Assembly: GCA_963667725.2 (NCBI GenBank)
Contig: CAXXHO010000003.1
Span: 1,760,001-1,824,000, forward strand
Direction of reading: 5' to 3'
Source: Treponemataceae bacterium
GTDB lineage: Bacteria > Spirochaetota > Spirochaetia > Treponematales > Rectinemataceae
Length of the DNA stretch: 64,000 nt
Made by a program: the position numbers and the translations under genes. Positions 1 through 64,000 of this stretch are shown piece after piece. Under the pieces are notes generated by a model. That model saw only the letters and a program-made list of their open reading frames with translations, was not told where the DNA came from and did no database searches. The first letter of the stretch is position 1. Each line of letters opens with the position of its first letter.

Positions 1-777
1 TATCACGCCACGCCCCTTCAGAAGAAAGGCATGGTTGCGGCAGGACTCTCTCTATTGATTCTCGCCGCAATCGTACTCATCGGCGTCTTGCCTTCGTGGG
101 GATTTTTCCGGACCAAGGACGGGCCGTCAATTTTCGGCGCCCAAGCAACCCAACTAGGAGCGATTGTCACCGCCATAATCTTCTTTATCGGCGTTCCAGG
201 CATCGTCTACGGCAAGGTTGTCGGGACGGTTCCCGACGGAAAGGCCCTCAGCTCGGCAATGGCCAGAGGCGTCACAGACATCGCCCCATTTATCGTCCTC
301 TGCTTCTTCGCGGGCCAATTCACCGCATGGTTCGCTAAGAGCAACCTCGGCATCGTCTTCTCCATCAATGGCGCCAATTTCCTTCGCAATATTGGCTTAA
401 GCGGGTTACCGCTCATGATATGCCTGATACTCCTGACTATAGTCCTTGATATTTTCCTTCCAAGCTCGAATGCGAAGTGGGCTATTCTGGCGCCGGTTCT
501 CATACCGATGTTCATGTTGCTCGGCTACCACCCGGCAATGACACAGATGGTGTACCGCATAGGCGACTCGATCGTGAACTCGATCACGCCGCTGATGGCT
601 TTCTTCGCCTTGCTGCTCGGCTTGGCCAAGCAATACGATAAAAAAGCGGGCATCGGAACCGTTATGTCGTTGTTGATGCCATATACCTTGATCTACGGAA
701 TCGCCTGGACCCTTTTATTCGTTATCTGGTTCCTGTTCAAGCTCCCGCTTGGTCCTGGAGGCCCATTGTTCCTTTAA
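1..777 (+). CDS. AbgT family transporter (p-aminobenzoyl-glutamate transporter-like), 5'-truncated by window edge
   Basis: Frame open from base 1; hydrophobic; AbgT-type C-terminal motifs SSNAKWAILAPVLIPMFMLLG, YRIGDSIVNSITP, GIGTVMSLLMPY, LPLGPG. Confidence 0.9.
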   Translation, partial: YHATPLQKKGMVAAGLSLLILAAIVLIGVLPSWGFFRTKDGPSIFGAQATQLGAIVTAIIFFIGVPGIVYGKVVGTVPDGKALSSAMARGVTDIAPFIVLCFFAGQFTAWFAKSNLGIVFSINGANFLRNIGLSGLPLMICLILLTIVLDIFLPSSNAKWAILAPVLIPMFMLLGYHPAMTQMVYRIGDSIVNSITPLMAFFALLLGLAKQYDKKAGIGTVMSLLMPYTLIYGIAWTLLFVIWFLFKLPLGPGGPLFL

Positions 778-851
778 GCACGTATATAAAATTGGTTGGG
801 CGGTTGCGAATCGCCGCCCGCAATGCCATTTCTTGGGAGAATAATGCAACC

Positions 852-1973
852 ATGAAGATCGAACGTATAGAATATATACCGGTGCGGATCGCGAAGCGTG
901 GCGCCAAAAACGGCCTTGAGTGGAAGACGGCGCTGGGCAATAATCCCTACGGCGATGCCGTCATCGTCATTCTTCACGTCGAAGGTGGCAACTTCGGTCT
1001 GGGAGAGGTGTCGTCCATTTGGGACGGCGGCGCAGGCAACCTCGTCGCGGGGTTCGGGAAAAGGATAGCCGATTCGATAATCGGGCTGGATGTCTTCTCG
1101 GTCTCCGATGCGGTCGCCCGGATGGACAAGGCGGTGGTCTGGAGCAAAAACCCCCTCTGCCTGAAGGCCGGCATCGAGATGGCCATGTATGACCTGATCG
1201 GCAAGCTCAAGGAGATGCCGGTCTACCAGCTGCTCGGCGGCAAGCGCCGAGAGAGCGTCCCCCTTTCCCATTCGGTTTCGATGGGCACGGTCGAGGAACA
1301 GATCGTCCAAGTGACCGAGCATGTAGCCAGCGGTTTTAAGACGGTGAAGGTGAAGGTCGGCATCGATTTTGAGCGCGACCTGGCGGCTGTGCGCGCCATA
1401 CGCGAGCGATTCGGCCCCGAACTCGGCATCCGCGTGGACGCGAACATGGGATGGCGAGATCAGAAAATGCTTCTCAATGTCGCCTATCAGCTTTCAGCGT
1501 TAGGAGTGCTCTCGATCGAGCAGCCCTTCGCCCCCCACGAGCTTGATAAACTCGCATTTCTGCGCGAGCGCAGCCCGATTCCCGTCATGCTCGACGAGAG
1601 CGTATGGGATCCCGTGGATGCCTTGAAGGCGATCAAAGCCGGCGCGGGGGATATCTTCAATATTTATGTCAGCGAGTCCGGCGGGCTCAACAAAGCGATG
1701 CAGATAGCGAATCTTTGCGAGACGGCGGGAGTGGGCTTCTGCATCGGCAGCATGCCTGAATTCGGCATCGGGACCGCGGCTGAGCTTCACTTGGGCATCG
1801 CCGCGCCGCGCATCGATCATCCCAGCGACGTGATCGGCAATCTTTATTTCGAAGACGACGTCATAGTTGAGGTCCTGCCGGTAAAGGAAGGCTTCGCCTA
1901 TGCGGTCGATCGTCCGGGTCTCGGGGTCAGCCTCGATTGGGATAAGGTAGAGAAATACCGCACCGACAAATAA
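852..1973 (+). CDS. Enolase superfamily enzyme, muconate-lactonizing enzyme/dipeptide epimerase/N-acylamino acid racemase subgroup
   Basis: AGIEMAMYDLIGK..PVYQLLGG, KVKVG (KxK), metal ligands in DAN, EQP and DES; ATG 852 with GGGAGA upstream. Confidence 0.9.
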   Translation: MKIERIEYIPVRIAKRGAKNGLEWKTALGNNPYGDAVIVILHVEGGNFGLGEVSSIWDGGAGNLVAGFGKRIADSIIGLDVFSVSDAVARMDKAVVWSKNPLCLKAGIEMAMYDLIGKLKEMPVYQLLGGKRRESVPLSHSVSMGTVEEQIVQVTEHVASGFKTVKVKVGIDFERDLAAVRAIRERFGPELGIRVDANMGWRDQKMLLNVAYQLSALGVLSIEQPFAPHELDKLAFLRERSPIPVMLDESVWDPVDALKAIKAGAGDIFNIYVSESGGLNKAMQIANLCETAGVGFCIGSMPEFGIGTAAELHLGIAAPRIDHPSDVIGNLYFEDDVIVEVLPVKEGFAYAVDRPGLGVSLDWDKVEKYRTDK

Positions 1974-2024
1974 GGCGCGGTTGAACAAGGCGCCCTTCGG
2001 GACGCCAAAGAGAGGCAGAACAAA

Positions 2025-2852
2025 TTGATCGGCAATGATTTTCCCAGCGAGATAGAGGCGCTCGACTTTCTCGATTTCTCCGTGAGCTTCGGACGCCCAC
2101 CCGTACCGTTCACCGGGGCTTGGGTGGACAAGGCGGGGCTGCTGGCCGAGATGAAACGCGTGGGTATCAGGCAGGCCGCTCCGTATCATATCCTGAGCAA
2201 ATCCTACGACGCGGACTACGGCAACAAGCTCATTCTCGAAGAGCTGAAAGACGCGCCCGAATTGATTCCGACATGGGCCGCCGTACCCAGCGAAGAGGGG
2301 ATGGGATGTTCACCCTGCGCCTTCGCTGACATGTTTGAAAAAAGCGGGGCGAAGGCTGTCAGGCTCTTCCCCTCATCGACAGGCAATCCCGCCATCGCCA
2401 CCCGATACGCTTTCGCCAAATGGTTCTATGGGGATTATCTGGAAGAACTGCAGAAGCGACAAATTCCCATTGTGCTCGAGTTTTCCCCTGGCCGGCGCGA
2501 TGAACCGGCTTGGGATAAACTCTGCGGCGTCGCCGGAGAATTCCCAACCCTGCCGATCGTGCTCTCCGACGGATTCCAGAGGACGACCTGGTCGCTCATA
2601 AAGATGATGCGCGCTTTTCCCAATCTCTATGTCCAAACCTCCGGCCTGGACGTGCACCGCCAGCTCGAATACATGGTGCAACAAGTGGGGCCGCGGCGTT
2701 TCATAGCGGGCTCCAAATTCCCCGTCTCCACCATGGGCACGATGGTGGGGCAGGTCCTTTTCTCCAACCTGCCGATCGAGCAAAAGAGACTGATCGCCGG
2801 CGGCAACGCGCGCCGGCTGATGAAGATCGCCTCGCTGAAAGGGGAGTGCTGA
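2025..2852 (+). CDS. Amidohydrolase_2 family TIM-barrel protein with degenerate metal site
   Basis: Typical layout (AEMKRVGI, FPNLYVQTS, GPRRFIAGSKFP, IAGGNARRL) but HxH and the catalytic Asp are replaced; TTG start uncertain. Confidence 0.7.
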   Translation: MIGNDFPSEIEALDFLDFSVSFGRPPVPFTGAWVDKAGLLAEMKRVGIRQAAPYHILSKSYDADYGNKLILEELKDAPELIPTWAAVPSEEGMGCSPCAFADMFEKSGAKAVRLFPSSTGNPAIATRYAFAKWFYGDYLEELQKRQIPIVLEFSPGRRDEPAWDKLCGVAGEFPTLPIVLSDGFQRTTWSLIKMMRAFPNLYVQTSGLDVHRQLEYMVQQVGPRRFIAGSKFPVSTMGTMVGQVLFSNLPIEQKRLIAGGNARRLMKIASLKGEC

Positions 2853-2853
2853 C

Positions 2854-3654
2854 ATGAGCGCCAACAAGACATATAGAATCATCGATTCCCACGCCCATAT
2901 GGGACCGGTCTGGAACTTCTATCTCCCGTATAACGACGAACAGGGGATGCTCGACAACATGGATCGGCTGGGCGTCGACACCGTGGTTTTCTCTTCCAAC
3001 CTGGCCGTGACCGCCGATGTGGAACGGGGCAACCGCTATACCCTGGAAGTCTGCCTGCGCCATCCCGGACGATACCTGGGCATGTACGCGGTGAACCCCA
3101 ACTATCCCGAAGTGGCGGCCAAAGAGATGGACAAATACTTTACCCATAAGGAAATCGTCGGCATCAAGATTCATCCAGAACTTTCAGGCGATTACCCGCT
3201 GAACGGGAAAAACTGCGCACCGATGTTCCGCTACGCGAGCGAGCGCAAGATTCCCATCCTGAGCCACACGTACTACGGCGGCGACAAGCTCAGCGTCTTC
3301 GAGGAGCTGGCGAGGGAATATCCCGACGCCCCGCTCATAATCGGCCACGGCGCCCTCGATCTCGGCACCGGCAAGGCGATCGATCTGTGCAATAAATACC
3401 CCAATCTCTATTACGACCTCTGCAGCCCTGTCAACAAACGCTATGGGGCGCTGCTGCTCGTCGACCGGGAACTGGATCCCGATAAAGCGCTCTATGGCAC
3501 TGACGTTCCGTGGAACGACCCGGCGGTCAGCCTGGGCTCGGTGCTTTTCAGCGGCGTCGCTCCCGAAAAGCTGCGCAAATGGTTCAGCGGCAACTTCCTG
3601 CGGCTCTACGCGAGGGCGGCGACAGCGCTCGACGGCGAATCCGCGCAACGGTGA
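2854..3654 (+). CDS. Amidohydrolase_2 family metal-dependent hydrolase
   Basis: IIDSHAH, GIKIHP, PILSHT, IIGHG, LYGTDVPW motifs. Confidence 0.88.
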   Translation: MSANKTYRIIDSHAHMGPVWNFYLPYNDEQGMLDNMDRLGVDTVVFSSNLAVTADVERGNRYTLEVCLRHPGRYLGMYAVNPNYPEVAAKEMDKYFTHKEIVGIKIHPELSGDYPLNGKNCAPMFRYASERKIPILSHTYYGGDKLSVFEELAREYPDAPLIIGHGALDLGTGKAIDLCNKYPNLYYDLCSPVNKRYGALLLVDRELDPDKALYGTDVPWNDPAVSLGSVLFSGVAPEKLRKWFSGNFLRLYARAATALDGESAQR

Positions 3655-3712
3655 AGACATCGAAGCCAAAGCCGAATCATAAGGCGGTCTTCGAAATACA
3701 ACAGGAGAGAAC

Positions 3713-4792
3713 ATGAACTTTGATCGAAAGTCAGTCAAAGACGATTTTGTGGCGAGCATCGCGACCCTGTGCGGGACGCACGGCGCTTCCGGCTTCGAAG
3801 ACGAGATGGTCGAGCTGGTGAAAAACATGGTTCGGGGCTATGTCGATGAGACGAAGACCGACGTGATGAACAACCTCATCGCCTTCAAGAAAGGAAACGG
3901 CAAGATGAAGGTGATGGTCGTCGCCCACACGGACGAAATCGGCCTCATCGTCAAGAAAATCGACCAGAAGGGATTTCTCTGGTTCGACACCCTGGGAGGA
4001 ATCAGGCCTCAAGCCCTTTTCGGAAAGCATGTTGTAGTGAAAACGTCTTCCGGGCTGGTAGACGGCCTCGTAAATTATATAAAGCCCGGACGAGTGGACG
4101 CCATGGAGCAGATGCCCGATCTTCAGGATTTCTTCATCGATATCGGCGCGAAAAATCTGGCGGAAGCCGAGGAGATGGGGCTCGAGATCGGAAATTCGGT
4201 ATCCATCGATTATCCCGTCTATTTCCTCGGCAAAGACAAGAATCGCGTGGCGGGCAAGGCCCTCGACGACAGAGCATGCGTCTTTCAGCTCATCGAGCTC
4301 ATGAAACTGCTCAAAGACGATGAAGACTGTCCCGATGTCTACGCCGTGTTCTCCTCCCAGGAAGAAGTGGGCTGCCGCGGCGCCAAGACCGCAGCCTATA
4401 CGATCGAGCCCGATGTGGCGATTTCACTGGACATCTCCATATCCAACGACATTCCCGACGTAGCCGAACGCAAGATCATCACCGCCCTCGACAAGGGCCC
4501 CGTCATCAAGGTCATGGACAGGTCGAAGACCACGTCGGTGGGCGTGCTTTCCGCGCCGAAAGTGGTGAGCGCGATGAAGGAAGCGGCGAAGGCGGCGGGC
4601 CTTTCCTATCAACTAGAGGTGTATTCGGCGGGGACGACGGACTCCGCCACGATGCACCTGGAGAGAGGCGGCATCGCCTCCGGAGGCGTATTGCTTCCCA
4701 CGCGTTATGTCCACAGCTATGAACTCGCGTCGGTAAATGACCTCGTCGATGGCGTCGAGCTTCTGTATCGCTATGTAAAGTCTTTGGCGTGA
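3713..4792 (+). CDS. M42 family metallopeptidase (TET aminopeptidase-like)
   Basis: GASGFE, AHTDEIG, GKALDDR, QEEVGCRGA, GTTD, PTRYVHS motifs; AGGAG RBS. Confidence 0.92.
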   Translation: MNFDRKSVKDDFVASIATLCGTHGASGFEDEMVELVKNMVRGYVDETKTDVMNNLIAFKKGNGKMKVMVVAHTDEIGLIVKKIDQKGFLWFDTLGGIRPQALFGKHVVVKTSSGLVDGLVNYIKPGRVDAMEQMPDLQDFFIDIGAKNLAEAEEMGLEIGNSVSIDYPVYFLGKDKNRVAGKALDDRACVFQLIELMKLLKDDEDCPDVYAVFSSQEEVGCRGAKTAAYTIEPDVAISLDISISNDIPDVAERKIITALDKGPVIKVMDRSKTTSVGVLSAPKVVSAMKEAAKAAGLSYQLEVYSAGTTDSATMHLERGGIASGGVLLPTRYVHSYELASVNDLVDGVELLYRYVKSLA

Positions 4793-4803
4793 AAGAAGCG
4801 TGT

Positions 4804-5322
4804 ATGGAAAAGAAAACCGATATGGACATCTACGAAAGGCTCAAGCAACTTTTGGCCGAATTGCCGCCGCACACTTCTCCGAATGGAAGCTACACGCTGA
4901 TGGCGGAGTTCGGCGGGCATTACTTGTATACCTCCGGAACCGGCTGCGCCTCGGGAGGAAAGCCCCTCGTCGTGGGCAGATTGGGAGAAGAAGTCTCGAT
5001 CGCGGACGGGCAGCGCGCGGCGCGTCAGTGCGTGCTGAACGTACTCTCCAACGCGAACGCCTACCTCGGGGACCTGAATCGCATAGGTCGCGTGGTCAAG
5101 ACCACGGTCTTCATCGCCTGCGGGGAAGCCTTTGGCGACCAGAGCGTCGTGGCCGAGGGCGCTTCCGAACTTCTCTGCGCGCTGTTCGGCGCGGAGGGAC
5201 GGGGGGTGCGCAGCGCTATCGGCGTGAGTGCCCTTCCAAAAAACCAAGCGGTGGAAATCGAGATGATTTTCGAGTTGAAGGAAATCGGAAAGGAGCGACC
5301 GAATGCTAATCCACTGGAATGA
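4804..5322 (+). CDS. RidA/YjgF/YER057c family protein
   Basis: LYTSG, VGRLGEEVS, RSAIGVSALPKNQAVEIE with conserved Arg; start could be 4822. Confidence 0.85.
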   Translation: MEKKTDMDIYERLKQLLAELPPHTSPNGSYTLMAEFGGHYLYTSGTGCASGGKPLVVGRLGEEVSIADGQRAARQCVLNVLSNANAYLGDLNRIGRVVKTTVFIACGEAFGDQSVVAEGASELLCALFGAEGRGVRSAIGVSALPKNQAVEIEMIFELKEIGKERPNANPLE

Positions 5323-6064
5323 GTTGAGCAAGGATCAGTTCAAGCGGTACCGCGATACGGCGACCGTCGCCATCAACTTCGCCTCCACCGAACAGCACTC
5401 GAGACACCTCCCGGTAGGCACCGACGCGATTCTCGGCAAGGCGGTACTGGAAGAGGCGGCCCGGCTGGCCGCTTCCCCCATGCTCGTCCTGCCGCAGGCC
5501 TGTTATGGCTATTCTCCCCACCACCGTTTCGCGCCGGGCTATGTCACCATCTCGCAGAACACGCTGATTTCCCACGCTCGGGACATATGCAAAAGCGTCT
5601 ACGAGAATGGTTTCAAAAGGATGTTCCTTGTCAATTCCCATGGCGGCAACCAGGTCTATCTCTCCGCCGTCATCAACGAGATCGGCGAGGAATATGGCGA
5701 GAAGTTTTCCCTCATGGAACTGCGGTACTGGGATGTAGCGGGCCCTCGCATCATGGAGATACGCGATTCGGCGTTGGGCGGCACAGGACACGCCTGCGAA
5801 TTCGAAACCTCGATGATGATGCATCTGCGGCCCGACCTGGTGCAGGCGGATAAAATCGCCGAATGCCCTCCGGTGCCAGGGGACCCATGGTTCCAGATGG
5901 ACCTGCTGGGGTTCAAGAAATACCTCAAGTTCTCCAATTTCAATATCTACAACCCCGACGGCCACGTCGGGCAGCCGCATCTGGCGACAGCCGAAAAAGG
6001 CAGGCTGTTCTTTGAGGCGGTCACCGAGGAACTGGCGAAATTCTTTGACTATTTCCATGTCTGA
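5303..6064 (+). CDS. Creatininase (creatinine amidohydrolase/MftE-like) family protein
   Basis: STEQHSRHLPVGTD, SPHH, VNSHGGN, GHACEFETS, ATAEKG motifs. Confidence 0.92.
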   Translation: MLIHWNELSKDQFKRYRDTATVAINFASTEQHSRHLPVGTDAILGKAVLEEAARLAASPMLVLPQACYGYSPHHRFAPGYVTISQNTLISHARDICKSVYENGFKRMFLVNSHGGNQVYLSAVINEIGEEYGEKFSLMELRYWDVAGPRIMEIRDSALGGTGHACEFETSMMMHLRPDLVQADKIAECPPVPGDPWFQMDLLGFKKYLKFSNFNIYNPDGHVGQPHLATAEKGRLFFEAVTEELAKFFDYFHV

Positions 6065-6103
6065 AAACCGATGATGAGGCGCTGAATTCGAAGGAGTTAT
6101 TTA

Positions 6104-6295
6104 ATGCCTAAATACAAGATCGAAATAAATAGGGCATGGTGCAAAGCCTGCGGGATCTGCATCGATTTTTGCCCCAAGAAAGTCCTGGGCCCCGATGAGA
6201 ACGGCAAGGCTTCGGTGGTGAGTCCGGACGATTGCACGGGCTGCTTTATGTGCGAGCGCCGCTGTCCCGATTACGCGATCAAAGTGGAAGGATGA
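6104..6295 (+). CDS. 2-oxoacid:ferredoxin oxidoreductase delta subunit (2x4Fe-4S ferredoxin)
   Basis: Two CxxCxxCxxxCP motifs; AGGAG RBS; directly upstream of alpha subunit. Confidence 0.92.
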   Translation: MPKYKIEINRAWCKACGICIDFCPKKVLGPDENGKASVVSPDDCTGCFMCERRCPDYAIKVEG

Positions 6296-6299
6296 GAAG

Positions 6300-7442
6300 A
6301 TGGCAGAACAGCAAGTAAAGCTTTTACAGGGAAACGAAGCATGCGCGATGGCGGCGCTCGACGCCGGGGTGCGGTTTTTCGCCGGATACCCCATCACTCC
6401 AGCGACGGAAATCGCCGAGATTCTCGCGAAGGAATTGCCTAAGCTGGGCGGCATTTTCATACAGATGGAAGACGAAATCGCCAGCATGGGGGCCATCATC
6501 GGCGCCTCCATCGGCGGCGTGAAAAGCCTCACCGCGACGAGCGGTCCCGGTTTCACGCTGATGCAGGAGAACTTGGGATACGCGGCGATGGTGCAGGTGC
6601 CCTGCGTCATCGTGGACGTCCAGCGCGGAGGGCCCAGCACGGGAATGCCCACCCTTCCGTCCCAAATGGATGTGATGCAGGCCCGCTGGGGAACGCACGG
6701 CGACCACCCGATCGTCGTCCTCTGCCCCTCGACCGTGTACGAGTACTACATCTTGACGATCAAGGCCATCAACTTTTCCGAAATGCTGAGAACGCCGGTC
6801 ATCCTTCTGGCCGACGCGATCGTGGGACATCTGCGCGAGAAGGTGATTATCCCCGATAGTTCGGAAATCGAACTGGTCGAACGGAAGCGAGCCGCCCTGC
6901 CGGCAAAGGACTTCTTGCCATTCAAGCCGGATGATGACGATGTGCCGCCCTTCATGCCCTATGGCATCGGTTACCGGTATCACATGACCAGCAACAACTA
7001 CGATGAGGGCGGATACCCCGCCACCAACGATTCGCAGGTAGCGGTCAAACTGCTCACCCGTCTGCATCGCAAGGTCGAAAAGCGCCGTGGCGAAATAGTC
7101 ATGACGGAAGAAATCATGATGGACGACGCCGAAATAGCGCTGTTCGCCTATGGCTGCACTGCCCGCTCGGCGCGCAGCGCGGTCGAGACGGCACGCCGAC
7201 AGGGCATAAAGCTGGGCCTGATAAAGGCTCTCACGCTCTGGCCCTTCCCGCGGGAAGTAGTGGAAAAATACGGGGACAAAGTAAAAGCGATCATCGTCGC
7301 CGAAATGAACATGGGGCAGCTTGTCGGCGAAGTGGAGCGCGCGCTGAAAGACAAAAAGGCGGCCGTGCGCCAGGTGAACAGGTTTGACGGGAAAATGATA
7401 ACGCCCGACCAGATTCTCGATGCCGTAAAAGAGGTGAGGTAA
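6300..7442 (+). CDS. 2-oxoacid:ferredoxin oxidoreductase alpha subunit (KorA-like)
   Basis: GNEA, AGYPITPAT, QMEDEIAS, TATSGPG, QRGGPSTG, EMNMGQL. Confidence 0.95.
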   Translation: MAEQQVKLLQGNEACAMAALDAGVRFFAGYPITPATEIAEILAKELPKLGGIFIQMEDEIASMGAIIGASIGGVKSLTATSGPGFTLMQENLGYAAMVQVPCVIVDVQRGGPSTGMPTLPSQMDVMQARWGTHGDHPIVVLCPSTVYEYYILTIKAINFSEMLRTPVILLADAIVGHLREKVIIPDSSEIELVERKRAALPAKDFLPFKPDDDDVPPFMPYGIGYRYHMTSNNYDEGGYPATNDSQVAVKLLTRLHRKVEKRRGEIVMTEEIMMDDAEIALFAYGCTARSARSAVETARRQGIKLGLIKALTLWPFPREVVEKYGDKVKAIIVAEMNMGQLVGEVERALKDKKAAVRQVNRFDGKMITPDQILDAVKEVR

Positions 7443-8261
7443 ATGTCAGCACATGTTCAGGATTATCTGAGAACGAACAAGATGCCTCATATTTGGTGCC
7501 CCGGATGCGGTACTGGCATCGTGCTCGGGGCGGTGGTGAGGGCTATCGCCACTATGGGATACAAGCGCGACGAGGTCATGGTCATCACCGGGATCGGATG
7601 CTCGGCGAGGACCAACGCCATCATCGATTTCAATACCTTCCAGACAACCCACGGCAGGGCTCTCAGCTTTGCCACCGGATTCAAGCTCGCCAGGCCCGAA
7701 ATGAAGGTAATCGTGATTACCGGCGATGGCGACGGCGCCGGAATAGGGGGAAATCACCTGATTCAGACCTGCCGCCGGAATATCGACATCACGACGATAC
7801 TGATCAACAACAGCATCTATGGCATGACGGGCGGCCAGTATTCCCCGCTGACCCCGATGGGGAAATACGCCACGACCTCGCCCTATGGAATGATGGAGCA
7901 ATCTTTCGATGTCTGCAAGCTCGCCGAAGGCGCCGGGGCGAGCTATGTGGCCAGAAGCACAGCATACCACGTGACGCTGCTGGAACAGCTCATCACCAAG
8001 GCGATGGCGCACGAAGGGTTTTCCTTTGTGGAAGCCGTGTCCCAGTGCCCGATCGGCTTCGGGCGCCGCAACAAGATGAAAACGCCCACCGCGATGCTCG
8101 AGTGGCAACGCGACAATGCCGTGAACGTAAAGGCGGCCGCCGCGATGAGCCCCGAAGCGCTGGAGGGCAAGTTTACGATAGGCGAGTTCGTGAACAAAAA
8201 CGTTCCCGAATTGGTGAAGGCATACGCGGAGCTGAATAAAAACTGCGGCGCGAGAGGATAG
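7443..8261 (+). CDS. 2-oxoacid:ferredoxin oxidoreductase beta subunit (TPP-binding, KorB-like)
   Basis: WCPGCG, GIGCS, HGRA, GDGD...NN TPP motif, YGMTGGQYSP. Confidence 0.95.
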   Translation: MSAHVQDYLRTNKMPHIWCPGCGTGIVLGAVVRAIATMGYKRDEVMVITGIGCSARTNAIIDFNTFQTTHGRALSFATGFKLARPEMKVIVITGDGDGAGIGGNHLIQTCRRNIDITTILINNSIYGMTGGQYSPLTPMGKYATTSPYGMMEQSFDVCKLAEGAGASYVARSTAYHVTLLEQLITKAMAHEGFSFVEAVSQCPIGFGRRNKMKTPTAMLEWQRDNAVNVKAAAAMSPEALEGKFTIGEFVNKNVPELVKAYAELNKNCGARG

Positions 8262-8265
8262 GACG

Positions 8266-8802
8266 ATGGAGCGAAAAGAAATAGTAATAAGCGGCTCGGG
8301 CGGTCAGGGCGTCGTTCTGGGCGGGATTATCCTGGCCGAAGCCGCCGCGATCTACGACGACCTCAATGCCACGCATAATCAATCGTATGGACCCGAAGCG
8401 AGAGGCGGAGCCAGCAAGTCAGAAGTGATTATAAGCGAAGGCGCGATTCATTTCCCCGAAATCGAAAACCCCGATATCCTCGTGGCGCTGACTCAGGAAG
8501 CGATCAGGAAGTATGGGAATACCATAAAAACCCAAGGAATACTCATCGTGGATTCCAAGGTCAAGGTGGATGAAAATCTCAAAGAAAGGGCGAAAACCTT
8601 CAGCCTCCCGATAGTGGAAACGGCGATCAACAAGGTTGGCAATGAGGTCACGGTCAACATGGTAACGTTGGGCGCTCTCGTCGCCATCACCAAGATCGTA
8701 AGCAGGGAAGCTATGGAGAAGGCGGTGCTCAATCGGATTCCAAAAGGGACGGAAGAGCTAAACAGGAAAGCATTGGCGGAAGGTTTCGCGCTGGCGGAAT
8801 AA
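8266..8802 (+). CDS. 2-oxoacid:ferredoxin oxidoreductase gamma subunit
   Basis: SGSGGQGVV, QSYGPEARGGAS, NMVTLGA. Confidence 0.95.
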   Translation: MERKEIVISGSGGQGVVLGGIILAEAAAIYDDLNATHNQSYGPEARGGASKSEVIISEGAIHFPEIENPDILVALTQEAIRKYGNTIKTQGILIVDSKVKVDENLKERAKTFSLPIVETAINKVGNEVTVNMVTLGALVAITKIVSREAMEKAVLNRIPKGTEELNRKALAEGFALAE

Positions 8803-8842
8803 GCCAGGAAAATTTGCGCTGGTGAACAAAGGGAGAATGGTC

Positions 8843-10279
8843 ATGGCAGTCAAGACAAAGGCCGAATACATCGAATCGTTGAGAAAATTGAAACCAACGG
8901 TCTATATGTTCGGCGAGAGGGTCGAGAATTTTGTGGACAATCCCAGAATCAGGGCGGGGATCGAGGCGACGGGGGAAACCTATGCGGTCGCCGAAAGCCC
9001 CGAACATCGCGATTCGATGATAACGAAGAGCAGCCTGATCGGGGAGGACATCAATCGCTTCACTCTGCCTCCCGGATCGCGGGAAGACTTGGTGGCGAGA
9101 GTGAAAAACAACAGGATGCTCGGCGGCAGGGTCGGGACTTGCTTCCAGCGCTGCACTGGCCTGGACTGCATCAGCGCCCTTTCCATCGTCACCTACAACA
9201 TCGACCAAAAGTATAAAACTCAGTATAACGCCAGGTTTCTGGAATTCCTGAAATATGTCCAGAAAAACGATCTAACCTGCAACGCCGGCGTGACAGACGT
9301 CAAGGGCGATCGTTCGCTGGGGCCCTTCGAGCAGGCGGATAAGGACCAGTATTTGCGCGTGGTCGAAGAAAAGGAGGACGGCATCGTCGTGCGCGGAGCC
9401 AAGGCGCATCAGACCGGCTCCCTCTCTTCGCATGAGATCATCGTGCTGCCGACGCGCGCGATGAAAAAAGAAGACAAGGACTACGCCATCGCTTTCGCGC
9501 TTCCCGTGGATACGCCCGGAATCATCCACGTCGTCGGAAGGTCCACGCTGGACATGCGCGAGCTTCAGGGCTGCGATCGAGGGAATATAAAATACTCCAA
9601 ATATTGCCCCACGGTGATTTTCAACGATGTGTTCGTCCCCTGGAGCCGGGTGTTCATGTACGGCGAGACGGAATTCGCCGGAGAGCTGGTGATGCGCTTC
9701 TCCTCATTCCACAGGCAGAGCCATGGCGGCTGCAAGGCGGGGAAGATCGACTGCATGATCGGCGCCGCCATGAACATGATGGAATACAACGGCACGCAGA
9801 AAGTGAGTCACCTCCGCGAGAAAATCATCGACATGATCCACAGGGCGGAAACCCTGTACGGGTGCAGCATCGCCGCCTCCTATGAGGGGGATCAACAAGC
9901 CTCCGGCACGTATTTCATAGATCCCGTCCTCGCGAACGCCTCCAAGCTGCACGAGGGGAAGGAGATGGCCGAAGTCGGAAGGCTCCTGATCGATATAGCC
10001 GGCGGCTTCGCCTGCGACTTGCCTTCCGACAAGGACTTCGAAAATCCCGAGATCGGCCCACTGCTGAAGAAGTATATGAAGGGCTCCGAGAGCGTTTCGG
10101 CCGAAGATCGCATCAAGATGCTGCGATTGGTCGAAAAGTTGACTCAGGAGAGCGCCGACACCGTGTCGGATATACATGGCGGAGGTTCGCCGGAAGCGCA
10201 TAGGATAACGATAATGCGCGAGTCCGATGTGGAAGGCAAGAAAAAGCTGAGCAAAAGGCTCGCCGGGATAGAGAGCTAA
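8843..10279 (+). CDS. abfD: 4-hydroxybutyryl-CoA dehydratase-like (AbfD/HpaB family) FAD/4Fe-4S enzyme
   Basis: CFQRC and HRQSHGGCK supply the 3 Cys + His cluster ligands; TDVKGDRS, VRGAKAHQTG, HGGGSP. Confidence 0.85.
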   Translation: MAVKTKAEYIESLRKLKPTVYMFGERVENFVDNPRIRAGIEATGETYAVAESPEHRDSMITKSSLIGEDINRFTLPPGSREDLVARVKNNRMLGGRVGTCFQRCTGLDCISALSIVTYNIDQKYKTQYNARFLEFLKYVQKNDLTCNAGVTDVKGDRSLGPFEQADKDQYLRVVEEKEDGIVVRGAKAHQTGSLSSHEIIVLPTRAMKKEDKDYAIAFALPVDTPGIIHVVGRSTLDMRELQGCDRGNIKYSKYCPTVIFNDVFVPWSRVFMYGETEFAGELVMRFSSFHRQSHGGCKAGKIDCMIGAAMNMMEYNGTQKVSHLREKIIDMIHRAETLYGCSIAASYEGDQQASGTYFIDPVLANASKLHEGKEMAEVGRLLIDIAGGFACDLPSDKDFENPEIGPLLKKYMKGSESVSAEDRIKMLRLVEKLTQESADTVSDIHGGGSPEAHRITIMRESDVEGKKKLSKRLAGIES

Positions 10280-10308
10280 GTGGTTTAAAGAAACGAGGAG
10301 CTAAAGTC

Positions 10309-11490
10309 ATGAGGAATGTAGTCATCGTCAGCGCGGTGAGGACGGCGGGCGGGAGTTTTGGTGGCGCTTTCAAGAATCTCACGGCGGTGGATCTCGGGGC
10401 CGCTGTGGTCGGAGAATCGGTACGCAGGGCGGGAATAGCCCCGGAAGACGTTGGCCAGGTCATATTCGGCAATGGCTGGCAGGCGGGCGTCGGGCCGAAT
10501 CCGGCGAGGCTGTGTACGGTGAAGGGAGGGCTCCCTGTCAGCTGCCCCGCTTTTACGGTGAACCTGCGCTGTGCCTCAAGCCTGCGCGCTATCGAATTGG
10601 GTGCGCTGAGCATCGCCGCCGGCGAGGAAGATATAGTCCTGGCTGGCGGCACCGAGTCATCCACGCAGGTGCCCTTTATCATGCCCACGCTCCGGTGGGG
10701 GCAGCGCATGGGGGACGGCAAGGCCTGTGATGTGCTGCATAAGGATGGATTCATGTGCCAGCTGGCGGGGATGATGATGGGCAACACCGCCGAACTTCTC
10801 GTCGACAAGTATGGCATCTCCCGCCAGGAACAGGATCAGTTTTCCCTGGAAAGCCACCTGAAGGCGTTGAAAGCCATGGAGGGAGGCCTCTTTGACGAAG
10901 AAGTGCTGCCGATGACGATCCAGGAAAAGAAAGCCGTCAACGTGGTGAAGAGCGAAGAAATTCCCCGCGACGACATATCTCTCGAAAAGCTTGGAAAGCT
11001 GCCGCCCGTATTCCTTGAAAAGGGAACGGTGACGGCGGGGAACAGCTGCGCTCTGTGCGACGCTGCGTCGGCGGTGCTGCTGATGTCGGAAGAGAAGGCC
11101 AGGGAAAAGGGCCTCAAGCCGATGGCGGTCATACGTTCATATTCCTATGTGGCCCTCGACCCGAAATCCATGGGTTTGGGACCGGCCCTGGCCATACCGA
11201 AGGCGCTGAAGAAGGCGGGGCTCGCGTTGCGCGATATCGACTTGATCGAATTGAACGAAGCCTTTGCGGCACAGGTCATCGCCTGCGACCGGGAACTTAA
11301 GCTGGACAGGAGCAAGCTCAACGTGAACGGCGGCGCCATAGCTCTCGGGCATCCCGTGGGCGCTACCGGAGCCAAAATACTGACGACCCTTCTCTATGCT
11401 CTGAAAAACAGGGACAAGAAATTGGGCATGGTCAGCCTTTGCATAGGCGGCGGACAGGGCGTGGCCCTGATCGTCGAACGACTGAATTGA
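10309..11490 (+). CDS. Acetyl-CoA C-acetyltransferase (thiolase)
   Basis: NLRCASS catalytic Cys, NEAFAAQ, NGGAIALGHPVGATG, LCIGGGQG. Confidence 0.95.
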   Translation: MRNVVIVSAVRTAGGSFGGAFKNLTAVDLGAAVVGESVRRAGIAPEDVGQVIFGNGWQAGVGPNPARLCTVKGGLPVSCPAFTVNLRCASSLRAIELGALSIAAGEEDIVLAGGTESSTQVPFIMPTLRWGQRMGDGKACDVLHKDGFMCQLAGMMMGNTAELLVDKYGISRQEQDQFSLESHLKALKAMEGGLFDEEVLPMTIQEKKAVNVVKSEEIPRDDISLEKLGKLPPVFLEKGTVTAGNSCALCDAASAVLLMSEEKAREKGLKPMAVIRSYSYVALDPKSMGLGPALAIPKALKKAGLALRDIDLIELNEAFAAQVIACDRELKLDRSKLNVNGGAIALGHPVGATGAKILTTLLYALKNRDKKLGMVSLCIGGGQGVALIVERLN

Positions 11491-11528
11491 TATAACCGAT
11501 TAAACTGATGTGACGCGAGGAGAATACA

Positions 11529-12413
11529 ATGCGGACGATCTTTATTATCGGGGCCGGAACGATGGGACGGGGTATAGCCCAGGTCGCCGCCCAGGCGGAG
11601 AACGATGTCTATCTTTCCGATATGAGCTTGGATCTCGTAAAAAAGAATCTTGAAATTGTCAAAGCCGGCCTGGACAAGCAAATTGAAAAAGGAAAGATGA
11701 CCAAGGACGAAGCCGAAGGCATCATGGGGCGGATCCATATGGTCGAAAACCTGGATAAGGTCGAAAATGCCGATTTCGTCATCGAGGCCGTCCTGGAAGA
11801 TATCGCTTTAAAGCAAAACATCTTCAGGGAACTGGACGAAAAGACAAAGCCGGAAGCCATCCTGGCCACGAACACGACCTCCTGTTCCATCACGCAGATC
11901 GCCTCGGCGACAAAAGCCCCCGAGCGGGTCGTCGGGATGCATTTTTTCAACCCGCCGGCGATCATGAAACTCGTCGAAATCATGCCGGGCCTGCTCACTT
12001 CGAAAAGCGCTTTGGAGCGGACGAAAGAACTCGCGCTGAGCCTGGGCAAAGATCCCGTAGTCACCAAGACCGAGGGACCGGCGGGCGTCACGAGCCGGAT
12101 ATTGTCAGGCATGCTCAATGAGGCGGTGTGGGTGTTGCAGGAAGGCATCGCTTCCGTCGATGAGATCGACAAGGCGATGGTCCTGGGCTGCAACCACAAA
12201 ATTGGGCCGTTCGCCCTGATCGATCTCATCGGCGTGGATATTCATCTCGCGAAGACGCAGATGCTTTACAAGAAAACCGGCGACGCGCGGTACAGGCCCT
12301 GCTATCTTCTGGAACAGATGGTGACTGCCGGCCTCCTCGGGAAGAAGACCGGGGTGGGATTTTACGACTATTCCACGGATCCGGTTGAGCCGTCGGCGTT
12401 TTTTAAACGATGA
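11529..12413 (+). CDS. 3-hydroxyacyl-CoA (3-hydroxybutyryl-CoA) dehydrogenase
   Basis: GAGTMGRGIA, IEAVLE, ATNTTS, GMHFFNP, LGKKTGVGFYDY. Confidence 0.95.
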   Translation: MRTIFIIGAGTMGRGIAQVAAQAENDVYLSDMSLDLVKKNLEIVKAGLDKQIEKGKMTKDEAEGIMGRIHMVENLDKVENADFVIEAVLEDIALKQNIFRELDEKTKPEAILATNTTSCSITQIASATKAPERVVGMHFFNPPAIMKLVEIMPGLLTSKSALERTKELALSLGKDPVVTKTEGPAGVTSRILSGMLNEAVWVLQEGIASVDEIDKAMVLGCNHKIGPFALIDLIGVDIHLAKTQMLYKKTGDARYRPCYLLEQMVTAGLLGKKTGVGFYDYSTDPVEPSAFFKR

Positions 12414-12446
12414 GCAAAAAATCCGCTATGAAGGCAGGCTGTAGAC

Positions 12447-13223
12447 ATGGATAACTATTTTTCCTATGAAAAAGCGGAGGGCGTCGGCCGTTTGATCATC
12501 GACAATCCGCCGATGAATGCCCTATGCGACGACATGGTGGAGGAACTGGATAAGATTCTCGCGACCCTTGAGCGTGATGGCGAACTGAAGGCGCTCGTCA
12601 TCACTGGCGCCGGCGGGAAAGCCTTTATGGCTGGCGCCGATATACGCGAGTTGGGCGAAAGGGATTTTATCCAGGGCCGCGCGCAGACCCAACGACGCCA
12701 GGCGGTCTACAACCGGATCGCCGATTTCCGCGCGCCCACGATAGCGGCGGTAAATGGCTATGCCCTGGGCGCGGGGCTGGAACTCGCCCTGTCTTGCAGC
12801 ATCCGGGTCGCCTCTGAAAACGCCAAGTTCGGCGCCCCGGAAATCAATCTGGGGATAATTCCCGGCGATGGGGCGACGCAGCGTCTTCCCAGGATCATCG
12901 GATTGGGAAGAGCCATGCACATGATTCTTACGTCGGAGATGATAACGGCCGATGAAGCCCTGCAGTATGGCCTCGTCACGAAGCTCTTCCCTCTGGATGA
13001 GTTCGCGGAAGGTGTAAACGCGATGGCGCGGAAGCTCGCGAAAAAGGCTCCATTGGCGTTGATGTATGCCAAGGAAGCCGTAAATAGATCCTTCGATGCC
13101 GCCCTGTCGGTCGGCTTGACCATGGAATCTTATCTGCACGCGTTGGCCTGCGCGAGCGAGGACAAGGAAGAAGGCGTAAAGGCCTTTCTCGAAAAGCGGG
13201 AACCCGCGTTCAAGGGAAAGTGA
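12447..13223 (+). CDS. Enoyl-CoA hydratase (crotonase)
   Basis: AFMAGADI, VNGYALGAGLELA, PEINLGIIPG, EGVKAFLEKR. Confidence 0.93.
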   Translation: MDNYFSYEKAEGVGRLIIDNPPMNALCDDMVEELDKILATLERDGELKALVITGAGGKAFMAGADIRELGERDFIQGRAQTQRRQAVYNRIADFRAPTIAAVNGYALGAGLELALSCSIRVASENAKFGAPEINLGIIPGDGATQRLPRIIGLGRAMHMILTSEMITADEALQYGLVTKLFPLDEFAEGVNAMARKLAKKAPLALMYAKEAVNRSFDAALSVGLTMESYLHALACASEDKEEGVKAFLEKREPAFKGK

Positions 13224-13254
13224 ATCCCGCGGTGGCGACAGAAATGGAGGGATC

Positions 13255-14547
13255 ATGTTCGAATGGAAAGGTGAGACCCAGGCTGAGCTACCCAGGATTT
13301 GCGCCGTGGAGCAGCGGTTTGATACTTCCGGCATCGATGTCCGGGAAGGTATCCGCGCCGAACTGGCGAAGCCGGAGATCAAGAAGCTGCTGATTCCGGG
13401 GCTGAAGGCGGCGGTCGCCGTCGGAAGCCGCGGCATAGGCGAAATCGACATCATCGTGCGGACCATTGTCGACGAGCTCAAGAAAAGCGGTCTGACCGTT
13501 TTCATCGTCCCGTCGATGGGGAGCCATGGCGGCGCCACGGCCGAGGGGCAAATCGAATACCTGGCAGGTTATGGAATAACCGAAGAGTCGATGGGCGTTC
13601 CCATCCGATCTTCAATGGAGGTCGTCGAACTTGGGGAAGTGGAGCCGGGTGTCAATGTCTTCTTCGACAGGATCGCCTTTGAAGAAGCCGATTTGATCAT
13701 TCCCATCAATCGCGTCAAATGCCACACCGGTTTCAAGGGGCCGGTCGAGAGCGGACTCTACAAAATGCTGGTGATAGGCATGGGCAACCATATCGGCGCC
13801 TCGCGCATCCATGCCTTGGGATTCCCTCGCTTCAGGGAGCTGATTCCCAAGACCGGAGAGTTCATTCTCGGCAAGGTTCCCGCCGTCCAGTTCGGCATCG
13901 CGATTGTCGAGAATGCCCAGGATCTTCCATCCATCATTGAGGCTGTTCCCGCGAAGGAATTTAAGACGCGAGAACCGGAACTCCTGGAATTGTCGCGACT
14001 ACTGATGCCTCGATTGAATTTTTCCAACATCGACCTATTGGTCATCGGCGAATTGGGCAAGAATATCTCGGGAGCGGGGCTCGACCCCAACGTGACCGGT
14101 CGCTTTTGGATGTCTCACATGGAAGATGGCCCCCTGATCTGTAACAGGATAGTCCTGCTCGACCTGACTCCGGAATCCCACGGGAACGCCATGGGGGTGG
14201 GCATGGCGGACGCGATTAGCAGAAGATTGTTGGATAAAATCGATTTCAACGCCACTTACACGAACGCGATCACCGCGGGGAGAATCGAGAAAGCCCGCGT
14301 TCCTATGGTCATGAAGGACGACAGGGACACGATCAAGATCGCGCTCCAAGCCATCGGATTGGCTCCAGGGCAAAAGCCGCGGATTGTAATCATTAAAAAC
14401 ACGTTGGAACTGGAACAAATCCATGTTTCTGAAGGGTTGATGGAGGAGGTTAAGGTTAATCCCAACCTGGTGATATTAGGTTATCCTCGAGAAATGCAGT
14501 TTGATGAAGGTGGAAACCTGATTCTAGATTTTCAGCCATTACACTAA
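13255..14547 (+). CDS. LarA (lactate racemase) N-terminal domain-like protein (DUF2088/DUF362-like)
   Basis: AVGSRGI, PSMGSHGGATAEGQ, INRVKCHT, ESGLYKMLVIGMG, GKNISGAGLDPNVTGR. Confidence 0.75.
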   Translation: MFEWKGETQAELPRICAVEQRFDTSGIDVREGIRAELAKPEIKKLLIPGLKAAVAVGSRGIGEIDIIVRTIVDELKKSGLTVFIVPSMGSHGGATAEGQIEYLAGYGITEESMGVPIRSSMEVVELGEVEPGVNVFFDRIAFEEADLIIPINRVKCHTGFKGPVESGLYKMLVIGMGNHIGASRIHALGFPRFRELIPKTGEFILGKVPAVQFGIAIVENAQDLPSIIEAVPAKEFKTREPELLELSRLLMPRLNFSNIDLLVIGELGKNISGAGLDPNVTGRFWMSHMEDGPLICNRIVLLDLTPESHGNAMGVGMADAISRRLLDKIDFNATYTNAITAGRIEKARVPMVMKDDRDTIKIALQAIGLAPGQKPRIVIIKNTLELEQIHVSEGLMEEVKVNPNLVILGYPREMQFDEGGNLILDFQPLH

Positions 14548-14685
14548 ACCATTGTCCAATGGCGGTTAAGTATAAAGTCTTGGATTGTAAGTAGATGTCA
14601 GATTTGAGAATATCTAATATACCTCCCAACCTCATTCTGAGGCAGTTTTATCACTCATCGTCTTTCTCTTGGCTTACTGTAGTTA

Positions 14686-14714
14686 TTGAGTTTTATCCTC
14701 TTGCCATATAGTAT
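14686..14714 (+). promoter_or_regulatory. Sigma70-like promoter for dus (probably leaderless)
   Basis: TTGAGT-17-TAGTAT, 7 nt before ATG 14722; no SD. Confidence 0.55.
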
Positions 14715-14721
14715 CTTCCGA

Positions 14722-15705
14722 ATGATTCCTTTCGCCAAGAACGCACTTCTCCTCGCGCCCATGGTGGGCATCACGAACCGTGCCTTCAGGACCCTCCTGG
14801 ACGAGCTGGGCGGTCCCGATTACGCCTTCACCGAGATGGCGAGCGCCGAAGCCTTCAGCTCCCACGCGCAGTACGAAGCCGTCTATACCGACGCAAGACC
14901 TTCGCCGGGGGCGACGTCCGTGCAGTTCTACGCGCGCTCCGCGGCGGCCATGGCGGCCGCCTGCAAAGAAATCCTGTCGCGCGCGGCCCCGGAAGCGCCG
15001 GCGGGGATAGACATAAATTTCGGCTGCTCCGCGCCGCACATACGGAAATCCGGAGGCGGTTCCGCCTGGAGCTCCAACCCCGCCGGCGCCGCAGAACTGG
15101 TGGCCGCGGCGAGGTCAGCCTGGCCCGGCACGCTCTCGGCCAAAATCAGGATGGGCCCCGACGACGATTACGACAGGTTCCTCTCCTTCTGTTCGAAGAT
15201 CGCAGGGCCAGGCTTGGATTTCCTGAGCGTGCACCCCCGCACCGATGGACAGAAATTCAGGCGACAGCCGCAGCACGAAGTCACCCTCCGCCTCGCGGGC
15301 GATCTCTCCATTCCAATCGTCGCTAACGGGGATATAACCGATCTGAAAAAGGCGCTGGCCCTTCTAGGCGAAAAAAGCGCTTACGCCGTCATGATAGGCC
15401 GTGAAGCCGTGCGTCGTCCCTGGATATTCCAGAGGCTCCGAGCGGAGTTATCCGGCGCGCATGCCGGGGCCGCCATCGACCGCCTCGCCGTCGGCCTCAG
15501 GTTCCTGGAGCTCGCCGGATCGCTCATGCCCGAAGCATGGCAGCTCGAAACCTGCCGCCGCTTTTTTTCCTATTATACCGAAACGATGTCCTTTGCCCAT
15601 CATATCAAATACAAACTCATGAATTCCCCTTCGCTCGATACGATGGGTGATGTCCTTACCGAGTACTTCGAGCAGGTCCCCGAAGACAGGATTGTTTTCG
15701 GGTAA
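14722..15705 (+). CDS. dus: tRNA-dihydrouridine synthase family protein
   Basis: LAPMVGITN, TEM, IDINFGC, SAKIRMG, VHPRT, ANGDI, VMIGR. Confidence 0.9.
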   Translation: MIPFAKNALLLAPMVGITNRAFRTLLDELGGPDYAFTEMASAEAFSSHAQYEAVYTDARPSPGATSVQFYARSAAAMAAACKEILSRAAPEAPAGIDINFGCSAPHIRKSGGGSAWSSNPAGAAELVAAARSAWPGTLSAKIRMGPDDDYDRFLSFCSKIAGPGLDFLSVHPRTDGQKFRRQPQHEVTLRLAGDLSIPIVANGDITDLKKALALLGEKSAYAVMIGREAVRRPWIFQRLRAELSGAHAGAAIDRLAVGLRFLELAGSLMPEAWQLETCRRFFSYYTETMSFAHHIKYKLMNSPSLDTMGDVLTEYFEQVPEDRIVFG

Positions 15706-15842
15706 ATCCTAGGAATTTGGCGTCAAAGCATAGGCTCATGTTTTTGCCTCTTGTATTCGACATAAAAAAATATTATATACACAGTGCGTGACAACAAGAC
15801 AATTTTAGTGATTATGTAAATCTTTTTTTCTCAGGAGCATGT

Positions 15843-17753
15843 ATGACACAGACGATACCCCAGATGTTCATTGAAAAAGTGCGGAGCCAGCCGGAAGCCG
15901 TCGTCCAGCTTTCCAAGGATAGCCACGGGGTATTCCAGCCGACCACCTATTCTGGTCTGCTGGACGATGTGAATGCCTTCGCCGCCGGACTCGGAACCCT
16001 AGGCGCGGCGCGAGGCGACAGGATAGGCCTCATCGCGGACAACAGAAAAGAGTGGCTCGCCGCCGATTTGGCCATCATGGGCATCGGTGCGGCCGACGTC
16101 CCCCGCGGCTGCGACGCGACCAACCAGGAGATTTCCTACATTTTGTCCTGGAGCGAATGCGTCATCGTGATCCTGGAAAACGACAAACTCCTCCACCGAC
16201 TCTGCGGTCTCAAAGACTCCCTGCCTCTGCTCAAGACCATCATCCTTTTCGATCCAGCCGGCGAAAAACACGAATCCGAAGCCAGGGCGCTGGGCTTTGA
16301 TCTCTACACCTTCGCGCAGATCATGGACAAGGGCCTGGAGGCCGAGCGCGAACATCCCGGTTTCTATCTCGCGGAAGCGGAAAAGGGAAAGCGAAACGAC
16401 CTCGCCACCATCATCTATACTTCCGGCACCACGGGCGAGCCCAAGGGCGTCATGCTGAGCCACGGCAACTTCCTCCACCAGACCGATTACCTTCCCGGAT
16501 TCTTCGGCGTCAAGCCGGGGCACCTCTTCCTCTCCGTCCTGCCCGTCTGGCACGCCTTCGAGCGCATCGTCCAGTACGTCATTCTCGCGGGCGGCGCCAT
16601 GGTGGCCTACTCCAAGCCCATCGGGTCAGTCCTCCTCGCCGACATGCAGGCCGTCCAGCCCCACTGGTTCACGTCGGTGCCGCGCATCTGGGAATCGGTG
16701 CAGGAAGGCGTCTACAAGAACCTCAAGCAGGCGAGCCCCGCCCTGCGGAACATTTTCACCTTCTTCGTAGGCATCGGCGAAAGCTATTCCTATTTCAGGA
16801 ACCACCTTCTCAAGCTCGTTCCCGAATTCACGCCCAGATCGCGCGTCCTGGAAATCGCCTCCTCCATAATCCCCTTCATTCTCCTGGGACCCATCTGGGA
16901 GCTGGGCAACCTCATCGTTTTCAGGAAGATCAAGGCCAAACTGGGCAAGCGTTTCATAGCTGGCATATCGGGCGGCGGCGCCCTCCCCGGCTCGGTGGAC
17001 CGGTTCTTCAACGCCATCGGCGTCCTCATCCTTGAAGGTTACGGCATCACGGAGACGGCGCCCGTCATCAGCCTGAGGCTGAGAAAACATCCTGTAATCG
17101 GCACCGTAGGCCCGGCCCACAAGGGCACAGAGATCCGCATTCTCAACGAAAAGGGCGAACTCTTGGGGCCGGGCAAGAAAGGCCTCATCCAGGTGCGCGG
17201 CCCTCAAGTGATGCTGGGGTACTACAAGAAGCCCGAACTAACCGCCAAGGCCATTTCGCTCGAGGGCTGGTTCGACACGGGCGACCTCGGGATGATGACG
17301 CTCAACGGCGAACTGAGGATAACGGGAAGGGCCAAGGACACGATCGTCCTGCGCGGCGGCGAGAATATCGAACCCGTACCGATAGAGCAGAAGCTCTGCG
17401 AAAGCCCCTACATACAGCAGGCCGTCGTCCTGGGACAGGACGAACGATACATCGCGGCCCTCATTGTCCCGAAACAGGACAACATCACCTCATGGGTGGA
17501 AGAGAACAATATACCTTTCGTGGATTACGAAACCCTGCTGCAGCAGCCCGAGGTGAAGGAGCTGCTGGATTCCGAGATCTCGGATCTCATCAGCCCAAGG
17601 AACGGATTCAAGCCTTTCGAGAGGATTTTCAGGTTCGACATCCTCTCCGAACCTTTCCAGCCCGGCAAGGAACTGTCGGCCAAGCAGGAGCTGAAGAGAT
17701 TTGCCGTCAACGAGATTTACAAAAAGAAGATCAAGGCGCTCTTTTCGAAATAG
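15843..17753 (+). CDS. Long-chain fatty acid--CoA ligase (AMP-binding)
   Basis: IIYTSGTTGEPKGV, EGYGITET, WFDTGDLG, GRAKD; AGGAG RBS. Confidence 0.93.
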   Translation: MTQTIPQMFIEKVRSQPEAVVQLSKDSHGVFQPTTYSGLLDDVNAFAAGLGTLGAARGDRIGLIADNRKEWLAADLAIMGIGAADVPRGCDATNQEISYILSWSECVIVILENDKLLHRLCGLKDSLPLLKTIILFDPAGEKHESEARALGFDLYTFAQIMDKGLEAEREHPGFYLAEAEKGKRNDLATIIYTSGTTGEPKGVMLSHGNFLHQTDYLPGFFGVKPGHLFLSVLPVWHAFERIVQYVILAGGAMVAYSKPIGSVLLADMQAVQPHWFTSVPRIWESVQEGVYKNLKQASPALRNIFTFFVGIGESYSYFRNHLLKLVPEFTPRSRVLEIASSIIPFILLGPIWELGNLIVFRKIKAKLGKRFIAGISGGGALPGSVDRFFNAIGVLILEGYGITETAPVISLRLRKHPVIGTVGPAHKGTEIRILNEKGELLGPGKKGLIQVRGPQVMLGYYKKPELTAKAISLEGWFDTGDLGMMTLNGELRITGRAKDTIVLRGGENIEPVPIEQKLCESPYIQQAVVLGQDERYIAALIVPKQDNITSWVEENNIPFVDYETLLQQPEVKELLDSEISDLISPRNGFKPFERIFRFDILSEPFQPGKELSAKQELKRFAVNEIYKKKIKALFSK

Positions 17754-17770
17754 CCGCCGGAATCAGACGA

Positions 17771-17801
17771 CCCCGCAAGGCCCGGAATGGGAATTGCGGG
17801 G
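17771..17801. terminator. Hairpin between convergent genes
   Basis: CCCCGCAA...TTGCGGGG arms; no clear U-tract. Confidence 0.35.
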
Positions 17802-17804
17802 GCT

Positions 17805-18680
17805 TCACTCCACTTCGATGTCGCCGAGGACGCTCTTCACATGGAGGCGCTTGGTACCCTGCCCAATCCGGTAAGCGCATCTCCTCGGCCCGGCTCCCGA
17901 GGAAATGGTGGTGCCCGGCGAGTTGATCTGACCGGAGAGGGTTTCGGCGCGGAACTCCACGTTCGCCACCTCCAGCATGAGATTGATGTCTCCCGAATAC
18001 GTGTTGGCTTCGCCGCCGCCGAAAGCGCTGGCGAGTTCCAGTTCGATATCGCCCGAGTGCGAAATGAGCCTGATTCTGCCTTCCGGCTTCAGTATGGAAA
18101 TATCACCGCTCTGCGTAAGGGCTATCACGTTCCCTTTTACCCTGGATGCCTGAATATCGCCGCCCTGGGTCTCCACGTGAAGCGAACCGTTCAGCTTCGT
18201 GCATTTGACCGAACCGTCGATGGTGTTCACGGTGGCCGAGCCGCAGTTCAGCAGGGTTATCGATCCCTGGACGCTGGACGCCTCGATATTGCAGGCTCCG
18301 TGGATATGGATGGTGCCCAGTTCCGAAATGACGAGTATATCTATGTCGCAGTCCCTGATGTCGATTTCACCCTTCATGCTATGGACTTCGAGATCCTTGA
18401 TGCGCGGGGGAATGCTCACGATGACGCTGGCCGTGTAGATGTCCTTGGGCGTATCGTTCGTCATGATGAGAATGCTGTCGTGCCGGCGAACCGAAGATTT
18501 CCACGCCGAAAGCAGGGAGGAAGTTCCATGCAGTTCGTACTCGGCATGAATAAGATCATCCGAAGAACTGTTGATAGTAATCGCCCCCTCGGGGATTCGC
18601 AAAACCATGCGCTCGGCCGCCTCGGGCCCTATGGTTTCCTGAAAATATCGAATCTCGAGATCGGCGCTTTCACTCCTCAT
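17805..18680 (-). CDS. DUF4097 family beta-strand repeat protein
   Basis: Repeated xSGDIx/GxI beta units; ATG 18680 with AGGAG RBS. Confidence 0.8.
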   Translation of the reverse strand: MRSESADLEIRYFQETIGPEAAERMVLRIPEGAITINSSSDDLIHAEYELHGTSSLLSAWKSSVRRHDSILIMTNDTPKDIYTASVIVSIPPRIKDLEVHSMKGEIDIRDCDIDILVISELGTIHIHGACNIEASSVQGSITLLNCGSATVNTIDGSVKCTKLNGSLHVETQGGDIQASRVKGNVIALTQSGDISILKPEGRIRLISHSGDIELELASAFGGGEANTYSGDINLMLEVANVEFRAETLSGQINSPGTTISSGAGPRRCAYRIGQGTKRLHVKSVLGDIEVE

Positions 18681-18723
18681 AGGTTCTCCTTGATGCGTCG
18701 CAAAACGCGCGATTGACATTCGA

Positions 18724-18752
18724 ATCATATCATGGCTACGGTTTTTTGACTA
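18724..18752 (-). promoter_or_regulatory. Sigma70-like promoter for DUF4097 gene
   Basis: Minus strand TAGTCA-17-TATGAT with TGn extended -10. Confidence 0.5.
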
Positions 18753-18852
18753 CCTTTTACGTTTGGAAGCGCTTCCACCCCACCCGGCTTTGGCGGCCGG
18801 CTTCTCAATAGCAACAATTCCGCTTCGTACCGACACATTTACTGTTCAATAC

Positions 18853-18881
18853 TTGACAAAGGGAAAAGAGAGAATTATCAT
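18853..18881 (+). promoter_or_regulatory. Near-consensus sigma70 promoter of the ABC export operon
   Basis: TTGACA-17-TATCAT, 35 nt before ATG 18917. Confidence 0.8.
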
Positions 18882-18884
18882 ATG

Positions 18885-18906
18885 GTTTATAACATAAACT
18901 AGTTTA
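18885..18906. promoter_or_regulatory. Putative operator (overlapping palindromes) at transcription start
   Basis: GTTTAT-aac-ATAAAC (18885-18899) overlapping TAAACTAGTTTA (18895-18906). Confidence 0.55.
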
Positions 18907-18916
18907 CGGAGGTGAC

Positions 18917-19600
18917 ATGAACGACAATGGCATGAAAGAATCGCGCGAATCGGTTTCCATCGAGGAGCTGGAGCGCACGCTCAGCGATCTGAGGTCGGCG
19001 GTGAGAGCGAGCAATCCCCTCCTGAGGGCTATCGCCTCCTCCCGCTTTTACCCCGCCCTCTCCCTAATACTCGGCCTCATATCCGTAGTCTTTTGCTTCG
19101 TGGCGAGAGCGGCCGAACGCAACCCCTCGGGCGGCGGCATCGGCGCCTGGAGCTGGATATTCCTCGTCGTCATCTTCGTCATAGGCGGCGCGGGTAAGGT
19201 CATCATCACCTCGAGACTGGCCGCGCAGCAGGGAGGACGCAGTTTCTACTCCCTCATGACGGCGATCTACGGCGGCAAATCGTCCACGCTGATCGCGAGT
19301 TCAGCCATCGCGATGATAGCCGGAGCCGTCTTCCTCGTATGGATCGGCCATCCCTGGTACATCGCCCCCATCACCGCTATCTACACAGGCCTCGCTTCCC
19401 ACGCATTCGATCTTCTGATCGACCTCGCCGAATACCGCATCCTGGGATGGGTGTCCATGGCGGCAGGCATCATCGCCCTCTTTTTCGTGGAGACCGATCC
19501 CCTGCTCTGGACGGCCATCGTGACGGCGGCTGTCTTCGTCGTCTTCGGCATCGTGGGGTTGGCGGCGGCTTCGGCACGCGAGAGAGGCCAGCGCCGATGA
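18917..19600 (+). CDS. Hypothetical integral membrane protein (~6-7 TM)
   Basis: GGAGG RBS; hydrophobic segments; ATGA overlap with the regulator gene. Confidence 0.8.
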   Translation: MNDNGMKESRESVSIEELERTLSDLRSAVRASNPLLRAIASSRFYPALSLILGLISVVFCFVARAAERNPSGGGIGAWSWIFLVVIFVIGGAGKVIITSRLAAQQGGRSFYSLMTAIYGGKSSTLIASSAIAMIAGAVFLVWIGHPWYIAPITAIYTGLASHAFDLLIDLAEYRILGWVSMAAGIIALFFVETDPLLWTAIVTAAVFVVFGIVGLAAASARERGQRR

Positions 19601-19926
19601 AGGATGAAGAAAGAAGCGCGCCGCCCGAATTCGACAAGGTGATCCACGAGCGGGCGCGCCTCAGGATTCTCGTCTATCTCGCCTCCTCGCAGGAGGCTGA
19701 AGTGGGCTTCACCGACATGAAGAGGGACCTGGCCATGACGGCGGGAAACCTCTCCGTGCAGCTCGGTACGCTGGAGGAAGCTGGCTACATTCTGCTCAGG
19801 AAAGCCTTTGTCGGGAAAAAGCCTTATACGGGAGCGAGCCTCACGCCGATCGGGAAGATGGCGCTCGAGTGCTATCTCAATGAAATGGAATCGATGCTGG
19901 CGCTGCTGCGCGACGGCAAAAAATAG
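19597..19926 (+). CDS. Winged-helix transcriptional regulator (HTH_34/MarR-ArsR-like)
   Basis: DKVIHERARLRILVYL, TAGNLSVQLGTLEEAGYI, LTPIGK. Confidence 0.9.
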   Translation: MKDEERSAPPEFDKVIHERARLRILVYLASSQEAEVGFTDMKRDLAMTAGNLSVQLGTLEEAGYILLRKAFVGKKPYTGASLTPIGKMALECYLNEMESMLALLRDGKK

Positions 19927-19936
19927 GGAGGACAGG

Positions 19937-20629
19937 ATGGGCATTCTATCGTTGTCGGGAATCACGAAAATCTACAGGAAGGGCGATATCGAAGTCGCCG
20001 CGCTCGGAGGGATAGACCTAGAATTCGACAAAGAGGAGTTCTGCGCCGTCGTCGGCCCCTCCGGCTCCGGCAAGACCACCCTTCTCAACATCATCGGCTG
20101 CCTGGACAAACCTACGACCGGAACGATGAAGTACAGGGGGCAGGAACTCAGGATGCTCGGCGAAAAGGAACTGTCGGCCTACCGGAGAGAACATGTCTCC
20201 TTCATCTTCCAGTCCTACAATCTCATCCCCGTCCTCACCGTCGTCGAAAACGTCGAAATTCCCTTGAGCATAGCGGGCAAGCTCCAGAAGCGGGAAATGC
20301 GAAAGAAAGCCCTCGAGATCCTCGACGCCGTCGGCATCGCCGACAAGGCCAACAGGTTTCCGCGCGAGCTGTCGGGCGGGCAGGAACAGAGAGTCGCCAT
20401 CGCCAGGGCCCTAGTCAAGGACCCTGTCGTCGTCCTCGCGGACGAGCCGACGGCCAACCTCGACTCACGCACCGCCGACGAAATTGTCCGCCTCATGAAG
20501 TCGATCAACAAGAGCCTCCATACGACCTTCATTTTCTCGACCCACGACAAGATGATCATGGATGAGGCCCTGCGGGTCGTCCAGCTCCACGACGGACTGA
20601 TAACGAAGGACGAGAGGAGGACGCTATGA
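19937..20629 (+). CDS. ABC transporter ATP-binding protein (LolD/MacB-like)
   Basis: GPSGSGKT, LSGGQEQRVAIARAL, LADEPTANLD, STHD. Confidence 0.95.
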   Translation: MGILSLSGITKIYRKGDIEVAALGGIDLEFDKEEFCAVVGPSGSGKTTLLNIIGCLDKPTTGTMKYRGQELRMLGEKELSAYRREHVSFIFQSYNLIPVLTVVENVEIPLSIAGKLQKREMRKKALEILDAVGIADKANRFPRELSGGQEQRVAIARALVKDPVVVLADEPTANLDSRTADEIVRLMKSINKSLHTTFIFSTHDKMIMDEALRVVQLHDGLITKDERRTL

Positions 20630-21891
20630 CGAGGGTACTGATCGCCATCGCCTTCAGGAACGTGCTGAGGCATGGAAAACGCACGCTCATCACCTCCCTC
20701 GTCCTCACCGCCGGCATCGGAATGTTCATCTTCTTCGACTCGATCCTGGCCGGTATGGACCGCATGACCATCGATTCGATGGTCGACTATACCGAGTCGT
20801 CGATGCAGGTGATGACGGCGGAATACATGAAGGACAGCCGCGCCTTCCCTCTGAAATACGGAATACCCTCACCCGAAGCGGTTATCGAACGCATTGACGA
20901 ATTGCTTCCCGAGGCGGTCGCCTCGACGCCGCGGACGGCCTTCATGGCCTACGCGTCCAACCGCATCGACAGCGTGCCCGCGATGGGCACGGCGATAGAT
21001 CCGGTTCTCGACAGGAAGGTCTTCAAGCTTTCGGAACATCTCGCCGCCGGAGTCTGGCTGGATCCCGACACGGCCGAGAACGAAATTCTCGTCGGCAAAG
21101 GACTCGCGAAGGACTTGGGTCTGGGGGTGGGAGACTGGCTCGTGCTCTCCGCCAGGGCCGTCGACGACGCGCTGAACGCCGATGAGTTCCGGATCGTGGG
21201 CCTGCTCGACGTGCCGGCGCAGGAAGTGTCCCAGAGTGGCGTATTCGTGAGCTACGGCGCGGCGCGGGCTTTGTTGGGCGAGGATCTGCCCGTGACGGTG
21301 ATCAACCTTTCCCTGCCTAAATCCGCCACCCTCGATCAGGAGCTGGGCAATTCAGAAAAAGCGGCGGCGGTTGTCTTGAGCGCCTTCCCCGGCTTCGCCG
21401 CCCGCCCCATCGCGGAGGCCGCCAAGGATTACATGGCCATGAGAAACATGAAGGCCAAGTATTCTTCGCTCATCATCCTCGTCGTTCTCCTCATCGCCGG
21501 CGTCGGCATCGTCAACACCGTGCTTATGAGCGTCTATTCGCGCATAAAAGAGATCGGCGTCCTGCGCGCCTACGGCATGCTGCCCGGCCAGATCAGGCGG
21601 CTTTTCTCCCTCGAAGGCATGATGATAGGCGTCATCGGGAGCGCCGGCGGCATCCTGCTCGGGAGCCTCTTGGTATGGATATCGGTGAAATGGGGATTTT
21701 CCTTTGATAAGATGTTCTCGGGTCTCGATCTGGGATCCATTCCCATGGGAGGGGTTCTTCGCGGCGAATGGCATCCCTCCACCATGGTAACGGGCTTCCT
21801 TTTCGGCGTCATCGCTTCCTGGATCTCGTCCAGGATACCGGCAAAAAAAGCAGGCAAGCTCGAAGTCACCGATGCCCTGCATTTCGTGTAA
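20626..21891 (+). CDS. ABC transporter permease (LolC/E, FtsX-like)
   Basis: AFRNVLRHGKRT, large periplasmic domain, GIVNTVLMSVYSRIKEIGVLRAYG. Confidence 0.92.
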   Translation: MTRVLIAIAFRNVLRHGKRTLITSLVLTAGIGMFIFFDSILAGMDRMTIDSMVDYTESSMQVMTAEYMKDSRAFPLKYGIPSPEAVIERIDELLPEAVASTPRTAFMAYASNRIDSVPAMGTAIDPVLDRKVFKLSEHLAAGVWLDPDTAENEILVGKGLAKDLGLGVGDWLVLSARAVDDALNADEFRIVGLLDVPAQEVSQSGVFVSYGAARALLGEDLPVTVINLSLPKSATLDQELGNSEKAAAVVLSAFPGFAARPIAEAAKDYMAMRNMKAKYSSLIILVVLLIAGVGIVNTVLMSVYSRIKEIGVLRAYGMLPGQIRRLFSLEGMMIGVIGSAGGILLGSLLVWISVKWGFSFDKMFSGLDLGSIPMGGVLRGEWHPSTMVTGFLFGVIASWISSRIPAKKAGKLEVTDALHFV

Positions 21892-21903
21892 GGGAGGCAA
21901 CGC

Positions 21904-23148
21904 ATGAGAATTATACCCTTCGCGGCAAGAAACCTCCTCAGGAACAAGCGGCGCAGTGCCCTAGCCGCGACATCTGTCTTTCTCTCCATACTGATGGTCA
22001 TTGTCCTGCAGGGATTCACCAACGGCTTCCTAGATTCCATGGTCAGGAACTATATCAAGAACGAAACCGGCCATATCAATATCGCGACGCAGGGATACAG
22101 GGATCGCACCAGGTTCATGCCCGTCGACGAATACATAGAAGACTCTCCCGCACTCGCCGAGTCCATCCGGGCGGCCGTCGCTCCCAGGGATCCCGACGTG
22201 ATTGTCGCCGAGAGGATCCGCTTCGGCGTCCTCCTCTCATCGGAAACCGGGACAAAGGACGCACTCGCGATCGCCGGTACCCCTGAGGTCGAACGCAAGC
22301 TGCTTATGCTCGACACGCGAATCCTTCCTGGAGGCTCCTACATGGGAGCCGTCGGTGAGACGATCATGGGTGAAACCCTGGCAAACGACCTGGGGCTCAG
22401 GGTGGGCGACACGCTCAAGGTCGTCACCCAGAAGGCCGACGGGGGTCTGGGCTTCAGGAAGCTCAGGATATCGGGGCTTTTCAGCACAGGCGTCAATTCC
22501 CTCGACGGCATGGTGTTCCAGATGGGCCTGGAGGATGCCCGAATCCTTCTGGGCATGGAAAACGGAGCCCAGCAGATTTCGGTCACTCTCTCCGGGATGA
22601 GGGATGTCGCGGCGATAGCCGACATTATCCGCGGGATTGCTACAGAAAGCGGGAAAATCCCGCTTTCCGTCCTGCCATGGACCTCCATCGGCGAGTACCC
22701 GAAAATGATCCAGCTTATGAGCGTCGTCTACTACTGGGTCTTCCTCTTTGTCGCCCTCCTGGGCTCCTTCATCATCGCCAACGTCATGACCATGGTGATC
22801 CTGGAACGCAAGCGCGAAATCGGCATCCTCATGTCGATGGGCATGCCGAGGAACCGCATACTCAATCTGTTCCTGACCGAGGGGACGATGCTCGGCCTGG
22901 CTGGATCGGTGGCGGGAACCCTGGCAGGCGTGGGATTCATCATGGTCCTCGCAAGAAAGGGATTCGACATGACGAGCGCGATGAAGGGCTTTTCCTGGCC
23001 TCTCGATAACGTCATCTATCCCTCCGTCACGCCGGGAACCATTTTCATGGGCATTTTCATGGGAACCTTCGTCTCGGCGGCGATTTCCTACCTTCCCTCT
23101 AGGAAGGCAGCGAGGATGGCGCCGGTGGAAGCCATCAGATCAGTGTAG
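21904..23148 (+). CDS. ABC transporter permease (LolC/E, FtsX-like)
   Basis: ARNLLRNKRRS, ERKREIGILMSMGM, PSRKAARMAPVEAIR. Confidence 0.92.
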   Translation: MRIIPFAARNLLRNKRRSALAATSVFLSILMVIVLQGFTNGFLDSMVRNYIKNETGHINIATQGYRDRTRFMPVDEYIEDSPALAESIRAAVAPRDPDVIVAERIRFGVLLSSETGTKDALAIAGTPEVERKLLMLDTRILPGGSYMGAVGETIMGETLANDLGLRVGDTLKVVTQKADGGLGFRKLRISGLFSTGVNSLDGMVFQMGLEDARILLGMENGAQQISVTLSGMRDVAAIADIIRGIATESGKIPLSVLPWTSIGEYPKMIQLMSVVYYWVFLFVALLGSFIIANVMTMVILERKREIGILMSMGMPRNRILNLFLTEGTMLGLAGSVAGTLAGVGFIMVLARKGFDMTSAMKGFSWPLDNVIYPSVTPGTIFMGIFMGTFVSAAISYLPSRKAARMAPVEAIRSV

Positions 23149-23173
23149 CGCCCTGGCGCTGGGAGAAACGACA

Positions 23174-23950
23174 ATGAAATCTTTATCGCACGCGATAGTC
23201 TCGCTTTTTGCCACATTCCTGTTTTGCGCCTCGGCCGCGGCCACGGCGGGCGCTCAGGCGATGGGCGCCAAAACCCTCGGCGCCTCCGAGATCCTCACCA
23301 GGGTCGACGCGAACCAGCTTTATTCGACCATCTACTATGAAGGGAAGATGGAGATCGTCTCGGGGGCGCGGACGAAGGTGAAAACCATGAGGGCATGGGC
23401 TGCGGGGAGCAAAAAGGCCTTCATAGAATTCACGAATCCCGAAGACAGAGGCGTCAGGATGCTCAAGCTGGACAAGAACCTCTGGATGTATTTCCCCTCG
23501 GAGCGCGACACCGTGAAGATATCGGGCGCCCTCCTCCGCCAGGGCATGATGGGTTCAGATTTTTCCTACGAAGACGCGATGGAACCCGACGATCTCAAGG
23601 CGCTTTACGACGCCGAAGTAGTCGGCAATGAAGCCATCGACGGTCGGGAATGCTTCGTCCTCTCCCTCGTCGCCAAGGGCAGGGATGTTGCCTATGCGAA
23701 GCGGAAAATCTGGATCGACGCCGAGCGCTTCATCGTCGCCAGATCCGAGCTCTACGCCAGGAGCGGCATGCTCCTCAAGGTGTCCCGAACCCTGAACTAC
23801 GCGAAGCTGGGTTCCCGGTACTTTCCCTCGGTGGTCGAATTTTCCGACGCGCTCAAGAAGGAATCCAGGACAGTGATGTCGATGACATCCCTGAAGCTCG
23901 ACGCGCCGGTGGATGAGGCGCGGTTCAGCCTCCAGGCGCTGACGAAATGA
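23174..23950 (+). CDS. Outer membrane lipoprotein-sorting protein (LolA-like)
   Basis: Signal peptide; FTNPEDRGVRML, LWMYFP, MMGSDFSYED, YAKRKIWID. Confidence 0.88.
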   Translation: MKSLSHAIVSLFATFLFCASAAATAGAQAMGAKTLGASEILTRVDANQLYSTIYYEGKMEIVSGARTKVKTMRAWAAGSKKAFIEFTNPEDRGVRMLKLDKNLWMYFPSERDTVKISGALLRQGMMGSDFSYEDAMEPDDLKALYDAEVVGNEAIDGRECFVLSLVAKGRDVAYAKRKIWIDAERFIVARSELYARSGMLLKVSRTLNYAKLGSRYFPSVVEFSDALKKESRTVMSMTSLKLDAPVDEARFSLQALTK

Positions 23951-25176
23951 GGAGGGCTTCAGGAATGCGTGGCGCGGCCATTCTCTTCGTCGCGCTCGCG
24001 GCTTTAGCTGCGACGCCCGGTGCCGAGGCCCAAGCCGCCGAGGACTCAAGCGGCGCGAACCTGGCCGGCGAAGCGAAGATCTCGGGGCAGGTCCAGCAGA
24101 CCGCCTCGGTCGCGACAGCGTTATCCGGCGGCACCTCCTTTACCGGCGGCGCCGCCACGAGCCTCAGCCTCGCCCTCGACGCGAGGGGCGCCACAGCCTC
24201 TCTGCGCGCGTCCCTACATTTCTCAGTCCTCTACGGCAACGAAGCGGCCGCCCTCTGGGCCACCCTCGCGGCTTCGCCCTCGGCCGGCTCCTCCCTCCTG
24301 ATGGCGCCCGCCTTCGACGCGGCGGCCGCGGCGCCGGAATGCCTCGCACTCCTTGCCCTCGACGAACTCGCCTTGACCTGGGACATCGGCCCCTTCGCCT
24401 TTGAAGCCGGCAAGACCATCGCCAACTGGGGCGTCGGAAAAGCCTTCAGCCCGGCCGATTTCTTCGCGGAGTTCGACTATTCCTCAGGCACCCCCTCCAG
24501 GCGTTCCGGCCTCCTCGCCCGCGCCACCTGGTTCGCCGGAGCGACGAGCCGCGTCGACCTCGTGTACGCGCCCTACGCGGCCTCGGCCAACGCGCTGGCC
24601 GGCGGCGCCGGATCAAGCGCCGGATCAAGCGCCGGATCAAGCGGCGCCGTCCCCAGTGCCACCCCCACAAGCGCCATCGTCGCGGCCCGCGCCTACGCGA
24701 CAGCCTTCGATACGCTCGCCTTCGCCCTTGCCGCGGGCTTCCGCGGCGCGGCGGGAAGCTCGCCGGCCAGCCTCCTCGGGGCGCTGGAGGCCACCTTCGA
24801 CCTTCCCTTCGTCTCGCCCTACGGCGAAGCCTCCATCGTGGCGGCCCTGGACGGCAGCAAAGCCATCGCCTATTCGCTCCTCGGAGGGGGCCAGGCCCGG
24901 ATCGGGGACGCAAGCCTCCTCGCCGAATACCTCTACTCGCCCCAAGCCGCCGCCGCGCACAGCGTCTTCGCCCAGGCAGGCCTGCCCATTGACGAATGGA
25001 TATCCATCTCCGCGCCCCTCCTCTACTATCCGGAATCGGGCACGCTCACCGTCGCCGCGACCCTCGCGGCCAGCGATATCGCCGGCTTGAGTTTCGCCGT
25101 CACCGCCTCAGCGAGCCATTCAAGTGCGCAAACCTGGAGCGGAAAGCTCGCGCTCTCGGCGCGGACAAGCTTCTGA
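23947..25176 (+). CDS. Hypothetical exported protein, probable outer-membrane beta-barrel
   Basis: Signal peptide; GKTIANWGVGKAFSPADFF motif; amphipathic strands; terminal Phe; start could be 23965. Confidence 0.65.
   Translation: MRRASGMRGAAILFVALAALAATPGAEAQAAEDSSGANLAGEAKISGQVQQTASVATALSGGTSFTGGAATSLSLALDARGATASLRASLHFSVLYGNEAAALWATLAASPSAGSSLLMAPAFDAAAAAPECLALLALDELALTWDIGPFAFEAGKTIANWGVGKAFSPADFFAEFDYSSGTPSRRSGLLARATWFAGATSRVDLVYAPYAASANALAGGAGSSAGSSAGSSGAVPSATPTSAIVAARAYATAFDTLAFALAAGFRGAAGSSPASLLGALEATFDLPFVSPYGEASIVAALDGSKAIAYSLLGGGQARIGDASLLAEYLYSPQAAAAHSVFAQAGLPIDEWISISAPLLYYPESGTLTVAATLAASDIAGLSFAVTASASHSSAQTWSGKLALSARTSF
24607..24642 (+). repeat. 12-bp tandem repeat x3 (GCCGGATCAAGC; AGSS x3)
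   Basis: Three perfect in-frame copies. Confidence 0.95.
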
Positions 25177-25240
25177 TCCGCAATACTGGAACAGCGGAGC
25201 CCTTTTATGGCATACTTGAAAGGTATCCAGGAGGGTTATC

Positions 25241-28396
<3,156 letters not shown>

Positions 28397-28430
28397 ACAA
28401 GGCTTGTTCCAGATCGGCAATATTCCTGGC

Positions 28431-29495
28431 TTAGGGCAGTTTTCCCTCAAGCCAGGAAGCTTTCAACAAGCCCCCGAGTTCCTTCCACGGAAGGACGAAG
28501 GTAAAATCCCCGAACGAATAGGGGGCCAGCTGGTAGCGGTCGAAATGGAATCCCACGCCGCTCTCGCAGAGGAAAATATTGGCCGAGGGAATGATCTCGT
28601 CCTCGAAGAACCCATAATCGACCAACGACATCTCTCCCCCTTGCCCTTCTTTCGCGCCCGACAGCAATCGCAGCGCCTCATCCCTCAGCTTGCCGGCGAC
28701 GGGAAGCTTCCATCCCTCCGCGAACAGATCGTCGGAGGACAGAATTTTCCCGCTGTCCATATCGATCATATCGATGAGCATCGCGGTATTGCCGTGGGCG
28801 CCGCCCTCGAAGACGTACCGTTCGGTGGCTATGGAATAGATGGACGAGAAACCCGATATGAAGTATTGGCGCTCGACGAATGCGGAGGGCCACTCCATGC
28901 CCTCGGGGATCGAAGCGCGGCTTTTTTTAAAATCGGCCCAGCGGTCCCTGGCGTAATCGGCGGGACTTTTGCCTCGGCGCAGCAGCCTGTCCAGAATCAG
29001 GCTTGACGATGGCGAGGTTCCACGCAGGGATTCCACATGAAAAAACGACTGGCGCTGATCCCCGGCGCCGTCTTCTATGGAAAGCGGCAAAAAGAGCCGT
29101 CCGAGCGGGGAGAGAACGCGGGCCTTCCCTTCCATCATGCCCGAATGGACTTCTATTCCCATCGCCAGCTTCCCACGTTCCACAAGTTTGACATCGCCGG
29201 CAAGGGCTTCCGCGCCTTCGAGACGCAGTGTCCGGCTTCCGCCGAAAAAGCCGTATATTTCTTTTTCCGGCCATTCAAAAAAGCCCCAGGCATCGTTGCC
29301 CGACCTCTGCGAAACAAGGGAGATCCCCTGTTCCGGCGAAGAGAACCAAGTCACCGAGCCGCTCCTTTTATTCAGCCCGGAAGCGATGTCGACTCGTTGA
29401 CCTATGGCCAAAGCCGATAGCGCCACCGCCGCAGCCAAGGCGATCAAGCAGGGAAGGAGGAATCCGAGCGCCATCGCGCGCGATGCGGACTTCAT
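28431..29495 (-). CDS. Membrane-anchored DUF3298 (RsiV/PdaC-like) domain protein
   Basis: N-terminal TM; YVFEGGAHG and FHFDRYQLAPYSFGDFTFVLPWKEL. Confidence 0.72.
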   Translation of the reverse strand: MKSASRAMALGFLLPCLIALAAAVALSALAIGQRVDIASGLNKRSGSVTWFSSPEQGISLVSQRSGNDAWGFFEWPEKEIYGFFGGSRTLRLEGAEALAGDVKLVERGKLAMGIEVHSGMMEGKARVLSPLGRLFLPLSIEDGAGDQRQSFFHVESLRGTSPSSSLILDRLLRRGKSPADYARDRWADFKKSRASIPEGMEWPSAFVERQYFISGFSSIYSIATERYVFEGGAHGNTAMLIDMIDMDSGKILSSDDLFAEGWKLPVAGKLRDEALRLLSGAKEGQGGEMSLVDYGFFEDEIIPSANIFLCESGVGFHFDRYQLAPYSFGDFTFVLPWKELGGLLKASWLEGKLP

Positions 29496-29591
29496 ATCCA
29501 CACCCCCAGTTTTTCGGTTCGAGCGCGCATCTTCATAGAGGTTAATTTATGCATGAAAAGGTATGCCAATACTGTTCGCTCCTAATTTCCG

Positions 29592-29600
29592 TGATATAAT
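29592..29600 (+). promoter_or_regulatory. Extended -10 promoter candidate for LysM lipoprotein gene
   Basis: TGATATAAT in AT-rich intergenic region ~155 nt upstream of ATG. Confidence 0.5.
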
Positions 29601-29754
29601 TATCGGATGGAGGAGAGATATACTTTGTCTTTCCTTGCTGCGGATGTCGATATTATTAACGGAAGCAACGTTAGATTTCGACAAATACCGGTGGACGATG
29701 ACCATTTTACGGTTTATCATGGAATCAGAATAATAATATAGCAGGAGGACATCT

Positions 29755-32748
29755 ATGCATAAAGGCAATAAGCCTTTTGTCGTTGTGATGGCAATACTTA
29801 TCATGGTATTTGCTTCATGCGCGACAAAGCCGACGGAGACAAAACCGGAAACGGTTCCCGAAGTCACGACGACGACGGTAGCCGCGCCCATTCCGGAAGT
29901 AGTACCCGCAGTAACCGTCACCACGGTTGCTGTAGAGCCAACCACAGTCGTCCAGCCTTCAGTTTCCGAAATTGAGCTCAGGAATCTTTTCGGGCAGGCC
30001 AACTCTCTCAAGATGGATGTAGCCCGCTATGATATCCCCAGAGTGCTTCCGGATGCCTTCAAGACCGTTGATGACGATTTTGCGGCCATCAAGACCGCCT
30101 ACGACTCGACGATGGACGAAGTGAGCTACGATGGCGTGAAAGCCTATCCGATCAAGGCTCGGCTGGAAAAATCCATCGCTTCCTGGGAATCCCTGATCGC
30201 GGAAGGAATGCCTCTCCGCGTCGAGGAAGAAAGCGACAAAACCACGGACATGAAATTCGCCGCCATCAGCGCCGAGGCGCCCGAACTGGCCAGCGAACGA
30301 TTCCAGGGTTCGGAAGAACTTCTCAGCGAGGCCGATGCCCTTGCCGAAGGCAAAGAATATTCGATGGCTATTCCCGCTTATCAGCAGACCGCCGCCGGAT
30401 TCGACGTAGCCGCGGAAAAGGCCAAGGCCAACAAGATCCGCGAAAAGATTTTTGCCAATGGCTACGCGAAATACGCTGACAGCAACTTCCAGATCGCCGA
30501 AAACAAATACAAGGCTGAAGAGGAACTTTGGACCTCCGGCTCGCTCGAAGACCTGAAAGCCGGCGCCCAGACCTTGAGGGAAGCCAATGATTACTACGAA
30601 TTCGTCGCCGCCACCGGCGCCGAGTACAAGTCTTTCGAAGGAAAGGACAGCGCCCTTCAGGCACAGGAAAAAGCCCTTTCCATCAAGGCCGACGTCAATG
30701 CCCCGGAACAGTATTCTTCCGCCAACGACATTCTGAGCGAAGCGATGGCCAACCAGGAAAAGGGAGACTATGAAAGCGCCTACCTCTGGTTCGGCGACGC
30801 GACCGAAGCCTATGGCGGCGCCTACGATGCAGCGATGAGCCTGCAGTCGGAGAACGAGGGAGCCATAGCGACGGCCGAGGCAGCCGTTTTGGCCAGTGAG
30901 CAGAAATCCGACGCTTCGGGAATCGAAGGCAACGTATACCTGCCTGAAGCCAAGTCTTATCTGGAAAACGCCAAGGCCCAGTCCGAGGAGATGCTTTTCG
31001 CCGATTCCACGGTCAACGCCAACGAAGCGGTCAACTACGCCGTCATGTCGGATAACTATATCGACAGCGAGCAGAAGAAGGCCGCCGAAGCCGAAGCCAA
31101 GGCTCTGCAGGACGCGAAAGCCCTGACCGATCCCGCCATGGCCGACGCCAGGACGCGAATGGCCTGGGCGGAGAACAACGAGATCAAGGCCGACTATCCC
31201 GAGCAGTACAAGCAAGCCGACGCCGCCATGAAGGCAGCCGAGATGGCCTACGCGAACGAGAAATACGTTCCCGCGAAGGATCTGGCCGGCGAAGTGTCCA
31301 CCACGCTGTCCGACGACTTCCAGAAGCAGGTGCTCGCCGACAGGGACGCAGCCGCCGCCGAAAAGGCCAGCATCGAAGCCGAAAAGGCCAGACTGGCCGC
31401 CGAGAAAGCGGAAGCCGATCCCGCCATGGCCGACGCCAGGACGCGCATGGCCTGGGCCGAGAACAACGAGATCAAGGCCGACTATCCCGAGCAGTACAAG
31501 CAATCCGACGCCGCTATGAAAGCCGCCGAGATGGCCTACGCGAATGAGAAATACGTTCCCGCGAAGGATCTGGCCGGCGAAGTGTCCACCACGCTATCGG
31601 ATGATTTCCAGAAGCAGGTGCTCGCCGACAGGGACGCAGCCGCCGCCGAAAAGGCCAGCATCGAAGCCGAAAAGGCCAGAATCGAAGCTGAGAGGGCCAG
31701 ACTTGCCGCCGAGAAAGTGGCCACCGATAGCGCCATGGCCGACGCTCAGAACAGAATGGCCTGGGCCAACGAGAACGGCATAAAAGAAGAGTATCCCAAC
31801 GAGTACCAGGGCGCGTCCAAAGCCATGGTCGACGCATTCGTTTCCTACGGCAAGGAAGACTATGATACGGCCACCGGAAAGGCCAAGGAAGTTTCCTCCA
31901 TCCTTTCCGATGATTTCCAGAATGCGGTGATGGCCGAGAAAAAGGCCGCCGAGGAAGAAAAAGCCAGACTGGCCGCCGAGAAAGCGGAAGCCGATCCCGC
32001 CATGGCCGACGCCAGGACGCGCATGGCCTGGGCCGAGAACAACGAGATCAAGGCCGACTATCCTGCGCAGTACAAGCAAGCCGACGCCGCCATGAAGGCA
32101 GCCGAGATGGCCTACGCGAATGAGAAATACGTTCCCGCGAAGGATCTGGCCGGCGAAGTATCCACCACGCTGTCGGACGATTTCCAGAAGCAGGTGCTCG
32201 CCGACAGGGAAGCCGCCGCCGCGAAAAAAGCCAAGGACGCCGAAGCGGCCAAGGCCGCAGCCATAGCGGCCGCCAAAGCCGCCGCGCTGACCGACATCGA
32301 AAACGCCCAGGGCAAGTATGACTGGTCGGTTTCCAAGAATGCCCAGAACAACTACCCTGAACTTCTCGCGAAGGGCGCCATCGAGCTCGATTCCGCCAAG
32401 GTAGCCTTCAATGCGGAAGACTATGCCAACGCCTCGGCCAAAGCCCGGGCCGCTTCCGAAACTTTCTCCGGCATCGCGGAATTCGCTCCCCTCCCCGCCA
32501 CCTACGTCGTGCGGCTTATCCCCGAACGCAGGGACTGCCTGTGGAGAATCGCGGAGTACCCCTTCATCTACAACAACCCTCTCAAGTGGCCGGTTCTTTA
32601 TGAGGCGAACAAGAAGACCTTCAGGGATCCTTCCAACCCCAACCTCATATTCCCGAATCAGGTTCTCCAGATCCCCAGCATAAAGGGCGAAACCCGCTCC
32701 GGCACTTGGGACCCGAAAAAGTCCTATAATCCCCTTCCGAGAAAATAG
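29755..32748 (+). CDS. Large helical-repeat lipoprotein with C-terminal LysM peptidoglycan-binding domain
   Basis: AGGAGG RBS; lipobox FASC; T/V/P-rich linker; helical repeats; YVVRLIPERRDCLWRIAEYPFIYNNPLKWPVLYEAN...NPNLIFPNQVLQIP. Confidence 0.9.
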   Translation: MHKGNKPFVVVMAILIMVFASCATKPTETKPETVPEVTTTTVAAPIPEVVPAVTVTTVAVEPTTVVQPSVSEIELRNLFGQANSLKMDVARYDIPRVLPDAFKTVDDDFAAIKTAYDSTMDEVSYDGVKAYPIKARLEKSIASWESLIAEGMPLRVEEESDKTTDMKFAAISAEAPELASERFQGSEELLSEADALAEGKEYSMAIPAYQQTAAGFDVAAEKAKANKIREKIFANGYAKYADSNFQIAENKYKAEEELWTSGSLEDLKAGAQTLREANDYYEFVAATGAEYKSFEGKDSALQAQEKALSIKADVNAPEQYSSANDILSEAMANQEKGDYESAYLWFGDATEAYGGAYDAAMSLQSENEGAIATAEAAVLASEQKSDASGIEGNVYLPEAKSYLENAKAQSEEMLFADSTVNANEAVNYAVMSDNYIDSEQKKAAEAEAKALQDAKALTDPAMADARTRMAWAENNEIKADYPEQYKQADAAMKAAEMAYANEKYVPAKDLAGEVSTTLSDDFQKQVLADRDAAAAEKASIEAEKARLAAEKAEADPAMADARTRMAWAENNEIKADYPEQYKQSDAAMKAAEMAYANEKYVPAKDLAGEVSTTLSDDFQKQVLADRDAAAAEKASIEAEKARIEAERARLAAEKVATDSAMADAQNRMAWANENGIKEEYPNEYQGASKAMVDAFVSYGKEDYDTATGKAKEVSSILSDDFQNAVMAEKKAAEEEKARLAAEKAEADPAMADARTRMAWAENNEIKADYPAQYKQADAAMKAAEMAYANEKYVPAKDLAGEVSTTLSDDFQKQVLADREAAAAKKAKDAEAAKAAAIAAAKAAALTDIENAQGKYDWSVSKNAQNNYPELLAKGAIELDSAKVAFNAEDYANASAKARAASETFSGIAEFAPLPATYVVRLIPERRDCLWRIAEYPFIYNNPLKWPVLYEANKKTFRDPSNPNLIFPNQVLQIPSIKGETRSGTWDPKKSYNPLPRK
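31129..32220 (+). repeat. Intragenic ~270-310 bp direct repeats (units start 31129, 31417, 31726, 31993)
   Basis: Units 1, 2 and 4 near-identical in DNA (DPAMADARTRMAWAENNEIKADYP...); unit 3 diverged. Confidence 0.95.
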
Positions 32749-32758
32749 GGGATAAAAA

Positions 32759-32788
32759 ATCGGGCGGCCGAACGAACGACCGCCCGAT
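32759..32788. other. GC-rich hairpin just after LysM gene
   Basis: ATCGGGCGG...CCGCCCGAT inverted repeat. Confidence 0.6.
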
Positions 32789-32800
32789 AGCGATTCAAAC

Positions 32801-32832
32801 AAAAAGGGCTGTCCGCGCGGACAGCCCTTTTT
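32801..32832. terminator. Bidirectional rho-independent terminator
   Basis: Perfect 32-bp palindrome AAAAAGGGCTGTCCGC-GCGGACAGCCCTTTTT between convergent genes. Confidence 0.92.
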
Positions 32833-32899
32833 CTTGCTTCGGAAAAATTCCAGGTTCCGATGAAGTCAGCCTATCGGAAGCGCGTAAGGATATGAATTT

Positions 32900-34222
32900 T
32901 CAGAAAACCGACATCCCCCTGAAGAATTCCCTGAGCAGGGCGATCATCGCCCTATGGTCCGCTCCCTCGATGGTTTCCCGCACCGCGTGCATGGCAAGCA
33001 GGGGGTGGCCGATATCCATGGCGCGGATGCCCAGGCGCGAGGCCGACATAGGACCGATGGTCGTCCCGGGCTGGATATCGGCGCGGGACATGTATTTCTG
33101 CCAGGGCAGGGAGGCTTGATCGCAGAGAAGCTTGAATACCGATTCGGTAACCATATCGGTGGCATAGCGCTGGTTGACGTTCATCTTGACGGCCGGACCC
33201 TTCCCCAGGAGCGGCGAATAGGCTTCGTCGAATTTTTCGGTATAGGCGGGATTCCAGGCCTGGGCTGCATCGACCGATAGGCAGAGAGAGCGGGCTCCGG
33301 CCTTGTAGAAGTCCTCAGCCGCTCCCTTCATAGCGATATTGATCCTGGCGAGAACGTCGCGCATGAAGCTGGAATTGGCCCCCAGGGCCGTCATGGATCC
33401 AATCTCCTCGGCATCGAGGAAGCAGGCGATCTGCGTCATGGGACCTGGTTTCGCCGATGTGAAGGCTTCCAGGATGGCATGGCATCCCGCCAGATCGTCC
33501 AGGCGAGAGGCGTTGATGAGTTCGCCCTTTTCATCGCTTCCGAAAACGGAGGCTTTCTGGCTGTCGTAGAAGGACAGATCCATAGCGACTATGCCGGCGG
33601 CCGGAATGCCCAGATCGGCGGCAATCCTCCGCTTAAGCCAGGACGGGTCCTCTCCCGGGCTTTCTCCGGTCTCATCGGCGGCCGAAGCCACCTCCACGAG
33701 CACGGGCAGGTGCTGGTGGGCGTTGTATTCCATGCCCTTGTTGATTTCGCGGTTGAGATGGATGGGGAGATTGGGAATGACGCCGACAGCCCTGCCAGAA
33801 TTGTACAGCATCTCCTTTATCCCTTCGCCGTCGCGTATGACCACGCTCCCCGCGAGGGCGAGCGGCCTGTCCAGCCATCCCGACAGGATGGCCCCGCCGT
33901 AGACATCGACGGCGATTCTCAGCATGGACCTGCCGTTTTTCTCGGTATCGGGCCGCACCTTGAGACAGGGGCTGTCCGTGTGGGCTCCGGCGAGGATGTA
34001 ACCCGACCTTCCCATGGGCTGCAGGCCAGGCCTGAAAGCGATAATCGCCGAGGAACCGCGTTCCAGGTAATAAGCGGCTCCGGGCTCAAGATTCCAGGAT
34101 TCCCTCTCCTCCAGGGCTATGGCGCCGTGGGCTGAAAGAAATGCCTTTATGTTGTCGGCGGCGTGGAAGGAGGTAGGCGAAGCGTCCAGGAAATCACAAA
34201 GGCTTCTCGTTGTCTGCATCAT
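32900..34222 (-). CDS. M18 family (aspartyl) aminopeptidase
   Basis: SPTSFHA, GAHTDSPCLK, WLDRPL, IPNLPIHLNR, SRLDDL, DAEEIGS, GTTIGP, AMHAVRE. Confidence 0.93.
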   Translation of the reverse strand: MMQTTRSLCDFLDASPTSFHAADNIKAFLSAHGAIALEERESWNLEPGAAYYLERGSSAIIAFRPGLQPMGRSGYILAGAHTDSPCLKVRPDTEKNGRSMLRIAVDVYGGAILSGWLDRPLALAGSVVIRDGEGIKEMLYNSGRAVGVIPNLPIHLNREINKGMEYNAHQHLPVLVEVASAADETGESPGEDPSWLKRRIAADLGIPAAGIVAMDLSFYDSQKASVFGSDEKGELINASRLDDLAGCHAILEAFTSAKPGPMTQIACFLDAEEIGSMTALGANSSFMRDVLARINIAMKGAAEDFYKAGARSLCLSVDAAQAWNPAYTEKFDEAYSPLLGKGPAVKMNVNQRYATDMVTESVFKLLCDQASLPWQKYMSRADIQPGTTIGPMSASRLGIRAMDIGHPLLAMHAVRETIEGADHRAMIALLREFFRGMSVF

Positions 34223-34592
34223 TGTTTTCAATTCCTTCCCGCGCCGGTTCTTTCCCCGCTCTGCCGAGGAAGGGATTCGCTTTCAGGGACTTAAGTTCGG
34301 AAGAAAGGGTAAAGAGCGTGGTTTTCAGCTCGATGATATCGGCCTTGAGCGAATGGTCGCCCAGCATCAGCTCAGTTTCCATGAAGCGGCAGGCGGCCTT
34401 GAGTCCCAGTCTGCGATCGAAGGCAAGGTATTTAAGGCGGGACAGCACGCAGAGGTCCAGGGGCGTATAGACGCGCCGCCCGAAGACATCTTTTCTCGGG
34501 GCGAGGAATGGCACTTCCTTCTCCCAGAATCTCAGGGTGGAAGCGGGAAGATCGAGCATCGCCTCCACTTCTCCGGTGCTGTAACTCGTCAT
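34194..34592 (-). CDS. MerR family HTH transcriptional regulator
   Basis: YSTGEVEAMLDLPASTLRFWEKE...GRRVY; ATGA overlap with der stop. Confidence 0.85.
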   Translation of the reverse strand: MTSYSTGEVEAMLDLPASTLRFWEKEVPFLAPRKDVFGRRVYTPLDLCVLSRLKYLAFDRRLGLKAACRFMETELMLGDHSLKADIIELKTTLFTLSSELKSLKANPFLGRAGKEPAREGIENNDADNEKPL

Positions 34593-36046
34593 GCTTTCTT
34601 TCGGTCGTTCCAATCCTTGCGCGAAGCCTTGAGATCCAGCTTCACGGGGATGGTATCGAGGGAGAACTCTTCCCTCACTTTGTTCTTGAGGAAAGAAATG
34701 TAGGAATCGGGGACGAGATCGGGTCTCGTCACGAAGAAACAGAATTTCTGCGGATTGAGGCTGGTCTGGACCGCGTAACGCAGCTTGAATTTGGTGCGCA
34801 GGCCGATAGGCGGGGGATTCGAATCGATCCAGGTTCCCACCGCCTTGTTCAGCTTGGAGGTTTCGATGCGTTTCGTCAGCTTCGAATACATCGAGATGAC
34901 GGTGTTCATCATCTTGTCCAGCCCGACACCTTCCTTCGCCGAAATGGCGACGATGGGCGCGTAGGCCATCTGGCCGAAGAACCAGCGGATCTTGTCCTTC
35001 GTGGCTTCGAAGGTGTTCTTTACATCGGGCATGAGGTCCCATTTATTGAGGACGAAAATGACGCCCCTGCCTTCGTCCACGGCGAAGGCGGCGATTTTCT
35101 TGTCCTGGTCGGTGAGGCCTTCTTTCGCGTCGATCATGAGGAGGACGATATCGGCCCGCTCGACGACGGAGATCGATCGCGTGACCGAATAGTATTCGAC
35201 GTTGTCCGTCACCTTCTTCTTGCGTCGTATCCCGGCTGTGTCGAGGACGAGGATTCCCCTTCCCTTCCAGGTCAGGCGGCCCTCGACGATGTCTCTCGTC
35301 GTCCCGGGCACATCGCTGACGATGCTTTTCTCTTCGCCGAGAAGGAGGTTGAGGAGGCTGGACTTGCCCGTGTTGGGCTTGCCCATGATCGCGATCCTGA
35401 TGTCGGCGCGCTCGAAATCGACGGCTCTGACGCCGGTGAAATCCAGATGCGTACGGATCATGTCGACGAGTTCGTCGATATGGCGATTGTGCTCCGCCGA
35501 GATGAAGAGGACGTCCGGGAATCCCCATCGCATGTGGGACCAGACCAGGGCGTCGCGCTCGGCGCTGTCCGCCTTGTTGACGACAAGGACCAGCTTCTTG
35601 GTCATGGGACGCAGCAGTTCGGCGAATTCCTCATCCTCGGGCGTTATCTCGGTGGCGTCGACGATAAACAGGATGAGGTCGGCCCGCGAAAGAATGGACA
35701 GGGTTCTCGCCACGACAAGATCGTCCAGGCCTTCCCTCTCCAGCTTGAATCCGCCCGTATCGGCCAGCCGGCAGCGCAGGTCCGTATCGGGCAGGAGGAA
35801 CTCCTCCTCGATGGGATCTCTCGTGACGCCGGGGGTCGGATCGGTTATCGCCCTTCTCTTGTGAAGAAGACGGTTGAACAGCGTGGACTTGCCTACATTC
35901 GGTCTTCCCACCAGGGCGACAAGGGGGAGGTTTTCATAGCGGACGAGTTTTTCCGGTTCGTCGACGGCATCATTGTCCTGGGAGACTGAATTTTGCGTGA
36001 CCTTCGCTTTTTTCTCGTTTTCTTCCGAATTTTTTTTCATGATCAT
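34589..36046 (-). CDS. der: Ribosome biogenesis GTPase Der (EngA)
   Basis: Two GTPase domains (GRPNVGKS/DTGG/NKAD and GKPNTGKS/DTAG/NKWD) plus KH-like tail. Confidence 0.97.
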   Translation of the reverse strand: MIMKKNSEENEKKAKVTQNSVSQDNDAVDEPEKLVRYENLPLVALVGRPNVGKSTLFNRLLHKRRAITDPTPGVTRDPIEEEFLLPDTDLRCRLADTGGFKLEREGLDDLVVARTLSILSRADLILFIVDATEITPEDEEFAELLRPMTKKLVLVVNKADSAERDALVWSHMRWGFPDVLFISAEHNRHIDELVDMIRTHLDFTGVRAVDFERADIRIAIMGKPNTGKSSLLNLLLGEEKSIVSDVPGTTRDIVEGRLTWKGRGILVLDTAGIRRKKKVTDNVEYYSVTRSISVVERADIVLLMIDAKEGLTDQDKKIAAFAVDEGRGVIFVLNKWDLMPDVKNTFEATKDKIRWFFGQMAYAPIVAISAKEGVGLDKMMNTVISMYSKLTKRIETSKLNKAVGTWIDSNPPPIGLRTKFKLRYAVQTSLNPQKFCFFVTRPDLVPDSYISFLKNKVREEFSLDTIPVKLDLKASRKDWNDRKKA

Positions 36047-36047
36047 C

Positions 36048-37769
36048 CTATCGTTTGAATCGGTTGGCGATATAAGTCGTTACCTCTGAGGAACTTGTCA
36101 TTTTCATCACCGCCGCGGCCATGGCTTCCGCGTCCTCGAGCTTCTGCGACATGAGGAAGCTCTTCACGGCCGGTATGGATACCGCCGACATTGAAAGCTC
36201 TCGCAATCCCATGCCGACGAGAAGAATGGCGGCCGAGGGGTCGGCGCCCATCTCGCCGCAGAGACTCACGTCGATCTTGGCCCGTCTGGCGGCGTCGATG
36301 GTCATCTTTATGAGACGCAGGACAGCGGGATTGTAGGGATCGTGCAGGTAGGCGACTTTTTCGTTTCCGCGATCGACGGCCATCGTGTATTGGGTAAGGT
36401 CGTTGGTGCCTATCGAGAAAAAATCGGCGCTTCTCGACAGGACATCGGAGCAGATGGCGGCCGAGGGGACCTCGATCATTATGCCGGCCTTGATATGATC
36501 CGGAACGGCATAGCCGCGGGTCCTACATTCTAGCCGCGCCTCTTCGAGGATGCCCCGCGCCTGGATGAGCTCTTCCATCGTGCTGATCATGGGGAACATG
36601 ATGCGTACGTCGCCGAAGAAGCTCGCTCTCAGGATGGCCCTGAGCTGGGTGCGGAAAATTTCCGTCTTGCTCAGGCAGAATCGTATGGCCCTCCATCCGA
36701 GAAGGGGATTCTTCTCATCCTGCGCCCCGAGTTCGGGAAGCACCTTGTCTCCGCCTATATCAAGGGTGCGGATAGTGACCGGTTTGCCGCGCATCCCCTC
36801 GACGACATTCTTGTATGCCTTGTACTGGGCTTCCTCGCCGGGCACATGTCCGCCGAGGAAAAGGAATTCCGAGCGAAAAAGCCCGACGCCGTCCGCGTTG
36901 TGCTCCACCACGGACTCCACCTCATCGGGCACCTCAAGGTTCGCCATGAGGAGGATTCGGACGCCATCCCTGGTGGTGGCGGGAACATCCCTTATGCCGG
37001 CGAATTCTTTTTCCCTGATCAATCTGAGATTCTGCGCGGCTCTTTCTTTTTTCAGCGCGGCTTCATCGGGATCCACCACGACGATGCCGCGATCGCCGTC
37101 GACGATGAAGGGAATCCCCGCCTTCACGTCCGCCATGAAGGATCCTATGCCGAGAACCGCCGGTATCTGGAAGGCCCGCGCGAGAATGGCCGCGTGGCTC
37201 GTCCTTCCTCCCGCTTCGGTGGCGATCGCCTTGATATGGGTGCGGGCCATTCCCACCATGTCGGAGGGAAGAAGGTCTTTGGCAATGACAATGACATCCC
37301 TGTCTATATCGGCAAGGCTGAATCTTTCCCTATGGAGGAGATGTCCCAGAATCCTCCTGACGACATCGTGAACGTCCGAAACCCGCTCCTGGATGTAAGG
37401 GTCCTGGGAGGCCGAAAGCTGATCGATCATCTGCTGTTCCAGGGTAAAAACGATGCTCTCCACGTTGAGCAGCGAATCGCCAAGATTATTTCTCACGCTC
37501 GACGCGACTTCGGGGTCGTCGAGCATCATGAGGTGGGCGTCGAAAATCGCGGCCTGTTCCTCGCCGGCTTCTTTCAGGGCCTTTTCGCGGAGCGCGCCGA
37601 CTTCCTGCTTGGCTTGAACCACGGCTTCGGCGAAGCGAGAGAACTCAGGTTCTATATCCTCGTGGGCGATGGAATACGAAGGTATGGACGCGTTGTAATC
37701 ATCGTAGAAGATGAAGACGGGCGCGAAGGCCGTGCCCGGCGATGCCGCTATGCCATGCAGTTCTCTCAT
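36048..37769 (-). CDS. ptsI: Phosphoenolpyruvate-protein phosphotransferase (PTS enzyme I)
   Basis: GGRTSHAAILAR phospho-His, GVGLFRSEF, RTLDIGGDK, NPLLGWR, FSIGTNDLTQY, CGE. Confidence 0.96.
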   Translation of the reverse strand: MRELHGIAASPGTAFAPVFIFYDDYNASIPSYSIAHEDIEPEFSRFAEAVVQAKQEVGALREKALKEAGEEQAAIFDAHLMMLDDPEVASSVRNNLGDSLLNVESIVFTLEQQMIDQLSASQDPYIQERVSDVHDVVRRILGHLLHRERFSLADIDRDVIVIAKDLLPSDMVGMARTHIKAIATEAGGRTSHAAILARAFQIPAVLGIGSFMADVKAGIPFIVDGDRGIVVVDPDEAALKKERAAQNLRLIREKEFAGIRDVPATTRDGVRILLMANLEVPDEVESVVEHNADGVGLFRSEFLFLGGHVPGEEAQYKAYKNVVEGMRGKPVTIRTLDIGGDKVLPELGAQDEKNPLLGWRAIRFCLSKTEIFRTQLRAILRASFFGDVRIMFPMISTMEELIQARGILEEARLECRTRGYAVPDHIKAGIMIEVPSAAICSDVLSRSADFFSIGTNDLTQYTMAVDRGNEKVAYLHDPYNPAVLRLIKMTIDAARRAKIDVSLCGEMGADPSAAILLVGMGLRELSMSAVSIPAVKSFLMSQKLEDAEAMAAAVMKMTSSSEVTTYIANRFKR

Positions 37770-37777
37770 ATAGCATG

Positions 37778-37806
37778 AATGTAGCAGAAATTCGTCTCAT
37801 CGTAAA
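37778..37806 (-). promoter_or_regulatory. Sigma70-like promoter for ptsI-der operon (probably leaderless)
   Basis: Minus strand TTTACG-17-TACATT with TGn, 8 nt before ATG; no SD. Confidence 0.6.
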
Positions 37807-37828
37807 TAAGTGGTCAGGCACCCGAAAT

Positions 37829-38767
37829 TTACTGGAGCACATTGGCCGGATTCACCGTTTTTCCGTTTTTGTAGACCGAGAAATGCACATGGGGTCCCGT
37901 GCTGTAGCCCGTATTCCCCGACAAGCCCACCCTGCCGCCCTGAGAGAGATACTCTCCCTCCTGGACGGAAATGGCCGACATGTGCGCGTAGAGCGTCTTC
38001 CAGCCGCCGGGATGCCGGAGAATGACATACTTGCCCATTATGGGCGAATACCCCGTCTCGCTCACCGTGCCTTCCATGGCCGCCGCGATGCGCGTGCCCA
38101 TGGGAACGCCGATATCGAGGCCATTATGGAAGGATTTGCGTCCGGAGAAAGGATCCCTTCTCCAGGAGTACCAGGAAGTGATGACGCCCCTGACCGGCCA
38201 ATGGAACAAATCGCCGGAAATCTCCCTCAGGACTGCCGAAGGAAGCTTGACATCGGGCAGGAAAAGAGCCTTGCCCGCATTCAGCTCGGTGGACAGAAGA
38301 CCATTGGTTTCGATGAGCCTGTCGGCCGAAATCTGGTATTTCGTCGCGATGGAGTCCACGGTGTCGCCCTTCGTGGCGCTGTAGATGATACCGGCCATGC
38401 TCGGGATCTTGAGCAGCTGTTCGGGGCGCAGGGCGCGCGCTGACATGATGTTGTTCGCGCTCAGGATGGTGTCCACCGTGACATCATAGGATTCGGCGAT
38501 GCCGGATACCGTATCGCCTTTTTGCACCTGATATACCGAATAGTAAAGGCCCTGGTCCTCAGCCTCGGGATCTGACTCCGAAAGCAGGATGTCGGCGTCG
38601 AGGGAGTCTATGCTGCCCTTGGCGTAACCGGGGCCGGGCATAGGCCTGAAGCTGGAGCCCAGAAGCGTGATGAGGCAAATGACCGTCAGGATGGTTTTTC
38701 GCAGCGAAGGGCCGCTCACCAGAAGCAGAAGAATTTCGTTGTTCACTCGCTTGAATCGTCTCCGCAC
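37829..38767 (-). CDS. LysM x2 + M23 family peptidoglycan metallopeptidase
   Basis: YQVQKGDTVSGIA LysM repeats; HNGLD, YAHM, GYSTGPHVHF; GTG start chosen from the promoter and GGAG RBS. Confidence 0.92.
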   Translation of the reverse strand: MRRRFKRVNNEILLLLVSGPSLRKTILTVICLITLLGSSFRPMPGPGYAKGSIDSLDADILLSESDPEAEDQGLYYSVYQVQKGDTVSGIAESYDVTVDTILSANNIMSARALRPEQLLKIPSMAGIIYSATKGDTVDSIATKYQISADRLIETNGLLSTELNAGKALFLPDVKLPSAVLREISGDLFHWPVRGVITSWYSWRRDPFSGRKSFHNGLDIGVPMGTRIAAAMEGTVSETGYSPIMGKYVILRHPGGWKTLYAHMSAISVQEGEYLSQGGRVGLSGNTGYSTGPHVHFSVYKNGKTVNPANVLQ

Positions 38768-38797
38768 CCAATGCTCCGCAATATCGAGGATTGAGGC

Positions 38798-38826
38798 ATT
38801 ATACCGGCAGTTCTGGCGGTTTGCAA
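38798..38826 (-). promoter_or_regulatory. Sigma70 promoter for M23 gene
   Basis: Minus strand TTGCAA-17-TATAAT. Confidence 0.75.
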
Positions 38827-38886
38827 TCACTTTTTTCCGGCTCCATCTTGCCCCTGAAGCCCCTATGGCGATACTGTTGCCTTATC

Positions 38887-40455
38887 ATGAGATGCAAATC
38901 AATTCTGGCCCTCGTGGCCTTCTCTTTCTGCGTTTTGGGCGGGATTTCGGCTATAGGCGTCGACTCGGCTTCCATCTCGATCAACAGCGAGAACGTCATC
39001 AGCCCGGGCGCGGCGCAGGTCGTCATACGCGGGACGCCGAGCGGCGCGTATATAGCGGTGGACGGAGGAAGCTCGAGTTATTCGACCTGGACAGGAAGCC
39101 TTTCTCCCGGCCATCACATCATCTCGGTATCGGCCATCGACCATTATCCTGCGCAGTATTCCTTCACTGCCCAGGAAAACACGAAATACACCATCCATAT
39201 AACGCTTGAGGACCATACGGGCTACCTCTCGATAGACGTATTCCCCTACGACGCGAGCGTCTATGTCGACGGATCCAAGGTCAATGGCCCGATCGCGGAA
39301 ATCCCCGTGGGCAGATACAACGTGTCGGTCAAGAAATTCGGATACGACGAAGAAAAACTCCCGATCGTCATTTTCTGGCAGAGGACATCCACGCTGAACA
39401 TCGAGTTGTCGCCTTCGGTTTTCGAGATCAGCGCCTTCGGAGCGAGACCGGAGCGATTCAATCCGGCCAACAGGGGATTATACGATCGCAGCGCCTTGAG
39501 CTTCACGGTGTCGGCGCCGGGCTATGGTTCCATTAAGGTGCTGGATGCCCAAGACAACTCCGTCCACGAGGTGGAGCTGCCCGTTTTCAGGACCTGGTTC
39601 CAGCGCCTCCTCTGGGACGGAAGGGATGAGTCGGGCCGAGCCCTGGCAGACGGCGACTACAAAGTCATCCTTTCCCTCTGGTCGCTTCCCCCTGCCGAAG
39701 GCCAGGCGCAGCCATTCCTAACGCTGGATAGAGGCGGGCAGGCTGATTCAGATCCCGGACTGCCTATCAGCCTTTCGACGACGGTGACCATCGATTCCTC
39801 GCTCACGATCCTGCCTTCGGGGACTTCGGCCGCGAGGCCGGGCCTCCTCTATTTTGCCGATCCCAAGGTACGGGAACTCCTTCCGGGCAGCGTCGAGCTG
39901 GTGGGGTGCTTCCCCGGCGGCGCCTCTGTCTCCCTGGGGTTTAAAATCGGCGACTCGACCATGCTGGCTGTGGAAGGCATCTTCGACGCGGCCCCCGGCG
40001 GCGCCGTGGCGGGCAGCATTCTGAGCAGCATAGGGAAATTCCCTGGGGCCGACCTGGGGATTCTGGGCCGCGTCGCATGGAGCAGCGCGACGGTTCCCTC
40101 CTATCCGGGCTCGGCGTCGGAAGCGGAACTAGCGCTTCCCATAGCCCTCGACATGGGAAACTTGCGTTTAGGAATAGCGCCTGGCGTCGTATTGGACCTC
40201 AGGAACGAAAGCTTCGCGGCTCGGGTCGGCGCTGCCTTCTGGTATGAAAGCGCCGGACTGAGCGCGGGGCTTTCCGCCCAGGGGAACTTTGGGGCATCGG
40301 CTTTCATGAGCCCCGCCAATCCTCTCTACGCGGCGGCTGAGGCGAGGACGCTCTTCGAGAACCTTCCCTTCACCATGCTGTTCAGGCTTTCTGGAACCTT
40401 CGAACCCGGCCTGGTCGATCCCGCCGCGAGCATCGGATTCGGGGTAGCCTGGTGA
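38887..40455 (+). CDS. Exported protein with PEGA domains, FlgD-like Ig domain and probable C-terminal beta-barrel
   Basis: Signal peptide; PSGAYIAVDG and PYDASVYVDG...GRYNVSVKKFGY; WDGRDESGRALADGDY; terminal IGFGVAW. Confidence 0.75.
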   Translation: MRCKSILALVAFSFCVLGGISAIGVDSASISINSENVISPGAAQVVIRGTPSGAYIAVDGGSSSYSTWTGSLSPGHHIISVSAIDHYPAQYSFTAQENTKYTIHITLEDHTGYLSIDVFPYDASVYVDGSKVNGPIAEIPVGRYNVSVKKFGYDEEKLPIVIFWQRTSTLNIELSPSVFEISAFGARPERFNPANRGLYDRSALSFTVSAPGYGSIKVLDAQDNSVHEVELPVFRTWFQRLLWDGRDESGRALADGDYKVILSLWSLPPAEGQAQPFLTLDRGGQADSDPGLPISLSTTVTIDSSLTILPSGTSAARPGLLYFADPKVRELLPGSVELVGCFPGGASVSLGFKIGDSTMLAVEGIFDAAPGGAVAGSILSSIGKFPGADLGILGRVAWSSATVPSYPGSASEAELALPIALDMGNLRLGIAPGVVLDLRNESFAARVGAAFWYESAGLSAGLSAQGNFGASAFMSPANPLYAAAEARTLFENLPFTMLFRLSGTFEPGLVDPAASIGFGVAW

Positions 40456-41690
40456 GCGGCGCCGATACGCCAGAGGGCGGAACCGACCCCACGGGCAGGG
40501 TCGGTCTTTTTGCCTGTGCCGGCTACGATCCGGCCGCCCTCGACGAGGTTATCCTCAAGGCCGCCGACTACGCCGGTTTTCCGGAGGTCAGGGGAAAGCG
40601 GATTCTGGTCAAGCCCAACCTTCTGAAGGCAGCTTCCGCGGACACGGCGGTGACGACGCACCCGGAATTCGTGGCCGCCGTCCTGCGTTTTCTCAAGGCG
40701 CGAGGAGCGTCGCGCGTCATGGTGGGCGATTCGCCGGGTTTCCAGAGCGGATTGTCCGCGGGAAAAGCGGCGGGCATCTACGACGCGGCGATCGGAAACG
40801 GCGCCGAATGGGTCGATTTCCTGCCGGGCAAGCCCAGGACGGCGCCTGAGGCGCGGCTCATAAAAAACTTCACCCTAGCTTCGGTCCTCGACGAATGCGA
40901 CCTTGTCGTGAACCTTCCCAAGCTTAAAACGCATAGGCTCATGAACTACACCGGAGCCATGAAAAACCTCTTCGGCCTCATTCCCGGCCTCGGCAAGAGC
41001 AGGATGCATCTGCATTTCGCCGACAAGGCGAAATTCGGAACCATGCTGGTCGACCTCGCGCTGTCAGTACCAAACTGTTTCAGTTTCATGGATGGAATCG
41101 TCGCGATGGAAGGGGAAGGACCGGGCGCCGGCTACCCCTTCCCCCTGGGGCTCGTCCTCGCTTCGGGCGACATGGCGGCGCTCGATTGGACAGCGGCGCG
41201 ATGCATAGGATACGACCCTTCAAGGATTCCTTACCTTATCGACGCGATAGGACGAAGCGGACGCGACCCGGCGGCGCCGCAAATCGAGGTAGGCCCGCGC
41301 GCCGTGGCCGACGTGGCCGCGAAGAATTTCAGACTCCTCCCCTACGGAGGATCGGCGACGCCCGACGTGATCAAGATGCCCGCCTTTCTCTGGAAAGCCC
41401 TGATGCGGATTGTCTCCAACAGGCCGATTTTCCTTCCGGAAAAATGCACGGGCTGCAAAGCCTGCGTCAAGATATGCCCGGCAAAAGCCCTCGAGCTCGG
41501 GAAAAACGCGAAGGGACAACATCAGATCCGCATAGACGATGGCGCCTGCATAACCTGCTTCTGCTGCCACGAGGTCTGCCCCTCCCACGCGATCGCCGTC
41601 GGCAGGGTCCTGGCGAGAAAACCGGGCGAGAAGAAGCCGGCGGAGAAGAAGCCGGCGGAGAAGAAACCTACAGAGAAGATGCCGCGATGA
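40452..41690 (+). CDS. DUF362 domain protein with C-terminal 2x4Fe-4S ferredoxin
   Basis: ILVKPNLL, TTHPE, VGDSPG, NLPKLKTH, GAMKNLFG, MEGEGP; two CxxCxxCxxxCP. Confidence 0.9.
   Translation: MSGADTPEGGTDPTGRVGLFACAGYDPAALDEVILKAADYAGFPEVRGKRILVKPNLLKAASADTAVTTHPEFVAAVLRFLKARGASRVMVGDSPGFQSGLSAGKAAGIYDAAIGNGAEWVDFLPGKPRTAPEARLIKNFTLASVLDECDLVVNLPKLKTHRLMNYTGAMKNLFGLIPGLGKSRMHLHFADKAKFGTMLVDLALSVPNCFSFMDGIVAMEGEGPGAGYPFPLGLVLASGDMAALDWTAARCIGYDPSRIPYLIDAIGRSGRDPAAPQIEVGPRAVADVAAKNFRLLPYGGSATPDVIKMPAFLWKALMRIVSNRPIFLPEKCTGCKACVKICPAKALELGKNAKGQHQIRIDDGACITCFCCHEVCPSHAIAVGRVLARKPGEKKPAEKKPAEKKPTEKMPR
41613..41684 (+). repeat. 15-bp degenerate tandem repeat (EKKPA units)
   Basis: GAGAAGAAGCCGGCG x2 perfect plus three degenerate flanking copies at the end of the DUF362 gene. 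Confidence 0.85.
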
Positions 41691-43300
41691 GCCACAGCGA
41701 CTTGGGCCGCTTCCTGGATTTCGGAAGCGCGGATCTGTATAAAAAACTAGATCTTCCCCCGCCTCATTGGGACTCGGGACGCCTCATCGTCGATTCGGAG
41801 AGCCTGGCCGCGCTTTCGCGAACCGCCTTTTCAGAGATCGCGTTCAAGTATCCCCGGGGACATCTGGAGCTTCTGGCCGCCATCCTCAGGGATGAGGATG
41901 CCTCGCCGAACGAGAAATTCGTCGTGGAAATGCTTCTCAGGAACGCCGCCATAGCGGCCGAGGGCCTGCTGCCGATGTGCCAGGACACGGGCACGGCCCT
42001 CATCTACGGCTGGAAGGGGGCGGGGATCGAAATGTCGCCCGATGACGCGTCCAAGGCCGCGCCGGATGACGATGACGCGGCAACTCTGGCCCGCGGCGCC
42101 GCCGAGGCATACGCGGAACGACGCTTGCGGAAATCCCAGCAGGGACCGGAATCCGTCCTCGCGGAAAAAAACACCAAGGACAATCTACCCGCCCTCGTGG
42201 ACCTGCGCGCCGCACCCGGCTCCGCGTACCGATTCCTTTTCGCCGCCAAGGGCGGCGGCTCGACGAGCAGGACTTCCTTGAGCATGGAAAGTCCCGCGAT
42301 TTTGCGCAAGGAAGCGCTCGAGGCGGTTCTGACGGCCAGGATCAAGGCCCTGGGCGCCTCGGCCTGCCCTCCCTACACGATCGCCGCTGTCCTGGGCGGG
42401 GCTTCTGGCTCCCAGGCCCTTTACGCGATGGAACTGGCCGCCTTCGGGCTGCTCGACGGACTTCCGGGAAGTGCGGAGGCCGACGGATCCCCCCTGCGGA
42501 GCGCCGAATGGGAAGATATCGTCGCGAGAATAGCCGCCGAATCCGGCACCGGGGCGCAGTGGGGAGGCAGGCATCTCGCCCTCGAGACGCGTTTCATACG
42601 CCTTTCCCGCCATGCCGCGAACCTCCCCCTCGCCATCGGCGTATCCTGTTCGGCGCACCGAAAGGCGCGGGCTTTCGTGGACGAAAGCGGCTGGCATATC
42701 GAAAAAATGGAAGACGATCCGGGGCGGCTTCTGCCCCGAGAAAGCGCCGTCCTGCCCGATGCCGTGGAAGTGGACCTCGACGCTCCCGCCCCGAAATGGA
42801 TGGAAAAGCTGCGCCGTTTGGATGCCGGCGCCGCGGTGTCCCTTTCGGGAACCGTGACGGTGGCCCGCGACCTGGCCCACGCGAGAGTGGCGGCCCTGCT
42901 GCGGGACGGCCAGCCCATGCCCGCCTACTTTACGGATCACCCGATCTTCTACGCGGGGCCGACCGATCCGGCGCCAGGCGCCGTCACGGGTTCCTTCGGT
43001 CCGACGACAGCCTCCCGGATGGACAGCTACCTCGAACCTTTCATGAAAAAGGGAGCGTCCCTCGTCACCATCGCCAAAGGCGCGCGGGGCAAGGAAGCCG
43101 CCGCGGCCATAGCCGGCGCGAATGGGATATACCTCGCCTGCGTGGGAGGGGCCGCGGCCATCATGGCCAGGGACCATGTCGTGGAAAGCAGGATCATAGA
43201 CCATGCCGATCTCGGCATGGAGGCCGTCCGGGCGGTGCGCCTGAAGAACCTTCCCGCCCTTGTCGTGATTGACGCTCGAGGCGCAAACTTTTATTCTTGA
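41687..43300 (+). CDS. Class I Fe-S fumarate hydratase-like hydro-lyase (fused alpha-beta)
   Basis: PMCQDTG, KGGGS, ACPPY, VSCSAHR, ARDLAH, YAGP, GPTTASRMD. Confidence 0.85.
   Translation: MSHSDLGRFLDFGSADLYKKLDLPPPHWDSGRLIVDSESLAALSRTAFSEIAFKYPRGHLELLAAILRDEDASPNEKFVVEMLLRNAAIAAEGLLPMCQDTGTALIYGWKGAGIEMSPDDASKAAPDDDDAATLARGAAEAYAERRLRKSQQGPESVLAEKNTKDNLPALVDLRAAPGSAYRFLFAAKGGGSTSRTSLSMESPAILRKEALEAVLTARIKALGASACPPYTIAAVLGGASGSQALYAMELAAFGLLDGLPGSAEADGSPLRSAEWEDIVARIAAESGTGAQWGGRHLALETRFIRLSRHAANLPLAIGVSCSAHRKARAFVDESGWHIEKMEDDPGRLLPRESAVLPDAVEVDLDAPAPKWMEKLRRLDAGAAVSLSGTVTVARDLAHARVAALLRDGQPMPAYFTDHPIFYAGPTDPAPGAVTGSFGPTTASRMDSYLEPFMKKGASLVTIAKGARGKEAAAAIAGANGIYLACVGGAAAIMARDHVVESRIIDHADLGMEAVRAVRLKNLPALVVIDARGANFYS
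43269..43297 (+). promoter_or_regulatory. Sigma70-like promoter for MFS gene (very short leader)
   Basis: TTGACG-17-TATTCT, 9 nt before ATG 43307. Confidence 0.55.
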
Positions 43301-43306
43301 AACGAT

Positions 43307-44491
43307 ATGACAATTTCCGAAAGAACCGGACAAACGGGCTTCAAGTTCGGCTTCAGCTATTTCCTGTTCTTCGCCATCTATGGAATTTCCTCGCCATATC
43401 TGCAGATCATGCTCAGGAGGATTGGCTACAGCCCGGCCTCCGTCGGCATTTTGCTCGGAATATTCGAACTCGTTGGCATTCTCGGCCCCATCGTTCTCGC
43501 GAGAAAAGCCGACGCCATGGGCCGCTTCAATCCCTTTCTCATCGGATCGAGCGCCATTATCATCATGGGGAGCTTCCTGCTGGTGACGGTCAAATCCCCC
43601 CTGGGAACGATTCTAAGCCTCAGCCTGCTCTCCCTTGGGCTTAAAACCCCGGTCCCCGTCATGGACACTTCGATCCTCATAGCCCTGGAGCGGGAACGCG
43701 CCATGGGGCGAAAAACCTCCACCTATGGAACGCTGCGCGGTCTTGGCTCCGTCGGCTTCGTCCTCGTCACCTTGTGCCTGCAGATAATCCCTGGCTTCGA
43801 CGCCCAATCGCCCGCCGTGATGGCCATCGTCATGGCATCGCTGGCTATAGTATTCCTCATCAGCCTCTACTGGCTTCCCGAATCGGGCGGGGGACAAAAG
43901 ACGGAGAAAAAAGCGGGGCTCAACCTAGCCTGGATCGATTCCACCTTCCTGATCGGCCTGGGCGTCATCGCCCTGGGCAGGCTCGCGATGGCTTCCATCA
44001 ATTCGTTTTTCTCGCTGTACCTCATGGAATCCCTCGAGTGGCACGCTATCGGGGCCATGTCGGCGCTGGCCGCCATCGTCGAGATTCCGATGATGATCCT
44101 TTCATGGAAATTCATGCGAAAGAAAAGCCCGATGCAGGTGATAAGCCTCGCGTCGGCGGCCATCGTCGTCCGACTCCTGATCTACGCGATTTTTCCGAGC
44201 CGGCTGGGCGTCATCGCCGGCCAGCTCCTGCATTCCATCTGTTACGGACTCTTCCAGCCCGCCTCCATCGTCTTCGTCAATCTCAAAACCCCGCCGGGGG
44301 AGAGGACGACAGGCATGGCCCTGCTTCTGGGAATCGGGATGGGACTGCCGGCCTTCATCGGCAGCGCCTTCGGAGGCCTTGTGGTGGAAGCGGTGGGGTA
44401 TCGCTGGCTATTCGCGATTTTCAGCCTATTCGCCGTCCTGAGCTTGGTCCTCTATCGTATGCACGAAAAAGTCCTTAAAGAAGTCCGCTGA
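43307..44491 (+). CDS. MFS transporter (MFS_1_like, HcaT/LacY-like)
   Basis: About 12 TM; YGTLRGLGSVGF; AIVEIP; GQLLHSICYG. Confidence 0.88.
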   Translation: MTISERTGQTGFKFGFSYFLFFAIYGISSPYLQIMLRRIGYSPASVGILLGIFELVGILGPIVLARKADAMGRFNPFLIGSSAIIIMGSFLLVTVKSPLGTILSLSLLSLGLKTPVPVMDTSILIALERERAMGRKTSTYGTLRGLGSVGFVLVTLCLQIIPGFDAQSPAVMAIVMASLAIVFLISLYWLPESGGGQKTEKKAGLNLAWIDSTFLIGLGVIALGRLAMASINSFFSLYLMESLEWHAIGAMSALAAIVEIPMMILSWKFMRKKSPMQVISLASAAIVVRLLIYAIFPSRLGVIAGQLLHSICYGLFQPASIVFVNLKTPPGERTTGMALLLGIGMGLPAFIGSAFGGLVVEAVGYRWLFAIFSLFAVLSLVLYRMHEKVLKEVR

Positions 44492-44524
44492 TAGGGTTTC
44501 GAAGCCCGCTGAAAAGCCAGAATC

Positions 44525-45112
44525 TCAATACGCGGCTATGCCCTGCCTGCGAAGGCATTTTTCCGCTAGGAAGAGGGCTGTCGCCATGAGGGCGTGACTC
44601 AATTCCCCCTCGCCCATTCCGTCATGAACGGCTTTCGCGGGCATGAGGAGGGCGTCCACGACCTCGTCTTCGTCCAGGTTCCGGTCGACCGCCGGGTAGG
44701 GATCGAGGGCGAGATAGACATGAAAGCGGTTGGATTGAATGGCCGGGTTGGGAAAAACCGTGCCCGCATGGAGAAGAACGGAGGGAATCCATCCTGTTTC
44801 CTCGGCCAACTCCCTGGCGGCCGCCTTCTCGGGGGCTTCTCCCTCTTCGATGACCCCGCCGGGGAATTCCAGGCTCGACTCGTCCGAACCATGCCGGTAC
44901 TGCCGCACCATCAGGAATTGGGCTTCCTGCCCCTTTCTCAACAGCGGCACGACGACGGCCCAATCCCTGGCCTCGAGCACCTGAAAAGTGCCTTTTCTGC
45001 CTTCCGGCCCGGAGCTGGTCTGCTCGAATACCGTGAACACCGCCCCTCTGTAGATTTCCTCTTTGGAAAGCTTTTTCCATGAGAGAGCGCCCGAACCGTC
45101 GCCAGCCACCAT
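44525..45112 (-). CDS. NUDIX hydrolase (ADP-ribose pyrophosphatase-like)
   Basis: VRQYRHG, LEFPGGVIEEGEAPEKAAARELAEETG Nudix box; AGGAGG RBS. Confidence 0.93.
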   Translation of the reverse strand: MVAGDGSGALSWKKLSKEEIYRGAVFTVFEQTSSGPEGRKGTFQVLEARDWAVVVPLLRKGQEAQFLMVRQYRHGSDESSLEFPGGVIEEGEAPEKAAARELAEETGWIPSVLLHAGTVFPNPAIQSNRFHVYLALDPYPAVDRNLDEDEVVDALLMPAKAVHDGMGEGELSHALMATALFLAEKCLRRQGIAAY

Positions 45113-45204
45113 AAAGGCCTCCTGAAGGATTGATGGTACCGAAGCCGGGCCGGCACATCAAGCGGTTCTACGCGGCGCGTCGGCCGCGAATCCCTACTTC
45201 GATG

Positions 45205-45233
45205 TTGCGAAGTCCCATTCGATGCGTTAGGAT
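45205..45233 (+). promoter_or_regulatory. Sigma70-like promoter (leaderless) for PAS/GT operon
   Basis: TTGCGA-17-TAGGAT, 6 nt before ATG 45240. Confidence 0.6.
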
Positions 45234-45239
45234 GGTCAC

Positions 45240-45596
45240 ATGGAAAAATTGCCAGCCAGCTTAAGCGAAGCGATCGGTTCGATAGACGCCGCCGTCACGG
45301 TCTGCGATGCGGATCTCAGGCTTCTCTATATGAATGAAAAATCCAGGCTCACCTTCGGGGGAAAAGAATCGGGACCTCTCGTCGGAAGCAGCCTCGTCGA
45401 CTGCCATAAGCCTCAGTCGGTGAAAAAAATGAGGGAAATTCTCGCTTCCGGACAGCCTAACGTCTATACCATCTCCAAGAATGGCGTGAAGAAACTCATC
45501 TGGCAGGCGCCCTGGGAAAAAGACGGAAAAATCGGCGGCCTTGTTGAGATATCCATACCTCTGCCCGAGGTAATGCCCCATTACGATCGCGGATGA
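45240..45596 (+). CDS. Stand-alone PAS domain protein
   Basis: AVTVCDADLRLLYMN, VGSSLVDCH, GKIGGLVEI. Confidence 0.8.
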   Translation: MEKLPASLSEAIGSIDAAVTVCDADLRLLYMNEKSRLTFGGKESGPLVGSSLVDCHKPQSVKKMREILASGQPNVYTISKNGVKKLIWQAPWEKDGKIGGLVEISIPLPEVMPHYDRG

Positions 45597-45602
45597 AGTT
45601 CC

Positions 45603-46631
45603 ATGATGAAAGCTCCCATTCAGGTTTCGGTCGTCATACCGGTTTTCAACGAGGAAGGTAATATCGAGGCCTTAGCCGGGGCCCTGGCCGAAGCCCTGGA
45701 CGCGGCGCTCGCGGCGGGATGCGAAGGTTGCCCGCCCATAGCCGCGGGCGACTACGAGCTCATTTTCGTCGATGACGGAAGCGGCGATCGGAGCCTTTTC
45801 ATCCTCCGAGGCTTGGCCCGTAAAAACCAGCGCGTCCGCTACATCAGCTTCAGCCGCAACTTCGGCCATCAGGCCGCCCTGCGCGCCGGCCTCGAAGCGG
45901 CACAGGGCGAATGCGTCGTGATGATGGACGGCGATTTCCAGCACCCGCCCTCGCTGGTGCCCGCGCTGATCGCCGAATACGAGCGCGGTTTCGACATAGT
46001 CTCCACGAAACGCGTCGAGCCGAACGCGGCCGCGCGTGGCTCTCGGGAGCGCACACCGCTAGTAAAGCGGCTAACGTCGCGCCTGTTCTATTCCCTGATC
46101 AACAAGTTGAGCGACACCAAGCTTGAACCGGGATCGGCCGACTTCAGACTGGTTTCGCGGAGAGCGAGAGACCTGCTTCTGTCCATGAAAGAACATAACC
46201 TTTTCCTGAGAGGCGCCATTCCCTGGACCGGCCTGCCTTCCACCGAAATCTCCTATACCCCCGACCGCAGGCGAAGCGGGGAAACAAAATACACACTTTC
46301 GAAGATGCTCTCCCTCGCCCTCGACGGCATAACGTCCTTCAGCGTCAAACCCCTAAGGCTCACATCCGTCGCCGGCGCATTAATCTCGGGCCTAGGGTTC
46401 GCTTACGCGCTCTATGCCCTCGTCATCCGCCTAACTACGAACAAGACCGTGGAAGGCTGGACCAGCATTCTCATAAGCATCCTCATCATTGGGGGAATCC
46501 AGCTTATATCCTTGGGCATCATCGGCGAATACCTGGGCAAGCTCTTCATGGAAACAAAAGGCAGGCCGCACTATGTCGTCAAGGAAGCGTCCCCGAGCCC
46601 CTGCCGTGAAGACAGCGGAGACCAGACATGA
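45603..46631 (+). CDS. Glycosyltransferase family 2, polyprenol-phosphate glycosyltransferase (GtrB/ArnC-like)
   Basis: VIPVFNEE, VDDGS, FSRNFGHQ, MDGDFQHPP, two C-terminal TMs, GEYLGK..RPHY. Confidence 0.93.
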   Translation: MMKAPIQVSVVIPVFNEEGNIEALAGALAEALDAALAAGCEGCPPIAAGDYELIFVDDGSGDRSLFILRGLARKNQRVRYISFSRNFGHQAALRAGLEAAQGECVVMMDGDFQHPPSLVPALIAEYERGFDIVSTKRVEPNAAARGSRERTPLVKRLTSRLFYSLINKLSDTKLEPGSADFRLVSRRARDLLLSMKEHNLFLRGAIPWTGLPSTEISYTPDRRRSGETKYTLSKMLSLALDGITSFSVKPLRLTSVAGALISGLGFAYALYALVIRLTTNKTVEGWTSILISILIIGGIQLISLGIIGEYLGKLFMETKGRPHYVVKEASPSPCREDSGDQT

Positions 46632-46951
46632 ATATCCTGCTGTTGATAACTGGCGTTTCCTTCTCGGCCCTGGCGCAGATCGCGCTCAAATACTCGGCCC
46701 GTTTCGTCGCGTGGGGAGGCCGATGGTTGGCCGTCACCGCCGCCGGAGCCGCGATGTACGGCGCCTCCTTCCTGATCTATTCCTTCCTTCTTCGCAAGGA
46801 AGACCTGAGCAGGATCAGCCCCATCATGACGAGCGCCGTGGCCCTCATCGTGGTTCTGGCCGGAACGCTGCTCTTCGGCGAGGAAATGACGGCCCGGAGG
46901 GGAGCCGGAATAGCCCTGGGCATAGCGGCCATCGTTCTTCTGGCCAGGTAA
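46628..46951 (+). CDS. Small 4-TM SMR/EamA-like protein (ArnE/ArnF-type flippase candidate)
   Basis: 107 aa; AQIALK, DLSRISP, LFGE; overlaps GT2 stop. Confidence 0.75.
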   Translation: MNILLLITGVSFSALAQIALKYSARFVAWGGRWLAVTAAGAAMYGASFLIYSFLLRKEDLSRISPIMTSAVALIVVLAGTLLFGEEMTARRGAGIALGIAAIVLLAR

Positions 46952-46960
46952 TCGCGATCC

Positions 46961-49615
46961 ATGAGAAAAAACAACCGAACACCGGCTCCCTCTCCTTCGC
47001 TCGTCAGGCCGCCGGCCAACGATCTCGCCGAAGCTGTCCTCTCGGGACTCGCACTCATTCTCGTCTACGCCGTGCTGGTTTCCCGCTTCGATATGAGGCT
47101 GCTGTTTTCCGATACGATAATCACGGGAGGGGACAGCGCATCCTGGTTCCAGGTGCTCTCGACGCTAAAGAACGATTTCCTGCCCAAGGGAAGGCTATTT
47201 GGATTCAGCCAGGGTAATTTCTTCGGCTATCTCGAGGGACAGCATTATTTCATCCTTCCCTTCTTCTCCGCGGCTCTCCTGGGTTTCGTCCTCCCCCTCA
47301 CCGTGGCGCTGAAAATCGCGACGGTCGCGGGCGGCTTCGCCCTTCCCCTGACGATGTTCATAGCCGCGTCTTCCATCTCGGGACGAAAGAGAGCCGGAGC
47401 CCTGGCCTCGGCTTCGAGCCTGCTTTTTCTGTTCAACGAATCCTATTCCATCTTCGGCGGCAACTGGCTCTCCACCTTCGCGGGGGAATTCTGCTTTTCC
47501 TGGGCGATCGCCATATTGCCTCTCCTCGTTGCCTCTGTCGTCGCCGACATGCGCCGCCATCGCAGGGGAATCCTTTCCGGCATACTGCTCGGTCTCATCG
47601 GGCTCTCGCACTTTTTCGTTTTCATGCCGGCGTTTTTCCTGCCCTTCTTTCCAGCCTTCACGATGCTGCCGAAACTCCTCAAAAAGAAGAAGACTCGTAC
47701 GCGCGAATCGGAAACCGCCCGCGAAGACGCGGGAACCACGCTCAGAATAGCGGCGACCTACGCGATCGCCTTCCTCCTGATGTCGTTCTGGCTGCTCCCG
47801 ATGGCCGCGACCAGAACCTGGGCGCAGCCGATCAGCATCATCTGGCGCTTTTCCTCGTTCAAGGACTTCGCCAGGCAGACGCTCGCCTGGGTTTGGGTTT
47901 CCCTCGCGCTCGTCTTTCTGGGCGTCTCGCTATCCAAGAAGATCACCCGCGACGAACGCCGCTTCCTGGCCGTAATCCTCTATGGCCTGGCGGCCTGCGC
48001 CTTCCTTTTCTATGTGGCGCCCGGCCTGGGGATGCCTGACATACGTTTCATTCCTTCGGCCCTTCTGCTCTGCGCCCTGGGCGCTTCCATCCTCTGCGAA
48101 AGTCTCCTGTCGAGGATGGGAATTCCAGGCCAGCTGACCGCGGGAACAGGCAGGTTCAAGTTCCTAGAATCCGCCCTCCCCTCGCTGGCGGTTTTCGCCC
48201 TTGCCGCGGTGGCTTCCTTTGGCTCGGCCGGTATGGCCAGGAACGCCTCCGGATGGTTTCGCTGGAATTATTCAGGCTACGAAGCCAAGACGGAATGGCC
48301 GGCGATGCGCGCCCTCGGAGAAGGATACAGAGGCGAAGCCGACGATGGGCGATTTCTCTGGGAAAAACAGGACCAACGCGACAACCAGGATTTCGGGTCG
48401 GAACGCGCTTTCGAAAACCTGCCCCTTTTCACGGGCCATCCGACTTCGGAGGGCATCCATTACGGTTCGAGCATGATGGCGAGGGCCAGCACCTATCTCC
48501 AGAGTTCATATTCGCCCAATCCCGTCGACCCGGAGATGGAGCGCATCTATTCGGAAATCGACCCACAGTCCTGGTCAGCGCGATTTTCCCTCCTCAACGC
48601 GCGCTACATCATCACGCATTCATCGACGATCACGCCTTTGTTCGCCGCTCATCCTTCTTTCGCCCTGGATTCGGCGAGAGGCAAGTTTTCCGTGTTCAGG
48701 TTCCTGGATTATCAGGATCGCTATGTCGAGGCTTTGCCCGAAAATGCCCTGTCCATCGTCAAAGCGGGAGCGGGCGGTTTCAAGACCGATTACTACCGTT
48801 TTTTCAGGGAATACGAACTCTACGGCCATCCTTTCGTAAGCTCGGAATTCTCCGACGCGGCGCTCGAAGCGCTGGGAAAAAGCTCAGGGAACCTCTGGGA
48901 GAATTATGACGACTACAGGAATCTCTTTCTCGCCAAGGAGGCCCTCTCCTCCGCGATGACACCTTCCGGCGGGAAAAGCCAGATCAGCGGCGAGCATGTC
49001 GATAATTTTTCGATTCGCTTCGACACCGCTTCGCCCGGAACGCCTCATTACATCAAGATTTCCTACGCGCCGGGATGGAAATCCCGCGGCGGCGAAAAAA
49101 TATATCCGGTGTCTCCGGGCTTCATGCTGGTCATTCCAAAAACCGGGCATGTCGAACTCATCTACGGCAGAACTGTCTGGGAAATTCTCGGGCTGCTGCT
49201 TAGTTTTCTAAGCCTGCCGGCGGCGCTGCTGTTCTGGAAAACTCATCCGGGACGACGCTTCCCCTGGAGACTCCTGTTTCGGCTGGCCTTCGCCGCTTTT
49301 GCCCTTGCCGCCATCTTCCTGGTACTCCAGACTTCAGCCGGTCTTCCCGCTCTGGCAAGGGATATCGATGAGGCGCGGAGGCTCAATCTTTCGGCGCCGG
49401 CGCAGAGGGAAAAAGCCCTCGCCCTCGTCGAACCCTGGGCCACCGCGGAAAACCTGGAACGCTTCGACAACAAGCTCGCCTTCGACGCTTTCAGGATAAA
49501 GGCCCTTGCCCTGCTTCGCGAAGGAAAAGCCGAAGAGGCCGCGGCGGCTTTGGACATACTGCGGACGCGATACCCCCATACCAGAGCGCTGAACGGCTTG
49601 CCGAATCTGCGATAG
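46961..49615 (+). CDS. Large polytopic membrane protein, probable GT-C fold glycosyltransferase (PTPS-related/YfhO-like)
   Basis: GGDSASW first loop, GGNWLSTFAGEF, many TMs, periplasmic domain with KISYAPGWKS..IYPVSPGFMLV, TPR-like tail. Confidence 0.7.
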   Translation: MRKNNRTPAPSPSLVRPPANDLAEAVLSGLALILVYAVLVSRFDMRLLFSDTIITGGDSASWFQVLSTLKNDFLPKGRLFGFSQGNFFGYLEGQHYFILPFFSAALLGFVLPLTVALKIATVAGGFALPLTMFIAASSISGRKRAGALASASSLLFLFNESYSIFGGNWLSTFAGEFCFSWAIAILPLLVASVVADMRRHRRGILSGILLGLIGLSHFFVFMPAFFLPFFPAFTMLPKLLKKKKTRTRESETAREDAGTTLRIAATYAIAFLLMSFWLLPMAATRTWAQPISIIWRFSSFKDFARQTLAWVWVSLALVFLGVSLSKKITRDERRFLAVILYGLAACAFLFYVAPGLGMPDIRFIPSALLLCALGASILCESLLSRMGIPGQLTAGTGRFKFLESALPSLAVFALAAVASFGSAGMARNASGWFRWNYSGYEAKTEWPAMRALGEGYRGEADDGRFLWEKQDQRDNQDFGSERAFENLPLFTGHPTSEGIHYGSSMMARASTYLQSSYSPNPVDPEMERIYSEIDPQSWSARFSLLNARYIITHSSTITPLFAAHPSFALDSARGKFSVFRFLDYQDRYVEALPENALSIVKAGAGGFKTDYYRFFREYELYGHPFVSSEFSDAALEALGKSSGNLWENYDDYRNLFLAKEALSSAMTPSGGKSQISGEHVDNFSIRFDTASPGTPHYIKISYAPGWKSRGGEKIYPVSPGFMLVIPKTGHVELIYGRTVWEILGLLLSFLSLPAALLFWKTHPGRRFPWRLLFRLAFAAFALAAIFLVLQTSAGLPALARDIDEARRLNLSAPAQREKALALVEPWATAENLERFDNKLAFDAFRIKALALLREGKAEEAAAALDILRTRYPHTRALNGLPNLR

Positions 49616-49693
49616 GGCATCGAAGTTATAGACGCATTATCGAAATTTGAATTATAGTTTCCAAAACGGCTCCAGGGAAAATAAGGAAAAATT

Positions 49694-50626
49694 ATGGTTA
49701 AAAAAAAGTCAGCTGATTTTGAGAACGAAACCATACTCCAAACCCTTTGGGAGAATTCTCCCGACGCTATCATCATCATCCATCCAGACGGGAAGATACT
49801 ACGGGCCAACACGAAGGCGCTGCAGTTTTTCGGAATGGGCGGCAGGATATCGATGGATGGGCTGAACGTTTTCGACGCTATACTGCCTGAGGACCAGAAC
49901 AGGGCCAGGACCAATATCGGCAGAGTCGCCATGAACGAGGAGCTCCAGGAAGCCGAGTATAAGTTGAACACCCCCGATGGGTCGCTGCTCTGGCGATCCA
50001 TCAGGACAAAGCTCCTCTCCGGTCCGGAGGATGAGGAGAAAAAGATACTCATCGTGCTCAGGGACATCACCGATCAAAAAAACATGGAAGAGCACCTCCG
50101 CAGCCTGGCGGTAACCGATGACCTCACGGGCCTTTACAATCGCCGCGGCTTCGCTCTCGCGGCCGAGCAGGAGCTGAGGCATGCCTTCAGAAGGAAGGAA
50201 GAGCTCACGCTTCTCTTTTTCGATATAGATAATCTGAAAATGATCAACGACACCTTCGGCCATATCGAAGGCGACAAGGTTATCAAGTCCGCCGCCATGG
50301 CGCTGCGTTCCATATTCCGGGAGTCTGATATCGTAGCCCGATGGGGAGGGGACGAGTTCGTTGTCCTCGCCCTGGACGTTCCCAACGGAAGGGTTCCTGT
50401 CCTTCTGGAAAGGCTGGATAAAGGGCTGAAGCAGTACAACGAGCTGAACGCCGATTCCTACGCGCTGATGTTCAGTTTGGGAATCGCGAATTACGATTCG
50501 GAAAAACCCTTCAACTTGAGCGAGATGGTGCGGATCGCCGATAAAATGATGTACAAGGACAAGCAGGAGAAGAAATTGTCCCGCAGCGCGATCCTGAACT
50601 ACAACCGCAGCGAAGCGGCGTTCTAA
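49694..50626 (+). CDS. PAS-GGDEF diguanylate cyclase
   Basis: PAS/PAC; TDDLTGLYNRRG, INDTFGH, RESD I-site, RWGGDEF. Confidence 0.95.
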   Translation: MVKKKSADFENETILQTLWENSPDAIIIIHPDGKILRANTKALQFFGMGGRISMDGLNVFDAILPEDQNRARTNIGRVAMNEELQEAEYKLNTPDGSLLWRSIRTKLLSGPEDEEKKILIVLRDITDQKNMEEHLRSLAVTDDLTGLYNRRGFALAAEQELRHAFRRKEELTLLFFDIDNLKMINDTFGHIEGDKVIKSAAMALRSIFRESDIVARWGGDEFVVLALDVPNGRVPVLLERLDKGLKQYNELNADSYALMFSLGIANYDSEKPFNLSEMVRIADKMMYKDKQEKKLSRSAILNYNRSEAAF

Positions 50627-50658
50627 TGACGGCGCTCTAGTAAGGCCGCCGCGGAAGC

Positions 50659-51729
50659 CTACCTTTTACCCTCTATGACATAACCGACGCCAGTCCATAC
50701 GTTCTCGAACTCGGCGAGTTTATAGCGCCGGGGCACTTCCGCGGGGTCGGCCGCCGCCGGATCGTTCACCAGCACGTCGAAGCCGCCCGATTCATTCTTC
50801 TGAAGCCCCGCGATGAGTACCAGGTGTCCGTTCGTCTTCTTGATGGGCGCGGCGCTCAGCTGTCCCTCGGCGAATCTTATGCTCGCGATGATTATACGCC
50901 CCGCTGAAAGCTCGCTCACGATCATCTCGATGCTGGGGAAAAAGTCCAGTCTCGCCCTCAGCCCAAGACGCCAGAGAGAAGCCACGTTGAAAGGCCAATT
51001 CCCGTAGATTTTCGCGCCCGCGTCGTAGCAGTCCGCAGCCACAAAGGCGGTGGGCAGGTAGACGCCGAAATGCTGCAGCGCCATCGCCCCGCAGGTGGGG
51101 GAACATATTCTGCCGCGAATTTCCGCGGCCTCCGTCATCTGTGACCGACAGGGCACCTTGCCGGCCTTTTCCTGGAGAAGATAGGGCCGCGCGGTGGCTC
51201 GAGCGATGCTCCGGTCACGGGTTATGACGCCCATGCGTTTTACGATGGCGGCTCCATTCTTATCCTCGCCGGCTGAAAGCTCCATTTTCAGCCTGTAGCG
51301 TTCAGATTTCGCGGCCAGGATCAAGATATCCGTTTCGACGCGGGCCGTTTCGTCAGCGCAGGAAGCGCTGGCCGCTATCCTCGACCACCTTCCCATGGGG
51401 TACCAGCGCGACCATTGCGCGCCGCGTTCCGCCTGGAGGAATACTTCGACCGATCCTTCCCCCGCGGTATCGGCGTTCCACCATGGAAGCAGCCAATCGA
51501 AGGCGGGAGCGCTTATAGGATCGGTTTTCATGGTTCCGAAAGGGGAGCCGGAAGCGAGCTGAAGCCCAGCGGGAGACACGATCAGCCCCTCGAGTTTAAA
51601 GCCGATGTCATGCACCGGCGAATACGATCCCTTGAGATCGGTCCAGGGATCGGTTCCGAAAGACCAGAGGATTCTCATCGCTCCATAGGATGATGAGGAA
51701 AGTATGGCCGCGTCATCGGTTTCGCTCAT
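50659..51729 (-). CDS. Peptidase C39-like family protein
   Basis: SQM...ICSPT, YGNWPFN, GHLVLIAG, VNDPAA catalytic Cys/His/Asp layout. Confidence 0.8.
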   Translation of the reverse strand: MSETDDAAILSSSSYGAMRILWSFGTDPWTDLKGSYSPVHDIGFKLEGLIVSPAGLQLASGSPFGTMKTDPISAPAFDWLLPWWNADTAGEGSVEVFLQAERGAQWSRWYPMGRWSRIAASASCADETARVETDILILAAKSERYRLKMELSAGEDKNGAAIVKRMGVITRDRSIARATARPYLLQEKAGKVPCRSQMTEAAEIRGRICSPTCGAMALQHFGVYLPTAFVAADCYDAGAKIYGNWPFNVASLWRLGLRARLDFFPSIEMIVSELSAGRIIIASIRFAEGQLSAAPIKKTNGHLVLIAGLQKNESGGFDVLVNDPAAADPAEVPRRYKLAEFENVWTGVGYVIEGKR

Positions 51730-51735
51730 GGTGGC

Positions 51736-51764
51736 ATGATATACCGAGGCTGATCACAAAGCAA
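51736..51764 (-). promoter_or_regulatory. Sigma70-like promoter (leaderless) for C39 gene
   Basis: Minus strand TTGCTT-17-TATCAT, 6 nt before ATG. Confidence 0.65.
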
Positions 51765-51795
51765 ATATCTTTATCGCGCGGGGCGTCTTTCAGCC

Positions 51796-51825
51796 TTGAA
51801 TCGAGGCGGCGCTTCGTCATAGGAT
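51796..51825 (+). promoter_or_regulatory. Sigma70-like promoter for GDPD gene
   Basis: TTGAAT-18-TAGGAT, 6 nt before ATG 51832. Confidence 0.5.
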
Positions 51826-51831
51826 GAGGGC

Positions 51832-52839
51832 ATGAAAGGCTTATCGCCAATATGGAATCAGCGGAGTGAAATCATGGGCATCAAGCTCCCGAACCCTTTC
51901 CGAGTCCTGCTTGCCGCGGGCTTCCTGACTGCACTATTGACGGCCTGTTCCACTCCAAACATCCGGGCCTCCTCTGGAGGAGCCACCGGGAAGGAAGATA
52001 CTAATATGGCTGCTTCATCTGTTGTGCTGGTCATGGCTCATCGCGGTTTCAGGGGCATCGCCCCAGAAAACACCCTCCTTGCCGCCCAGAAAGGCTACGA
52101 CAGCGGCGCCGATTATTGGGAAACCGATGTGGCCGCGTCCTCCGACGGCGAGTTGGTCATCATGCACGACGACAACTTGGCGCGGACCTCCAACGTGAAG
52201 GTTCTTTTCCCGGAACGGAAGCCCTGGACCGTCTATGACTTCACCCTCGCCGAACTGAGAAGCCTGGATGCCGGATCCTGGTACGCGAAGGCCGACCCCT
52301 TCAAGCAGATCGCCGCCGGTCGCGTCACTCGGGAGGATCAGGGCGGCTTCGCGGCGCAGAAGGTCCCCACGCTTGCCGAGGCCCTCGAATTGACCAAGAG
52401 GAATGGGTGGAAGGTGAATGTGGAGATCAAGGACGCGACCGGCCATGCCTGCGACCCCTGGCTTGTCGAAAAGGTGGCTGAGCTCGTAAAGTCCATGGAT
52501 ATGACCGAATCGGTCATCATCTCTTCCTTCAATCATGAATACCTTGTACGGATGAAGAAGGCCGCTCCCAAAATTCAGGTGGCGGCGCTCATAGATAAGC
52601 CTATCGCCGATCCCGTGGCTACGCTCAAGCGCATCGGAGCCATCGCGCTCAATCCCAATTTCAAATATCTGGACGAGGAAACCGTCAAGCAGGTAAGAGC
52701 CGCCGGCTTCAACGTCTACGTATGGACGCCCAACGAAAAGGCTGACATGGAAAGGCTCGTCAAATGGGGGGTTACCGCGCTTATCACCGATTTCCCCGAC
52801 AGGGCTCTTTCCGTGCTCGGACGCGCCGAGGGACATTGA
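51832..52839 (+). CDS. Glycerophosphodiester phosphodiesterase, predicted lipoprotein
   Basis: LTAC lipobox; AHRGF..APENT, ETDV, HDDNLART, NVEIK, SSFN, VWTPN, ITDFP; start could be 51874. Confidence 0.92.
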   Translation: MKGLSPIWNQRSEIMGIKLPNPFRVLLAAGFLTALLTACSTPNIRASSGGATGKEDTNMAASSVVLVMAHRGFRGIAPENTLLAAQKGYDSGADYWETDVAASSDGELVIMHDDNLARTSNVKVLFPERKPWTVYDFTLAELRSLDAGSWYAKADPFKQIAAGRVTREDQGGFAAQKVPTLAEALELTKRNGWKVNVEIKDATGHACDPWLVEKVAELVKSMDMTESVIISSFNHEYLVRMKKAAPKIQVAALIDKPIADPVATLKRIGAIALNPNFKYLDEETVKQVRAAGFNVYVWTPNEKADMERLVKWGVTALITDFPDRALSVLGRAEGH

Positions 52840-52996
52840 CCGCCGGCAGGTAAAAGACTGGCGTATGAATGGCCGGGAGAATCGCCTCTCCCTCAACTAT
52901 TTGCAGATTTTCATTGCCAGCCTGGGTTTTACAGTTTAAACTAGGCAACGTACTGGCGGGCTTTAAGCCCAACTTAAGTTTTCAAGGAGGCATTTG

Positions 52997-54298
52997 ATGA
53001 AGAAAATTGCACTGGTGGCAATGGTCTTCCTGATGGTCGCCGGCGCCTACGCGCAGACGAACATCGAATTCTGGCATGCTATGACGGGTAAAAACGGACA
53101 GATGGTTCAGACCCTGGCGGATAAATTCAACGCTACCCAGAATGATTACAAAGTAGTTCCGGTTTTCAAGGGCTCCTACAGCGATACGATGAATGCCGGC
53201 ATCGCGGCTTTCCGCGCCGGACAGGCCCCCGCCATTCTTCAGGTCTATGAAGTCGGAACCGCGACCATGATGGCGGCCAAGGGCGCCGTGAAGCCGGTTT
53301 ACCAGCTCATGGCCGAGAACAGCGAAAAGTTCGATCCCAAGGTCTATATCCCCACGATCACCGGCTACTATTCCACATCCAAGGGCGAGATGCTCTCCCT
53401 GCCTTTCAATTCATCCACTGCTGTCATGTACTACAACAAGGATGCGTTCAAGAAGGCCGGCCTCGATCCGGAAAAAGCTCCCGCCACCTGGCCCGAATTC
53501 TTCGACTATGCCAAAAAGCTCAAGGCTTCCGGCATGGAAGGCGGATTCTCCACCAACTGGATTTCCTGGATCCAGCTTGAGAACTTTTCCGCATGGCATA
53601 ACCTTCCCTTCGGAACCCGCAATAATGGTTTCGATGGTCTCGACACCCAGCTCGTCTTTAATTCGCCTAAAGTCATCGAGCATCTGCAGACGATCTATGA
53701 TCTGTCCAAAGACGGCACCTTCATCTATGGCGGACGCGAAAACAAGGCCAACCCCCTCTTCTCCTCCGGCAAGGTCGCCATGCATTTCGAATCCATCGGC
53801 GGTTATGCCAACTTCAAGGCCAACTGCAAATTCGATTTTGGCGTCGCGAGACTCCCCTACTATCCCGACGTCAAGGGCGCTCCTCAGAACTCCATCATCG
53901 GCGGCGCGAGCCTCTGGGTTCTCAACGGCAAGTCCAAGGGCGAGTACAAGGGCGTAGCGGATTTCTTCGGCTTCATTTCCCAGCCCGAGATGCAGGCGCT
54001 TTGGCACCAGAACACCGGCTACCTGCCCATCACCACGGCGGCCTATGAGCTCACCAAGTCGCAGGGTTTCTATGCCACCAACCCCGGTCCCGAAGTCGCC
54101 ATCAAACAGCTGCTGAACAAGGCGCCCACCGGCAATTCCATGGGCATCCGCTTCGGCAACTTCAACATCATCCGCGAAATCGAAGACCAGACCTGGGAAG
54201 ACATCCTGGCCGGCAAGATTTCCGTGAAAGACGGCGTCGCCAAGATGGTCAAAGACGGCAACAAGACGCTCCGCGAGTTCGAACGCCTCAACAAGTAA
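52997..54298 (+). CDS. ugpB: sn-glycerol-3-phosphate ABC transporter substrate-binding protein
   Basis: FWHAM, GIAAFRAGQAPAILQVYEVGTATMMA, PFNSST, QLENFSAWH, APQNSIIGGASLW. Confidence 0.93.
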   Translation: MKKIALVAMVFLMVAGAYAQTNIEFWHAMTGKNGQMVQTLADKFNATQNDYKVVPVFKGSYSDTMNAGIAAFRAGQAPAILQVYEVGTATMMAAKGAVKPVYQLMAENSEKFDPKVYIPTITGYYSTSKGEMLSLPFNSSTAVMYYNKDAFKKAGLDPEKAPATWPEFFDYAKKLKASGMEGGFSTNWISWIQLENFSAWHNLPFGTRNNGFDGLDTQLVFNSPKVIEHLQTIYDLSKDGTFIYGGRENKANPLFSSGKVAMHFESIGGYANFKANCKFDFGVARLPYYPDVKGAPQNSIIGGASLWVLNGKSKGEYKGVADFFGFISQPEMQALWHQNTGYLPITTAAYELTKSQGFYATNPGPEVAIKQLLNKAPTGNSMGIRFGNFNIIREIEDQTWEDILAGKISVKDGVAKMVKDGNKTLREFERLNK

Positions 54299-54320
54299 GT
54301 TCATATTTTCGAGGATTCAT

Positions 54321-54348
54321 AGGGGCTGCCCTCCGGGCGGCCCCTTTT
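54321..54348 (+). terminator. Intra-operon terminator/stabilising hairpin after ugpB
   Basis: AGGGGCTGCCC-TCC-GGGCGGCCCC-TTTT. Confidence 0.75.
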
Positions 54349-54427
54349 CACGAATTGCACTGGCCCGGCATGGATGCCTTCGATCCTCGGGCCAAGCTCC
54401 GATTCCATTCCAGTCTCAGGATGTTAT

Positions 54428-55312
54428 ATGGCAAAACAGTATGAATTCCCTTCCAAGGGCCTTCCCTATCTTCTGGTCCTCCCGCAGATGATCGTCGTGT
54501 TCCTCTTTTTCTTCTGGCCTTCAGCACAGGCCATCTGGCAGTCTTTTTTCCTCCAGGATCCTTTTGGGGGACGCGTCATTTTCGTCGGCTTCGAAAACTA
54601 CGCCAAGCTGCTGACCGATCCGGACTATTGGGCCTCATTCAGGGTATCGGTCCTCTTCGCCCTGGCCATCACCCTTTCATCGATGGCTATCGCCCTGTTT
54701 CTGGCCATACAGACCAACAAGAAAATACGTTTCGGCTCATTCTATAAAACCATGATGATTTGGCCCTATGCCGTCGCCACGATGGTGGCCGGCGTTCTCT
54801 GGCTTTTCATGTTCAACCCCAACGTCGGCGTCATCGCTTGGCTGCTGAAATATAAGATGGGCATTGACTGGAATCATCTCCTCAACACGAATCAGGCTTT
54901 TCTCCTTCTCACTATCGCGGCCAGCTGGAAGCAGATTTCCTACAATTTCGTTTTCTTTTTGGCGGGGCTCCAGGGCGTGCCCCTTCCTCTCGTCGAAGCG
55001 GCGGCGATCGATGGGGCCGGGCCGACCAAACGATTCTGGGCGATCATCTTTCCCCTGCTTTCGCCGACGACCTTCTACCTGCTCATCATGAACCTTGTCT
55101 ACGGCTTTTTCGAGACCTTCCCCATCGTCCACCAGGTAACGGCCGGCGGTCCGGGCAAATCCACGCAGATTCTCGTTTACAAGGTATGGCGCGATGGCGT
55201 CATCAACCTCGACCTCGGCGGTTCCTCGGCTCAGTCGGTCATTTTGATGATCATGGTCATAGGGCTCACCGTATTCCAGTTCCGCTTCATCGAGCGGAAA
55301 GTCACCTACTAA
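54428..55312 (+). CDS. ugpA: sn-glycerol-3-phosphate ABC transporter permease
   Basis: PYLLVLPQM, WKQISYNFVFFLAGLQ, EAAAIDGA, GGSSAQSVILM. Confidence 0.93.
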   Translation: MAKQYEFPSKGLPYLLVLPQMIVVFLFFFWPSAQAIWQSFFLQDPFGGRVIFVGFENYAKLLTDPDYWASFRVSVLFALAITLSSMAIALFLAIQTNKKIRFGSFYKTMMIWPYAVATMVAGVLWLFMFNPNVGVIAWLLKYKMGIDWNHLLNTNQAFLLLTIAASWKQISYNFVFFLAGLQGVPLPLVEAAAIDGAGPTKRFWAIIFPLLSPTTFYLLIMNLVYGFFETFPIVHQVTAGGPGKSTQILVYKVWRDGVINLDLGGSSAQSVILMIMVIGLTVFQFRFIERKVTY

Positions 55313-55323
55313 AGGAAGCCCCC

Positions 55324-56169
55324 ATGATCGAACAAAGAAAATCCGCCAGGGCTTTCCCCCATATCGTTCTCTGGATCGCCATCGTCATCATTGTGTTCCC
55401 GCTCTACTTTGTTTTCGTGGCATCCACGAGAACGAGCGCCGATATCCTGGCCGCGCCCATGCCGCTCTACCCGGGCACGCACTTTTTCGAAAACTACGGT
55501 CGGGCTCTCAGCGAGGGAGCCGTGAACCTCGGCGCTTCCGCCATGACCATGATGAAGAATTCATTCATCATGGCTATGGGCATCTCCATCGGAAAAATCC
55601 TCGTTTCCCTTCTGGCCGCCTTCGCCATCGTATTCTTCAATTTCAAGGGAAGAAAATTCTGCTTCTGGGCTATATTCATAACCCTGATGCTGCCGGTGGA
55701 AGTGCGCATCATGCCCACCTACAAGGTCATATCGGACTTAGGCCTGCTGAATTCCTACGCCGGCCTCATTCTGCCCATGATAGTGTCGGCTACGGCCGTC
55801 TTCCTCTTCAGGCAGTTCTTCATGTCGGTACCAAGGGAGATAGCCGAGGCTTCGCAGATCGACGGTGCCACGTCCATGCAGTTTTTCAGGACTATCCTGG
55901 TGCCCATGACCCGCACGCCCATCGCGGCCATGTTCGTCATCCAGTTCATCTACGGCTGGAACCAGTATCTCTGGCCGCTGCTGATCACCACGAAACAGGA
56001 ATACTACACGCTGCTCATCGGCATTAACCGCATGCTCTCGGGCGCCGACGTGCTCATAGAATGGCAGATCGTCATGGCCACGACGCTTCTGGCCTTGATT
56101 CCGCCCGTGCTCGTGGTTGTCATCATGCAGAAGCAGTTCGTGGCAGGCATGACCGATACCGAGAAATAG
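55324..56169 (+). CDS. ugpE: sn-glycerol-3-phosphate ABC transporter permease
   Basis: TLMLPVEVRI, SATAVFLFRQFF, FIYGWNQYLWPLL. Confidence 0.93.
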   Translation: MIEQRKSARAFPHIVLWIAIVIIVFPLYFVFVASTRTSADILAAPMPLYPGTHFFENYGRALSEGAVNLGASAMTMMKNSFIMAMGISIGKILVSLLAAFAIVFFNFKGRKFCFWAIFITLMLPVEVRIMPTYKVISDLGLLNSYAGLILPMIVSATAVFLFRQFFMSVPREIAEASQIDGATSMQFFRTILVPMTRTPIAAMFVIQFIYGWNQYLWPLLITTKQEYYTLLIGINRMLSGADVLIEWQIVMATTLLALIPPVLVVVIMQKQFVAGMTDTEK

Positions 56170-56180
56170 CGGAGATTTTT

Positions 56181-56420
56181 ACAGGATACCGGGATAAGCA
56201 GGATTTACGGGAAAGATAAATTGAGGTTGAAGAAAGAGAAGGAAAGAAGCGGTATATGCGATGGCGCGGTCAAATAGGGGCCGCGCAACGCCGATGTGAA
56301 CCGTTTTTGACCCTAAAGTAAATGAAGCATTAAAAGGCCGGCCATCTTCCGATGGCCGGCCTTTCTCTATAACTGACTATTCTTACCTGTTTATCCTGTA
56401 CGATCCTGTAATCCTGTCCA
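56181..56420. repeat. Inverted arrays of ACAGGAT-like heptamers bounding a ~240-bp intergenic element (MITE/REP-like)
   Basis: Left units at 56181, 56189, 56198, 56207; right ATCCTGT-like units at 56384, 56393, 56403, 56411. Confidence 0.7.
56332..56364. terminator. Bidirectional rho-independent terminator
   Basis: AAAGGCCGGCCATC-TTCC-GATGGCCGGCCTTT between convergent ugpE and uxaC. Confidence 0.9.
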
Positions 56421-56425
56421 ATTTT

Positions 56426-57916
56426 TTATTTGACGGCCGCGGCCCAGGCTGGCACGTCGATGCCGAAGTAATCGCGGGCATTGAACCAGCTCACGTCGCG
56501 GACCAGTTCCCTGGCGTAGCAGTCGTCGCCGGGCAGTTCGCCTGACTCCACCCAGCGGCCCGCGACCTTGCAGAGGATGCGGCGGAAATATTCGTGCCTC
56601 GGGTAGGAGAGGAAGGATCTCGAGTCAGTGAGCATGCCCACCCAGCGTCCGATAACGCCGACGGAGGCCGTCTGTATGAGGTGCCGCTCCATGCCGTCCA
56701 GGTGGTCGTTGAACCACCACGCGGCTCCGTACTGCATCTTCCCGGCCACGGCGCTCCCTAGCGCCGATCCCGCATAGGTTCCCGAGTAGCACTGGGCCAG
56801 GACGGCGAGGCTCGCGTTCTTCGTGTCGTCCAGCGAATAGAGGATGGTCTTGGGCAGGCTGCCCTCGGCGTCGAGCAGGTCGAGCAGGGAGGCCAGGGGC
56901 GCGATGACGACTGCGTCCGAGATGGCGTCGCCGCCGCCGTCGGGGCCGTAGGAGGAGAAGAGGCGCGTATTGGTGTTGCGGAGCGCCCCGATATGGAGCT
57001 GCATCGTCCAGCCTGCTTTGGCGTTGAGGCGGGCGACCTGAAGGAGAACGGCGGTTCCGAGCCTTTCGCGCGCGAGGGCGTCGACGTTTTTGCCGGCAAG
57101 CAGCGAAGCGACGATGGCGTCGAGTTCGCCGCCTGAGGTGAGCGCGAAGGGCGGGACGAGAAGCGCGTGATCGGAGAGTCTGCATCCGTGCTCGTGGAAG
57201 AAAGCGTGACGGCGCGAAAGCGCTTCGGCCAGGTCGGCGAAGCTGCGTATCTCCAGGCCCGCGGCCGCGCCCAAAGCCGCGGCGTAGGCTTTCCATGCCA
57301 TGGCATCCTGGGCGTTCATGGCCTTGTCCGGACGGAAGGCGGGAAGAATCCTCGCCACTTTCTTTCCCGAGACCGCGGCGGCTCTTCCCACCTTCGGATC
57401 AGAGGCAACGGCTTCGTGCCACCGCAGGTCGTCGGCCGGATCGTCCGTCGTGCAGACGACAGCAACGCCGTAATGTCTCAGCATGCTCTGCGGCGAATCG
57501 CCCCGCTCCCTGATGATGGCGTTGGCTCTTTCCCTTATGGCGAGTGCGTTTCTTACCGTCAGCACGTCGTCTATCCCGTAGGTTCTCCGCAGTTCCAGAT
57601 GGGACCAATGGAGAAGTGGATTGCCCGGCGACTGTTCCAGCGCGGCGGCGAAGGCTACGAATTTATCGCCCCAGGAAGCACTGCCCGAGCAGAGCGACTC
57701 GTCAGCGCCGTTCGAACGCATGATGCGCCATTTGTAGTGATCACCCTTGAGCCAAAGCTCGGCGATGTCGCCGAAGGGCTTGTCCTCAGCTATTTCCCTG
57801 GGTGAAAGGTGGCAGTGATAATCGAAAATGGGCAGACCGGCCGCGTCCTCGTGATAGAGTTTTCGCGCCGTATCCGTGTCCAGAAGAAAGTCTTTGTCCA
57901 TGAATGCTTTTTTCAT
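56426..57916 (-). CDS. uxaC: Glucuronate (uronate) isomerase
   Basis: PIFDYHCHL, GDHYKWRIMR, GNPLLHWSHLEL, CTTDDP, MQLHIG, AAWWFND, GMLTDSRSFLSYPRHEYFRR. Confidence 0.96.
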   Translation of the reverse strand: MKKAFMDKDFLLDTDTARKLYHEDAAGLPIFDYHCHLSPREIAEDKPFGDIAELWLKGDHYKWRIMRSNGADESLCSGSASWGDKFVAFAAALEQSPGNPLLHWSHLELRRTYGIDDVLTVRNALAIRERANAIIRERGDSPQSMLRHYGVAVVCTTDDPADDLRWHEAVASDPKVGRAAAVSGKKVARILPAFRPDKAMNAQDAMAWKAYAAALGAAAGLEIRSFADLAEALSRRHAFFHEHGCRLSDHALLVPPFALTSGGELDAIVASLLAGKNVDALARERLGTAVLLQVARLNAKAGWTMQLHIGALRNTNTRLFSSYGPDGGGDAISDAVVIAPLASLLDLLDAEGSLPKTILYSLDDTKNASLAVLAQCYSGTYAGSALGSAVAGKMQYGAAWWFNDHLDGMERHLIQTASVGVIGRWVGMLTDSRSFLSYPRHEYFRRILCKVAGRWVESGELPGDDCYARELVRDVSWFNARDYFGIDVPAWAAAVK

Positions 57917-58749
57917 ATATTGTCCGTCAGATAGCCGCCGTCGACCGGTATGCTTACGCCGGTTACGAAACCTGATGCCGCGTCGCTCGCCAGGAAGAGC
58001 GCCGCTCCCCAGAGTTCCTCGAATTTTCCGAAGCGTCCGAAGGGCGTTCGTGAAACGATCGAGGTTCCTCGGGCTGTCAGACCGCCATTCGGATCGAGAA
58101 GGAGAGCGCGATTCTGATTGCCCACGAAAAATCCGGGGGCTATAGCGTTCACCCTGATACCGTGGGGAGCGAGCTCCTTGGCGAGAGCTTCGTTCAGGTT
58201 CAGGACGCCTGCCTTGGCCGCGTCGTAAGCCCATATCCCGGAAAGCGCCTTGTAGCTCGTCATCGAGGTCATGTTGATGACACAGCCCTTGATGCTTTTG
58301 CTTATCCAAAAGCGCGCGAATACTCTGGTAGGCGTCACGAGGCCCGCCATCAGGTTGAGCGCGAGAATATCCTTGAAAAGGTCCTCGTCCACATCGACAA
58401 AGGGCGCCTTCCCCCTGTTGCCGCCGACGCCGTTGATCAGTATGTCGGGTGCGGCGCCCGCCATTTTTTCGGATTCGGCCAGGGCTGCTTCGCAGGCTTC
58501 TTTCGAGCCTGTATCCACCGTTACGGCGAAGACGCGTCCGCAGGAGGCTTTGCCGCCGCCTTCGGCGGCGGCTTCGGCGACGATGCGGGCGGCTTCCTCC
58601 ATGGGGTGGTTGGTGCCGCGGCCCCAGAGAATGACGGTGGCGCCGGCCTTGGCGAACCCCACGGCTAGATTGCCTGGGATTCCGCCGCCGCCGCCTGTTA
58701 TGACGGCGACTTTTCCTTCAAGCGAAAACATCGATTCAATGAATGACAT
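57913..58749 (-). CDS. SDR family oxidoreductase, D-mannonate/fructuronate oxidoreductase-like
   Basis: ITGGGGGI, INGVGGN, YDAAK, RVNAIAPGFFVGNQNRALL, TPFGRFG; overlaps uxaC start. Confidence 0.85.
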   Translation of the reverse strand: MSFIESMFSLEGKVAVITGGGGGIPGNLAVGFAKAGATVILWGRGTNHPMEEAARIVAEAAAEGGGKASCGRVFAVTVDTGSKEACEAALAESEKMAGAAPDILINGVGGNRGKAPFVDVDEDLFKDILALNLMAGLVTPTRVFARFWISKSIKGCVINMTSMTSYKALSGIWAYDAAKAGVLNLNEALAKELAPHGIRVNAIAPGFFVGNQNRALLLDPNGGLTARGTSIVSRTPFGRFGKFEELWGAALFLASDAASGFVTGVSIPVDGGYLTDNI

Positions 58750-58760
58750 AACAACTCCTC

Positions 58761-60065
58761 TCAGCTTCCCGGCATTATGAGATTCGGCAGGAACATCGTG
58801 ATGGCCGGGATATAGGTGACCAGCAGAAGAACAATTATCATTGTTATATAGTAAGGCATCAAGGCTTTTGTCACCTTTTCGATGGAAATTCTTCCCACCG
58901 CGCAGCCCACGAAAAGCGCCGAACCCACTGGAGGCGTACAGAGCCCTATCGCCAGGTTGATCAGCATGATAATGCCGAAGTGAACCGGCGACAGCCCCAG
59001 GGTCGTAACCACGATGGGATAGAGAATCGGCGTCACGATGAGGATGAGGGGCGCCATGTCCATGATCATGCCGAGAAAGAGCAAAAGGACATTGATGAGG
59101 AGGAGAAGGAGATATTTGTTGGTCGTGACGGAAAGGATGAGTTCGGTCGCCTTGGCGGGAATGCGCAGGTAGGCCATGAGCCAGCCGAAGGCGCTCGCCG
59201 CCGCTATGAGGGCCATGACCATGGAGAGGGTTTTCAGCGAATTGTAGAGGATGCCCTTCATCGCCTTGAGGGGGATTTCCTTATAGACGAAGAAGGTGAT
59301 GAAGAAGGCATAGACCACGGCGATGGCGGCCGATTCCGTGGCCGTGAAAATTCCGGTGATGACGCCGCCCATGATGATGACGGCCGTCATGAGGCCGAGG
59401 AAGGCGTCCTTGGATATCTTGAGCGCATCCTTGAAGGAAACCTTGGGTTCCTTGGGGTAGTTGCGCTTTTTGGCGATGATGAAGGAAATGATCATCATGG
59501 AAAGTCCGAGGGATATTCCCGGAATGTAGCCCGCGAGGAAGAGTCTGCCTACGGACACGCCTCCCGCCGCCAGCGAGTAGATGATCATGTTGTGGCTCGG
59601 CGGGATGATGACGCCCTGGGTGGAACTCGCCACGGTAAGGGCCACCGCGAAGTCCTCATCGTACCCTTTCATCTTCATCATGGGGATGATGATCGTGCCG
59701 GTGGACGCTACATCGGCCACGGCCGAACCGGAAATGCCGCCAAAAAACATCGAGTCCATGCAGTTGACCATGGCCAGGCCGCCCTGGATCCTGCCCACAA
59801 AGACATTCGCGAGCTCGATGAGCTTTCGCGCTATGCCCCCCTGGCTCATCATTTCGCCCGCCAGTATGAAGAAGGGGATGGCGAGCAGAGAGAAGGATCT
59901 GACACCCTGCACCATCTGCTGAACGATGGCCATGAGGGGGATTTTCAGGTAGATGGCCGTCACAAGCGAGACGGAAGCGAGCGAATAGGTGATGGGGACG
60001 CGAAGGACCATCAGAAGGATAAAGCCTCCCAGGAGCAGGGTGGTCGCGACGGCGGGATCATTCAT
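58761..60065 (-). CDS. dctM: TRAP transporter large permease
   Basis: LLAIPFFILAG, FGGISGSAVAD, IIPPS, FTATES, GLCTPPVG. Confidence 0.95.
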   Translation of the reverse strand: MNDPAVATTLLLGGFILLMVLRVPITYSLASVSLVTAIYLKIPLMAIVQQMVQGVRSFSLLAIPFFILAGEMMSQGGIARKLIELANVFVGRIQGGLAMVNCMDSMFFGGISGSAVADVASTGTIIIPMMKMKGYDEDFAVALTVASSTQGVIIPPSHNMIIYSLAAGGVSVGRLFLAGYIPGISLGLSMMIISFIIAKKRNYPKEPKVSFKDALKISKDAFLGLMTAVIIMGGVITGIFTATESAAIAVVYAFFITFFVYKEIPLKAMKGILYNSLKTLSMVMALIAAASAFGWLMAYLRIPAKATELILSVTTNKYLLLLLINVLLLFLGMIMDMAPLILIVTPILYPIVVTTLGLSPVHFGIIMLINLAIGLCTPPVGSALFVGCAVGRISIEKVTKALMPYYITMIIVLLLVTYIPAITMFLPNLIMPGS

Positions 60066-60603
60066 GGAGGCCTCCGAAAATGTCTTTCAGCTTTCCTTCG
60101 CCGGAAAGGTAGTCGTCGAGGGATTTATCGTAGGTATCCCACTTTAGGATATGCAGCAGCGCTTCGAGGACGATGGTCACACCGGCGAGGGGAACGACCA
60201 TATAGAGAATTCCCGCTGGCCATCTCGTCGCCGGCATGATGGAGGTCATCGTGAATTGGACGAGGGTTTTTCCGTAGACTATCATGATGGCGCCGACAAA
60301 GATGACGATGATTTCCATGAGCGTATCGAGAGCTATATTAAGCCAATTAGGCATTTTTTCCCGCGGCATAAGGTTGATGGTGATGTTGAGTTTCTGCTTT
60401 ACCCCAAGCCCCATCGAAATGAAGATGAACCACACGCAGAGCGTGAGGGCGACTTCTTCCGACCACAGAATCCCGCTGTTGAACACATAGCGCAGAAAGA
60501 CGTTGGCGAAGACGATGAGGACCATCGCCACGATCATGATTTTCGCCAGCTCGACCAAAAAAATATGAATGAGGTTGATGCCTCTCAGGATCAGATCTTT
60601 CAT
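60058..60603 (-). CDS. dctQ: TRAP transporter small permease
   Basis: 4 TM; NVFLRYVF..WSEE. Confidence 0.92.
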   Translation of the reverse strand: MKDLILRGINLIHIFLVELAKIMIVAMVLIVFANVFLRYVFNSGILWSEEVALTLCVWFIFISMGLGVKQKLNITINLMPREKMPNWLNIALDTLMEIIVIFVGAIMIVYGKTLVQFTMTSIMPATRWPAGILYMVVPLAGVTIVLEALLHILKWDTYDKSLDDYLSGEGKLKDIFGGLHE

Positions 60604-60641
60604 TTGGTTTATCCTGTTGCCGGCAAAACGCGGCAGCGATG

Positions 60642-60686
60642 AAAAGGCGGTCCGGCGAAAGGCCCAATGGCCTTAGACCGGACCGC
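60642..60686 (-). terminator. Hairpin with U-tract after dctP
   Basis: Minus strand GCGGTCCGG..AAGGCC..GGCCTT..CCGGACCGC-CTTTT. Confidence 0.7.
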
Positions 60687-60707
60687 TGTCAGAATGAGGA
60701 ACCGATA

Positions 60708-61688
60708 TTACTTTACGGCCTGGATCTGCTTGACGAAGTCCTGGATTTCCTTGGACTGCTTCGCGTAGAGCGGAGCCATGAGGGCTACCCAGGGGGCCTT
60801 GTCGGCAACGGTGGAGACCTGCGATCCGCCGGCCTTTACCTTATCGATGGAGGTCTGCTCGTACTTGGCCCACTCGGCGCGCTGGAAACTGACGGCGTCG
60901 GCGGCGGCCTGCTTGATCAGATCCTGGTCAGCCTTGGAGAGCCTGCCGAGGGAAATCTTGGAGCCGATAATGATCTCGGGAACTCTTGTGTGCTCGTCGA
61001 GGGTGAAGTACTTGGCGACTTCGAAGTGGCTAGTCGAGAAATAGGAAGCCCAGTTGTTCTCGGCGCCGTCGACGACACCGGTCTGGAGGGCAGAGTAGAC
61101 TTCGCCGTACGCCATGGGGGTCGGCACGGCTCCGAAGGCGGAGACGAGACCCATCATGAGTTCGCTCTCCTGAACGCGGATCTTGAGACCCTTGAGGTCG
61201 GCGGGCGTCTTGACCGGGCGCTTGGAGTTGTAGAAGTTGCGCGATCCGCCCTCGAACCAGCCGAGGCCGATGAAGCCGAAGGGCTCGAGGCTGGCGAGGA
61301 GGCTCTTGCCGATATCGCCGTTGAGGACTTTCCACATATGGGCTTCGTCCCTGTACAGGTAGGGCATCTGGAAGGCGTTGAGCTTGGGAACGAAGGCGGC
61401 GACCGGGCTCACCGAAACGCGGGTGATGTCGATGGCGCCGAACTGCACCTGCTCGATGACAGCCTTTTCCTGGCCAAGCTGGCTTCCGGGATAGACTTCG
61501 ATGACGATTCTTCCGTTGGAGCGCTCCTTCACGAGGCGGGCGAACTCTTCATCGCCCATTTCCGTGGGGTAGCCCTTGGGATGGGTTTCAGCCAGTCTCA
61601 GGACTATCGCCTTCTGGGCGAAAACCTGAACCGGCATCAGGACGGCGAGAACGAGCATGAGTCCAAGGACGAACTTTGCTTTTTTCAT
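60708..61688 (-). CDS. dctP: TRAP transporter substrate-binding protein
   Basis: Signal peptide; YPGSQLG, DLKGLKIRV, EVYSALQTGVVDGAENN. Confidence 0.95.
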   Translation of the reverse strand: MKKAKFVLGLMLVLAVLMPVQVFAQKAIVLRLAETHPKGYPTEMGDEEFARLVKERSNGRIVIEVYPGSQLGQEKAVIEQVQFGAIDITRVSVSPVAAFVPKLNAFQMPYLYRDEAHMWKVLNGDIGKSLLASLEPFGFIGLGWFEGGSRNFYNSKRPVKTPADLKGLKIRVQESELMMGLVSAFGAVPTPMAYGEVYSALQTGVVDGAENNWASYFSTSHFEVAKYFTLDEHTRVPEIIIGSKISLGRLSKADQDLIKQAAADAVSFQRAEWAKYEQTSIDKVKAGGSQVSTVADKAPWVALMAPLYAKQSKEIQDFVKQIQAVK

Positions 61689-61760
61689 TGCGTTGCCTCC
61701 ATTTAAACTATGGCTATAGAATAACCTGTTATTATTTTGAATCCATTCGGCCTATCGCGG

Positions 61761-61796
61761 TTTTGTATAGTTTTGACTATTTTTTGTACTTTTTTG
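61761..61796 (-). promoter_or_regulatory. Direct repeat with 21-bp period upstream of dctP; candidate AraC/YesN activator site
   Basis: Minus strand CAAAAAAGTACAAAA and CAAAACTATACAAAA; candidate -10 TATTCT at 61723-61718. Confidence 0.6.
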
Positions 61797-63168
61797 CGGT
61801 CTGTTGGATATACTGCTTCGGATTCTGGCCTTCGAATTTCTTGAATACGCGCGTGAAATAGGCCTGATCCGAAAAACCGACGAGGTAGCTCGCTTCCTTG
61901 ATGCTCCCGCCGCCCGCCATCAGCTCCTTAGCCCTGTTGACGCGCACGCGGCCCAGGAGTTCGCTGAAGCCGATGCCCAGTTCCCTGGAAATGGCGTGGG
62001 ATAGGTGGAAGGAATTGACGCCTAGCGCTTCGGCGGCCGAAACCAGGGTGAGTTCTTTGGAATAGCCGCTTTTAATGTAGTCAAGCGCTTTCATGCCGAG
62101 GCTCCGCGGGCTCGCGTCCGTCGCGCTCATATGTAGCAGGTCGCCCTCCCCTTTCCTGGGCAGGGGGGCGAGCCTCACGGCGGGGCAGTCGGCGGATGCG
62201 AGCCTGGAGCCCTCCAGCGCTCGCGAGAAGAGAATGTCGGCATCCTCCCGCGAAGGGCCGGCCAGGCCACAGAGGAGGATGCGGGGAGCGCTGTCCCTGA
62301 GTCTTCTGCCACCTTCCTCGACGATGGGCCAGAGAGGGTCGCCCCGCAGATTCTTCTGGAAGCCCCCAGGAACCCAGATAGGTTTTTCAGTTTCCGCTGA
62401 TCCGGTTAGCGCCTTATCCGAAGGAGCCATCCCTGTTTCCAGGCCGTAGAGGAAGATGAAGCCGCAGTCTTCCGCGGCAGTGGCAATGATTTTGCGGGAA
62501 CGCTGGACGGCGATCTTGCAGGCCGCCGCCAAGGCCAGATCCGCGTATGCTTTATCCGTCGAAGCCCCGGGCATGCCCGAGGCAGTAGCCGTGCCCGACG
62601 CGGCGTGCAGCCTGAAGACGATCACGGACCGGGACAAGTCCTTCAGGGAAGCCAGATTCTCGTATTCCCCGACGCTTGCCGCGTCGAGGCTCCCCGCCTT
62701 CATCTGGGCGGTCAGGGCGCTTTCCAGCTTTCTCGCGGCTTCTGAAATGGCCGTGATGGACTCTTCCCTCTTCCTGGACAAGGATTCAGGTTCCCTGTTC
62801 GCGTCCAGCGAACGTTTCAGCGCCGACAGCACCTCATCGGCTGAGGCGGGCTTGAGAAGATATTCGTAGACGCCCTGACGGATGGCTCTCTGGGCGTATT
62901 CGAAGGTGTCAAATGCGGAAATGATGACGATCGGGGCGAGGATGCCCGCCTTTCGCAGCGCTTCAGCGGCGCCGAGACCGTCGAGGCCTGGCATTTTAAC
63001 GTCGAGAAAAATCGCGTCGTAATGTCCGGCCTTGCCCAGTTCCAGCGCTTCGTGTCCGTTTCTGGCTTCGTCGATGAGGAATTCAGGCTCGAGCCCGCTG
63101 CCGTCGATGATGAACCGCAGCGCCGCCCTCTCCAGGTCTTCGTCGTCGGCGATCAGGATTCTGGCCAA
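61777..63168 (-). CDS. Response regulator with AraC HTH (YesN-like)
   Basis: ILIADDE, FLDVKMPGLDG, FEYAQRAI, YLLKP; VGFSDQAYFTRVFKK. Confidence 0.93.
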   Translation of the reverse strand: MARILIADDEDLERAALRFIIDGSGLEPEFLIDEARNGHEALELGKAGHYDAIFLDVKMPGLDGLGAAEALRKAGILAPIVIISAFDTFEYAQRAIRQGVYEYLLKPASADEVLSALKRSLDANREPESLSRKREESITAISEAARKLESALTAQMKAGSLDAASVGEYENLASLKDLSRSVIVFRLHAASGTATASGMPGASTDKAYADLALAAACKIAVQRSRKIIATAAEDCGFIFLYGLETGMAPSDKALTGSAETEKPIWVPGGFQKNLRGDPLWPIVEEGGRRLRDSAPRILLCGLAGPSREDADILFSRALEGSRLASADCPAVRLAPLPRKGEGDLLHMSATDASPRSLGMKALDYIKSGYSKELTLVSAAEALGVNSFHLSHAISRELGIGFSELLGRVRVNRAKELMAGGGSIKEASYLVGFSDQAYFTRVFKKFEGQNPKQYIQQTAKKYKK

Positions 63169-64000
63169 CGCGATACTCCTTTCATCGGGATGGAAAGCCT
63201 GATGATGGTGCCTTTTCCTGGCTTCGAGTAGAGTTCGAGCCTTCCTTCCGAACCGTAGAGGAGGAAAAGCCTCGTGGCCACGTTGGCCAGGCCAATGCCC
63301 GTGCCCGCGAGCAGCCCTTCTTTGGCTTCGATAGTGCCCATCGAGGCGTTCCTGATGACCTGGCGCAGGCGGATGAGCGTTTCCTGAGGTATGCCCTGTC
63401 CCGTATCGATGATGAAGGCCTTGATGTTGTCCCCTCTTCTCTGGACGGAAACCAGAATGCGGGTGTTGTCTTCCTTGGGTTCGATGCCGTGGCGCACGGC
63501 GTTTTCCACCATAGGCTGGAGGAGGAATCGCGGTATCTTGATGACGCTCAGGGCCGTGTCGAAGCGTATTTCCCAGTCCAGCCTCTCGCCGAAACGGGCT
63601 TTCTGGAAGCTCAGGTATTCGCGCACGATGCCGACCTCGTCGCCCAGGGGGACATAGGGACCGCCTTCCTTCATCGTGGATCGAAGAAGCTTGGCCAGGG
63701 AAATAGTGAGCTTTTCCGTGGCGGGAGCGCGCTCGAGGAGGGCGTTGCGCGCGATGGAATTGAGGGCGTTGAAAAGGAAATGGGGACGCATCTGGTCCTG
63801 CAGGTTCATGAGCTGGGCTTCGCGCAGGGCCTTTCCCATGGTGAGCAGGCTTGTCTCCTCGTCATGAAGCTTCTTTTCGAGCTCGGCTTTTTCCTTCAGG
63901 TCCTCGATGTAGGTGCGGATGTTGGCGCTCATGAGGTAAAAGCTATCCGTGAGTATCCCCACTTCATCCCGCGACTTCATCCTCAGGGGCGCCACATCCA
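63153..64000 (-). CDS. Sensor histidine kinase (YesM/LytS-like), 5'-truncated by window edge
   Basis: HAMP (DEVGIL), QMRPHFLFNALN, LQPMVENAVRHG, DTGQG, GIGLANV. Confidence 0.93.
   Translation of the reverse strand, partial: DVAPLRMKSRDEVGILTDSFYLMSANIRTYIEDLKEKAELEKKLHDEETSLLTMGKALREAQLMNLQDQMRPHFLFNALNSIARNALLERAPATEKLTISLAKLLRSTMKEGGPYVPLGDEVGIVREYLSFQKARFGERLDWEIRFDTALSVIKIPRFLLQPMVENAVRHGIEPKEDNTRILVSVQRRGDNIKAFIIDTGQGIPQETLIRLRQVIRNASMGTIEAKEGLLAGTGIGLANVATRLFLLYGSEGRLELYSKPGKGTIIRLSIPMKGVSRWPES

What the first reader, a model, noticed from the sequence alone, without database searches (positions are those of the whole stretch)
1..14547. Candidate undescribed anaerobic catabolic pathway: 16-gene cluster from amide hydrolysis to 4-hydroxyacyl-CoA oxidation
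Seen: 16 co-directional genes with gaps mostly under 75 bp and no clear terminator. They encode an AbgT importer, an enolase-family enzyme, two amidohydrolases, an M42 peptidase, Rid, creatininase, a four-subunit OFOR, AbfD, Thl, Hbd, Crt and a LarA-like protein. Known: AbgT imports an acyl-amino acid, creatininases open cyclic amides, Rid proteins convert imines/enamines to 2-oxoacids, and OFOR makes acyl-CoA from 2-oxoacids. Inference: the cluster imports a modified amino acid, peptide or N-heterocycle, strips it to a 2-oxoacid and oxidises that to acetyl-CoA. I know no described pathway with this gene set. The cluster continues beyond the left edge of the window.
Basis: partly seen in the sequence, partly recalled or inferred. 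Interest (0 to 1): 0.85.

Follow-up and report, generated by a model that had tools for sequence, protein, structure and literature searches.

The report
Anaerobic operon with rewired radical dehydratase
A conserved 16-gene operon in anaerobic spirochaetes joins amino-acid-processing genes to an iron-sulfur dehydratase with a rebuilt active site, which likely acts on an untested substrate (best guess 4-hydroxyglutaryl-CoA) and would give a new anaerobic route to acetyl-CoA.

Summary
Confirmed: 16 co-directional genes (gaps -20 to 74 bp). Upstream lie one promoter, a palindromic operator-like site and a separately terminated YheO-type regulator. The whole set is syntenic in two other spirochaete genomes, one of another genus (dN/dS ≤0.12). 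There the operator recurs before the lower half, so both halves likely share a regulator. The halves are also mobile modules. The "AbfD" is not canonical: the Fe-S ligands are kept, but E257/Y296/E455 become C/H/S in 120 of 120 closest homologs. In 80 loci this variant sits beside an OFOR (20) or a divergent SucCD-like ligase (33), never both. In Firmicutes the upper half instead adjoins OFOR plus glutaconate CoA-transferase, once with the whole hgd/gcd cluster. Best reading (about 0.4): a 2-oxoacid such as 5-hydroxy-2-oxoadipate is oxidised to 4-hydroxyglutaryl-CoA, dehydrated to glutaconyl-CoA, then oxidised to acetyl-CoA. The imported compound is unidentified. The LarA-like gene lacks detectable LarB/C/E in this genome. 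No matching pathway was found in the papers searched. The scan noted OFOR plus variant AbfD before, on other DNA.

The parts
1..777 (+). 3' part of AbgT-family transporter (521 aa, starts at L001:19212, 788 bp left of the window). Further left, outside the window: YheO/DauR-like regulator (L001:18149-18841), its terminator-like hairpin (L001:18860-18894), sigma70-like promoter TTGCCA-17-TATACT (L001:18971-18999) and a 35-bp palindromic operator-like site (L001:19010-19044); L001 = G000:C3:1740001-1760000
   Evidence: PF03806 3e-82
852..1973 (+). Enolase-superfamily (MLE subgroup) enzyme: K166-x-K168, D196/E223/D248, Tyr272 in place of the second catalytic Lys
   Evidence: Y272 in 120 of 120 listed homologs
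2025..2852 (+). Amidohydro_2 protein 1, lacks the N-terminal HxH motif; likely non-catalytic partner
2854..3654 (+). Amidohydro_2 protein 2 with D-S-H-A-H motif
3713..4792 (+). M42-family metallopeptidase
   Evidence: PF05343 3e-80; below all specific NCBIfam cut-offs
4804..5322 (+). Rid/YjgF-family protein keeping the R-S/T-A-I-G arginine
5303..6064 (+). Creatininase-family amidohydrolase, below the creatininase, MftE and IolN cut-offs
6104..6295 (+). OFOR delta subunit (2x[4Fe-4S] ferredoxin)
6300..7442 (+). OFOR alpha (PRK08659, 545.8 bits, cut-off 411)
7443..8261 (+). OFOR beta; closest solved structure is a 2-oxoglutarate oxidoreductase; keeps C-S-A-R
8266..8802 (+). OFOR gamma
8840..10279 (+). 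AbfD variant: C101/C105/H291/C298 and T192 kept; E257->C256, Y296->H295, E455->S443 (D444), A460->G448; new K254, K302, H371, E372
10309..11490 (+). Thiolase
11529..12413 (+). 3-hydroxyacyl-CoA dehydrogenase (Hbd-like, below cut-off)
12447..13223 (+). Enoyl-CoA hydratase (Crt-like, below cut-off)
13255..14547 (+). LarA-superfamily isomerase, group 22 (function unknown)
   Evidence: NF052515; PMC7583248 Table S3

Best explanation
This is likely one operon under a YheO-type regulator that likely imports a peptide-bound or N-acylated modified amino acid, likely converts it to a hydroxylated dicarboxylic 2-oxoacid (best guess 5-hydroxy-2-oxoadipate), and is predicted to oxidise it through 4-hydroxyglutaryl-CoA and glutaconyl-CoA to acetyl-CoA. 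Shown: gene order, conservation, promoter/operator motif, active-site changes, partner genes. Inferred steps: AbgT imports; M42 and the amidohydrolase pair release or deacylate; the one-lysine enolase does a beta-elimination; the creatininase-like enzyme opens an amide or lactam; Rid hydrolyses the imine to the 2-oxoacid. The OFOR then gives the 5-thioester of 2-hydroxyglutarate plus CO2 and reduced ferredoxin. The FAD/[4Fe-4S] AbfD variant would remove the gamma-hydroxyl by AbfD-type radical chemistry. Crt, Hbd and Thl would finish, either after decarboxylation to crotonyl-CoA or via 3-oxoglutaryl-CoA. LarA-22 would racemise the 2-hydroxy-carboxylate end if its cofactor is available. The imported compound is not identified.
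For: Synteny of all 17 genes in G099 and G135; dN/dS 0.02-0.12 in 11 of 14 genes tested, with synonymous sites saturated in the other 3. Second operator copy (32.2 bits, not in the training set) with a promoter-like TTGCGT-17-TACAAT before the lower half in G135. AbfD variant loses two Glu and gains Lys/His at invariant positions, which suits a carboxylated substrate. Of 80 variant loci, 20 adjoin an OFOR and 33 a SucCD-like ligase, none both, as expected for two ways to make one thioester. The ligase's gate loop reads GGIN, sharing the Asn of a malate-CoA ligase (AGIN) and not the Val of SucC (GGIV). In Firmicutes the upper half adjoins gctAB-Fd-OFOR (L032, L035, L038; GctB 353 bits to 1POI_B), and in G305 also hgdCAB-gcdA-gcdB. 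All 5 Firmicute carriers examined have hgdB and in none was the AbfD variant found; G000 and G135 have the variant and no hgdB hit. Window and Gct-linked OFOR beta keep the Arg of 2-oxoglutarate oxidoreductases (its role is recalled). The genome has a separate likely housekeeping KGOR near the methylmalonyl-CoA decarboxylase genes.
Against: No enzyme was assayed and no structure with ligand was modelled (model pLDDT 70.7, low near several changed residues). Most OFORs linked to the variant in other loci have Trp at that Arg position. AbfD-linked and Gct-linked OFORs do not form one supported clade. G302 and G303 carry the upper half but only a 59% OFOR, and where seen a separate standard gct-gcd-hgd operon; hgd is common in such glutamate fermenters. 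No operator was found before gctA in L032/L035 or anywhere in L038. The genome has no GcdA (best hit 24%, an MmdA-type enzyme). I could not name a natural compound that yields 5-hydroxy-2-oxoadipate, and that name had 0 hits. Many OFOR-type loci have sugar-acid neighbours that also fit rival 1.
Confidence: 0.42

Rival explanations
1. The lower half oxidises 2-keto-3-deoxy sugar acids. OFOR gives a 3,4-dihydroxyacyl-CoA (3,4-dihydroxybutyryl- or 3,4-dihydroxyglutaryl-CoA) and the AbfD variant removes the 4-OH to give a 3-oxoacyl-CoA for thiolase. The upper half would make the keto-deoxy acid from an N-acyl amino sugar acid.
For: Variant loci carry IlvD-like, UxaA/GarD-like, DHDPS-like, KduD-like and TRAP genes. 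LarA group 22 is linked to IlvD, TRAP and uronate genes (PMC7583248 Table S1). Thiolase follows the variant directly in L057, L059 and the window. Trp-type OFOR beta suits a neutral substrate.
Against: Does not explain the link to gctAB and hgd/gcd in Firmicutes, nor why Crt and Hbd are kept in a genome without a detected acyl-CoA dehydrogenase.
Confidence: 0.2
2. The variant is still a 4-hydroxybutyryl-CoA dehydratase with substitute acid/base residues (Cys, His, Asp). OFOR acts on 5-hydroxy-2-oxopentanoate and crotonyl-CoA goes through Crt, Hbd and Thl.
For: All Fe-S ligands, T190 and K300 equivalents are kept. The fold is AbfD. Crt/Hbd/Thl are the usual crotonyl-CoA set and no decarboxylase is needed.
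Against: Three of four residues reported important are changed invariantly (bioRxiv 10.1101/2020.02.05.935528). Canonical AbfDs among the fetched loci keep E/Y/E (20 rows). GctAB and a SucCD-like ligase are not the usual 4-hydroxybutyrate partners (recalled).
Confidence: 0.17
3. The upper half yields glutamate or 2-oxoglutarate. The OFOR is an ordinary KGOR side branch and the variant is fed by enzymes encoded elsewhere (2-hydroxyglutarate dehydrogenase, the AbfT-like transferase 38 kb upstream).
For: All five Firmicute carriers have hgd genes and in three the Gct-linked OFOR was not found. AbgT's known cargo is an N-acyl-glutamate (recalled). OFOR beta's closest solved relative is a 2-oxoglutarate oxidoreductase, 8YS5.
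Against: No such dehydrogenase or CoA-transferase lies in the operon. OFOR directly precedes the variant in several OFOR lineages. The genome has another likely KGOR.
Confidence: 0.11
4. The variant works only as a delta3-delta2 isomerase. Rid makes 2-oxohex-4-enedioate from a 2-aminomuconate-type imine, OFOR gives glutaconate 5-thioester, and the variant (or GctAB in Firmicutes) converts it to glutaconyl-CoA.
For: Explains both the Gct and AbfD contexts. AbfD mutants were assayed at much lower enzyme amounts for isomerisation than for dehydration. 2-aminomuconate deaminase is a Rid protein (recalled).
Against: Retaining four Fe-S ligands for a simple isomerisation is unlikely. It leaves LarA-22 and hgdCAB unexplained.
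Confidence: 0.07

Closest known systems
4-hydroxybutyryl-CoA dehydratase / vinylacetyl-CoA delta-isomerase AbfD (C. aminobutyricum 1U8V; N. maritimus 6VJR)
   Same: Fold (TM 0.81), about 46% identity, Fe-S ligands C99/C103/H292/C299, T190, K300, R90.
   Different: E257->C, Y296->H, E455->S (+D), A460->G, new K254/K302/H371/E372; partners are OFOR or a SucCD-like ligase rather than AbfT.
2-hydroxyglutarate pathway of glutamate fermentation (HgdH, GctAB, HgdCAB, Gcd; Acidaminococcus fermentans)
   Same: Predicted shared intermediate glutaconyl-CoA; these genes stand in place of the AbfD variant next to the upper half in G305.
   Different: The window's genome has no Gct, Hgd or Gcd hit. Dehydration would occur at the 5-thioester without an ATP-dependent activator. 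The described A. fermentans operon lists no OFOR (PMC3035267 passage).
Stickland oxidative branch (2-oxoacid -> OFOR -> acyl-CoA)
   Same: Imine to 2-oxoacid to acyl-CoA logic.
   Different: Acyl-CoA is further dehydrated and beta-oxidised; no aminotransferase or amino-acid dehydrogenase in the operon.
MLE-subgroup enolases (L-Ala-D/L-Glu epimerase, N-succinyl-amino acid racemase, cis-3-hydroxyproline dehydratase)
   Same: KxK and D/E/D metal ligands.
   Different: Tyr replaces the second Lys; below all NCBIfam cut-offs; best solved relative only E 1.6e-43.
LarA superfamily group 22
   Same: Passes NF052515; motifs matching LarA Arg75, His108, His174, Lys184, His200 are visible (matched by eye).
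   Different: Function unknown (PMC7583248 Table S3); host lacks detectable larB/larC/larE.

Membership tests
AbfD (4-hydroxybutyryl-CoA dehydratase) | HpaB/acyl-CoA dehydrogenase-like fold | tested here: met
AbfD (4-hydroxybutyryl-CoA dehydratase) | [4Fe-4S] ligands C99, C103, H292, C299 | tested here: met
   C101, C105, H291, C298 in 120 of 120
AbfD (4-hydroxybutyryl-CoA dehydratase) | T190, E257, Y296, E455 | tested here: not met
   Only T kept; C256, H295, S443 (residues)
AbfD (4-hydroxybutyryl-CoA dehydratase) | Activity on 4-hydroxybutyryl-CoA | not testable with these tools
   needs assay
2-oxoglutarate:ferredoxin oxidoreductase (Kor/Oor type) | Four-subunit OFOR, PRK08659-type alpha | tested here: met
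2-oxoglutarate:ferredoxin oxidoreductase (Kor/Oor type) | Equivalog scores for 2-oxoglutarate synthase subunits | tested here: not met
   alpha 393.8 < 579; beta 310.9 < 364
2-oxoglutarate:ferredoxin oxidoreductase (Kor/Oor type) | beta-subunit Arg three residues after the Cys (R63 of 6N2N) | tested here: met
   role in binding the distal carboxylate is recalled
2-hydroxyglutarate pathway | gctAB, hgdCAB, gcdA in the genome | tested here: not met
Creatininase (TIGR04448) / MftE / IolN | Score above curated cut-off | tested here: not met
   114.1 < 235; 97.7 < 172; 70.2 < 245
Two-base MLE racemases/epimerases | Lys at the end of strand 6 | tested here: not met
   Tyr272
LarA group 22 | NF052515 above cut-off | tested here: met
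   498.8 > 400
Functional LarA system | larB, larC, larE present | tested here: not met
   (97% complete genome); larC also not found in 3 of 3 relatives
Single operon | One transcript across both halves | tested here: inconclusive
   Spacing, promoter and lack of terminator support it; no usable RNA data

The most novel reading that the evidence does not exclude
The AbfD variant is a 4-hydroxyglutaryl-CoA dehydratase: a widespread, activator-free FAD/[4Fe-4S] substitute for 2-hydroxyglutaryl-CoA dehydratase that links 2-hydroxyglutarate or a C6 hydroxy-oxoacid to glutaconyl-CoA in syntrophs and other anaerobes. This operon feeds it from an unrecognised modified amino acid through a new Tyr-type enolase, a creatininase-like amidase and Rid.
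Probability: 0.4. Interest if true: 0.85.

Novelty: new variant of a known kind. Interest (0 to 1): 0.72.

Why it matters
A large clade annotated as 4-hydroxybutyryl-CoA dehydratase (including Syntrophobacter fumaroxidans and Thermanaerosceptrum fracticalcis) has a different active site and different partners. AbfD is widely used as a marker for butyrate pathways and archaeal carbon fixation (own knowledge), so misannotation matters. If the best reading holds, it adds a new radical dehydration and an activator-free alternative to Hgd, with direct assays available. The operon also gives context for three uncharacterised families: Tyr-type enolases, a creatininase-like clade that reaches Muriventricola, Flintibacter and Aminivibrio, and LarA group 22.

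Tried and rejected
OFOR alpha tree: AbfD-linked OFORs fall in three groups and Gct-linked ones in a fourth; no supported single clade. The beta tree did not finish and was not repeated. AlphaFold model: moderate confidence, coordinates not available, used only for fold search. RNA: no RNA holder listed; run X1 gave 8 short contigs, not evidence on transcription. Profile searches for the enolase found only the centre genome in 301 genomes of G305's order and 251 of the own phylum. The creatininase search found 2 of 351, the second a 42% relative in a sugar-type locus. Plasmid hits for the enolase and amidohydrolase were distant (27-33%); the Aminobacter enolase has a different strand-6 motif. 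ESM Atlas gave family names only. Malyl-CoA as substrate was rejected because it has no gamma-hydroxyl. 4-aminobutyryl-CoA deamination was rejected because acidic residues are lost and basic ones gained. A canonical succinyl-CoA to 4-hydroxybutyrate route was rejected because no reductases are in the operon; I did not search the genome for them. Papers sought but not held: Zhang 2015, Kim 2013, Kim 2015, Buckel 1981, Chen 2019. No complex prediction was run.


Full report
Observation. The 16 ORFs are present on the + strand from 1 to 14547. Gaps run from -20 to 74 bp and most starts have purine-rich ribosome sites. Family assignments hold, but the enolase, M42, Rid, creatininase, Hbd and Crt score below their specific NCBIfam cut-offs, so only the families are shown. 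Terminator-like sites are at chance level (18 found, 18.2 expected) and none lies in a cluster gap. The window is G000:C3:1760001-1824000. Relatives at 92-95% are titled Rectinemataceae and Treponemataceae MAGs.

Left edge and regulation. AbgT starts 788 bp before the window, after a PAS_6+HTH_22 (YheO-like) regulator. The regulator is followed by a 13-bp hairpin (-21.4 kcal/mol) and a T run. Then come TTGCCA-17-TATACT and a 35-bp imperfect palindrome. The best match to that palindrome lies just after a promoter-like sequence in all 9 intergenic regions examined (0-14 mismatches, read by eye; several are near-identical strains). In a leave-one-out matrix test on 5 distinct sites it ranked first in its locus in 4 and second in 1, G135. 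G135 holds a second copy (32.2 bits) between creatininase and the OFOR delta gene, overlapping TTGCGT-17-TACAAT. So in G135 the lower half likely has its own promoter under the same regulator; in the window that junction is only 39 bp. No such site was found before gctA in L032/L035 or in L038, L133, L059.

Conservation. All 17 genes are syntenic in G099 (same genus, 92-99%) and G135 (other genus, 71-87%). The 16 enzyme and transporter genes recur in metagenome loci L052, L054, L055, which are near-copies of these two types. Against G135, dN/dS is 0.02-0.12 for 11 of 14 genes and synonymous sites are saturated for the other 3. G220 and L053 keep regulator, enolase, Rid, creatininase and the lower half (L053 up to its contig end) but lack AbgT, both amidohydrolases and M42 at the locus; the second amidohydrolase was not found in G220 at all. 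The cluster is rare: 16 of 301 genomes of the order had an AbfD-like match and only 4 were above 80%.

The AbfD variant. It aligns with C. aminobutyricum AbfD and folds like it (TM 0.81). A preprint lists C99, C103, C299, H292 as cluster ligands and T190, E257, Y296, E455 as important for dehydration (10.1101/2020.02.05.935528, passages). The ligands and T190 are kept; the others become C256, H295 and S443 with D444, in 120 of the 120 best-listed homologs of 7681 found (the list includes the window's own protein). Across all fetched loci the signature is bimodal: 90 rows variant, 20 canonical, 5 other, with repeats of the same genome counted. The variant also gains K254, K302, H371 and E372. 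Named carriers include S. fumaroxidans and T. fracticalcis.

Its partners. Within 6 kb, 20 have an OFOR, 33 a SucCD-like ligase, none both, 27 neither (20 of those with under 4 kb upstream). At 90% identity that is 14, 13 and 17 of 44 clusters. LarA-22 and a D-2-hydroxyacid dehydrogenase each occur in 8 OFOR loci. Other neighbours include IlvD-, UxaA/GarD-, DHDPS- and KduD-like genes and TRAP transporters. The ligase beta gate loop is NVYGGINPIH, against NIFAGINRCD in an annotated malate-CoA ligase and NIFGGIVRCD in SucC. A FAD dehydrogenase scoring 275 bits to type-2 glycerol-3-phosphate oxidase and 231 to L-2-hydroxyglutarate oxidase, both below cut-off, occurs in 7 ligase loci. L059 has the lower half alone. 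The lower half is thus a mobile module whose substrate is likely an acyl-CoA made by either enzyme.

The upper half elsewhere. In Firmicutes (L032, L034-L038) upper-half genes occur without the variant. L032, L035 and L038 place gctA-gctB-Fd-OFOR-AraC beside them in two different arrangements. In G305 hgdC-hgdA-hgdB-gcdA-gcdB lie on the other side of gctA. HgdB was found in 4 of 4 other Firmicute carriers searched and not in G135 or G000. AbfD matches in 3 of these 5 genomes are 40-49% and not the variant. The Gct-linked OFOR is 72% between G301 and G305; in 399 class genomes scored only G301 itself had it, 7 others 56-58%. The described A. fermentans operon lists no OFOR (PMC3035267, passages; pathway in PMC8473912, passages). 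Against: G302 and G303 have only the 59% OFOR and G304 none; hgd genes are expected in glutamate fermenters anyway; several of these genomes are small and probably incomplete.

Mechanism. One thioester explains both contexts: the 5-thioester of 2-hydroxyglutarate (4-hydroxyglutaryl-CoA). GctAB could move CoA to C1 for HgdAB, while an AbfD-type enzyme could dehydrate the gamma-hydroxyl directly. I recall, without access to the paper (Buckel 1981), that GctAB forms both isomers and rejects C4 dicarboxylates; this would argue against succinyl-CoA as the OFOR product. I also recall a 2015 report of glutamate synthesis via 2-hydroxyglutarate in Syntrophus; I could not obtain it, and it may already hint at such an enzyme. 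The window OFOR keeps the Arg of 2-oxoglutarate oxidoreductases, but most other variant-linked OFORs have Trp, and the OFOR tree is uninformative. No acyl-CoA dehydrogenase, GctAB, SucCD or GcdA was found in the genome; its one carboxyltransferase match is MmdA-like. Decarboxylation therefore needs the variant itself or the 3-oxoglutaryl-CoA route; both are inference. The enolase has Tyr272 for the second Lys in 120 of 120 listed homologs, which suggests one-base elimination (recalled from OSBS). With an Arg-bearing Rid this fits an imine intermediate. The enolase and creatininase clades have similar sizes (36 and 45 close clusters). The compound is not identified.

LarA. Group 22 has unknown function; the table rows that I read as group 22 list IlvD, TRAP and uronate genes (PMC7583248 section 5 and supplement 2). 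PMC11770544 does not mention group 22 (passages). LarB, LarC and LarE were not found in G000 and LarC not in 3 relatives, yet the gene is conserved like its neighbours.

Novelty. Ten full-text searches found no such pathway; '4-hydroxyglutaryl-CoA' had 0 hits. The library omits most subscription papers, where this enzymology is largely published, and bioRxiv supplements were closed. PMC13101534, PMC5861303, PMC12016533, PMC1924859 and PMC6767645 were seen as passages and added nothing decisive. An earlier scan note (e1-4858490) saw OFOR with a variant AbfD on another genome; I had found this independently. Verdict: a real, conserved, apparently undescribed catabolic operon built from two modules around a new variant of a known radical enzyme; exact chemistry about 0.4 likely; interest 0.72.

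Noticed in passing
window 13255-14547; G000, G099, G135, G220: LarA group-22 gene is conserved in genomes where the NPN cofactor genes were not found (larB/C/E in G000; larC in three relatives). It may scavenge the cofactor or use another.
   Followed up: partly
L124:5042-6181, L106:6892-7761 and related loci: A divergent SucCD-like ligase clade with an NVYGGINPIHEG loop lies beside the AbfD variant, mostly with a GntR gene between, in 33 of 80 loci; candidate 2-hydroxyglutarate-CoA ligase.
   Followed up: partly
window 2025-3654: Amidohydrolase pair 1 bp apart; the first lacks the HxH motif in all 8 copies shown (own included). Possible catalytic/non-catalytic pair.
   Followed up: partly
G000:C3:1758061: Weaker match (21.1 bits) to the operator just upstream of the regulator gene; possible autoregulation.
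   Followed up: no
G000:C3:464531-474150 (L139): Second OFOR near MeaB-like, methylmalonyl-CoA epimerase-like and Na+-type methylmalonyl-CoA decarboxylase-like genes (read by eye); likely succinyl-CoA to propionyl-CoA route.
   Followed up: partly
L002:1980-3305 (G000:C3:1722001): AbfT/acetyl-CoA hydrolase-type CoA-transferase 38 kb upstream, without evident pathway neighbours.
   Followed up: partly
P0279, P0353, P0297: The creatininase-like clade occurs in Muriventricola aceti, Flintibacter sp. and Aminivibrio; their gene contexts were not obtained.
   Followed up: no
L014-L018, L051: Further AbfD-like variants with other residue sets at the catalytic positions (35-41% identity).
   Followed up: no
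L075:11638-12528, L060:16799-17665: A roughly 290-aa protein with no Pfam match recurs near OFOR-AbfD variant loci.
   Followed up: no
G000 overall: The genome holds at least 8 creatininase-family and 5 aldehyde:ferredoxin oxidoreductase-like matches; some may be duplicated contigs (contamination 6.3%).
   Followed up: no
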